64,000 bases of DNA from Eledone cirrhosa (taxonomy: Eukaryota), in the NCBI GenBank assembly GCA_964016885.1, contig OZ024744.1, positions 45,942,001 through 46,006,000 of the forward strand. The letters are read 5' to 3'. The notes under the pieces are model-generated. The model was not told where the DNA came from. It saw only the letters and a program-made list of their open reading frames with translations, and searched no databases. The stretch's first letter is position 1. Each line of letters opens with the position of its first letter. Both the position numbers and the translations under genes were made by a program. Shown here piece after piece: positions 1-64,000 of this stretch.

Positions 1-317
1 ATGTATACGTGTTTTCAAATGCGTACATACACATATATTTTTTACTATACACATGCAATGTATATGTAGATTTATCTATGCATGTATGTATATATAAAAT
101 ATATATATATGTAGAAGTTATATTTAATTTGTTGGGATACAACAAGCAAATATTTTTATAACTGATATAAAGCACTCAACAAATTTTTGGAGTAAAAATA
201 CAATATATTAACAAATGAAAAGCTCCAGGATAGTTCTATCCGGGAGCTTCCAACCGACATGGTCGCATTCTTTAAGGGTATGTCAATATTTGTTCATAAA
301 ACTGATCTATATTATAT

Positions 318-375
318 TTTATCTGATGAAAGGGCACCATAATTTGCTTTGGTGTCCTTGAAATATGTATAATGA
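318..375 (+). ncRNA. Degenerate minimal type I hammerhead ribozyme motif (Penelope pLTR-like)
   Basis: CTGATGA at 323-329, hairpin agggcacca/tggtgtcct (stem II), GAAA at 360-363, then tatgta; stem I pairing is poor. Confidence 0.45.
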
Positions 376-1040
376 AATAAATATGGTTTTATAAATATAG
401 TTTCCATTTGTTAATATATATATATATATTCCCCTCTTCCGACCAACCCAACCACGGATTACACATATTGGACATCGCTCCCAAGAATCAACCACATCCC
501 AAGGATATTACCCAGCATTCCACCACATCCTCTCCGGAACTACCTTAAGGACTCACCCACTGACATAGACTCAAAACATTTTTTTATTTCCCACACGCCA
601 CCTACAACACGCATAAACACCACACACACGTGCGTACCACCACATATTTACACACTCAGCCTCCGGAATCCTCTCCCCCCACCCCTCTGACCCCTCCCCA
701 TCCACACACCGACCTACACCCCACCCCACACACACCTTTTCCTGAACATGCAACCCCGTTCTTCCCCCAACTCTTACTTTCACATACACACACACACACA
801 CGTACACCTACACACACACACACCACCTTCAGCCCTCCCCGCCTCCCTCTCCCCATTCCACCCGCCACCACCCCTACACGCCCACACCCTTCCACCACCT
901 GTTTTACTTCATGTTTATTTTTATGTTTATTATGCTTTTATATTTAATTTCATTTGTACCGTTTCCTCTCACCCTTTTTTCTATATGTCTCTTCACCACT
1001 CCCCTACACACCCTTGGAACTCTCTTCCCACACACTTTTC

Positions 1041-1072
1041 ACCTGAAGAAGGGCTTATGCCCGAAACGTCGT
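1041..1072 (+). ncRNA. Minimal type I hammerhead ribozyme motif (Penelope-type)
   Basis: CTGAAGA (1043-1049), A, GGGC-ttat-GCCC stem II, GAAA (1063-1066), CGTC with palindromic minimal stem III and GUC site; stem I only ~2 bp. Confidence 0.6.
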
Positions 1073-1158
1073 TCCCCACCACCACCCCACTCCCAAGAGC
1101 GTGAAACTAATAACCCTTTGTTCGTACTGCCTCTGTTTTGTTCCCGTTCAATTTTTTA

Positions 1159-2229
<1,071 letters not shown>

Positions 2230-2470
2230 AAAGGTTTACACATACATAAAGTTATATATGTTGCAACCGGTCACTTTGTGGCTCTATGAAGAATTAATAA
2301 ATTAAATAATCAGAGCAATATATCATAAATCATGTCTATAGAATTATTAGATAAATAAAATATATACCATTTCCTCTGCCAATCTGTTAATTATGCTGAT
2401 AGAACAGAATGAGATAAACAAGACAATGTTAGATAAAATAAAGTCAGTTGTAAGGATATTATACGATATA

Positions 2471-3597
2471 TCATAATCTATAAAGCTGAGTGTGTGGTCA
2501 TGCTCCTTCGTTATAGAAATCTACGATATAGAATTTCTTCAATTGAAATTTACAATTCAGGATTCGAAATAGTTTCGATTTCGTCTTGACGCAGATAATT
2601 TTTTCAATTTCACCCACAATTACGCAAAAAATAGATAAAACTCAATATTTTACGATTTTTCTCTCTCATTTAAACTGCTGAACTCTTTCTACTACCATTC
2701 AAAATCTATACAACTTCATACTTTCTGCTACTTTCTCTTTCCAAGCTTGACGGTGATACTGTCCGTTCACACCACTCCCTACTGTCTTAAATTTAGAAAA
2801 CACATATCCTCTATGAGGTTACTAAACCTGCTAGAAACAGCAGTTAACTCTCCCCCATATCACACCCCTCCCCACACCACTCCCTACTGTCTTAAATTTA
2901 GAAAACATATCTTCTATGAGGTTACTAAACCTGCTAGAAACAGCAGCTAACTCTCCCCCATATCACACCCTCCCCACACCACTCCCTACTGTCTTAAATT
3001 TAGAAAACACATATCCTCTATGAGGTTACTAAACCTGCTAGAAACAGCAGCTAACTCTCCCCCATATCACACCCCTCCCCACACCACTCCTTACTGTCTT
3101 AAATTTAGAAAACATATCTTCTATGAGGTTACTAAACCTGCTAGAAACAGCAGCTAACTCTCCCCCATATCACACCCCTCCCCACACCACTCCCTACTGT
3201 CTTAAATTTAGAAAACACATATCCTCTATGAGGTCACTAAACCTGCTAGAAACAACAGCTAACTCTCCCTCATATCACAACCCTCCCTACTGTCTTAAAT
3301 TTAGAAAACACAGACAACCATGCAGAACAGCTACATCGCAGCTCTGTTGTTCGGCTGGCATCGTCTACGCGCGTATTGCGCAAGTACTGTGAAACAATAA
3401 ATTTCAACACTTTTTTGCACAGAGATAATATCTATAGGAGAAACTACAATTGTCACTGCTGGCGCAGCTCATGCTTCCAGGTCTGCAATTCATTCACCCA
3501 GTGCCTGGCAGACAAAAAAAGTGCTGCCATAAAATGGGTGGTGCACCCTAACTTTGGTAACTTAATGACCCCGAGCAACGCCAGGCTTTAATGCTAG
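2471..3597 (+). mobile_element. Non-autonomous Helitron-like element with internal ~104-bp tandem repeats
   Basis: 5' TC (tcataatctataaagctgagtgtgtg), 3' GC-rich subterminal motif ccccgagcaacgccagg then CTAG|T; second copy at 36225-37028; about 5.5 internal repeats at 2768-3310. Confidence 0.75.
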
Positions 3598-3800
3598 TTT
3601 ATAATATTTTAATATATTTTTCCTGGTCGTCTGCTCCCATTGATAGAGAGAGAAGTGGTGGGAGGTAGCTATAACAACCGTGGTAGCAACATTGAGGTTT
3701 GTTTTTAAAGAAGTGAATACAAGAAAAACAAGCAACAAATTTAATTGACTAAAATTAGTTTAAACATCTAAATCTTAAGAATATTAAATCTCTTAAGCCC

Positions 3801-6010
3801 TTCAAGATGTGTATGACGAGAAAGAAGACGTTTTAGTGTCGTATGACATAGAGGATAACTGGAATTTCTTACGTGACAACTTACTGCTGGCTACTGAAGA
3901 AACTTGTGGCTGGAGCAGAGCTCCGACCAGACAGAGAGTGACCTGGTGGTGGAACAACACGGTAGATAAGGCCATTTGAGACAAAAGACTAGCATGGAAC
4001 GCTTGGAAAAATGGTGGGAGTAGAGACCGATACACAGCTGCTAAGAAAGAAGCTAGACGTTAGGTGTACTTAGCACGCACGGAGGCTGAGAGTAGGAGGT
4101 TTGCCAATGTTCTGCGACGGGAAGATCAGAGGCGTGCGGTGTTCCACATTGCAAGGCAGTGTGTCAGTGCAAATCAGGATGTTGTTGGAGATAAATGTGT
4201 CCGGAATGATGCCGGTGTGCTTAGTGTCACGACTGATCAAAAAAATGAAGCCTGGAAATGTCATTATGAGAGGCTGATGAATGTGGAGAATGAATGGGAG
4301 AGAGGGAAATTATCCCTAGTAGACCCGACAGAGGGACCAGCTATTGAGATTGGCGAATATAGTGTACAAGAGGCAATTAAAGAAATGAAGAATGGCAAGG
4401 CTACTGGACTCTCGGGGATAGTTGCTGAGATGCTGAAGGCATCAGAAGTAGACACTAAACTGGTTGCACGCATCAACCAAGCTATATATGGTGGTGTCAT
4501 ACCCAAAGACTGTTGCAGCAGTATTCTCATAAATTAGTACAAAGGTAAAGGGGATGCTCTGGAGAGGAGCAATTATATGGGCATAAAACTGATGGATCAG
4601 GTTATGAAAGTGGCAGAGAGAATATTAGTGCAACTGATTAGAGAAAGGGTCAAATTAGATGAGATGCAGTTTGGTTTTGTGCCTCAGAAAAGTACAACAG
4701 ATGCCCTCTTCTTAGTGAGACAATTATAAGACAGGCTCTTAGAGAAGAATAAGCCACTATACTTAGCTTTTGTTGACCTAGAGAAGGCTTTTGATAGGGT
4801 ACCCCGATCTGTCATCTGGTGGTTCCTAAGGAAACTAGGTGCAGAGGAATGGCTTGTGAGGACAGTGCAAACTTTGTACAGAGGTGCTGTCAGTAAAGTG
4901 AGGGTAGGAATGGAGTTTAGGGAGGAATTACAGATACAAGTAGAAGTACATCAGGGTTTGGTCCTCAGCCCACTCTTGTTCATTATAGTCCTCCAAGCCA
5001 TAACAGAGGAGTTTAAGACTGCTGTTCATGGGAACTTCTCTATGCTGACGATCTGGTTCTTATAGCAGAATCAGTAGAGGAGCTAGAGAATAAATTCTGG
5101 CTATGGAAACAGCAGTTGGAAGCAAGAGGACTGAGAATGAACATAACTAAAACAAAAGTAGAAAAGAGTACAAAACTCTGATTCCATCAGGGAAATGGCC
5201 ATGTTCGATATGCAGAAAAGGAACTGGCATACATTCTATAAAATGTACACAATTCAGATCTTGGGTACACAAAAGATGTAGTGGAATAGCAGGCAAACTA
5301 ACAGGTAGGGAGAAATACGTATACAGTAGATGTACAGGGAAATTAGACAGTAGAAGTCGCATTGATAGACACATTTTTAAAATGCTGGTGGGTGCTATAG
5401 AAGTGGTTGATAGCTTCCGGTACCTAGATCAGATTAGCATGGATGGGGGGGGGGGGTTCCGAGGCCATAGTATCTAGAATAAGGACAGGTTGGAAGAAGT
5501 TTAGGGAGCTGCTGACGAAGAAGGGTTTCTCCCTGCGTACGAAAGGCTGATTATATGATGCCTGTGTGAGGAGCGCGATGCTGCATGGTAGTGAGACATG
5601 GGCAGCAACTGCAGAGGATATGCGGCAAGCATGCTCTGTTGGATGTGCAATGTCAATGTGTGTGAATGACCCAGCATGGATGTGTTGAGAGAGAAACTGT
5701 GTCTGAGAGGGATAGAATATAGTGTGCGAGAGAGTAGACTGTGGTGGTATGGACATGTGATGCGCATGGAGGATGACCGATGGGTGAAGAAGTGCCAGGA
5801 AATGCCACTTGAAGGAAGACGTGATAGAGGTAGACCACGAAAAACATGGGCGGAGGTGGTGAGAACAGACCTCAGATTGCTGAAGCTCACGGTGGAGATG
5901 ACGAAGAACCGTGACAAGTGGAGAGATGCTGGGCTGAATAAGAGCCGTTTCTACCCTTGCAAGCAGGGAAAAGTGGACGTAAAATGATGATGATGATGAT
6001 GATGATGATA
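3801..6010 (+). mobile_element. 5'-truncated, degenerate RTE-clade LINE (subfamily A)
   Basis: Disrupted RT frames ([22 protein letters not shown]), C-terminal GRPRKTW, (TGA)n tail. Confidence 0.9.
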
Positions 6011-6034
6011 TATATATACATATATATACATATA

Positions 6035-6395
6035 TCAGGTCATGAAAGTAACAGAAAGAGTTATAGCACAGTTGATTAGGGACCAGGTGAAATTAGATGA
6101 GATGCAAATTGGGTTTGTGCCAGGAAGAGGGACACTGATGCCCTCTTCCTTGTGAGGCAATTACAGGAAAAGTACCTAGCTAAAAGTAAGCCACTCTACC
6201 TGGCATTCGTCGATCTCGAGAAAGCCTTTGACAGAGTTCCTCGTGCTATAATCTGGTGGGCTCTTAGAAAACTAGGAGTAGATGAATGGTTTGTGAAAGC
6301 TGTACAAGCCATGTATAGGGGAGCAGTCAGCAAAGTTAGGATTTGCAATGAGTATAGCGAGGAATTTAGCGTACAGATTGGTGTCCACCAGAGAT
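6035..6395 (+). mobile_element. RTE LINE RT fragment (same subfamily as the 12.7-16.4 kb element)
   Basis: Closely matches ~14685-15040; encodes [30 protein letters not shown]. Confidence 0.88.
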
Positions 6396-6397
6396 AA

Positions 6398-8032
<1,635 letters not shown>

Positions 8033-8996
8033 TTATTCTTGTCTTATTTTATATGTTATATTCCTGAAGATAGTACTTCTGCTATATTTCCAACAACTGA
8101 TTCAAAATCATCTTGTAAATATTTCAGATGGTGACAAAACAATATTTTTCCAAGAAACACAGTTCTGAGGAAATATTGCACAGTAATCCTGCCACAGATT
8201 TATATAAACAGTGTTATATGAGTTCTGTATCAAAAGCTTTAGTCTTGAAATGATGATAAATAGAGGGGATGTATTCAAGATTAAAAAGTAAATATATTCC
8301 AATGTCATCATATATGCTGAAATAAGAAAGAAAGAAACAGTATGAGATAATAGAGAATACTTTAGAAGCAGAGATAGATTTAACATTGGAAATGTATATT
8401 TCTATATTGATAATCTGTAGATATCAACTTTCCTGTCCAGAGTAATTCTCCCCAATGTAAGCAGTAGTATTCCAGCATGCCCTATAAATTATATTCTTCT
8501 AACTCGTGGGAGGTCTGCCCTATAGCCTTTACCCAGGAACTTCATTCTTATATGACATTCTAACATGGAAATTGTCTGAGAACTGAGATGTGTAACTTGA
8601 CAGTTCCTTGAGTAACAGTTCTTTCTACCTGGAAGGGAAAAATGCTGTGCAATTGCTCGATAACAATCAAAGGATTCTCACACATGGCTACCCTAGGCAC
8701 CCCAATAACATGACTTGTGTTAGTCCTGTAGACAGAATTAGTGGGAAATTTATTTGCAGGGCTTTCCATAATTTTGGCGTTTTTGTTCTATTCTGGTTGG
8801 ATGCCCTTCCTCTCATCAACCCCTTTACAGCAAGGACTGGGTGTATTGTTCGTGGCACTAGAGAGGTTTTTTTACTGGACTTAAGAGCTCTCTACTCTGT
8901 ATCAGTTTCTATTTCGAGTGTCTACAATGATGATGATATATATACATATATATGTACAAATATATATATACACATATATATATACATATATATATA

Positions 8997-9248
8997 CCTG
9001 CAGATGTACCCGGCATTGCTCGGGAAATTAATGACAACCTGAAATGTTTAAGGTCGTTTATGGCTTAGCTAGCAATTTCTGAGTGCATGTCAGCTAATTG
9101 GCTAGCCAATGAGAGGTCGCCTCAATAGCACGTGCCAAATCGGCCTAGTACTTCAAAAGTTAAAAGGAGCCTAGTATTTGTACATAGACAGACAGACAGA
9201 CACACACACAGACACACACAGAGACCAACTTGCTTTTATATATATATA
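8997..9248 (-). mobile_element. Short non-autonomous Helitron-like element
   Basis: Reverse complement ends ...cccgagcaatgccggg...; the paralog at 56178 keeps CTAG; (GTCT)n/(GT)n near the 5' end. Confidence 0.6.
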
Positions 9249-9253
9249 CACTT

Positions 9254-11425
9254 AAAAGAAGACGTTTTAGAGACGTATGACATAGATAATAACTGGAATT
9301 TCTTACGTGACAACTTACTGCAGATTACTGATGAAACTTGTGTCTGGAGCAGAGCTCCGACCAGACAGAGAGTGACCTGGTGGTGGAACAGTACAGTAGA
9401 TAAGGCCATTAGAGACAAAGACTAGCATGGAAGGCTTGGAAAAAGGGTGGGAGTAGAGACCGATACACAGCAGCTAAGAGAGAAGCTGTACTTAGCACGC
9501 ACGGAGGCTGAGAGTAGGAGGTTTGCCAATGTTCAGCGACGGGAAGATCAGAGGCGTGCAGTGTTCCACATTGCAAGGCAGTGTGTCAATGCAAATCAGG
9601 ATGTTGTTGGAGATAAATGTGTCCGGAATGATGCCGGTGTACTTAGTGTCACGAATGATTGGAAAAAGGAGGCCTGGAAATGTCATTATGAGAGACTGAT
9701 GAATGTGGAGAACGAATGGGAGAGAGAGAAATTACCCTCAGTAGATCTGACAGAGGAACCAGCTATTGAGATTGACGAATATAGGGTCCAAGAGGCGATT
9801 AAGGAAATGAAGAATGGTAAGGCTGCTGGACCATCGGGAATAATTGCTGAGATGCTGAAAGCATCAGGGGACGTAGGCACTAAACTGGTTGCACGCATCA
9901 TCAATAAGGCTATATATGGTGGTGTCATACTCAAAGACTGGTGCAGCAGTATTCTCATAAATTGGTACAAAGGTAAAGGGGATGCTCTGGAGAGGAGCAA
10001 TTATAGGGGTATAAAACTGATGGATCAGGTTATGAAAGTGGCCGAAAGGATATTAGCACAACTAATTAGAGAAAGGGTCAAACTAGATGAGATGAAGTTT
10101 TGTTTTGTGCCTGGGTAGAGTACAACAGATGCCGTCTTCTTGATGAGACAATTGCAAGAGAGGTTCTTAGAGAACAATAAGCCACTATACTTAGCCTTTG
10201 TTGACCTAGAGAAAGCCTTTGATAGGGTACCCCGATCTGTCATCTGATGGTCCCTAAGGAAACTAGATATAGAGGAATGGCTTGTGAAGACAGTGCAAGA
10301 TTTGTACAGGGGTGCTGTCAGTAAAGTCAGGGTAGGAATGGAGTTTAGTGAGGAATTCCAGATACAAGTAGGAGTATATCAAGGTTCGGTCCTCAGCCCG
10401 CTCTTGTTCATTATAGTCCTCCAAGCCATAACAGAGGAGTTTAAGACTCTGGTTCTTATAGCAGAATCAGTAGAGGAGCTAGAGAATAATTCTGGCTATG
10501 GAAACAGCAGTTGGAAGCAAGAGGACTGAGAGTGAACCTAGCTAAGACAAAAGTGTTGATGAGTAGAAAAGAGGACAAAACTCTGATTCCGTAAGGGAAA
10601 TGGCCATGTTCGATATGAGGAAAAGGAACTGGCATAAATTCTATAAAATGCACACAATGTAGATCCTGGGTACACAAGAGATGTAGCAGGCAAACTAACC
10701 GATAGGAAGAAATATGTATGCAGTAAATGTACAGGGAAATTAGACAGTAGAAGTCGCATTGATAGACAGATTTTTCAAATGCAGGCGGGTGCTATAGAAG
10801 TGGTGGATAGCTTCCAGTACCTAGGAGATCAGATTAGCATGGGAGGGGAGTGTTCTGAGGCCATAGTATCTAGAATAAGGACGGGTTGGAAGAAGTTTAG
10901 GGAGCTGCTTCCTCTGCTGACGAAGAAGGGTTTCTCCCTGCGTACGAAAGGCCGGTTATATGATGCCTGTGTGAGGAAAGCGATGCTGCATGGTAGTGAG
11001 ACATGGGCAGCAACTGCAGAGGATATGCAAAAACTGGAGAGAAATGAGGTAAGCATGCTCCGTTGGATGTTCAGTGTTAATGTGCGTAAATGACCCAGCA
11101 TGAATGTGTTGATAGAGAAACTGTGTCTGAGAGGGATAGAATGTAGTGTGTGAGAGAGGAGACTGAGGTGGTATGGACATGTGATGCGCATGGTGGATGA
11201 CCGATGGGTGAAGAAGTGCCAGGAAATACCAGTTGAAGGAAGACGTGGTAGAGATAGACAAAAATCAAGGGCGGAGGTGGTGAGAACAGACCTCAGATCA
11301 CTGAAGCTCACAGTGGAGATGACGAAGGACCGTGACAAGTAGAGAGATGCTGTGCTGAATAAGACCCGTCCCACCCTTGCAAGCAGGGAAGAGCGGACAT
11401 AAAATGATGATGATGATGATGATGA
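9254..11425 (+). mobile_element. 5'-truncated degenerate RTE LINE (subfamily A)
   Basis: ORF pieces 9447-10118, 10284-10529, 10779-11093; (TGA)n tail. Confidence 0.9.
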
Positions 11426-11434
11426 TATACACAT

Positions 11435-11740
11435 GGAGGCACATGGCTTAGTGGTTTCAGCATTGGCCTTGCAATCGAAAGGTTGTGAGTTCAATTCTCA
11501 GACCGGGTGATGTGTTGTTTCCTTGAGCAAGACACTTTATTTCACATTGCTCCAGTTTACTCAGTTGTAGAAATGAGATGCTAGGGACTGGAGTCCCTAC
11601 CATTCCACTGCAAAGCGGACGTGTAGGCGCCACGGAAAAAAAGCCCCCAGCACCCAGCTGTAGCAATGAAGCCAGAATCAGTTCCCGTCCCACCCCTGCA
11701 AGCAGGAAAAAGCGGACGTGTATTGATGATGATGATGATG
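11435..11740 (+). mobile_element. tRNA-derived SINE with RTE-derived 3' tail
   Basis: A box TGGCTTAGTGG, B box GAGTTCAATTC, 3' end cccgtcccacccctgcaagcagg...ggacgt plus (TGA)n shared with the adjacent RTE. Confidence 0.85.
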
Positions 11741-11968
11741 AAATACATATATATATACATATATATATACACATATATATAAATATACATATATATGTGT
11801 ACAAATATATATATATATATATATATATACACAAATACATTATATATATATACATACACAAATACATATATATATACACAAATACATATATATATACACA
11901 AATACATATATATATATGTACATACATATATATATATACACATTATATATATATATACACATTATATA

Positions 11969-12048
<80 letters not shown>

Positions 12049-12170
12049 CACAAATACATATATATATATATACACAAATACATATATATATATATACACA
12101 AATACATATATATATATATATGTACATACATATATATATACACATTATATATATATATACACATTATATA

Positions 12171-12228
<58 letters not shown>

Positions 12229-12305
12229 CACATTATATATCTATATATATACATATATACATATATACATTATATATATATATATACAGATTATATATAT
12301 ATATA
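11741..12305. repeat. (TA)n-rich microsatellite
   Basis: Direct observation. Confidence 0.95.
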
Positions 12306-12556
12306 TCATTTAAATTATTGATGTATTGTTTTATTGATATTTTTTATCTGTTTGTCCCGAATCTTCTATTATCGATTTTTTATCGTATGGTTGATTGTAG
12401 ACTTGTTCTATGTGTGACGGTATTTTAACGATAGTTATAGCTCTGATTCATCTGAATTATTGAGCCCTCTGCCGCTCATTTCGAATATTGTTTATCGTGA
12501 ACTCGTGCGCCGATTTTTCGATACTCGATCTTTCTAATATATATATATATATACAG

Positions 12557-12587
<31 letters not shown>

Positions 12588-12594
<7 letters not shown>

Positions 12595-12685
12595 TAGAAT
12601 ACCGCATGGTAAATATCCAAGTTAATACTAATTTTACTGATGTAGTATTAACTTGGATATTTACCATGCGGTATTCTAATTCTAT
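12588..12685. repeat. Perfect 43-bp inverted repeat (hairpin)
   Basis: Arms 12588-12630 and 12643-12685, 12-nt loop. Confidence 0.9.
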
Positions 12686-12699
12686 TGTATCTCTCTCAG

Positions 12700-15600
12700 T
12701 TATTTACCATGTGACCCTCAGTTCCTACCTCACAAGTTCCCTCCCCCCACCCTCACACACGACCATAGTCTATTCGACCAATCAAACCTAGCATGCCATT
12801 TCCACTGCTGCTGCTACTACCTGCCTAACTAACTCTCTCCTCCTCTGGCGCATCCCAACACACCCTGCCATTACCCCACCACCACTGTTCTTCTAGCCCT
12901 CAATTTTCCCACCGTTATGGATGGATGAGCTGAGAATACATTTGAGCAACTCTGAATCAATAGATGAAATATGAATCTGCGAGCTACCAAGCACCCACGT
13001 GAAGCGCCAACCCAGAGACTCTCCCCTACGAGTGTCGACAAATGCCCCAAACTCCGAGTTGGTACCATCAATGTAGGCTCAATGAAAGGAAGAGCAGGAG
13101 AAATCGTAGAAATGCTAGAGCGAAAGGAAGTTGATGTATGCTGTGTGCAAGAGACTAGATGGAGAGGAGGGTCTGCTAGAGTCCTTGTAGGAAAAAGCCA
13201 GTGCTACAAATTTTTCTGGGTGGGAAATGACGATGGGATGGGTGGTGTAGGTATACTATTAGCTGACAAGTGGGTAGATAAAGTAATCTCAGTGTACAGG
13301 GTAAATGCAAGAATCATTAAACTCAGACTAGTCCTGAATAAGACAATTACCACAATAATATCAGCTTACGCACCTCAATCGGGGCTGCCAGACGAACTTA
13401 AGGATAGGTTTTACGAGTCCATAATACACACTACTGCTCTAACAGACGACAAGGACTTCCTAATCATTGCAGGAGATTTTAACGGACACGTAGGTAAACA
13501 CTGTGACGGCTTCAATAGAGTACATGGAGGCCATGGAGTTTGCACAAGGAATGAGGAAGGATTCAGACTTCTAGAATTCTGCGACGCCAATGACATGTCG
13601 ATATGTAACACAAACTTTAAAAAACCCGACAACCACCTGATCACCTATAGATCAGGGGAGCACTCTAGTCAGTTAGATTTTATCCTCATCAGAGGACGTG
13701 ACAGATGGACGGCCGTAAACACAAAAGCCTTCCCTAGTGAGGAATGTACATCCCAACATAGCTTAGTTGTCAGCGACCTCACGGTCAGAACTAGACGAAC
13801 CCGGAAACAGAGGCCAACCTGGAGAAAAAAGATCTGGAAGCTGAAAGTCCCCTCAACCAGTAACAGATTTAAAGATATTTTACTCAACGCCTACGACAGT
13901 AAAGAAGAACAGATAGAGACATTTAACGTAGAAGAGAACTGGGAGATCCTAAAAAATAACTTACTAGAGGCGACGGATGAGGTTTGTGGCTGGAGTAAGA
14001 CCTCAAGCAGGAGGAGAGTGACTTGGTGGTGGAACAATAAGGTAGATGAAGCAGTCAAGGCCAAGAGACAGGCATGGAAAGAATGGAAGAACGGGGGGAG
14101 CAGGGTACATTACATAGAGACCAAGAGGGAAGCTAGGCGACAAGTATACTTAGCTAGGAGGGAAGCAGAAGATAGAAAATTCAAGCATGTTTTACAACGT
14201 GAGGACCAGAAACAGGAGGTATTCAAGATTGCGAGGCAGTGTGTCAGAGATAGTTGTGATGTCATTGGAGAGAAGTGTATCCGGAATGATAAAGGTGAGC
14301 TTGCCCTCACAAGTGCTGAGAAGAAAGATGCATGGCAGAGTCATTATGATAGATTACTAAATGAGGAGAATGCATGGGAAGAAGAGACCCTACCCCATGT
14401 AGACCCTATAGAGGGACCAGCAGTACAAGTCAGCGGCAGCGTAGTAAGTAAGGCAATCAGAGATATGAAGATGGGGAAGGCAACCGGTCCATCGGGTATA
14501 GCTGCCGAGATGCTGAAGGCATCTGGGTCTGTAGGTCACACTATAACCACACGTATCGTTAACCAGGTAATACTAGAAGGGGCCATACCAAAAGATTGGT
14601 GCAGTAGCATCATTGTCAACTGCTACAAAGGTAAAGGCGATGCACTAGATAGAGGAAACTATAGAGGTATAAAGTTGATGGACCAGGTCATGAAAGTAAC
14701 AGAAAGAGTTATAGCACAGCTGATTAGGGACCGGGTGAATATAGACGAGATGCAATTTGGGTTTGTACCAGGGAGAGGCACCACTGATGCCCTCTTCCTT
14801 GTGAGGCAATTACAGGAAAAGTACCTAGCTAAAAGTAAGCCACTCTACTTGGCATTTGTCGACCTTGAGAAAGCCTTTGACAGAGTTCCACGTGCAGTAA
14901 TCTGGTGGGCTCTTAGAAAACTAGGAGTAGATGAATGGCTTGTGAAAGCGGTACAAGCCATGTATAGGGGAGCAGTCAGCAAAGTTAGGATTAGCAATGA
15001 GTATAGCGAGGAATTTAGCATACAGGTTGGGGTCCACCAGGGTTCTGTTCTTAGCCCTCTCCTGTTCATCATAGTCCTGCAGGCAATAACGGAGGAGTTT
15101 AAGACCGGATGCCCATGGGAACTCCTGTATGCTGATGACCTCGCACTCATAGCTGAATCTATGGTAGAACTAGAGAATAAATTCCAAACCTGGAAGCAGG
15201 GACTAGAGAGAAAGGGCCTCAAAGTCAACATGACAAAGACTAAGGTCCTTGTAAGTAGACGAGAAAACAGAACCCAGATCCCCTCAGGGAAATGGCCTTG
15301 CTCAGTATGTAGGAAAGGTGTAGGTAGGAACTCCATTCTCTGCCCCAAATGCAAACAATGGGTACACAAGAGATGTAGCGGGATCTCAGGAAGCTTAATT
15401 AAGAATGTAGGATTCACATGCAGCAGCTGTGCTGAACACAGCAAGCAAACAGCCACAGGAAACAAGTACCACCAATCTCTGGGAGGGCCCTGTAGAAACA
15501 GTAGACAGCTTCTGCTACCTAGGTGACCGAATTAGCAACGGAGGTGGGTGCTCAGAAAGTACAATAACTAGGGTAAGAACGGGATGGAAGAAGTTTAGGG

Positions 15601-16383
15601 AACTACTACCACTGCTAGCTGCAAAAGACTTCTCCCTCAGAATGAAAGGCAAACTGTATGATGCGTGTATCCGAACAGCGATGTTGCATGGTAGTGAGAC
15701 CTGGGCGCTGAAGGTGGAAGACTTACGTAGATTAGAGAGAAACGAAGCCTGCATGCTCCGATGGATGTGTAACAGTAATATACGTGAACGACAAAGCATA
15801 AAGGAATTGAGAGAGAGACTGAGCATAAGAGGAATCAAATGCTGCGTGCAGGAGAGGCGGTTACGCTGGTATGGACATGTGATGCGTATGAAGGATGACA
15901 GCTGCATAAAAAGGTGCAGAGCACTACAGGTTGATGGAAACCACGGAGTGGGGAGACCCAAGATGACTTGGGATGAGGTGATAAAAGCCGACCTTACCCA
16001 ACTACACCTCTCAAAGACAATGCCACACGACCGTGACTTCTGGCGTCACGCAGTAATACAGGGTACCCGACCTCCCATGGGTACTTGCTGAAGCATATAA
16101 ACAATATGCCTCCACTCCCCCCACCGCAAGGTGGTCGTGGAGGTGCCACGGCAAAAAAGCACCCAGCCCACACTGTAAAGTGGACGTGTAGGCGCCACGA
16201 AAAAGCACCCAGCACTCACTGTAAATGAGGTTGGTGTTAGGAAGGGCATCCAGCTGTAGAAATCAAGCCAGATCAGTTCCTATATGAGCAAGGCATGGTC
16301 AGCCGACCAGACACTGCCCACAACAGGACAACCCGTCTAACCCATGCTAGCATGGAAGAACGGACGTAAAACGGTGATGATGA
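12700..16383 (+). mobile_element. Near full-length RTE-clade LINE (subfamily B)
   Basis: C-rich 5' UTR (start approximate), APE+RT ORF, 3' UTR with stem-loop ccatgctagcatgg and (TGA)n tail. Confidence 0.93.
12971..16091 (+). CDS. RTE ORF: apurinic endonuclease, reverse transcriptase and PHD-like Cys/His finger; one frameshift near 15430-15520
   Basis: APE motifs (VQETRW, AGDFNGH, SQH), RT motifs (QGSVLSP, YADD), CSVC-CPKC-HKRC-CSSC; ORFs 12971-15526 and 15429-16091. Confidence 0.9.
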
Positions 16384-16408
16384 TACATATATATATATAC
16401 ACATTATA

Positions 16409-16440
<32 letters not shown>

Positions 16441-16445
16441 CACAT

Positions 16446-16478
<33 letters not shown>

Positions 16479-17159
16479 TATATATATATATATATATACA
16501 TATTTATATGTATCATCATCATTTAACGTTTGCCACGCTAGCATGGGTTAGACGGGAATTGTCCCATTTCATTGATCAGGTGACCGTGTCTCACTCGTAT
16601 CTGGCAGGTTTTCTACAGCTGGATGCCCTTCTAATCACCAACACATTTTATCTACATATATACATGAAAACTGAAAACTCTAAGAGTATTGCAATAACTT
16701 GTCAGATTATAGAGTTTGGTCCACTTTTAGGCTACGGCCAACCATACAAACTTATAACATATCCTGAACAAGCAATGCCTGTGCTTTGAAGGTTTTTTAA
16801 GTGGGGAAAGGCCTTGCACTCGACCAATCCCACTCTCTGAACATCAAAAACGCTACCCAAAAAGGAGAACTGATCAACATCATCGGATGCTTCCTAAGCC
16901 GCAGGTTTTCTTTCAGAGTTTCCTTCTCCTAGAAGGTGTTGTGACAACAACTGGAGGCCTTTCACTCCCAGGTGTAAAAGAAAAAAAAAATTCATATACA
17001 TACATATATCGTTACCATTTAATGGCCATTTTCCAAGGTAGCATGGGTTTAACGTGTTGTCCCATTTGAAGCAATTTCGGTCAGGTGACCATGTTTTGCT
17101 CATACAGAACTGTTTCTGTCTTTGTTTACACGTAGGGATGCCCTTCCTAATGCCAACCA

Positions 17160-17860
17160 TATTTACAGTGTATGCTGGGCACTTTTTGTTCTGACACTTT
17201 ACACAACCACTTTACAGTGTAGACTGGGCACTTTTTGTTCTGACACCTACACAACCACTTTACAGTGTAGACTGGGCACTTTTTGTTCTGACACCTACAC
17301 AACCACTTTACAGTGTAGACTGGGCACTTTTTGTTCTGACACCTACACAACCACTTTACAGTGTAGACTGGGTGCTTTTTGTTCTGACACCTACATGACC
17401 ACATCACGGTGTAGACTGGGCACTTTTTGTTCTGACACCTACATGACCACTTTACAGTGTAGACTGGGCACTTTTTGTTCTGACACCTACATGACCACAT
17501 TACAGTGTAGACTGGGTCCTTTTTGTTCTGACACCTACATGACCACATCACAGTGTAAACTGGGCACTTTTTGTTCTGACACCTACACAACCACTTTACA
17601 GTGTAGACTGGGTGCTTTTTGTTCTGACACCTACATGACCACATCACAGTGTAGACTGGGCACTTTTTGTTCTGACACCTACATGACCACTTTACAGTGT
17701 AGACTGGGTGCTTTTTGTTCTGACACTTACATGACCACATTACAGTGTAGACTGGGTGCTTTTTGATGTGATACCTACAAGATCAATTTACAGTATGGGC
17801 TGAGTGCTTTTTGTCATGACACCTACATAACGACTTTACAATGTGGACTAGGTACTTTTT
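17160..17860. repeat. 48-bp minisatellite (VNTR), about 14 units, related to RTE 3' UTR in reverse
   Basis: Unit ctgacacctacacaaccactttacagtgtagactgggcactttttgtt; only about 5 units in the paralog at 61950-62230. Confidence 0.92.
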
Positions 17861-18319
17861 GCTATATTAAATACACCGACCCAGAAAGAAGCGTGGGGTG
17901 TGTGGAAAATCAGTAAAACTTCACTAGAGATAGAAATCCAGAATTAGTCATTTAGTTTACATAATGAGACCCCAACCCATCTTATTTATTTTATAACATA
18001 TGGCGTTTCTAGTAATGTACTTTTTATGTCATGTAAAATGGTTTTTAATGTCTAAAGAAAATAGTCGCTGGAATGCGACCACTTTGAATAATATTTCACC
18101 AGAGATAAGAAAAATTTAATAAACAGAGGGTGGGGGTGAATCAAGAGCAGGGTGGCGGTGTAAAAAATCTGAAAAATAAATAAGTGAGGGTGGGGGAAGA
18201 TTATTTGAGACAAAAGCGAGGGTGGGGGAAGATTATTTGAGATGAAAGCGAGGGTGGGGTACAATTATTTGAGACCAAAGTGAGGATGGGGGACCACTAT
18301 TTGAGTTACATACACATAT

Positions 18320-18570
18320 TCTAGTATGTAGAAAGGAAAACAGGGCACAAGTGCCCTCTGGGAAATGGTCATGTTCAGTGTGTAGCAAAGGAGTAGGTAG
18401 AAATTCCATTTTATGTCCCAAATGCAAACTATGGGTACATAAAAGATGTAGTGGGATTAGAGGTAAGCTATCTAAGAACGTAGATTTTGTATGTGGCCAC
18501 TGCTCAGGTGCAATAAGTAGCAAGTGCACACAGGACACCAGCTCCTTCTATTGCCTAGATGGTTCTATAA
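18320..18570 (+). mobile_element. RTE fragment (PHD-like finger region)
   Basis: [32 protein letters not shown]. Confidence 0.85.
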
Positions 18571-18611
18571 TGTTACTCGATATTCAATGTAGCAACAAGT
18601 GAATATTGTTA

Positions 18612-18812
18612 TTGTAAAATAAACATCGTCAACATCACAATTCTGGCATTATTCTTTTTATCATTCATCCACAAAAGAATACATTTATCCACTACATATG
18701 CAACAAACAAAAGGGGTCCAAGAATAGATCCCTGTGGTACACCAGATGACATCTCATACAGTGAAGAATGCTGTCCTAGAACCGTGACTACCTCTCTTCG
18801 ACTGAGAGTGAA
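18612..18812 (-). mobile_element. CR1-group LINE RT fragment
   Basis: SSGVPQGSILGPLLFVAY; similar to 29460-29660. Confidence 0.8.
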
Positions 18813-18924
18813 GGATATCAACCAGTTAAAAACTATACACTATACACAGTATATATACACTATATATATATATATTATATATACACTATGTACAGTATAT
18901 ATTATACACTATATATGTTGTCCA

Positions 18925-19100
18925 AGAGAAAGGCTATGGCTGATACAGCTTGGCACCAGTGACATCACAACTCATTTCTACAGCTGTGTAAATAATATGA
19001 AATAAAGTGTCTTGCTCAAGGAAACAACACATCACACGGTCCGAGAATCGAACTCACAACCATTCGATTGCAAGCCCAATGCTCTAACCACTAAGCCGTG
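18925..19100 (-). mobile_element. tRNA-derived SINE
   Basis: Reverse complement of the SINE head (ggcttagtggttagagc...gagttcgattc...ccttgagcaagacac). Confidence 0.8.
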
Positions 19101-19570
19101 ATATGTTCCAGAACCAACCGTGATATAGAGAGACCACAAAGACAACCGTTGTTTTCATAGTTTAAGCCTTAAAATACCTCTCATACATGCTTTAAGTACA
19201 TATAAACTCATTAAAACACACTTTTGTATTTAAACACCAAAAACAACCAGTAACGATCGTATAGGAACTACCACCAACTATCATACCACTAGTTTTACCA
19301 ATGAGGACCATTGCCAGCCACGGTAGCCACTTGGTAATACACTGCACATCTGCCATCAATCTATGAAGGGTTTGTAGTAGATTAGAGAAAAACACAATCA
19401 GTAAAACAGTAATGGAATGAAAAATATAAACATTTGTTCATAATTAAAGCCTTAAGATGTCCCTTCCTTACGATATACACTTTAATAATATTGAAACTTA
19501 TTTAATAAGTTTAAATTTTAAACACTTTTCATTCAGACGTACTGCGATAAGAATATAGATATGTAATAAC

Positions 19571-19670
19571 GAATAATCCGCGATAGGGAATTAGATACAT
19601 TCCAAAGAAATTTTTTCGCGATGTAACGGGACCGCGAAAAGTGAACCACGATATAGCGGGGGATTACTGT
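19571..19670. mobile_element. Tc1/mariner (pogo/Tigger-like) terminal fragment
   Basis: Ends ...gatatagcgggggattactg|TA (CAGTA-type TIR on the reverse strand); copy at ~63706-63799. Confidence 0.55.
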
Positions 19671-20064
19671 ATATATACACACACAACATACATATATCTA
19701 TATACACTCATAACATTTATATCGATTTTTGACATTAAAATGTTAACTGAGAGTGTGACAACTGTTTCTTGTTTGAGGTTGTTCCAGTGGTTGAAATATA
19801 GACGGAGGTATTTTAAATAATAAAGACAGTCATGATAACAATATATTTTATATCACATGTAATAGTGGAATCTGCTGATTGAAAAATAACACATCAACAT
19901 TTCAGTTTGGAAGTTTTTTTTCTATATATAAAAGTGGAGGAAGAAATATATTTTTCTAATGTTGTTATATATATTTTCACTTGTATATAATTACTGGAGG
20001 GTTCAGATAATTATATTATTTACACACATTAATATAGACATTAAGTAAATCTTTGTCAACTTAC

Positions 20065-20105
20065 CTCCTTCACATATAATCAATGTGTTGTGTTGTTAGT
20101 TTTTA
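20065..20105 (-). other. Candidate 41-nt non-coding upstream exon of the ZNF locus
   Basis: Minus strand reads tttcttttgttAG|41 nt|GTAAGT; related copies near 37555 and 38467. Confidence 0.35.
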
Positions 20106-20914
20106 CTAACAAAAGAAATAATCTATTTGTTATCAAATTAGAAGTTTCAAAGATGTTATCAGCTTTATTTCATGACATTAATGTTGGTGTAACTTCATCT
20201 TTAGTCATAAATTGATATCTTGTCAGAATGAAGTAGTGAGGCTGACTTTATGTCTTTAGCTACAGATTTGATAGGAAATATATATATATTAGGTTGATAT
20301 GTGGTCTAAAATATATATATTGTCTATAAATGACTGATAGCAGATGTTCTGGTGAAATAGTAGTTTTACTACTACAGATTGTAATGGAACTCTGAGTAGA
20401 CACAATTGTAAAGTAAGAATAGATATGACAGTGTAAGACTGATGTCGGGGAAAGTAAATTGTGTATATATATATATATATGTAATTGTTACACAAGATAT
20501 AATTAGGTTAATTAAAGTTATAATTGTTTCTACTTTAGGCACAAGGCCAAAAATTACCCAGTGCATTACTGGTACTTTATTTTATCGACCCCATAAGGAT
20601 GAAAGGCAAAGTGAACCTCGGCGGGATTTGAACTCAGATCGTAAAGGGACGTAACTATGCTAAAGTTATAATTGTTTTTACTTTAGGCACAAGGCCAGCA
20701 ATCAGCGATATCCAATTTTAGCGGCCTAAATGCCGCTTACTTGCTGTAGTTGCTGCTTACTTCAATGTATGAGGCTATTCCAACAAATTTACATTCCCCT
20801 TTTTTTAGCCGTTAAAAGAAATATAGATTTATTTATTGTTTTTTTTTTTGCGATTTATTTGCCACTGGGGCATAGATTTCTTTATTTGCCCCTTTTTTGT
20901 TTGTTTTTTGGCGA

Positions 20915-21292
20915 TTTATTAGCCTTTTGGGGTCACACACACCCCCGTAGAAAGTGTGCGACCTTTCTGCCAGGGAGCACAGAGAGAGGGGGATGCTCCC
21001 TTCTTCTCTTACCTGTACAAGCCGATATAGAGAGATGGCCCACTTACACGGGCCATTATTGCTACTTCCACCCATCCTTCATGGAATTGGCTGGGACTGA
21101 GTGCCTTTTTCTCCACCTTGATCCTTCTTTCGAAGTGGTATCGGAAGAAGAGGACCATTTGTTGGCCGGCGACATATCCCCACAGTTTCCTCGTTGCAAA
21201 CGCATCTGGGACATTTCTTTTCCAAGGGGTTTCCGTCCCGGAATCCGTGTCTGTAGAGCCTTTCCCGAACGGGCAGGGCCCCTCGGTATAAT
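20915..21292 (-). mobile_element. L1/Tx1-type LINE ORF2 3' fragment with internal deletion
   Basis: Manual translation: YRGALPVRERLYRHG...CPRC...EETV (zf-RVT-like), then FFRYHFERRIKVEKKALSPSQFHEGWVEVA...stop, then AATAAA and an A-rich tract. Confidence 0.6.
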
Positions 21293-21342
21293 AGTAAGTA
21301 TTACTGGTTGTAATAAAAATGCAATCAAAATGTAATAAATAC

Positions 21343-21478
21343 CTTCACTGATTTCTTTCCTTATATTATCAACAGAAGTTGGTATGTCATCCAAAGTTCG
21401 CTTTGTATGTTCCCGAATAGCAGTGAATTTTGATAAAACTTTTTCTAATTCCTTCTCCACAGTAAGACAAATATCCAT
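21343..21478 (-). pseudogene. RMND5: Captured first coding exon of an RMND5-like (CTLH/GID E3 ligase subunit) gene
   Basis: MDICLTVEKELEKVLSKF resembles the recalled vertebrate RMND5A N-terminus MDQCVTVERELEKVLHKF; ends at donor AAG|GTATTT (phase 1); no downstream exons seen. Confidence 0.72.
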
Positions 21479-22869
21479 GTGTAGTTGAAGAGGATAAGTA
21501 TGAAAGAACAGTCATTTAAATTTACAGATGGACAGATGTGGTGTTTGGCACGGTTTGAGATATATAGAAAAATAATTATTTACAGAAAAAGAAAATAATA
21601 ATAAAGAATTATTATAATTTTTTTAAAGATTTATACCAAAAAACAAACAAAAAAGGGGCAAATAAAGAAATCTATGCCCCAGTGGCAAATAAATCGCAAA
21701 AAAAAAACTAAATAAATCTATATTTCTTTTAACGGCTAAAAAAAGGGGAATGTAAATTTGTTGGAATAGCCTCATACATTGAAGTAAGCAGCAACTACAG
21801 CAAGTAAGCGGCATTTAGGCCGCTAAAATTGGATATCGCCCAGCAATCATCCAGTGCATTACTGGTACTTTATTTTATCGACCCCGTAAGGATGACAGGC
21901 AAAGTCAACCTCGGCGGGATTTGAACTCAGATCGTAAAGGGACGTAACTATGCTGGAAAGCATGGCGTCCGACCCTCTACCGATACTGCCAATCCACCAC
22001 CCCGAAATGCTAAAGTTATAATGAAGACAGCAGGTACGCGGTATCGTTGGGAATGTATCAACTCTCGTACCGGTGTCATACGTTAAAAGTCCCTGATATA
22101 ATTTAATACCTTCAGACACAGTTCCAATCGTATTTAATTTATTGTAAATCAGAAAGTATGACTCAGCAAAATATCAATTATATATCAATAAGAGAACCTC
22201 TACGTAGTCTCTCTAACTGCTAGAAATAGCACTGATGTTATCCATTACAACTGCGCTCTCTCTCTCTCTCATATATATACACACACATGTATGTGTTTAT
22301 ATGTGTATATATGGGTGTGTTTACACGTATGTATGGTGTGTATATGTGTACATAAGGGTTTGGTATATGTACGTTTGGTGAACATATGTGTATTTACCGG
22401 TAGGTATGTGTGAGTGTGCGTTCTATACGCATTTATGCGTGTATATTTATATATGTATATATAATTATATGTATACATACACACAAACATATATTTATAT
22501 GTGTATTTGGTGTATACGCTCGTACGTGTGCGGGTATATGTGTCGCACCCGTTTACGTCCGTGTGCATGTGTTTATGTGTACGTGCATGTATATGCAAGC
22601 ATGGTGTGTGTTTTCGCATATGCACGTGTGTAAATGTGTGTATGCATATATTTAATTATTATTACTTTTATATTTCTAATAATCTCTGTCATTTTCGTTC
22701 AACTAATTTATTTACATTATTCTGAACTCAGAAACCGAGAATCATTCAGTTTCCTAAATAGTATATTAGTCTACGACTCCATTTATACCATAAACGTGGT
22801 TTTGTCTTTACGTGTAATTGTTGTCACCGCTCCACATAACAACGTATTATCTTCGCTTTTTTCCGTTCA

Positions 22870-23043
22870 TTGCCAGGGAACATCTTCACGAATCAAAGTA
22901 TCGTCTTCCTGTTTTCCTTCGGTTGCAACGTTTTTCAAAATATTTACTTCTTCGGTCACAGATTGATTTTTTTTAGTTTCAGAAGATCCTGTTAAGGGTG
23001 AAAGCAGCGATTCCTTGTTTAAACTTTAATCTGTTATTTTAAT
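22870..23043. repeat. Dispersed repeat with an inverted copy at ~43335-43500
   Basis: aaagtatcgtcttcctg...cagaagatcc...aaagcagcgattc is the reverse complement of the 43.4-kb segment. Confidence 0.7.
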
Positions 23044-23737
23044 ATATAATATAAGCGAGGCAAGCCAGCCCTGTTGCACTTCTTGCCAATAAACATTAAC
23101 CCTTTGTGCGCCATTCATCTAACAGTAGACCAACAAATACCAACTAAACGGAGCATTGATAAGAACGATGGCGCATGAATCTTCCAGGTAAGCAGTTTCC
23201 TCCCGAGCTGTTAGTTCACGCGGGATTCTCTGCTACACCTTTTCGTATTAATACCGAACAACGTACTGCTGGTCACTCCTTCCTCCAAAAGCTGTACAAA
23301 GCGGACATGTGCATCGGGTAGATGGATCGGGTGTAAATCTACACCAGGCCTACGTGAGAAATTCGCAAGGGACTGCACCGAGAGGGATAGAGAGAAAGAG
23401 TAACTTAGTGGAAAGAGTGCGAATGAACTTTTGAGGTAAGTAGCCTAAGCCTTACTGCTATGACACTGGAACCTTCTGCCAACTTAACCTGTGACTTTCT
23501 CTTTCACATTTACGCCAAAAGGCCAAAATAGAGGAGTATGAAAAGAAGGGGCTCAACAATATTTCTATGAACAATGCACGTAGGTAGCTAAACTGTACTT
23601 TCAACTTCTTAATTTTCTCCAAATAAAACAAGTTTCCTCTGTCGGTATATTTAACAGGCACTCACAAATAAACGTTTATCATTGGAGGTGCTATTACCAA
23701 TGTTCTTACCCGTGCAACGCCGGAATACACTGTTAGT

Positions 23738-24240
23738 ATAAACCCAAAAAGAGGTATAAGGATTCCTTGAAAGCTTCTTTGAAAGACGCTAACATCTCTG
23801 CTGATACATGGGAAAATGTTGCTGCTGATTGTAATAAATAGAGAAAGACTGTATATGAGGGGAAAGTTGCCTTTGAGGCATCTCGAATCGCATACGAGAA
23901 AGTAAAAAGGGATGAGAGGAAGAGCATTGCTATTGCATTTCCAGACGGCGAAGGTCCTCCTATGACGCTGACATGCAGCGTCTGTGCGAGACTCTGCCTA
24001 AGCAAAGGTGGACTCGAAAGTCATCTTCGCAGTCATAAAGTAAGACCAAGCTGCTGTTGGAGATGCTACTCACCATGCTTGTCAAGTATGTGGTAGAGAA
24101 TGTAAATCAGCAGGAGGGCTCAAACGACATGCAAAAGTACATGAACACCAACCACAGCCGGCTATTCCCAGTGAATGTTTTGGTTGCCAACTCTGTGCAA
24201 GACATTGGCTGGGCTAAAAAGCCACATTCGATAGCAGCAC
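23738..24240 (+). mobile_element. RTE/BovB-like LINE 3' fragment with C-terminal C2H2 finger
   Basis: Manual translation KPKKRYKDSLKASLK...WENVAAD...CSVCARLCLSKGGLESHLRSH. Confidence 0.7.
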
Positions 24241-24451
24241 TGTTAATTGCTATCACACGTGTGTGTGTGTAGATGTGTTATGTATGTGCGCGTGTGTATA
24301 TATATATGTATATTATTATTGTTGTTGTTATCGTTATTATTATTGTTGTTATTATTATTATTATTGTTATTATTATGTTTTTTTTATCGTGCAATGGCCA
24401 TACTCGATAACGAGGGGGGAGCCATCATATATATATGTGTATGTGTGTAGC

Positions 24452-24610
24452 CGGCGAATTGTCAGAGTCGTTAGAACGTCAGATAGAATATTTTAAGGTA
24501 TTCATTCCAGCTCTCTTCTCTCTGAGTTCAAATCCCGCCGAGGTCAACTTTGCCTTTCATCATTTCGAGGTCGATAAAAAGAGTACCAGTCCAATACTGG
24601 GGTCGATACT
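24452..24610 (+). mobile_element. SINE (second family)
   Basis: gagttcaaatcccgccgaggtcaactttgcctttcatc...gtcgataaaa...gtaccagt; same family as 20532-22005. Confidence 0.75.
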
Positions 24611-24989
24611 TCCTCTATATCTCTTTCTTATTTCCTCTCTCTCACTCTCTCTGGAAGAAATGTGCTGTAGTCAGCGTATATTTCAATAACGCAGCCCCAC
24701 CCCCTGTCACAACCATACCTATATATATATATAATTAATTACCTATATTTCTAATTAGTTAGCTATATTTATATCATTTACCTATATTTCTATGCCAGTA
24801 TGTATAAATACGTCTTTCAATAAATTTTCATTTTTATTCACAAAGTTTGCGAAAATATTTTTATGTGTTTTAAATTTGTAGGACAAGGGAGGTAATCGAG
24901 ATATACCGTAGGTCAGCTTATCTGCCCTTGTACATAATTTCTTTATTTTAAGTACGACAAACGTGCGTCATACATTGTGTCTGATAGGG

Positions 24990-25125
24990 ACTAGAGAGAA
25001 AAATATGGCCTTGTACGCTGCCTTCATTGACCTGACGAAGGCATTTGATACAGTTAGTAGGGATGGACTGTGGAAGATCCTCAGCAGACTCGGAGGTCAG
25101 CTAAAATTCCTGACCATGCTACAAC
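24990..25125 (+). mobile_element. RTE/BovB-like RT fragment
   Basis: REKNMALYAAFIDLTKAFDTVSRDGLWKILSRLG. Confidence 0.75.
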
Positions 25126-26463
25126 TCCACATATGCTCTGTTAACCTGGCTTCCACACACTGAAGCATTAACACTGCAGTAACTCAACCACTCTTACAAC
25201 ACGTGGGTTGTATTTACAAGCAAAAGAAAAGAAAACACGGAAAAATTAATTCCAATACAAACAAAAAGAAAGATCTATCGCCTTGCTTCTCTACATTTTT
25301 ATTGAAGATTCTCATCCAACATCTGCTAACACAATAACTTAGTTTCAGAAGCACCAAGTTCGAGCAGTGATTCGGTAATCTTGGTAGAGTTAAACCTACA
25401 TAAGTAGATATAATTCAGACTAAGCGTCAGACCTGCTTTTATGAGGAGTAGTAAGAGACAATAATATATGGAAGGAGGAGGAGTGAGAGAGATAGAAAGA
25501 CAAAACTGTGTTAATTCTCTCTCCCCTCTCTTCTTTTACTCTATCTACCTCTTATGTCTTCATTTCACTGTTTTATTGTCTTATTTCCTAATTCCACTTA
25601 ATTCCATTAAATATTCAATCTTGGTCGAAATAAATATTTTCATCATATGACCAAGATGGCGACAAGGAAGGTCGCTTGACCACGTCTTGACCAAACAAAA
25701 TATAATATTTTCACCAAAAACTGCCCTTTAAACACATGTCAGATGGATTACAATATTCATTATTACAATTACTCTGACTGTTCCCTGACAACTAGTACCA
25801 GCTTCAACATAGAATTATTTTAACGAAGTATATTTAATTTGACTTGATTTTCGCCAACAAACCACGTGTGGAGATGGACGGGGAAAAAGGGAAAAAAACA
25901 AACAAATCACTACATCCCTTTGGGATCGCAGTAAATACTTCACAAAACATATAAACAACAATATACACACAGATTTATATACAGATATATACCATATGCA
26001 TATACACACACGTGAAAAAAAACCACACTATTTCGTGTGAGACACTATACCGGCCAATCTTACGTACATTGGTAAAATATCTCTGAACATTGACTTCGCT
26101 TCTAACCCACATACACCTTTTAATTATATATTTATACTAGCAGCTGAAAGTTAATAATTTGAAAAATATTATTGAAAGTTTATTATAAAGAAGCAGTATC
26201 AGGGAAAAAAAAAAAAAAACGTTATTTCGCTGTTAATAAACTGTTGCCTTCTACAGTACGTTTCATTTAACTTACGCAGCATATTTATTTGTTTACATGC
26301 ACAGACTCTTCTGTACACACACAACATTTATGAAAACGGAAACAAAATACACAAAAAAAAAACAAAAAAAAACACATTTATTTCTATCGTAATCAAGTGC
26401 GCTAAACCTATATTGTTTACATTCTGTGTTTTTCTACGGATAGGTAGAAATAACAAAATTGCC

Positions 26464-27641
26464 ATGGTGATATCCATCGATGAAGTATGCGACAAAACTG
26501 GTCGATGTTCCAAAATAGAACATTGCCCAGAAAACCACATCTGCCATATCTGTGCGGAACCCGAAAACTCGTTCCGTAATCGCTGGGTCGAATGTGGAAC
26601 CTGTCACATCTCTGTCTGCCTTCAATGCGCCACAGGCTTCCGGAAGATCCCAGGCCAAAAAAAGAGACATCATAATGCTATGATGGATGGAATCTGGGAG
26701 ATGGTCCAGCTAAAATCCTGGTCCTTTCAGTGCCTGCCTCCACTAATGTTATTGAAAAACAACAACAACAACAACAAAAACCAATGACTGTGTCTTCCTC
26801 TACCATTGTTACTGAACAACGGAAAAAACCTATGACACTGGCTTCTACTGCTATTCCTGTGGGAGAACATCAGAAACATCAACAACCCATTTCTTCCGCT
26901 CCCAGTACATCTCAACACCAACAATCGGCGACTGTGTCTTCCCCTACCATTCCCGTGGAGGAACATCATCATCACCAACAACAACAACAGCAACAACAAC
27001 AACCGACCAGTACAGATTTTGCAGAATTGCAACTAATGATTTCTACTTTAAGAAGGGAAGTAACAGGAATAAAGGCAATCATTCCAGTAGGACCCCACAA
27101 TGAGGGGTCTTATCGGAATGCCTTGCTAAAGAATCTCCCTGTAACTCTTGCCGTATCTGGCCACACTGAAAGGACTGCGGAATCTGCTACCCATGAAGTG
27201 ATTGCCATTGGTGTACCAGAGGACAAGGCTAATCTTCAGGCATTTGCTGCCAGCTCAGCCAAAGACCTAGGCTGTGTTCCCCCAAAGGGTGCTCTCCGCC
27301 TTGGTCGACCTGGTCCAAAGCCCAGACTCATCAGGCTGTCTTTTTCGGACCCTGCTGAGGCAACCTCATACCATCTGGCCTCTGTTAAAGCTGGGCGTGA
27401 AGATCGGATTACCTTCCGAACACGCCCAGGCCTACCACCCCATGTACGTCCAAAGCTCCGTACTGCAGCTTCCTTGAATCGGAATTCAGCACAACATGAA
27501 AGTTTTAGTCTGCGTGATGATGGGCAGATCTGGAGGTTTGTCAAGGCTGGTGAAACGTGGAAGAGAGATACCAGCTGGTCTGAGTGTGATCTACCCACAA
27601 TAACTGGCAATGTAAAAACTGCTACAACTCTGGGAAACTAA
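26464..27641 (+). CDS. CR1 ORF1 (PHD-like finger, polyQ tracts, coiled coil, RLG...RLI motif); frameshifted near 26730
   Basis: CHICAEPE...WVECGTCHISVCLQC in ORF 26413-26787; LRLGRPGPKPRLIRLSF in ORF 26730-27641. Confidence 0.7.
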
Positions 27642-27697
27642 ACCAGAACAACCTGCCACCCTCTACACACCATCATAAACTGCGAGCAGGGTACAAA

Positions 27698-30408
27698 TTG
27701 TTGTCCTTAAATGCTCGCAGTTTATGCAACAAGATACATCTGTTTGAATCCTACGTCAGAAGCATCGACCCTGACTTCATCACAGTCACAGAAACATGGG
27801 CACATTCCTTACTCTGTGATGGGGTTTTCAGCATTACTGGGTACAACCTTTTCCGCAAGGACCGCATTAATCGTCGTGGTGGTGGTGTGATGGTCTACGT
27901 TCGTTCAAACTTTTCGGTAATTCCTTGCGTTGATTTGAACAAATCACAGGAAGAAGTTTTTTTCTGTGACATACGTATGACCATGTCAACACTTCTGCTT
28001 GGTGTTGTTTATCGCCCCCCAAACTACCATCAGGACACACAGCTTTGCGATATCCTCAGAGTTGCTGCCAAGAAAACAGCCACTTATGTGTTTATTGCAG
28101 GTGACTTCAATCATCCTGAGATCGATTGGGAAACCTTTCGTTGGCCACAAGGTGCAAACGATTTCTTTGAACTAGTGCTGGACTCAAACTGGTCACAAGT
28201 AGTCACCTCTCCAACAAGAGGTGACAACACTTTGGACCTGATCTTCACCACTACTCCTGAAGTGGTTATCAGTTGTACTACTGAGGAACCTCTAGGTGAC
28301 TCTGATCATGCTATGATCATTGCCAATCTGGCACTTGAGGGCAGCAACAAAAACCAGAGCCATCTCCAATCTGCTTGCTTTGATTGGAAGAGGGCAGATT
28401 GGAACTTGTACTGCACTGAGCTACAGCGCCCAAACTGGCATGAGATGTATAACTCTGGAGATGTGAACACTATACTCCAGAGCATCCTGGACTCAATATG
28501 GATAGCGTGTGCAGCATCGGTGCCACGTAAGCGGAAAAATAACCGCCCCAAAAGTGCAATTTGGGAAACTTCAGCGGTTCGACTTGCCAGGAAAGAACGT
28601 CGGAACGCTGAACGGGAATATAAACTGCATAAATCAGATGCCAACAGAAAAAAGCGGAATAAATCTTCTAACCATCTCAAGCAAGTGACAAAGAAGTCAG
28701 TGCTTGAATTTGAACAGTGCATAGCAACCAATCTTGACAGTAAGGTGTTCTGGAAATATGTTCATTCAAAGCTGAGACCTCACTCTCCAGTTGGTCCTCT
28801 TCGAAATCCCCACACAAGCCAGATCACTGACGATCCCAAAGAATGTGCAGAACTCATTGCTGAGTGCTATGCAAGTATTTTTACTGTTGAAAACCAGAAT
28901 GTACCATCTCCACCATCTCTAACATCAAATTCCATAACAACTATGGAATTTACACCTGCAATGTTGCGACGTCACCTTAAGAATAAGCGCAACTATGCCT
29001 CCCCTGGTCTTGATGGTGTGACATACCTGCTTCTCAAACGTGGCAGGTATTTCCTTTTGCGCCAGCTTTCTTTCTTCTTTCAATACTGTCTCAACAATGG
29101 TGCTACTCCGAAGCAGTGGAAAACTGCCAGTCTCATTCCCCTGTTCAAAAAGGGAAACCGCATGTCACCTGTCAACTATCGTCCAGTCAGTCTTACTAGC
29201 TGTATGGCCAAACTGATGGAATCCTGTCAGAGAAATACTTTGGAACTTCTGGAGCTCTCACAATTTGGATTTATCCCTAACTCCAGCTGCTGCGATCAGC
29301 TTATCGAGTTCCTTGAAGACATCACTGACAGCGGCTCATGGGTGGATGTTGTTTACCTTGACTTTGCTAAGGCTTTTAATTCTGTACCACACAAAAGACT
29401 TATGGCAAAACTCTCTGCAATGGGTGTGAGGGATGATCTTTTTGACTGGTTGAAATCCTTCATTCTCAGCCGAAAAAAGTAGTCACGGTTCTAGGACAGC
29501 ATTCTTCACCATATGAGATGTCATCTGGTGTATCACAGGGATCTGTTCTTGGTCCCATTTTGTTTGTGGCATATATTAATGACATAGATGCCAACTTACA
29601 GAATGCCACGGTACTGAAATATGCAGATGACATCAAGCTGTACCTTGAAATCAAAAGGACTGATCCTGAAATTTACAACTCTTTCCTACAATCAGACCTG
29701 GATACAATGCAGCAATGGATCACAGACTGGCAACTGAAGCTGGCTGTGGACAAGTGTACTACCATGCATTTTGGAAGGAAAAATCCCACTGATATCAAAA
29801 AGTCCTCTTGTGAACGTGACCTGGGCATTGCTGTCAGCAGCGATTTGCGTTGGACAAAGCATGTCTCTAAGATTGTCAAGAAGGCCGAGGGTGTCTTGGC
29901 ATCACTCAGCAAGACCTTTGTTAGCCGCTCTCCAGCCATCTATTTAAAACTGTATACAGCTATAGTACGACCACACTTGGAATTCGCATCATCAGTTTGG
30001 AACCCCTATCTTGCTCAGAACATTGACCTCCTGGAAACTGTTCAGAGATGTGCAACCAAGCGCATACCCTCCATCAAACACCTACCATACTCTGAACGCC
30101 TTGCTTCTCTGGGCATGGATTCATTGAAGCTCCGACGTCTGGCAATGAACTTGGTGAATACCCACAAAGTTATTAACCATCTCGCCAATTGCAACCCTGA
30201 GCACCTTTTTGATCTCCATGTGTCTAACACACGTGGACATGCCTACAAAATCAGAAAACAGCACAGCTCCCATGACTTTCGTAAACATTTTTTCACGCTC
30301 AGAGTTGCTGAAGTATGGAACAAACTGCCTGCATCAGTTGTTAGCTGCCGAGACACTGCATCCTTTAAGACACTCATGCTTCCCGAAATACGCCAAAACT
30401 ACTCCTGA
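27698..30408 (+). CDS. CR1 ORF2 endonuclease-reverse transcriptase; frameshift near 29480 and internal deletions
   Basis: VTETW, GDFNHP, SDH, LDFAKAFNSVPH, QGSVLGP, YADD, VRPHLEF, WNKLP. Confidence 0.88.
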
Positions 30409-30749
30409 TGTACCCCTTCCATACACATGCACACGTGTGTATCATGACTCGTGCACTGTTCATTTTACTGATGTTTGTGCATTGCCCTATGTACTGAACA
30501 TGCACTTTTTGATGAGTCGTGGTGCACCTGGGCACTGTACACAATATTTCATTATTATTATTATTATTATATCATGACTCATACACTGTTCATTTTCCTG
30601 ACATTTGTACATTATTCTATGTATTATACATGCACCTTTGATGAGTTGTAGTGCACCTGAGCACTGTACACAATAATTTCATTATATATATCTGTGACAA
30701 TCTGTACAACCAATAATAGTAGGAGTCACGTTACATATGTATATATATA

Positions 30750-30832
30750 CAGGGTGTCCCTAAAATATGTATACACAGTGTATTTACATAGACTGTAGTT
30801 GAAGTGTGTATACATTTTTGGGGGAGACCCTG
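30750..30832. mobile_element. 83-bp Tc1/mariner-type MITE
   Basis: TA|CAGGGTGTCCCTAAAATATGTATACACA...TGTGTATACATTTTTGGGGGAGACCCTG|TA. Confidence 0.8.
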
Positions 30833-31714
30833 TATATATTTTATATATACATATATATATATATTAAAAGATGATTGATATATAAATATATATATATATA
30901 CACTCATATGTCTGTTTATATATTTATAAATATACATATATAAAGATATATATACTCTTACGTGTATACATCTGAAAATTATATATGCATGTAAACACAT
31001 ACCTAAACATACATGTATACATATAGATGGACAGTTATACATATACATTAATTTATTTCTATACACACATATACCACAAGTAAGGCATGGTGCTGCCAAC
31101 TAACCAGACCTCCCTCATAATGGACCAGCTAGATATCCAAATTACAGGCCTGCTAGCCAACACACAGTCCCAATAAGTGTAAGTTACAGTGCAGCTATCT
31201 GGACAGACTTGTCTTAAGACTACTCATAATCCCACTACATCTTTTGTATACTATATATATATGGGTTATATATATATACACACACACATATAATTGTGTA
31301 TTCACACATTATCTTAGTAATGAAATAATTAATAATTTTAGTAAATTGTTCAAAATTCTTCATTAACCCTTTTGGTAGAAACCCAGCCAAAATTGGTTCT
31401 CGTTCTATGGAAATGGTTCCTATCTAAATTAAAGTCTTCCAACAAAATTCTATATAAAACCATATGTTAAGTTACTATGTTAGTAATTAACTAACAATTG
31501 TGATAAATAGCTCAATATTATTCATAATTAATTGAAATACAAGGTTCATAATTATAATAAAATCTTCAAAAAGGCTACGAAGCTGCTAAACCCTAAAGGT
31601 ACGCAACACACACATCGCTATAGCGTTTCACCAGCGCCTCCCTTCCTCAATCATTACATAGATGTGTGTGTATGTAATAATTATTTTGTATTGTGTGTCT
31701 ATTTATGAATATGT

Positions 31715-34250
31715 ATGAGTAGATGTGTAACCCAGTAGATGTGTGTGTGTGTAACTCAGTAGATGTGTGTGTATGTAACTCAGAAGATGTGTGTATATAA
31801 CACAGTAGATGTGGTATGTAACACAGTAGATGTGTGTGTGTGTGTGTAACATGGTAGATGTGTGTATATAACAAAGTATATGTGTGTGTATGTAACACAC
31901 TAGTGTGTCTATGTAACTCAGTAGATGCGTGTGTATGTAACACAGTATATGTGTGTGTATGTAAGACAGTAGATGTGTGTGCATGTAACACAGTAGATGT
32001 GTGTATGTAACACAGTAGAAGTGTGTGTATGTAACACAGTAGATCTGTGTGTGTAACTCAGTAGATGTGTGTGTATGTAACACAGTAGATGTGTGTGTAT
32101 GTAACTCAGAAGATGTGTGTGTATGTAACACAGCAGATGGGTGTATGTAACACAGTAGATGTGTGTATGTAAGACAGTAGATGTGTGTGTGTAACTCAGT
32201 AGATGTATGTGTATGTAACACAGTAGATGTGTGTGTATGTAACTCAGAAAATGTGTGTGTATGTAACACAGTAGATGTGTGTATGTAACACAGTAGATGT
32301 ATGTGTATGTAACAGTAGATGTGTGTGTTTGTAACACAGTAGATGTGTGTGTATGTAACACAGTAGATGTGTGTGTATGTAACACAGTAGATGTGTATGT
32401 AACACAGTAGATGTCTATGTAACACAGTAGATGTGAGTATGTAACACAGTAGAAGTGTGTGTATGTAACACAGTAGATCTGTGTGTGTAACTCAGTAGAT
32501 GTGTGTGTATGTAACACGGTAGATGTGTGTATGTAAGACAGTAGATGTGTGTGTGTAACTCAGTAGATGTATGTGTATGTAACACAGTAGATGTGTGTGT
32601 ATGTAACTCAGAAGATGTGTGTATGTAACACAGTAGATGTGTGTATGTAAGACAGTAGATGTGTGTGTGTAACTCAGTAGATGTATGTGTATGTAACAGT
32701 AGATGTGTGAGTTTGTAACACAGTAGATGTGTGTGTATGTAACACAGATGTGTGTGTATGTAACACAGTAGATGTGAGTATGTAACACAGTAGATGTGTA
32801 TGTAACACAGTAGATGTGTGTGTATGTAACACAGTAGATGTGTATGTAACACAGAAGATGTCTATGTAACACAGTAGATGTGAGTATGTTACACAGTAGA
32901 TGTGTAGCGAAATCTGTCCGCGCCTTGAACTTCGGGTGATACCTAAAGGTTAAATTTTAGGTCACCACATTTATTGTGTTAACAAGTTCAGGTTGGGGGG
33001 ACAGGAAGTGACAGCTATATGCAGACCATGTACAAGCCATTCCACACAGAGACATCGAAGTGATAGGATATACAACTAAATATGTAAGGATATACTGCTA
33101 TAAATAGACACCCAGTGGTCTACAGTCAGAGACATCGGATCACCCCACTACAGAACAAGCTATGTAAAGATTCACTACTATTCAACAGACCCAATGAAGT
33201 CTACAGATATGCCCAGAGCGATTCGAACCCTACTATACAGAGCACAAATGTGGAAGATATGCAGTTCACGGTATTTCTCAGTTACTACAGACCATTCAGA
33301 GATATACGAACTATATCTCATCTCTCTCTAACTAACACGGTCTAACAACTATTACCACGAATTCCAACAACAACAACAATTATCTGTAACTCGCCTTGTT
33401 AACACCAACAACAACAGACTACAACAACCTACACTTCAACAACAAAATAATATTGTCAATCTTTGCAACTTATGGTAACTTGTTTATTTGTACCTTTTAA
33501 TTCACGTGAAGTAAACTATATAAATCAAATCATATATTCTTATATCCTTTATATTCTTTATATTATATTCACGTTATTATTCCTATTATTTATGTTATCT
33601 CTTCTACAAACATTGTTATTATCATAACAACTAAATAACCAACATATCTATTCTATACATATTACCATACTACCCATTATATAACCATTTCTTTCTCATT
33701 TATACCTTTCGTTAAAGATGTGTGTGTATGTAACTCAGTAGATATGTTTATATGTAACACGGTAGATATGTGTGTGTATGTAACACAGTAGATGTGTGTA
33801 TGGAACACAGTAGATGTGTGTATATGTAACACAGTAGATGTGTCTGTATGTAACACAGTAGATGTGTGTGTATGTAACACAGTAGATGTGTGTATGTAAC
33901 ACAGTAGATGTGTGTATATGTAACACAGTAGATGTGTGTATGTAACACAGTAGATGTGTGTATGTAACACAGTAGATGTGTCTGTATGCAACACACTAGA
34001 TGTCTGTATGTAATACAGTAGATGAGTGTGTATGTAACACAGTAGATGTGTGTATGTAACACAGTAGATGTGTCTGTATGTAACACAGTAGATGTGTGTA
34101 TGTAACACAGTAGATGTCTATGTAACTCAGTAGATGTGTGTGTATGTAACTCAGTAGATATGTGTGTATGTAACACAGTAGATGTGTGTGTGTATGTAAC
34201 ACAGTAGATGTGTGTATATATAACACAGTAGATGTATATGTAACTAAAGT
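31715..34250. repeat. ~20-26-bp minisatellite (gtatgtaacacagtagatgtgt), interrupted by a solo LTR
   Basis: Direct observation. Confidence 0.95.
32903..33716. mobile_element. Probable solo LTR
   Basis: Starts TGTAGCGAAA, ends TTTCGTTAAA (imperfect inverted termini), 4-bp GATG on both sides, TATAAA near 33099. Confidence 0.6.
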
Positions 34251-34734
34251 GTAACGTACTTTACGAATGGACGACTAAATGATTTTAACTTGTTTTTTAA
34301 CAATTGATGGTGGAAAAGTATTTTAAATTGTGTCAACTAAGACCATAAAGGGCCGCAACACATGGAGTCTGACACCCTAACCCTACTTCTTCCTAAAATC
34401 TTCAAACATAATTTAATACAAGAACCACATGTTAAGTTACTAATAAAATAATTAATAATCAAAAACTTCAGTAAATCCTTCAAATGATATCTCAGTAATG
34501 AAATAATTAATAATTGTTATAAATACCTCAAAATTCCTCATCAATTTAACCCAAGACAGGTAATAATACTACCAGAGTCTTTCAGTCGGACATGAAACAA
34601 ATTAATTTCTAATGGAAGAAAAAAAGATTTTAAAGTCAGCCAAGGGAGATCAGTCTCAGCGTCTTATTGTAAATCTTGCTTGTGAATTAATCCGGATTAA
34701 ATTATTCTGGTGTATTTTGTGTGGAGGAAACTGG

Positions 34735-35045
34735 GTTTACGCGGTGATAGCGCGTAATTCACGAACGTATGGTTCGTGAGTTCGAATCTCAGACCGGGTG
34801 GTATGTACGTTGGGGCCTTGAACAAGACACTTTATTTCTCATTGTTTTATATTACCCAACTGGCAAAAATAATATGTTATACCAGTCATTATTGTCACAC
34901 TGAATCTCCCTGAGAACAATGTCAACGGTACACGTGTCAATGAAATACCCAGACACATTATAATATGTTATGGGTTCTATATGTATGTAAAAAGGAGGCC
35001 ATGTAATACGTTTTGTCTCGCTGAATCTCCCTGAGAACTACGTAT
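34735..35045 (+). mobile_element. Degenerate tRNA-derived SINE
   Basis: B box gagttcgaatc, cagaccggg, ccttgaacaagacactttattt. Confidence 0.65.
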
Positions 35046-35048
35046 ATA

Positions 35049-37443
35049 CTAGTGACTATATCTAGCACTACATTATCTATTGTACAGTATAGTAGTTAGT
35101 ATGAGTGGCTATCAGACATAGTGTATCTAGGACTACATTATCTAGTGTATAGTATAGTAGTTAGTATTAGTGGCTATCAGACATAGTATATCTAGGACTA
35201 CATTATCTAGCGTACAGTACAGTAGTTAGTATTAGTGGCTATCAGGCATAATGTATGAAGGACTACATTATCTAATGTACAGTGTAGTAGTTAGTATTAG
35301 TGGCTATCAGACATATTTTATCTAGGACTACATTATCTAATGTACAGTAGTTAGTATTAGCGGATATCAGACATAGTGTATCTAGGACTACATTATCTAG
35401 TGTATAGTATAGTAGTTAGTATTAGTGGCTATCAGGCACAATGTATCAAGGACTATATTATCTAATGTACAGTATAGTAGTTAGTATTAGTGGCTATCAG
35501 ACATAGTGTATCTAGGACTACATTATCTAGTGTACAGTATAGTAGTTAGTATTAGTGGCTATCAGGCACAATGTATCAAGGACTATATTATCTAATGTAC
35601 AGTATAGTAGTTAGTATTAGTGGCTATCAGGCACAGTGTATCAAGGACTACATTATCTAATATACAGTATAGTAGTTAGTATTAGTGGCTATCAGACATA
35701 GTGTCTAGGACCACATTATCTAATGTACAGTAGTTAGTATTAGTGGCTATCAGGCACAGTGTATCAAGGACTACATTATCTAATGTACAGTACAGTAGTT
35801 AGAATTAGTGGCTATCAGACATAGTGTATCAAGGACTACATTATCTAATGTACAGTAGTTAGTATTAGTGGTTATCAGACATAGTGTATCAAGGACTACA
35901 TTATCTAATGTACAGTACAGTAGTTAGAATTAGTGGCTATCAGACAGTGTATCAAGGACTACATTATCTAATGTACACTACCATAGTTAGTATTAGTGAC
36001 TATCAGACATAGTGTATCTAGGACTACATCATCTAATGTACAGTAGTTAGTATTAGTGGTTATCAGACATAGTGTATCAAGGACTACATTATCTAATGTA
36101 CAGTACAGTAGTTAGAATTAGTGGCTATCAGACATAGTTTATCTAGGACTACATTATCTAATGTACAGTACAGTAGTTAGTATTAGTGACTATCAGACAG
36201 TGTATCTAGGACTAAATTATCTAATCATAATCTATAAAGCTCAGTGTGTGGTCATGCTCCTTCGTTATAGAAACCTACGATATAGAATTTCTTCAATTGA
36301 AATTTACAATTCAGTATTCGAAATAGTTTCGATTCCGTCTTGACGCAGATCATTTTTTCAATTTCACTCACAATTACGCAAAAAATAGATAAAACTCAAT
36401 ATTTTACGATTTTTCTCTCTCATTTAAACTGCTGAACTCTTTCTACTACCATTCAAAATCTATACAACTTCATACTTTCTGCTACTTTCTCTTTCCAAGC
36501 TTGATGGTGATACTGTCCGTTCACACCACTCCCTACTGTCTTAAATTTAGAAAACACATATCCTCTATAAGGTTACTAAACCTACTAGAAACAGCAGATA
36601 ACTCTCCCCCATATCACACCCCTCCCTACTGTCTTAAATTTAGAAAACATATCTTCTATGAGGTCACTAAACCTGCTAGAAACAGCAGCTAACTCTCCCT
36701 CATATCACAACCCTCCCTACTGTCTTAAATTTAGAAAACACACAGACAACCATGCGGAACAACTCCATCGCAGCTCTGTTGTTCGGCTGGCATCGTCTAC
36801 GTGCGTGTTGCGCAAGTACTGTGAAACAATAAATTTCAACAGTTTTTTGCACAGAGATAATATCCATAGGAGAAACTACAATTGTCACTGCTGGCGCAGC
36901 TCATGCTTCCAGGTCTGCAATTCATTCACCCAGTGCCTGGCAGAAAAAAAAGTGCTACCATAAAAAGGGTGGTGCAACCTAACTTTGGTAACTTAATGAC
37001 CCCGAGCAACGCTGGGCTTTAATGCTAGTGTATAATAGAATAGTTAGTATTAGTGGCTATCAGACATAGTGTATCTAGGACTACATTATCTAATATACAG
37101 TATAGTAGTTAGTTTTAGTGACTATCAGACATAGTGTATCTAGGACTACATTATCTAATGTACAGTAGAGTAAGTATTAGTGACTCTCAGACATAGTATA
37201 TCTAGGACTACATTATCTAATGTACAGTATATTAGTTAGTATTAGTGGCTATCAGACATAGTGTATCTAGGACTACATTATCTAATGTACAGTGTAGTAA
37301 TTAGTATTAGTGGTTATCAGACATAGGTTATCTAGGACTACATCATCTAATGCACAGAATAGTAGTTAGTATTAGTGGCTATCAGACATAGTGTATCAAG
37401 GACTACATTATCCAATGTACAGTATAGTATTTAGTATTAGTGG
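35049..37443. repeat. 65-bp minisatellite interrupted by a Helitron
   Basis: Unit tagtggctatcagacatagtgtatctaggactacattatctaatgtacagtatagtagttagtat. Confidence 0.95.
36225..37028 (+). mobile_element. Non-autonomous Helitron-like element
   Basis: TC...CTAG inserted at atctaA|Tgta of the satellite unit with no TSD; homologous to 2471-3597. Confidence 0.82.
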
Positions 37444-38624
37444 TAATGTTGTTATATATATTTTCCCTTGTATATAATTACTGTATCGTTGAAGGGTTCA
37501 CATAATTATATTATTTACATTAATATAGACATTAAGTAAATCTTTGTCAACTTACTTTTTCACATATAATCAATGAGTTGTGTTGTTAGTTTTTATTAAA
37601 CAACCAAAGACAAATTCATTCTTATAGGACTTTCTAATATAGCTATCATCTCCTCTGCTGATGACATGTCAACACCAGTTTAACTTCCACCTTTTTATTA
37701 GTAGGAGTCAATTCTTTCTCAATATCGTTTTGTCACTTTTCTCTCCTTCTCCGGGAGGAATCAGCTGTGTTTAGACCAGGAGTCTAATGCATCTATATGA
37801 ATCCATACAATATCTGATTTCACTTGAAGTTTTATTCAGATCTCAATTGTGTTCAGACCTGGAGAGAGGAGATGGGCTCCATCAGGTTTTAAAATATGTG
37901 CAACAAAGACTGAAATCCACTAGAGTACCCCTACGACTACCCTAAGATTTATAGGTCCATACAATATATCTATATACACACCTATATCCCTTTCTCTGAA
38001 AGAAATCAAGTGTATTCAGATCTGGAAGAAGAGTGTGGTCTCCACCAAGTCTAAAATACCCAATAAATGTTGTATGTCACTAAGGTACCCCTATGATTCC
38101 CCAAGGATCTCCTTTCTTTGGGACTATGTCTGGGTCAACCTGTGAAATAGGGATTGAGTAACTGTATTTCAGGGAGCTGTTTTGATATTGAAGAGACATC
38201 TGTTGGTGTAGGGTTTCGTTGATGACATAATAAGGTTCTAATACTGTAAAGAGCTACCTGGTACATGTTTTGGAGACATGATCATAAATCCATTTATAGA
38301 GAAGCAGTCAGCAAAGTTAGGATTAACATTGACTATATTGAAGAAATATATTTTTCCAATGTTGTTATATTTTCACTTGTATATAATTACTGTATCGTTG
38401 AAGGGTTCACATAATTCTATTATTCACACACATTAATATAGACATTAAGTAAATCTTTGTCAACTTAGCTCCTTCAGATGTAATCAATGTGTTGTGTTAA
38501 TTTTTACTAAACAACAAAAGAAATAATCTCTTGTTTTTGTGAGTTCACAAAAACTAGATGTCGGACAGAACAAAGGAGAGACACTAAATAACAGCATTGT
38601 CACTGAATAGGTTATATAATGTGT

Positions 38625-38970
38625 GACTTCCTTTCCAAACACCCTAACAATAGACTACCACTATTAGACACGGAACTCTGGTTAAACACTACAGACAAGA
38701 GGGCCCAAATTCTCCACTCACACTATGCTAAACCCATGGCCTCCAAATACCTGATACTCAAAAACTCAGCAATGTCCAATAGTGCTAAGTTTAATATTCT
38801 GATCGCAGACTTGGTAAGAGTAATGAAGAATGTGTCCCGCATGTGTGTCCCAACAGAAATGGAAAGACACATCCAACACTTCATCAACTGCATGCAGTTC
38901 TCTGGCTACAACCAAAGAGAGAGAATCAGGAGCCACGGATGTGTGTCGAAAGAACTTTGATAGACTATAT
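38625..38970 (+). mobile_element. Penelope-like element fragment
   Basis: LPLLDTELW...HYAKPMASKYLILKNSAMSNSAKFNILIADLVR; matches the split PLE at 45080/51321 and ends in the same terminal motif gaaagaactttg. Confidence 0.8.
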
Positions 38971-39125
38971 ATATATATATTTATATCTATATATCTATAT
39001 CCAAAATTAAGATAAATTAAATGAATTTAATCTAAATCAAAATTATGGGCGTCATGCCAGAAAGACATGCGCCATATCACCCGGAAAATAAGCTTTAAGA
39101 TTCTAACGAGTAGGTCCGAGCATTT

Positions 39126-39453
39126 TATAATAACTAGAAATTGATTAACATATATATAAACATCAATAATCACAGGAGGTAATTTTTACAAGTGTGTAGC
39201 CACACATAGCTAGGTAGGTAACTAAATAAAGTTGACTAGAACTTCAAAAATAGATACCTTATAATATGATTAATCTTCCCTGATTAATCATATTATAAGG
39301 GAAGATTAATCATATTATAAGGTATCTATTTTTGAAGTTCTAGTCAACTTTATTTAGTTACCTACCTAGCTATGTGTGGCTACACACTTTTAAAAATTAT
39401 CTCCTGTGATTATTGATGTTTATATATATGTTAATCAATTTCTAGTTATTATA
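39126..39453. repeat. Near-perfect palindrome with ~156-bp arms
   Basis: Arms 39126-39281 and 39298-39453. Confidence 0.92.
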
Positions 39454-39629
39454 TTTATATCTGTATTTTTAACCGTTGGTCAGTCAATGATAAACTTTGA
39501 TTGCCAGATAAATTAACTATGGAGATATAAAAGACACAGAAGCGAAAACCAACCCAAACCAAACATTGATTGTGTTCTGTTATTATTTCTGGCAATATTT
39601 TAACAATATGACCCTCCCCAAGTATAACA

Positions 39630-39966
<337 letters not shown>

Positions 39967-40093
39967 GAAAGGCAGAGTCAATAACTCATACTGAAACCCT
40001 ATAATTACCAAGCTCAAAGTATAAATACTGAGCGTTATAATAATAATATATGTAGTAATAAACACAGTAAAGACCGCCTCAATAACTATTATA

Positions 40094-40179
40094 TCTCCCG
40101 GACAGATTAGTGATTAATCTGTTTCGCCCTGAGTGTCTTTGTAACAGATAATTAATCCACGGGCATCGTCAACGAGAGA
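40094..40179 (-). ncRNA. Type I hammerhead ribozyme, variant core (UUGACGA)
   Basis: Reverse complement: tctctcg TTGACGA t gccc...gggc GAAA cagatta atcac taatctg TC cgggaga. Confidence 0.7.
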
Positions 40180-40249
40180 ATCGGATTAAATGCGACAAAC
40201 ACCTAATGCTAACAGTCACACAAAATGAATATTTCACATTTAATCAGAT

Positions 40250-40331
40250 TCTCTCGCTGATGAAGCCCGTGGATTATCTGTTACAAACACACTCAGGGCG
40301 AAACAGATTAATCACTAATCTGTCTGGGAGA
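40250..40331 (+). ncRNA. Type I hammerhead ribozyme with intact core
   Basis: Stem I tctctcg/tgggaga, CTGATGA 40257-40263, stem II gccc/gggc, GAAA 40300-40303, stem III cagatta/taatctg, GUC site ending at 40324. Confidence 0.85.
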
Positions 40332-41085
40332 TATAATAGTTTTGAGGCGGTCTGTATATATATTTATCTCTTTCTGTCTGGGAACCTCCCTAAAGTCACC
40401 TGAAATGTAGCACAGAGGAGACTGAGGTTAGCTGGACATGCTCACCGACATTCAGAGTTGACACTGCACTCAGTGTTCCTGTGGGATACACTAGAAGATG
40501 GAGACCGAGGTTGACATATATTGATGCCCTAAGGACAGACACCAGTCCCTTGAAGACACAGGATGTGGCAGCGATGATGAGGGACAGAGACCGCTGGAGA
40601 GAACTCGTTCATGGATCTCGGGAATTTTACCCGCCCTAAATATATATATATATATAAAGAATATATTCAAGGTATATATTGAGTTAGAAACTCAAAATAG
40701 TCTCTTACAATAAATTAGCTCTAGGAAAGAGATTTTTCCGAGCCGTATAATATAACTGAACAAAAAGAAAACAAACACAGACATATATGTATATGTGATC
40801 AAATCGTAAGGGACTAGATTCGCTAAGGTGAAAAGAATACTAACTATAGACAATTTCCTAGAGCTAATTTATTGTAAGAGACTATTTTGAGTTTCTAACT
40901 CAATATATGCCTTGAATATATTCGGCTCCGTTAATTCGTCGAGCTAATTCAAATGTCGAGTAAACCCGGCTGCTATTTTTAGTGGTGTGAGTTTGCGAGA
41001 CACGCTAAGTTCTGATACCATGTGCGTTATATATAAACACACTATCCAGTTTTTTTTTAGAGTTGAGCAGGATACTAATATTTCT

Positions 41086-41166
41086 TCACCCGCTGATCAG
41101 CGAGAATATGGTAGTCCTTTTCACAATTAATACTGCGAAACAGTATTATCAAAACTGTCCGGGTGA
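41086..41166 (+). ncRNA. Type I hammerhead-like motif with altered core (CUGAUCA)
   Basis: Perfect stem I tcacccg/cgggtga, CTGATCA, GAAA 41137-41140, stem III cagt/actg, GUC. Confidence 0.7.
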
Positions 41167-41842
41167 TTGGTAGTTACCGCAATTATGGTTTGTATTTATT
41201 TTCTTGATTTATTCTTAAATTAAGTCTGACAAACCCTATTGCCTATAGTTAGTATTCTTTTCACCTTAGCGAATCTAGTCCCTTACGATTTGAACACATA
41301 TATGTATATGTCTGTGTTCGTTTTCCTTTTATATATAAAGAATATTAACTCGGATATCGAGTTTTGAAACGCCAGTGTATTAGAATTTGTAAGAAAATAG
41401 AAAAACTCAGCATAAGGAAGCTGTTAAAACAGTAAAATACCATCAAAGTGGTGTTGGGTAAAACATTACCTCGAAGGACAGAAATCAGCGGCTGTGAGTT
41501 GACTTGAAGAAATAGAATGGGTACTAACGAAGATATTTATTTCTCCATTGTTACGAGCCTCCCATTCTTCGCAGTAATCTCAGATTGAAATTGCAGGTGG
41601 TCTGAGATCTGATGAGCGTACTTTATATTTGTAACCTCCTCTCACCCAGGGTGTACAAGCAGTACCATTGGTAGGGGTTGAAACTGGCAAGGTCCATCTG
41701 TACAGCTGATGAACCTGGAGTTCTGTGCCTTTCATTTGTATTTTTATTTTCAAAAAATTATTTTTTACGGTTTCCCCTTAAAAAAATAGTTTTTCGTTTT
41801 GCTGTGTTTTCATTTCTCTGGTCCTCAATTTGTTAATTTTCT

Positions 41843-42290
41843 TAAGCAGTGGTACCCGGCGTTTCACAGGATAAGGTATTTTGGAAAAACTGCATGCCTG
41901 GACAATATGTAAAGAAAATAAACCGAATACTCTGATGGCTGGATAATCTTTAAGATTTTCCTCGAAGTTTTTCACCTAATGCGGACCCTAGGCCATAAAA
42001 AAGTTGGATTTTCTTTGCTCACGGTATGAAGAAGAGACTGACTAATACATAGTTACAATTTCAAGGAAATCAGTCTGGGGTAACACTCCAAAAAACTCTA
42101 AAGAGCTGAAAAAACGCTGTTTTTCACCTATTGGGGGCTCTAGGGGTTGAAAAAGTTGAATTTTTTAATGTGCATAACACTCCTGAAATATAAGTATTAC
42201 ACATGTAAAGTTTGAAAAAAATCGGTTGGGTACTTCTCGAATTTTAGGGATTCAAACTCACACACATACATCCTCAGTTTTATATATATA
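41843..42290 (-). mobile_element. Helitron-like non-autonomous element (degenerate)
   Basis: Reverse complement begins tatataaaactgaggatgtatgtgtg and ends ...aacgccgggtaccactgct. Confidence 0.5.
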
Positions 42291-42306
42291 TATATATATA
42301 TATATG

Positions 42307-42684
42307 AATGTAGGTATTGTATATTTAATAATATACTGTATGTTTATCCAAAATCATTTTGAAGGCCTTGCGCTATAAATTTAAGATATTGACAGACGTC
42401 ACATACCTAGCTTCAGGCAACCTGTATGTTAATGAGTTTAAACAGCGCATAAACATAATTGGAATTCTATAAGAATCCACCTTATACAGCTCACAGCAAA
42501 AATAGGGGATATATAACCTTGATAACCATTAAAAAGTGAGAAACAATCGTTGGTTATTTCCCTTTGGTTTTGCTGAAGCCAGGTGTGTGACTATAGTTAC
42601 TGCCTTAACCTCATAGCAAAAGGCCTTCAAAGTGTTTTTAACTAAACATACAGTATATTATTAAATATACAATACGTACATTTA
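42307..42684. repeat. Foldback/MITE-like inverted repeat
   Basis: tgtaggtattgtatatttaataatatactgtatgttta versus taaacatacagtatattattaaatatacaatacgtaca, with further internal complementarity. Confidence 0.65.
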
Positions 42685-43276
42685 TATATATGTCGCTATC
42701 TTAAAGCACCAATAGAAATATATATGTGTGTATATATACATATATATATAAAGGAAGGTTTGTCATGTCTTCATTACGTTTATTGAGCAGTGAAGCACGT
42801 TTTGCTATCGATCAGCTCAAGGTTCGATCTAGCCTGACTCTAAAATCAATAGCTCATCAGACTTCTGTTGTGGTAATAATGTTACAATCCCTAGAAATCA
42901 TCATCTTCATCGATTAATGTCTATCTTCCACGCTAGCATGGGTTGGACGGGTTTGTCCAATTTAGAGGCAAGTTTCGCGCTCATATAGATAGAGAGAGAA
43001 AGAGAAGGAGAAGAGTAGACAGACAGACAATGACAAACAGGAAGAATCAACCCCAGTATTTCACTGGTATTTCATTTATGGACCTCAAAATATATAAACA
43101 GCTTCACCTCAGTGGGATCTGTACTGAGAGAGCTAGAACAGACACTGAAAATATATCCAGATGTGCACACATGTATATAAGAACACATATATAAATATAC
43201 AGATACATACACACAGATGCACATAATTATACACACGTACATATACATATACAATCATATTCATGGACAGAAATTT

Positions 43277-43336
<60 letters not shown>

Positions 43337-43713
43337 TAAAATAACAGATTAAAGTTTAAGCAAAGAATCGCTGCTTTCACCATTAACGGGATCTTCTGAA
43401 ACTAACAAAGTCAATCTGTGAACGCAGATGTGAATATTTCAAAAAACGTTGCAACCGGAGGAAGACAGGAAGACGATACTTTGGTTCGTGGAAACGTCCC
43501 CTATACAAATAAGTAATGGTATAAACATAACATATACTTAGCTACCACATCAAAACATTAAATATCCGCGTCAGTTCGTACTATCCGTTAAGGTATAAAG
43601 TGGGGCTGTAATACAGGAAAGTTTTGTGCAATTTATGTTTACAAGCCGAAATTTCCTCAGATTTTTTGTTTAAGATGTGGTCTTTGGATTTTAATCTTCA
43701 AATTTATTATTAT

Positions 43714-43747
<34 letters not shown>

Positions 43748-43924
43748 TTGGGGAGGGTCATATTGTTGTAATAATATTGCCAGAATTAATAACAGAACAC
43801 ACTCACTCTTTGGTTGGTTTTCGCTTCTGTATATTTTATATCTCCATAGTTAATTCATTTGGCCATCAATGTTTATCATTGACTGACCAACGGTCAAAAA
43901 CACAGATATAAATACATATATATA

Positions 43925-45080
43925 GTCTAACAAAGTTCTTTCGTTGCACATCTGCAACATCATCAGTGGTACTATTATCATGTTTCCCCTGCTGTATTGT
44001 ATGTATTGTAGTTTCTACGCCATTTTAATTTTATCTATTTATTTATTTTTGTCTTCTTCTCTGCGCATGCGTGTGTGTTCATGTTTTAGTTATTGTATTC
44101 TATCTTAGTTTACTAGTGTGTGTTTATATGTGTTTGGTGTATGTATTTATTTATTTATGTGTTTGGTGTATGTATTTATTTATTTATGTGTTTGGTGTAT
44201 GTATTTATTTATTTATTTATATTTTTCTTAAGTCAGTATTGTTTGTTTGGGTGTTGTTGTTATTCCATTCATTTTTTTCTGTTTAGCTTTGGCTTTCTAA
44301 GCTCTATTTCGCTTGCTTCTCTGATTTGCCTACCTGTTGGGTCATTTCTATGTTTAGATATTATTTTAATTTCTATGTTTTCTATGTTACCGTCATGTTG
44401 TTGTCTGGCATGTTCGTATAGTACTGGACCGATTTTTCGTCCTTTTAATTCCCCCCGGTGTTGGTCTATTCTTTCTCCTATACTTTGAGCTGTCTCACCT
44501 ATGTATGTCGTTGTCATGTTTCTGCAAGTACCCTCTGTACATCTTATGCTATAGACTACATTTCTGGTTTTACAGTTTATCGGGGGGTTTACTTTACATA
44601 TAACACATTTCTTATTAGTACAGTGGGTTTTCTTAAAAAGGTATGTTTTGCTGATCGGGGATTTTCTGGTAGTTCCTGGCTTTTCTACTACTTTAATCTT
44701 TAAGTGGGTCTTCCTTAAGGCCTTTCTACATTGGTTAGCTAATTTCCCTCCAGAGGTAACATCTACGAAGATGACACTCTGGTATCTCTGGTTGTTGTAC
44801 CATGAGGTGGCTTTCCCTATCTTATGTTTAGTCCTATCTAAGCTATTCCATGATTTGCTCCTGTATAATGGGCAAATTCCTTTCATGTCCAGTTCTATGA
44901 GGGTTTTATACTTCTCCGTGGCTCCTTTGGATACTCTGATTCTGTCTCTTTGGTTGTAGTCAGAGAACTGCATGCGGTTGATGAAGTTTTGGATGCGTCT
45001 TTCCATTTCTGTTGGGTCACACATGCGGGACACGTTCTTCATCACTCGTACCAAGTCTGCGATCAGAATATTAAACTTAG
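43925..45080 (-). mobile_element. Penelope-like element 3' half (thumb, linker, GIY-YIG endonuclease, pLTR)
   Basis: ORF 44269-45054: CTNKKCVIC, VVYSIRC, YIGETAQSIGERIDQH, RQIREASEI. Confidence 0.88.
43928..43971 (-). ncRNA. Minimal hammerhead motif at the Penelope 3' pLTR
   Basis: Reverse complement: tacca CTGATGA t gttgca-gatg-tgcaac GAAA gaactt tgtta. Confidence 0.6.
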
Positions 45081-45358
45081 TGTTGTATTCCTCTCGGTAC
45101 TCGTAGAGAAAACACGAGTTATATCAAATAATTTGTGTATTGTACGAAACAACCAAAACGCCCCTCCTCACAGTAGCAGAATAACATAAAGTGAGTGCCA
45201 GCAGCAGTCTGTGACCGAGTTTTTAATACCAACGCTGACTGACTGCCCAGGTCACGTGATTCAGATGCAAATGTGTGAGCACGTGTAAATTGAATAAAAC
45301 GAATTTAACAGTCCATACAACAATGAGGTTGTGAGTTCGATTCCCAGTCCATACAACA
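45081..45358 (-). repeat. Gypsy LTR (3' LTR)
   Basis: TGTTGTA...TACAACA termini, adjacent PPT (ggtggggagg on minus), matches 49853-50134. Confidence 0.93.
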
Positions 45359-45441
45359 CCTCCCCACCGAAATTGATGCGACAAAAGAAGCATCAACAGC
45401 AAAGTCTCTCCGGGGGGTTTACGAGTTCTCTTGGACCGTCT

Positions 45442-48400
45442 TCAATTGTCTGGTCCATACTCTGGAACGGGTAATAAGGTCTTGGGTCTGGTCTGTCTTG
45501 GAGTTAGTGGCACGATTTCCGAGATCTCCATCGGGTGATCTGTTGCAAATTCAAAAACAGTGTCTACTGCATCACCAGGTTCATTGTCTTCCTCAGTAGT
45601 GTACCGCGGTTGCAGCTGTTCCCAGTGTCGTCTCCACACCGGGCCATGAGGTATGACCTTAACGTTGAAGCAGCGAGTACCCAATGACTTCTTAATGATT
45701 GCTGGTACCCATCGGGGATCTTTGTCTCGGCGAGGTCCGTAGTACAGTGCATACACAGGATCTCCAGCCTTGTACTGCCTGGTAACCTTAGCGACACCTG
45801 CCGAGTCCGGAGACATCTGAGACTTATATGCTTCCTTAGACTGCTTGCTTTGAGCGATGTGTGCTGGCGAGGGCAGCAGAGAATCAATCCTTGTCCGTAT
45901 CTGCCGGTGATTCAAAAGTTCACTCGGAGAGAATCCACTGGATGTCGGTGTTCTCCGGAACTGCATCAAGAACTCTTGAAGTGCTCGCTTCGGCGGAAGA
46001 GAAGTCTTCCTCAGAGCTTGTTTGAAGGTCTGCACCAAACGTTCCGCTGCTCCGTTGGTAGCTGGGTGGTAAGGTGCCCCTGTCAGGTGCGTGATCCCAC
46101 GTTCTTTGCACCAGCTCTGGAACTCCTCAGAAATAAAAGTTGGTGCGTTATCGGTGACTAGCGTGTGAGGAAATCCGAAGTGTGGAAAGTCTTCTTCAAG
46201 CAGATCTAAAGTGGCTCTGGAGGACGCGGATGGCGTAGGATGAATGCATGGATAACTTGGAATAAGCATCCGTGATCACCAACCAATTACTGCCCATGGA
46301 ATTTATTGCGTGGTCCAGGTGTAAGCGACTCCACGACTTTTCAGGTAACATCCATAGGTGAACTGGAGACTTGGATGGCTGGTTTTGATGTTCACCACAC
46401 GAATCACATTGTCGACTGGTTTTCTCTATAGCAGCATCGATACCAGGCCAATAAACAGCAGTCCTTGTCAATTGTTTCATGCGCTCCATGCCAAAGTGTC
46501 CGAGATGCAGAAGATTGAGGATCTTTGGCTGTAAGCTATGTGGAATCACAACTCTCGATCCATGGATAAGGCATCCGTGGCAGATACTGAGTGAATCCGA
46601 TAACTTCCGGAACTTATTGACTTCGTCATTGATCTCAGTATTCTTTGGTGGCCAGCCTTCACGGACGTAGCGTATCACTGTAGATATCACTGGATCTTTC
46701 CCTGACTCTTGACGGAGGACGTTAGCATCGATAGGTTGGACTTGAAGACTGAGAGCTTTGATGGCGCACACCATGTCCATGTCTTCACCATTTTCCTTCC
46801 TGTCAAAGTCGATGTCATTACCAAATGGCAAGCGACTGAGGGCATCTGCATTGCCATGATCCGCTGTTTTCCGATATTCGATGGTGTAGTCAAACTGGTT
46901 CAGCCACAGGGCCCACCGTGCTAGTCGGTTAGCAGCGAGAAGTGGCGTCCCTTTCCTCGGACTGAACAGTGATGTCAGTGGCTTGTGGTCAGTTACGAGT
47001 ATAAACTGATGTCCGTACAGATACTGATAGAACTTCTGCAAGCCAAATATGATGGCCAGGGCTTCCTTTTGAATTTGGCCGTAGTTACGCTGTGCAGAAG
47101 TAAGAGTCTTGGACACATTGGATATTGGGCGCTCGCTTCCATCAGGATAGCGATGAAACAGGACTGCTCCAATACCAACGTTTGACGCGTCGCAAGCCAG
47201 TCCCAAAGTTTTGTTTGGATCGAAGTGTATCAGAACTCGATCCGATGAAAGCACATTTTTCGACTGATCAAAAGCTGACTGTTCTTCATCTCCCCACTTC
47301 CAAGTAGTCGTTTTTTTCGTAAGGCAATAGAGTGGCTCTGCCATGCTGGCCAGGTTTGGGATAAACTTTCCATAGAACTGAACTGAACCCAGGAAAGACT
47401 TCAAGCTTGAGACGTTCGTTGGAGGTGGCATCTTTAAAACTGCTTCGACCTTGGATCCCTTCGCGATCCCTTCAGCCGACAAGGTGTGTCCAAGGTATTC
47501 CACACTGGGTAGTGCAAACTGGCACTTGTCACGGTGACATCTGAGTCCTTTGTCGCACAGACGTGTGAGCAGACATTTTAGGTTGTTCAGGTGATCGTTT
47601 GCATCTTTCCCACTGATGAGCATGTCGTCCTGGAAGACGGCCACACCAGGTAGATCTTGAGTCAGATCTTCCATGATCTTCTGAAAGTAACCAGGTGCTG
47701 ACTTGATTCCGAAAGGGAGTCGTTCCTGCAGGAGCACCCCACGGTGAGTCGTGAGTGCAAGCCTGCATTGACTTTCTAGTGCCAGCTTGATCTGATTATA
47801 GGCATCAGCAAGATCAATCTTTGTGTATCCGAATCCACCTCCGAGCTTCTGCATCAGTTCCTCTGGGAGTGGCATTGGATGACGATGATCTGCAAGTTGG
47901 TCATTAATTCCCACAGAGTAGTCACCACAAATCCGTAGTTTGGGCTTCAGGTTGCCTGAAGTATGTGCTTTACGAATCTGTACCACTGGCGTTCCGTATT
48001 CGTTGAACTGTACTCGCTTCCAGATTCCTTTGGCGATGCCTTCTTCGTAATCTTTGGCCAGGTCATCACGAAGAGCAAACGGGACCGGGCGTGCCTTGTG
48101 AAAGACCGGTGTCGCGTCCGACTTGAACTTCACTTCCAGTTCGAAGTCATTAAGACATCCCAATTCTTGCTTGAAGAGATCTGGGAATTCATCACACATG
48201 TTGTGACAATCTCGTTGCATGGAAATATAGGGCTCATTTGAGGTCTTTGGATGCATCACTTCTGCACCCTCACTCTTGGCCTGGCTGTCTATGCTTTTCA
48301 ATCCTAGAGCATTGTCCACGGAAATTCCCAGAGTCTGGATAGCGTTTCGTCCCAGCAAATTAAGATCAGGGATCTTGGTGACGATGTAGGGTATTGAATT

Positions 48401-49635
48401 CCGTTTACCGGTCGTTGGATCCTTGGTTTGGCCCATGAAAGTTCCCAGAACGGGCAGGTCGTGCTTGCTGGCAGATTCAAACCGATGTTTGACATCTTGC
48501 AGCTTCGGTTTTCCTAATTGTTTCCAAACTGACAAGGAAACAAAATTGCCTGTAGTAGCTGTGTCCAATTCCATTGTGAAAAGTCTGTTCTGGATTGTTA
48601 TTGGCACATTCAAACTATGAGTATCGTGGGGAACTTCACCAAGGATTGCCTTGACTAGCTCAGCTTTCGTGATTCTTTTCACGTAATTCTGTGAGCGATG
48701 ATTACGTTGCTGATGTTGTTTCTTTCTACACACCGCTTGCAAATGTCCCTTTTTGTCACAAAAATGACATTTGGCTTCTTTGAAGGGGCAGTCTGTCGCT
48801 TTGTGGGCCTTTGCACATCGGTAGCACACCTCCTGGTCTGTGGAATAAGACTGCTGATGGTTCTTTCGAGGACCCTTGTTCTTATTCTGCTGGACCTTGT
48901 AGACTTGCTTGGTTTGGGAACCGTAAACAGTTTCCTTGGCAACCTTTGCTGCGTCTTCGGTCCCGATGGCAACTTGGACAGCACGGGCGAAATCTTGTTC
49001 TGTATCCTATTTCTTGAAAATAGCCTTCAACACAGATTCATTATTGACAGAACATATAAATCTCTGTCTTAGAGCTTCATCTTGTGGATTTGTGATCGAA
49101 GGAAAATCACAGGTAGCTGCATCCTGACGTATAGTGCTGCCAGCTCCTGGAGAGTTTCGCCTGGCTTCCGTTGCATGTCACTCCAGAACTTGAAACGTTC
49201 TCTCACAATGAAAAGTTTTGGGTCGAACTGTTCTTTCATGAAGTCAACAATTTCGTCCATTGTCAACTTGTTGATATCCTTAGGCGGATTTTGTTGAGCA
49301 GCCAGATTTTCAAGTTGTTTGTAGATAGCAGCCGTCTGATTAGTCAGGAACACTTGTGCCATGCGTTGCTCGGGTACAGCGTTAGCAGCCACAAACGTGC
49401 AGAATCTTGACCAGTAATCAGGCCATAGTTCTGTTGTTGAATCAAAAGCAGCAAATGGTGGGATGAATGCTGTTGGTGTCGAAGCAACTGGCGACGCCAA
49501 CAAACTCTGTTGTTCAGAATCTCGAGCACCAAACAGTTTTATCAGGGTGTCCATATCTTTCTTGTGTTGTTGTATTTGTTGTTCCATCTGTTCTCTAAAC
49601 AACTTTATTAGCTCCGCTGTTTGTTGTTCCGGCAT
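45442..49635 (-). pseudogene. Gypsy gag-pol (two zinc knuckles, protease, RT, RNase H, integrase), frameshifted
   Basis: CYRC..H..C and CHFC..GH..C, LDTATTG, FQDD, CDAS, IQKEALA, H-H-C-C, VTDNAP, NGAAER. Confidence 0.9.
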
Positions 49636-49657
49636 GTTTTTATGATAAACAATTTCC

Positions 49658-49844
49658 CGGCAATGTAGATAAATCCTATCGGCAATGTAGGTAAATCCTA
49701 TCGCCAATGTAGGTAAATCCTATCGGCAATGTAGGTAAATCCTATCGGCAATGTAGGTAAATACTATCGGCAATGTAGGTAAATCCTATCGGCAATGTAG
49801 GTAAATCCTATCGGCAATGTAGGTAAATCCTATCGGCAACGCCA
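49658..49844 (-). repeat. PBS (49827-49844) plus about 8 tandem 22-bp PBS-derived repeats
   Basis: Minus strand TGGCGTTGCCGATAGGAT 8 nt from the LTR, then (ttacctacattgccgataggat)n. Confidence 0.85.
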
Positions 49845-49852
49845 ATAAACTC

Positions 49853-50134
49853 TGTTGTATTCCTCTCGGTACTCGCAGAGAAAACATGAGTTATATCAAA
49901 TAATTTGTGTATTGTACGAAACAACCAAAACACCCCTCCTCACAGTAGCAGAATAACATAAAGTAAGTGAGTGCCAGCAGCAGTCTGTGACCGAGTTTTT
50001 AATACCAACGCTGACTGACTGCCCAGGTCACGTGATTCAGATGCAAATGTGTGAGCACATGTAAATTGAATAAAACGAATTTAACAGTCCATACAACAAT
50101 GAGATTGTGAGTTCGATTCCCAGTCCATACAACA
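49853..50134 (-). repeat. Gypsy LTR (shared central LTR)
   Basis: Near-identical to 45081-45358 with a 4-bp indel; PBS on one side and PPT on the other. Confidence 0.93.
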
Positions 50135-50341
50135 CCTCCCCACCGAAATTGATGCGACAAAAGTAGCATCAAAAGCAAAGTCTCTCTGGGGGTTTACGAG
50201 TTCTCTTGGACCGTCTTCGATTGTTTGGTCCATACTCTGGAACGGGTAATAAGGTCTTGGGTCTGGTCTGTCTTGGAGTTAGTAGCACGATTTCCGAGAT
50301 CTGCATCGGGTGATCTGTTGTAAATTCAAAAACAGTGTCTA

Positions 50342-50740
50342 TGTTGGTCCCACAACATCCAGGCCGAAACAAATGAGATCGTGTAGGTGTCACGACAAAA
50401 AAACACACAGTCCACGCTGTAAATGTGGCCGTGTAGGCAACACGGTAAAAACCTCCCAGCCCCACACTGTAAATGTGGTTGGTGTTAGGAAGGGCATCCA
50501 ACTGTAGAAAACCCGCCAGACAGTCCACGCTGTAATGTGGCCGTGTAGGCAACACGGTAAAAACCTCCCAGCCCCACACTGTAAATGTGGTTGGTGTTAG
50601 GAAGGGCATCCAACTGTAGAAAACCCGCCAGACAGTCCTATGCGAGCAAGACAACCACTCTTGCCTCAAGTGGGAAAACCCCCGTCCAAACCCATGCAAG
50701 CGTGGAACACGGACGCTAAACCTGATGATGATGATGATGA
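50342..50740 (+). mobile_element. RTE 3'-UTR-only insertion (subfamily C)
   Basis: TSD TGTCTA at 50336-50341 and 50741-50746, (TGA)n tail, matches 60944-61240. Confidence 0.9.
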
Positions 50741-51320
50741 TGTCTACTGCATCACCAGGTTCATTGTCTTCCTCAGTAGTGTACCGCGGTTGCAGCTGTT
50801 CCCAGTGTCGTCTCAACTCCGGGCCATGAGGTATGACCTTAACGTTGAAGCAGCGAGTACCCAATGACTTCTTAATGATTGCTGGTACCCATCGGGGATC
50901 TTTGTCTCGGCGAGGTCCGTAGTACAGTGCATACACAGGATCTCCAGCCTTGTACTGCCTGGTAACCTTAGCGACACCTGCCGAGTCCGGAGTCATCTGA
51001 GACTCATATGCTTCCTTAGACTGCTTGCCTTGAGCGATGTGTGCTGGCGAGGGCAGCAGAGAATCAATCCTTGTCCGTATCTGCCGGTGATTCAAAAGTT
51101 CACTCGGAGAGAATCCAGTGGATGTCGGTGTTCTCCGGTACTGCATCAAGAACTCTTGAAGTGCTCGCTTCGGCAGAAGAGAAGTCTTCCTCAGAACTTG
51201 TTTGAAGGTCTGCACCAAACGTTCCGCTGCTCCGTTGGTAGCTGTGTGGTAAGGTGCCCCTGTCAGGTGCGTGATCCCATGTTCTTTGCACCAGCTCTGG
51301 AACTCCCCAGAAATAAAACA

Positions 51321-52840
51321 TTAGCACTACTGGACATTGCTGAGTTTTTGAGTATCAGGTATTTGGAGGCCATGGGTTTAGCATAGTGTGAGTGGAGAAT
51401 TTGGGCTCTCTCGTCTATAGTGTTAATCCAGAGTTCCGTGTCTAATACAAGTAGTCTATTGTTAGGGTGTTTGGAAGGGTAGTCAATGGTTACAGTTATA
51501 CTCTGGTGTATGGAGTTAGCTATCTGCTGGATGCTTTCCATTGTGCTATCTTCTAATTTATGTTTATTAGTATTTTCTTGTGGGGGTGTTCTTATTACTA
51601 TATTAATATCGTCTACGTAACGAGAGTACATGATGAGGTCTTTGGAGCTCTCTTCAAGATCTTTGAGTCTCCTTTCCCATCATACCATAAAAAGGTTGGC
51701 AACATCACCAGCTATGCTGATGCCAATGGCTGATCCCTCATTTTGGGTGTAGATCTTTTTATTGAATTTGAATATGTGGGCATTTAGGGTAGTTTTAATA
51801 CTAGCCCCTATTACATGCGCGACCATTTTTCTCACTGGATCATTGTTTTCAGGTTTCCGTATGGCTTTGGTCCACCCAATCCACTTTCCCATGGAAGTCA
51901 ATTTGCCATTGAGGTTATGGTGGGGGGTCTACCTCATATGGGTCTACTGGGGCAGAAACGGCTAACGTCATGGCTGTCTAGTTACTCGGTGTCATAAGAA
52001 AATCTAAATAGGAGGCCCAGTTTATCTGTGTCGATGTTGCAGAACTCCACCTCACTCTCACTGATTATCTCCACACATTTTTCCACAGCAAAATCAATGT
52101 TAATGGATGGTTATAGTGATACCACATCCATACTGCCTATTATGCAGTTAGATAGGTTTTTGTTTTTGTTGCACTCATTGATTCTGCTGAGGAGGTCCTC
52201 TGTACTGTCACATACATCTGGGGACATCTTCATTATGGGGCGTATAACCATTAATGGGAAGTAGGAGATCCTGTAGTTGCTAGCGATATTGGCTATTGTT
52301 GGTGGTCCTGTCGTTGGGTCGTCGGCTGTCTTATGGTCTTTGCGGAGTCCATACAAGTGTGGTATGTCATTGTTAGATGCCTGGAAGTTGTTGGCAGTGC
52401 GTTTGCTTGGCTTTAGGATGTCGGTCCACATCATCATGTGAGCGTTGAGGATCTTCTCTCTCCCCTCATGTGTTTGTTGAGTAGTTTCGCTTGTGTTGGT
52501 GATGTGGGGTTGCATAGCCTCGATATAGTTCCGCATAGCCTCGATATAGTTCCGCATGCTATCGACATCCTACCAGATTTATCTGTGGGTAGACACACTA
52601 CCCCACCATGCCTTGAGCGTTACTTGAGGCTAACCAAGCCTTCTACAGGTTTCCTTCCAAGTTTTTGGACCTCTGGTCTGATTTGTATCTTAGTATATCG
52701 GTCTACTATTTGTCTAATTTTATTTATTGCTATGGTGAACTGTACTTCTGTCTCGTCATCTATTTTTTGTGGTACATAAACCCTTTTATTAAAAGGTAAC
52801 TTAGTGGGATACATTTTACTCATCTCATATATTGTCAGCT
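51321..52840 (-). mobile_element. Penelope-like element 5' half (RT), degenerate
   Basis: LYGLRKDHK, SMDVVSL, QNEGSAIG, YSRYVDD; joins seamlessly to 45080 when the Gypsy insertion is removed. Confidence 0.88.
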
Positions 52841-53084
52841 GGGTTGAAAAATTTGCAAAACAAATATATATATATATATGTATAGAGTGTTTGTAAATTC
52901 TGTACCATACAGTTTTGTCAGCACAAGTATTAGTTATAACTCCTACAAATAAAATTAAAGGTGAATAATTTTAGAATAAACAAGTTTTATTCAAAATATT
53001 AACAACATTGGTGGCAGTGTTTTGGGTGAGTGATATGGTTTTTTATCTTGTCTGATTGTGTTTGTGTTGCATTAAGTAACCTTT

Positions 53085-55133
<2,049 letters not shown>

Positions 55134-56177
55134 GTTTCTTTTTCCCTTGGCAGAATTTACAGATGTTATTCTTGTGTTATTTTTTATATTATATTCATAA
55201 AAATATTTCCTCTGCTATATTTCCCCCAAATGTGACCTGTCAAGATCTGAAGATGATGCAAACTTCTTTCTGATCCAAGTTTAGTTAAGATTCTAAATCA
55301 TCTTGTAAATATTTCAGATGGTGACGAAATGATATTTTTCCAAGAAACACAGTTCTGAGGAAATATTTCACAGTAACTCTGCCAAAGATTTATATAAATA
55401 GTGTTATATGAGTTCCGTATCAAAAGCTTTAGTCTTGAAATGATGATAAATAAAGGGGATGTATTCAAGATTAAAAAATAATTTCATCCCAATGTCATCT
55501 GATATTCTGAAATAAGAAAGAAACCGGATGAGATAATATAGAATACTTTAGAATCAGAGATAGATTTAACATTGGAAATGTATATTTCTATATTGATAAT
55601 CTGTAGATATCAACATTCATGTCCAGAGTTATTCTCTCCAATGTAAGCAGTAGTATTCCAGCATGCTCTATAAATTTTATCTTTCTGACTCTTGGGAGGT
55701 CTGCCCTATAGCCTTTACCCAGGAACTTTATTCTTATATGACATTCTAACATGGGAATTGTCTGAGACCTGAGATGTGTAACTTGACAGTTACTTGAGTA
55801 ACAGTTCTTTCTACCTGGAAGGGAAAAATGCTGTGCAACTGCTCAATAACAGTCAAAGTATTCTCACACAAGGGTACCCTAGGCACCCCACCAACATGAC
55901 TTGTGTTAGTCCTGTAGACACAATTAGTGGGAATTTTATTTGCAGGGATTTCCATAATTTTGGCGTTTTTTTCTCTTCTGGTTGGATGCCCTTCCTCTCA
56001 TCAACCCCTTTACAGCAAGGACTGGGTGTATTGTTCGTGGTACTAGAGAGGTTATTTTACTGGACTTAAGAGCTCTCTACCCGGTATCAGTTTCTATTTC
56101 AAGTGTCTACAATGATGATGATATATACATATATATATATGTACAAATATATATATATATATACACATATATATATA

Positions 56178-56431
56178 CTAGCAGATGTACCCGGCGTTGC
56201 TCGGGAAATGAATGACAGCCTGAATTGTTTAAGGTCGTTTATGGCTTAGCTAGCAATTTCTGAGTGCATGTCAGCTAATTGGCTAGCCAATGAGAGGTCG
56301 CCTCAATAGCACGTGCCAAATCAGCCTAGTACTTCAAAAGTTAAAAGGAGCCTAGTATTTGTACATAGACAAACACACACACAGACAGACACACGCACAC
56401 ACACAGACCGACTTGCTTTTATATATATTGA
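56178..56431 (-). mobile_element. Short non-autonomous Helitron-like element (duplicate of 8997-9248)
   Basis: a|CTAGcagatgtacccggcgttgctcggg terminus. Confidence 0.65.
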
Positions 56432-56458
56432 TGTACAAATATATATATATATACACTT

Positions 56459-58559
56459 AAAAGAAGACGATTTAGATATACACGAAAAAGAGACATATGA
56501 CATAGATAATAACTGGAATTTCTTACGTGACAACTTACTGCAGGCTACTGATGAAACTTGTGGCTGGAGCAGTGTTCCGACCAGATAGAGAGTGACCTGG
56601 TGGTGGAACAGCATGGTAGATAAGGCCATTAGAGACAAAAGACTAGCATGGAAGGCTTGGAAAAAGGGTGGGAGTAGAGACAGATACACAGCTGCTAAGA
56701 AGCTAGAGGTCAGGTGTACTTAGCACGCACGGAGGCTGAGAGTAGGAGGTTTGCCAATGTTCTGCGACGGGAAGATCAGAGGCGTGCAGTGTTCCACATT
56801 GCAAGGCAGTGTGTCAATGCAAATCAGGATGTTGTTGGAGATGACTGTGTCCGGAATGATGCCAGTGTACTTAGTGTCACGAATGATCGGAAAAAGAAGG
56901 CCTGGAAATGTCATTATGAGAGGCTGATGAATGTGGAGAATGAATGGGAGAGAGGGAAATTATCCCTAGTAGACCCGACTGAGGGACCAGCTATTGAGAT
57001 TGACGAATATAGGGTCCAAGAGGCGATTAGGGAAATGAAAAATGGTAAGGCGGCCGGACCATCGGGAATAGTTGCTGAGATGCTGAAGGCATCAGGAGAC
57101 GTAGGCACTAAACTGGTTGCACGCATCATCCAAGGTATATATGGTGGTGTCATACCCAAAGACTGGTGCAGCAGTATTCTCATAAATTGCTACAAAGGTA
57201 AAAGGGATGCTCTGGAGTAATTATAGGGATATAAAACTGATGGATCAGGTTATGAAAGTGGCAGAAAGGATATTAGCACAACTAATTAGAGAAAGGGTCA
57301 AACTAGATGAGATGCAGTTTGGTTTTGTGCCTGGAAAGAGTACAACAGATGCCCTCTTCTTGATGAGACAATTGCAAGAGAGGTTCTTAGAGAAAAATAA
57401 GCCACTATACTTAGCCTTTGTTGACCTAGAGAAGGCCTTTGATAGTGTACCCCGATCTGTCATCTGGTGGTCCCTAAGGAAACTAGGTGTAGAGGAATGG
57501 CTTGTGAAGACAATGCAAGATTTGTACAGGGGTGCTGTCAGTAAAGTCAGGGTAGGAATGGAGTTTAGTGAGGAATTCCAGATACAAGTAGGAGTACATC
57601 AAGGTTCGATCCTCAGCCTTCTCTTGTTCATTATAGTCCTCCAAGCCATAACAGAGGAGTTTAAGACTGGCTGTCCATGGGAACTTCTCTATGCTGACGA
57701 TCTGGTTCTTATAGCAGAAACAGTAGAGGAGCTAGAGAATAAATTCTGGCTATGTAAACAGCAGTTGGAAGCAAGAGCACTGAGAGTGAATCTAGCTAAG
57801 ACAAAAGTGTTGATGAGTAGAAAAGAGGACAAAACTCTGATTCCGTCATGTTCGATATGCAGAAAAGGAACTGGCATAAATTCTATAAAATGCCCACAAT
57901 GCAGATCCTGGGTATACAAGAGATGTAGCAGCCAAACTAACAGGTAGGTAGAAATATGTATGCAGTAGATGTACAGGGAAATTAGACAGTAGAAGTCGCA
58001 TTGATAGACACATTTTTCAAATGCAGGCGGGTGCTATAGAAGTGGTGGATAGCTTCCGGTACCTAGGAGATCAGATTAGCATGGGAGGGGGGGGGGGGGG
58101 CGAGGCCATAGTATCTAGAATAAGGACGGGCTGGAAGAAGTTTAGGGAGCTGCTTCCTCTGCTGACGAAGAAGGGTTTCTCCCTGCGTACGAAAGGCCGG
58201 TTATATGATGCCTGTGTGAGGAGTGCGATGCTCCATGGTAGTGAGACATGGGCAGCAACTGCAGAGGATATGCGACGGCTGGAGAGAAATGAGGTAAGCA
58301 TGCTCCGTTGGATGTTCAGTGTTAATGTGCGTAAATGACCCAGCATGAATGTGTTGAGAGAGAAACTGTCTGAGAGGGATAGAATGTAGTGTGTGAAAGA
58401 GGAGACTGAGGTGGTATGGACATGTGATGTGCATGGAAGATGACCGATGGGTGAAGAAGTTCCAGGAAATACCAGTTGAAGGAAGACGTGGTAGAGATAG
58501 ACCACAAAAAGAGGTGGTGAGAACAGAACTCAGATCACTGATGCTCACAGTGGAGATGA
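56459..58559 (+). mobile_element. Degenerate RTE LINE (duplicate of 9254-11425, 3' end deleted)
   Basis: ORFs 56714-57220, 57207-57947, 58021-58338. Confidence 0.9.
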
Positions 58560-58860
58560 GGAGGCACATGGCTTAGTGGTTTCAGCATTGGCCTTGCAAT
58601 CCAAAAGTTGTGAGTTCAATTCTCAGACCGGGTGATGTGTTGTTTCCTTGAGCAAGACACTTCGCATTGCTCCAGTTTACTCAGCTGTAGAAATGAGATG
58701 CTAGGGACTGGAGTCCCTACCATTCCACTGTAAAGTGGACGTGTAGGCGCCACGGAAAAAAAGCCCCCAGCACCCAGCTGTAGGAATGAAGCCAGAATCA
58801 GTTCCCGTCCCACCCCTGCAAGCAGGGAAAAGCGGACGTATATTGATGATGATGATGATG
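58560..58860 (+). mobile_element. tRNA-derived SINE with RTE tail (duplicate of 11435-11740)
   Basis: A/B boxes, shared tail, (TGA)n. Confidence 0.85.
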
Positions 58861-58949
58861 AAATACATATATGTGTATATATATATATGTACTTATATAT
58901 GTATACAAATATATATATATATATACACAAATACATATATATATATGTA

Positions 58950-59288
58950 CATCATCATCATCATTTTACGTCCGCTTTTCCCTGCTTGCAAGGGTGGGAC
59001 GGGAACTGATTCTGGCTTGATTTCTACAGCTGGATGCCCTTCCTAACACCAACCTCATTTACAGTGACTGCTGGGTGCATTTTTGCCGTGGCACCTCCAT
59101 GTCCACTTTGAGTGGAATGATAGGGACCCCAGTCCCTATCATCTCATTTCTACAGCTGTGTAAACTGGAGCAATGTGAAATAAAGTGTCTTGCTCAAGGA
59201 AACAACACATCACCCGGTCTGAGAATTGAACTCACAAACTATCGATTGCAAGGCCAATGCTCTAACCACTAAGCCATGTGCCTCCATG
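58950..59288 (-). mobile_element. Full-length tRNA-derived SINE with RTE tail, opposite orientation
   Basis: (CAT)n at the left, reverse-complement A/B boxes at the right; not seen in copy A. Confidence 0.85.
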
Positions 59289-59313
59289 TACATATATATA
59301 TATATATATACAC

Positions 59314-61286
<1,973 letters not shown>

Positions 61287-61949
61287 TTATATGTATCATC
61301 ATCATTTAACGTCTGCGACGCTAGCATGGGTTAGACGGGAATTGTCCCATTTCATTGATCAGGTGACCGTGTCTCACTCGTATCTGGCAGGTTTTCTACA
61401 GCTGGATGCCCTTCCTAACACCAACACATTTTATCTACATATATACATATGAAGGCTGAAAACTCTAAGAGTATTGCAATAACTTGTCAGATTATAGAGT
61501 TTGGTCCACTTTTAGGCTACGGCCAACCATACAAACTTATAACATATCCTGAACAAGCAATGCCTGTGCTTTGAAGGTTTTTTAAGTGGGGAAAGGCCTT
61601 GCACTCGACCAATCCCACTCTCTGAACATCAAAAACGCTACCCAAAAAGGAGAACTGATCAACATCATCGGATGCTTCCTAAGCCGCAGGTTTTCTTTCA
61701 GAGTTTCCTTCTCCTAGAAGGTGTTGTGACAACAACTGGAAGCCTTTCACTCCCAGGTGTAAAAAAAAAAAAAAATTCATATACATACATATATCGTTAT
61801 CATTTAATGGCCATTTTCCAAGGTAGCATGAGTTTGACGGGTTGTCCCATTTGAAGCAACTTCGGTCAGGTGACCATGTTTTGCTCATACAGAACTGTTT
61901 CTGTCTTTGTTTACATGGAGGGATGCCCTTCCTAATGCCAACCATATTT

Positions 61950-62230
61950 TTGTTCTGACACTTTACACAACCACTTTACAGTGTAGACTGGGCACTTTTT
62001 GTTCTGACACCTACACAACCACTTTACAGTGTGGACTGGGCACTTTTTGTTCTGACACCTACACAACCACTTTACAGTGTGGACTGGGCACTTTTTGTTC
62101 TGACACCTACATGACCACATTACAGTGTAGACCGGGTGCTTTTTGATGTGATACCTACAAGATCAATTTACAGTGTGGGCTGAGTGCTTTTTGTCATGAC
62201 ACTTACTATGTGGACTGGGTACTTTTTGCT
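61950..62230. repeat. 48-bp minisatellite, about 5 units
   Basis: Paralog of 17160-17860. Confidence 0.88.
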
Positions 62231-62679
62231 ATATTAAATACATCGACCCAGAAAGAAGCGTGGGGTGTGTGGAAAATCTGTAAAACTTCACAAAAGATAG
62301 AAATCCAGAATTAGTCATTTAGTTTACATAATGAGACCCCAACCCATCTTATTTTATAACATATGGCATTTCTAGTAATGCATTTTTATGTCATGTAAAA
62401 TGTTTTTTAATGTCTAAAGAAAATTGTCGCTGGAATGCGACCACTTTGAATAATATTTCACCAGATATAATAAAAATTTAATAAACAGAGGGTGTGGTGA
62501 ATCAAGAGCAGGGTGGCGGTGAAAAAAATCTGAAAAATAAATAAGTGAGGGTGGGGGAAGATTATTTGAGACAAAAGCGAGGGTGGGGGAAGATTATTTG
62601 AGATGAAAGTGAGGGTGGAGTACAATTATTTGAGACCAAAGTGAGGATGGGGGACCACTATTTGAGTTACATACACATT

Positions 62680-63172
62680 CTAGTATGGAGAAAGGAAAAC
62701 AGGGCACAAGTGCCCTCTGGGAAATGGCCATGTTCAGTGTGTAGAAAAGGAGTAGGTAGAAATTCCATTTTATGTCCCAAATGCAAACTATGGGTACATA
62801 AAAGATGTAGTTGGATTAGAGGTAAGCTATCTAAGAACGTAGATTTTGTATGTGGCCACTGCTCAGGTGCAATAAGTAGCAAGTGCACACAGGACACCAG
62901 CTCCTTCTATTGCCTAGATGGTTCTATAATGTTACTCGATATTCAATGTAGCAACAAGTGAATATTGTTATTGTAAAATAAACATTGTCAACATCACAAT
63001 TCTGGCATTATTCTTTTTATCATTCATCCACAAAAGAATACATTTATCCACTACATATGCAACAAACAAAAGGGGCCCAAGAACAGATCCCTGTGGTACA
63101 CCAGATGACATCTCATACGGTGAAGAATGCTGTCCTAGAACCATGACTACCTCTCTTCGACTGAGAGTGAAG
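62680..63172. mobile_element. RTE finger fragment (+) and CR1 RT fragment (-), duplicates of 18320-18812
   Basis: ORFs 62641-62961 and 62968-63180. Confidence 0.82.
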
Positions 63173-63284
63173 GATTTCAACCAGTTAAAAACTATACACT
63201 ATATACAGTATATATACACTATATATATATATTATATATACACTATGTACAGTATATATTATACACTATATATGTTGTCCAAGA

Positions 63285-63457
63285 GAAAGGCTATTGCTGA
63301 TACAGCTTGGCACCAGTGACATCACAAATCATTTCTACACCTGAGTAAACAATATGAAATAAAGTGTCTTGCTCAAGGAAACAACACATCACATGGTCTG
63401 AGAATCGAACTCACAACCATTTGATTGCAAGCCCAATGCTCTAACCACTAAGCCGTG
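63285..63457 (-). mobile_element. tRNA-derived SINE (duplicate of 18925-19100)
   Basis: Reverse-complement A/B boxes. Confidence 0.78.
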
Positions 63458-64000
63458 ATATGTTCCAGAACCAACCGTGATATAGAGACCACAAAGACAA
63501 CCGTTGTTTTCATAGTTTAAGCCTTAAAATACCTCTCATACATGCTTTAAGTACATATAAACTCATTAAAACACACTTTTGTATTTAAATAACAAAAACA
63601 ACCAGTAACGATCGTATAGAAACTACCACAAACCATCATACCACTAGTTTTACCAATGAGGACCATTGCCAGCCACGGTAGCCACTTGGTAATACACTGC
63701 ACATCTGCTGTGATAGGAAATTAGATACGTTCAAAAGAAATATCCGCGATGTAACGGGATCGCGAAAAGTGAACCGCGATATAGCGGGGGATTACTGTAT
63801 ATATACACACACAACATACATATATCTATAACATTTATTTCGATTTTTGACATTAAAATGTTAACTGAGAGTGTGACAACTGTTTCTTGTTTGAGGTTGT
63901 TCTAGTGGTTGAAATATAGACGGAGGTATTTTAAATAATAAAGACAGTCATGATAAAAATATATTTTATATCACATGTAACAGTGGAATCTGCTGATTGA

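What the first reader, a model, noticed from the sequence alone, without database searches (positions are those of the whole stretch)
20695..21849. Pack-MULE-like element in an animal genome carrying a captured RMND5-like first exon
Seen: ~205-bp nearly identical TIRs starting with G, a 10-bp TSD (CCAGCAATCA) and no transposase. Removing the element restores a SINE (aggcacaaggccagcaatcatccagtgcattactgg) that aligns with the uninterrupted neighbouring copy (aggcacaaggccaaaaattacccagtgcattactgg). The cargo is ~150 bp of upstream sequence, a 136-nt ATG-initiated exon with an intact GT donor, and the start of an intron, which points to DNA-level capture. Known: long TIRs with a 9-11-bp TSD typify Mutator/MULE elements, and Pack-MULE gene capture is chiefly described in plants. 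Inference: the exon derives from RMND5 (CTLH/GID E3 ligase). It is co-oriented with and upstream of the ZNF locus, so it could in principle splice onto downstream exons.
Basis: partly seen in the sequence, partly recalled or inferred. Interest (0 to 1): 0.88.

Follow-up and report, generated by a model that had tools for sequence, protein, structure and literature searches.

The report
Merlin transposon spreading a host exon
This is a shortened copy of a Merlin-type cut-and-paste transposon family that carries the first exon of the host gene RMND5, fused to a scrap of a retrotransposon, at more than 70 places in a likely octopus genome; the exon was likely picked up once and likely spreads as a passenger with no function.

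Summary
The element is real (window 20704-21840) and the cargo is RMND5 exon 1: the intact host gene lies elsewhere and the exon differs at 6 of 136 bases. It is not a MULE. Family copies end in GG..CC with an 8-bp target duplication (34 of 48 pairings perfect at 8 bp, none at 9-12), and longer members carry an IS1595/Merlin transposase; the '10-bp TSD' is 8 bp plus two chance-matching bases. The exon occurs at about 77 element loci, in 37 of them in both mirror arms; this copy is a one-off deletion derivative. Asymmetric, ancestor-like Merlins keep the longer chimera, which suggests LINE-mediated RNA capture (about 55%) rather than the DNA capture proposed. The exon shows no purifying selection, the downstream ZNF is broken, and no RNA was available. 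The scan found this family before on other DNA (four notes, one naming Merlin). Verdict: new variant of animal Pack-TIRs, unusually high-copy, probably selfish.

The parts
20661..20703 (.). SINE segment left of the insertion (approximate start)
   Evidence: Aligns with the uninterrupted neighbouring copy at 20513-20554 (family D5); very high contig depth in public runs
20696..20703 (.). Left target-site duplication CAGCAATC (8 bp)
20704..20911 (+). Left terminal inverted repeat; first base A where the family has G; inner ~85 bp likely derived from repeated LINE 3' termini
   Evidence: LINE origin of the inner part inferred
20922..21287 (-). Internally deleted 3' end of an L1/Tx1-like LINE (ORF2 C-terminus and 3' UTR)
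   Evidence: tblastn of a genomic LINE ORF2 (RVT_1 + zf-RVT) hits element positions 315-476 and 475-582 at 56% and 69%; free LINE copies 80-85% identical to the longer version in L080
21288..21342 (-). Stub of RMND5 intron 1 with intact GT donor
21343..21478 (-). Captured RMND5 coding exon 1 (136 nt, 45 codons plus 1 base)
   Evidence: 6 of 136 differences to host exon at G000:C5:79536336; host gene located; P0001 matches human RMND5A at E 5e-156
21479..21625 (-). Captured RMND5 sequence upstream of the ATG (likely 5' UTR)
   Evidence: Alignment to host with a 16-bp loss; UTR status inferred
21626..21636 (.). Remnant of the Merlin core and the copy-specific deletion junction
   Evidence: Junction 23-mer found once in the genome with up to 1 mismatch; same core remnant in transposase-bearing copies
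21636..21840 (-). Right terminal inverted repeat ending ...GATATCGCC
21841..21848 (.). Right target-site duplication CAGCAATC (8 bp)
21841..21954 (.). SINE continuation right of the insertion
   Evidence: 94% to 20547-20661 (family D1)

Best explanation
This is a non-autonomous, internally deleted copy of a Merlin (IS1016/IS1595-type) DNA transposon family whose arm carries RMND5 exon 1 fused to a LINE 3' end; it was likely moved here in trans by the family's transposase and likely has no host function. Inferred history: (1) a chimera of the RMND5 5' end (about 165 nt upstream, exon 1, about 86 nt of intron 1) and a 5'-truncated LINE landed once behind the transposase stop codon of a Merlin, more likely by LINE reverse transcription (template switch or 5' transduction, about 55%) than by DNA copying; (2) the cargo-bearing end was mirrored onto the other end, so transposase-bearing copies have the exon in both arms, pointing outward; (3) internal deletions made the 1.7-kb foldback and many smaller forms, which spread by cut-and-paste with 8-bp TSDs; (4) a unique deletion cut one arm of this copy back to 204 bp. 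Shown: the structures, the cargo sources, the TSDs, the transposase family and the copy numbers. Inferred: the order of steps, the capture route and neutrality.
For: 8-bp TSD perfect in 34 of 48 end pairings, 1 mismatch in 5, none perfect at 9-12 bp; ends G..C in 46 of 48. Transposase between the arms matches PF12762 DDE_Tnp_IS1595 above the curated cut-off (E 3.8e-15; 5.8e-12). Merlin is defined by 5'-GG TIR ends and 8-9-bp TSDs (PMC8101967, passages). Host RMND5 has seven exon hits covering residues 1-378 of 401 at one locus on C5. 115 exon hits = 37 outward-facing pairs + 41 singles including the host. 65 sampled arms are 5.6% from the host and 2.1% from each other and share diagnostic letters, as one capture would give. 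Stem changes are 6 non-synonymous and 0 synonymous; among copies 31 and 12, against 105 and 30 sites. Asymmetric L080 and L079 read TIR-transposase-RMND5 piece-LINE end-TIR and keep more intron and more LINE. RNA-route hints: same-sense fusion to a 5'-truncated LINE with its natural 3' end; a second, independent LINE of the same clade is inserted at the same TIR position in L088 with a ~17-bp duplication; no match to the TIR or to this LINE piece in 48 kb around the host gene. Window junction unique.
Against: No uninterrupted transposase in 17 of 17 cargo-family loci examined (longest 283 aa from the start Met against about 330), so the mobilising copy is not shown. 9 of 48 pairings had no clean TSD; several are mispairings across nested elements. 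This copy alone cannot tell 8 from 10 bp: it needs a terminal G-to-A change, seen in 1 other of 48. The capture route is weakly supported: the candidate 8-bp duplication around the chimera has a chance level of 0.03-0.05, no clear microhomology lies at the intron/LINE joint, and published mRNA-LINE chimeras are mostly spliced and near full-length (PMC13174262, section 13 read), unlike this one. The neutrality test rests on 45 codons. The tree of 200 columns has 1 well-supported branch of 45, so the order of events rests on structure, not phylogeny.
Confidence: 0.82

Rival explanations
1. Pack-MULE: a Mutator-family element with a 10-bp TSD captured the exon.
For: Long TIRs starting with G; a 10-letter direct repeat flanks this copy if the terminal bases are left out; the fly multicopy Pack element Ssk-FB4 was assigned to MULE on such features (PMC8277862 section 9).
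Against: Family TSD is 8 bp in 34 of 48 pairings and never 9-12; the transposase inside the same TIRs is PF12762, with no MULE family hit; 1000-bp TIRs are listed for two zebrafish Merlins (PMC8101967 supplement rows).
Confidence: 0.02
2. Same Merlin family, but RMND5 was captured at DNA level (gap-filling or replication template switch) and the LINE inserted separately, either into the Merlin arm or into a since-lost RMND5 allele.
For: Intron sequence is retained; DNA-level capture is the model for animal Pack-TIRs (PMC8277862 sections 7 and 9); the TIR site is a target of this LINE clade on its own (L088), so a separate insertion is plausible; later deletions are common in the family and could have fused the two pieces.
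Against: Needs two events at one spot in the same orientation; the captured piece starts about 110 nt downstream of a CCGGAAGT motif (ETS-like; label recalled) and so seems to omit the promoter; no Merlin relic within 48 kb of the host gene.
Confidence: 0.4
3. The cargo is functional: foldback copies make hairpin RNA that regulates RMND5 by small RNAs or A-to-I editing, or single copies such as this one act as new first exons.
For: 37 loci hold the exon in both arms; a 62-nt perfect match to the host remains in this copy; ATG kept in 64 of 65 and GT in 63 of 65 arms.
Against: No purifying selection on the codons; ATG/GT retention is expected at 2% divergence; in this copy only the TIRs pair as a long stem, and the exon has no mirror partner; the downstream ZNF is broken and a splice to its likely acceptor meets a stop before the start codon (acceptor inferred).
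Confidence: 0.08

Closest known systems
Merlin superfamily (IS1016/IS1595-related; PMC8101967, passages and three supplement rows read)
   Same: 5'-GG ends, 8-bp TSD, DDE_Tnp_IS1595 transposase; long TIRs known (Merlin-1_DR and Merlin-N5_DR listed with 1000 bp); Merlin proteins abundant in Octopus bimaculoides (191 sequences in that paper).
   Different: Here the long arms are built from captured host exon and LINE sequence. No Merlin with a host-gene cargo turned up in searches (listings only), which cover the open-access library alone.
Animal Pack-TIRs, multicopy Ssk-FB4 and Pack-hAT-N8_XT (PMC8277862, sections 7 and 9 read; supplements searched)
   Same: A TIR element carries a host gene piece and has transposed repeatedly with distinct TSDs.
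   Different: There only 4 of the reference-genome cases are multicopy, with about 3-4 copies, and 'Merlin' occurs only in a table head, not among the 370 rows. Here about 77 loci, a Merlin carrier, cargo in the arms of transposase-bearing copies, and a LINE fused to the cargo.
Plant Pack-MULEs, e.g. tomato PM-ZIBP (PMC3310237, abstract and passages read)
   Same: One captured gene fragment amplified by a non-autonomous family (14 copies) after a change in TIR structure.
   Different: Mutator transposase family; extra TIRs there are tandem duplicates of TIR, not mirrored cargo.
mRNA-LINE-1 chimeric insertions / 5' transductions (PMC13174262, abstract and section 13 read)
   Same: 5' end of a host transcript fused in sense to a LINE; no source LINE in the present-day host intron.
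   Different: Those are mostly spliced, near full-length LINEs with 14-17-bp TSDs and stay single; this one is unspliced, 5'-truncated, has no clear TSD and was then amplified by a DNA transposon.

Membership tests
Merlin superfamily | TIRs with terminal 5'-GG | tested here: met
   Left end G in 46 of 48 and right end C in 46 of 48 pairings, mostly GGCG..CGCC; this copy has AG at the left end and CC at the right
Merlin superfamily | 8-9-bp TSD | tested here: met
   34 of 48 perfect at 8 bp, this copy included
Merlin superfamily | DDE_Tnp_IS1595 transposase in the family | tested here: met
   PF12762 above cut-off for L049 and L078 proteins lying between the same TIRs; none in this non-autonomous copy
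Merlin superfamily | An intact autonomous partner | tested here: inconclusive
   0 of 17 cargo-family loci uninterrupted; a sister Merlin (L084) has a 316-aa open frame but different ends after 6 bp; the genome search scored only 150 of 679 candidates
Mutator / Pack-MULE | 9-11-bp TSD (value from the finding and recalled) | tested here: not met
   No perfect 9-12-bp TSD in 48 pairings once the terminal bases are counted
Mutator / Pack-MULE | MuDR-type transposase associated with the TIRs | tested here: not met
   Only IS1595-type Pfam hits for the enclosed ORFs; a genome-wide MULE search was not run
Pack-TIR (animal) | Non-TE host sequence inside a TIR element with the parental copy elsewhere | tested here: met
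   Parent at G000:C5:79.536 Mb with its other exons; 88.7% over the cargo
Pack-TIR (animal), multicopy | Several loci with distinct TSDs | tested here: met
   33 distinct perfect TSDs among 34; about 77 loci
LINE-mediated chimeric retrocopy | Sense fusion of a cellular RNA piece to a LINE 3' end | tested here: met
   L080 junction at intron +86 to LINE ORF2, running to the natural LINE end
LINE-mediated chimeric retrocopy | TSD flanking the whole chimera | tested here: inconclusive
   An 8-bp word at both ends, chance level 0.03-0.05
LINE-mediated chimeric retrocopy | Cargo 5' end within the transcript / at the start site | not testable with these tools
   No run on record as RNA; contigs cannot show a start

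The most novel reading that the evidence does not exclude
A two-step relay: a LINE retro-copied the 5' end of a housekeeping E3-ligase transcript into a Merlin transposon, the Merlin mirrored it into both arms and spread it to dozens of sites, and the resulting ~800-bp hairpins now supply double-stranded RNA that tunes RMND5 through small RNAs or A-to-I editing. The relay alone I put at about 0.5; the probability given is for relay plus regulation.
Probability: 0.06. Interest if true: 0.85.

Novelty: new variant of a known kind. Interest (0 to 1): 0.52.

Why it matters
Multicopy gene-carrying DNA transposons are rare in the animal survey read (4 reference-genome cases of 370, about 3-4 copies each, none listed as Merlin). 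This family has one host exon at about 77 loci, with the intermediates still in the genome: asymmetric, mirrored and deleted forms. That makes the order of capture, mirroring and miniaturisation traceable, and it suggests a route by which a retrotransposon hands host sequence to a DNA transposon. The foldbacks are also a ready test of whether captured exons in inverted arms silence or edit the parent gene in an animal. This particular copy is probably inert.

Tried and rejected
No RNA holder listed; this says nothing about expression. Run X5 (kind not on record) has a 1,435-nt contig that matches host exon 1 without difference and leaves it at the donor, as a spliced transcript would, and a 129-nt contig with 6 cargo-type letters; low DNA carry-over of a 100-copy repeat explains the second contig as well, so it is inconclusive. 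No joint from donor 21343 appeared among the joints shown (15 shown, 1,742 not shown; contigs only). Contig depth over the cargo against host-only sequence was 641 to 5.2 in X1 and 250 to 16.4 in X6; this fits a multicopy family in two coded organisms, but the tool states depth is no copy number. Long ORFs across this copy (201 aa on +, 149 aa on -) gave no Pfam hit of note (one at E 0.093) and were rejected as chance read-through. An in-frame splice from the exon into the LINE piece would need a GAG acceptor about 60 nt from the donor; rejected as unlikely (from the sequence). Other inserts in 10 family copies were looked at as possible further host cargos: they match SINEs, LINE-like or other repeats where identifiable, none was recognised as a host gene, and they were not searched genome-wide. 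The 45-aa peptide alone hit RMND5A only at E 0.0011; the assignment rests on P0001 and the host locus. A word search of earlier notes for the LINE-chimera reading found 0. No structure or complex prediction was run.

Full report
Observation. The window holds inverted repeats at 20705-20911 and 21636-21839, 207/204 bp and 98% identical, inside a SINE whose uninterrupted neighbour aligns across the site (families D1 and D5). A 136-nt exon runs from ATG at 21478 to a GT donor after 21343 on the - strand. No transposase is encoded in this copy. The organism is likely an octopus; this is inferred from earlier notes of the scan and from recall of the repeat and ZNF content, and was not tested.

The cargo is RMND5. 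The peptide alone hit human RMND5A at E 0.0011 and a 401-aa CTLH protein, P0001, at 80%. P0001 matches RMND5A at E 5e-156. In this genome P0001 found seven exon hits in order at G000:C5:79.536-79.555 Mb, covering residues 1-378. The window exon differs from the host exon at 6 of 136 bases and ends at the same donor.

It is a large family. The TIR search had 527 candidates, 40 scored; an exact 21-mer of the terminus occurs 144 times, control 0. The exon peptide gave 115 matches from 141 candidates, which sort into 37 outward-facing pairs and 41 singles including the host, about 77 element loci on 20 contigs; 29 of 37 pairs are 270-310 bp apart, the 1.7-kb foldback form. These are lower bounds.

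It is Merlin, not Mutator. Across 48 end pairings in the fetched loci (chosen as best matches or for unusual structure, so not a random sample), counting the terminal G and C as element, 34 have a perfect 8-bp TSD, 5 have one mismatch, 9 have none (several are mispairings across nested copies), and none is perfect at 9-12 bp. One TSD occurs twice with the same flank, so 33 are distinct. This copy reads CAGCAATC on both sides; the '10 bp' adds the element's terminal C and a left terminal A where 46 of 48 ends have G. Longer members hold, between the same arms, a transposase matching PF12762 DDE_Tnp_IS1595. GG ends, 8-9-bp TSDs and that domain define Merlin (PMC8101967, passages); 1000-bp TIRs are listed for two zebrafish Merlins (supplement rows). 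None of 17 cargo-family loci examined has an uninterrupted transposase; the longest frame is 283 aa from the start Met. A sister Merlin at about 70% DNA identity has its own mirrored arms and no cargo match.

A second cargo. About 20922-21287 is the 3' end of a LINE: ORF2 of a genomic LINE with endonuclease, RVT_1 and zf-RVT aligns to it, and free copies (2,586 candidates, 40 scored) are 80-85% identical to the longer version and end in the same GTGGCAAATAAA motif that is repeated in the inner TIR (11 copies aligned). The label L1/Tx1-like is from recall of the domain layout; no tree was built.

History. L080 (2,894 bp, 8-bp TSD with one mismatch) and L079 are asymmetric: short left TIR, transposase, RMND5 piece to intron +86, LINE 3' end, right TIR, all in one sense. 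They keep intron and LINE sequence that the symmetric copies have lost, so they are ancestor-like; this order is inferred from structure. Symmetric copies read TIR-LINE-RMND5-transposase-RMND5-LINE-TIR, and L077 is a 3.8-kb palindrome with the transposase in both halves. The window copy keeps one full arm and a 204-bp TIR; its junction is unique in the genome. In 65 arms with the full exon (of 88 hits; 23 rows from overlapping loci dropped, window row added back, host row set aside), distance to the host is 5.6% and between copies 2.1%; all share five diagnostic exon changes, as a single capture would give. At a sixth site this copy alone has the host base.

How was it captured? For an RNA route: sense fusion of a transcript-like 5' piece to a 5'-truncated LINE with its natural end; an independent LINE of the same clade sits at the same TIR position in L088 with a ~17-bp duplication; no match to the TIR or this LINE piece in 48 kb around the host gene. 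Against: the intron is retained, the candidate duplication around the chimera is only 8 bp (chance 0.03-0.05), the joint shows no clear microhomology, and described mRNA-LINE chimeras are mostly spliced and near full-length (PMC13174262 section 13). I put the RNA route at about 55% and DNA capture plus separate LINE insertion at about 40%.

Function. Stem changes are 6 non-synonymous and 0 synonymous; distinct codon changes among copies are 31 and 12 against 105 and 30 sites, near neutral expectation, on only 45 codons. The ZNF array 13 kb downstream is co-oriented but has an in-frame stop after its first finger and several frameshifts, and a splice to its likely acceptor meets a stop before the start codon (acceptor inferred). 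In this copy only the TIRs form the long stem. The foldback copies could make exon-containing hairpins, and a 62-nt perfect match to the host remains, but expression was not testable here.

Comparison with print. Tan et al. report 370 animal Pack-TIRs, 4 multicopy in reference genomes, plus Ssk-FB4 in flies (PMC8277862 sections 7 and 9); 'Merlin' occurs once in 12 supplement files, in a table head, and 'Octopus' not at all. The Octopus vulgaris repeat annotation lists 2 recently active Merlin families and 13 L1-Tx1 families and has 0 occurrences of 'capture' in its main text (PMC13282606, passages; its supplement was not read and may list this family). Searches (listings) showed no Merlin with host-gene cargo; subscription journals and Repbase/Dfam were not searchable. 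The scan itself noted this family four times on other DNA, once as Merlin with exon and mobile-element scrap; my Merlin reading was written before that look-up.

Verdict. Observation partly confirmed, interpretation partly supported. A Pack-type Merlin: new variant of a known kind, notable for copy number, for cargo built into the arms of transposase-bearing elements and for preserved intermediates; this copy is probably inert. Interest 0.52.

Noticed in passing
L088:1080-6042 (G000:C4:338.226-338.232 Mb): A near full-length LINE (endonuclease + RT frames) inserted into the TIR of a family member at the same site where the ancestral LINE end lies, with a ~17-bp duplication; suggests the TIR holds a preferred target.
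   Followed up: partly
L077:3046-6873: A 3.8-kb fully palindromic family member with the transposase in both arms, both with the same stop codon.
   Followed up: partly
L084:3700-5589, L086:3480-5340: Sister Merlin family (ends GGCGATCCTTGG) whose left arm mirrors the transposase C-terminus, so arm mirroring is not limited to the cargo family.
   Followed up: partly
L046:2215-5175: A nested insertion with a helicase-like frame (Helitron-like; label recalled, not scanned) inside a foldback copy.
   Followed up: no
L076:1563-2180: A small family member inserted inside the RMND5 exon of a larger one, with its own 8-bp TSD.
   Followed up: no
L047:2824-4470, L061, L079:4545-4993: An unidentified 0.4-1.6-kb insert shared by several transposase-bearing copies; no host gene recognised.
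   Followed up: partly
window 6400-8000 (-) and 53200-55214 (-): Two related C2H2 ZNF arrays: the first broken, the second an open frame of about 530 aa from its likely start Met; their upstream sequences align.
   Followed up: partly
window 45400-51400: An LTR-retroelement-like stretch with gag/pol-like frames, plus several RTE-like and other LINE frames elsewhere in the window (labels recalled from the ORF list).
   Followed up: no
window exon codon 13 (about 21441): This copy has the host base at a site where 63 of 65 arms carry the derived base: back mutation or conversion from the host.
   Followed up: no
G000 genome-wide: 679 candidate Merlin transposase hits in several families, many with open frames of about 330 aa.
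   Followed up: no
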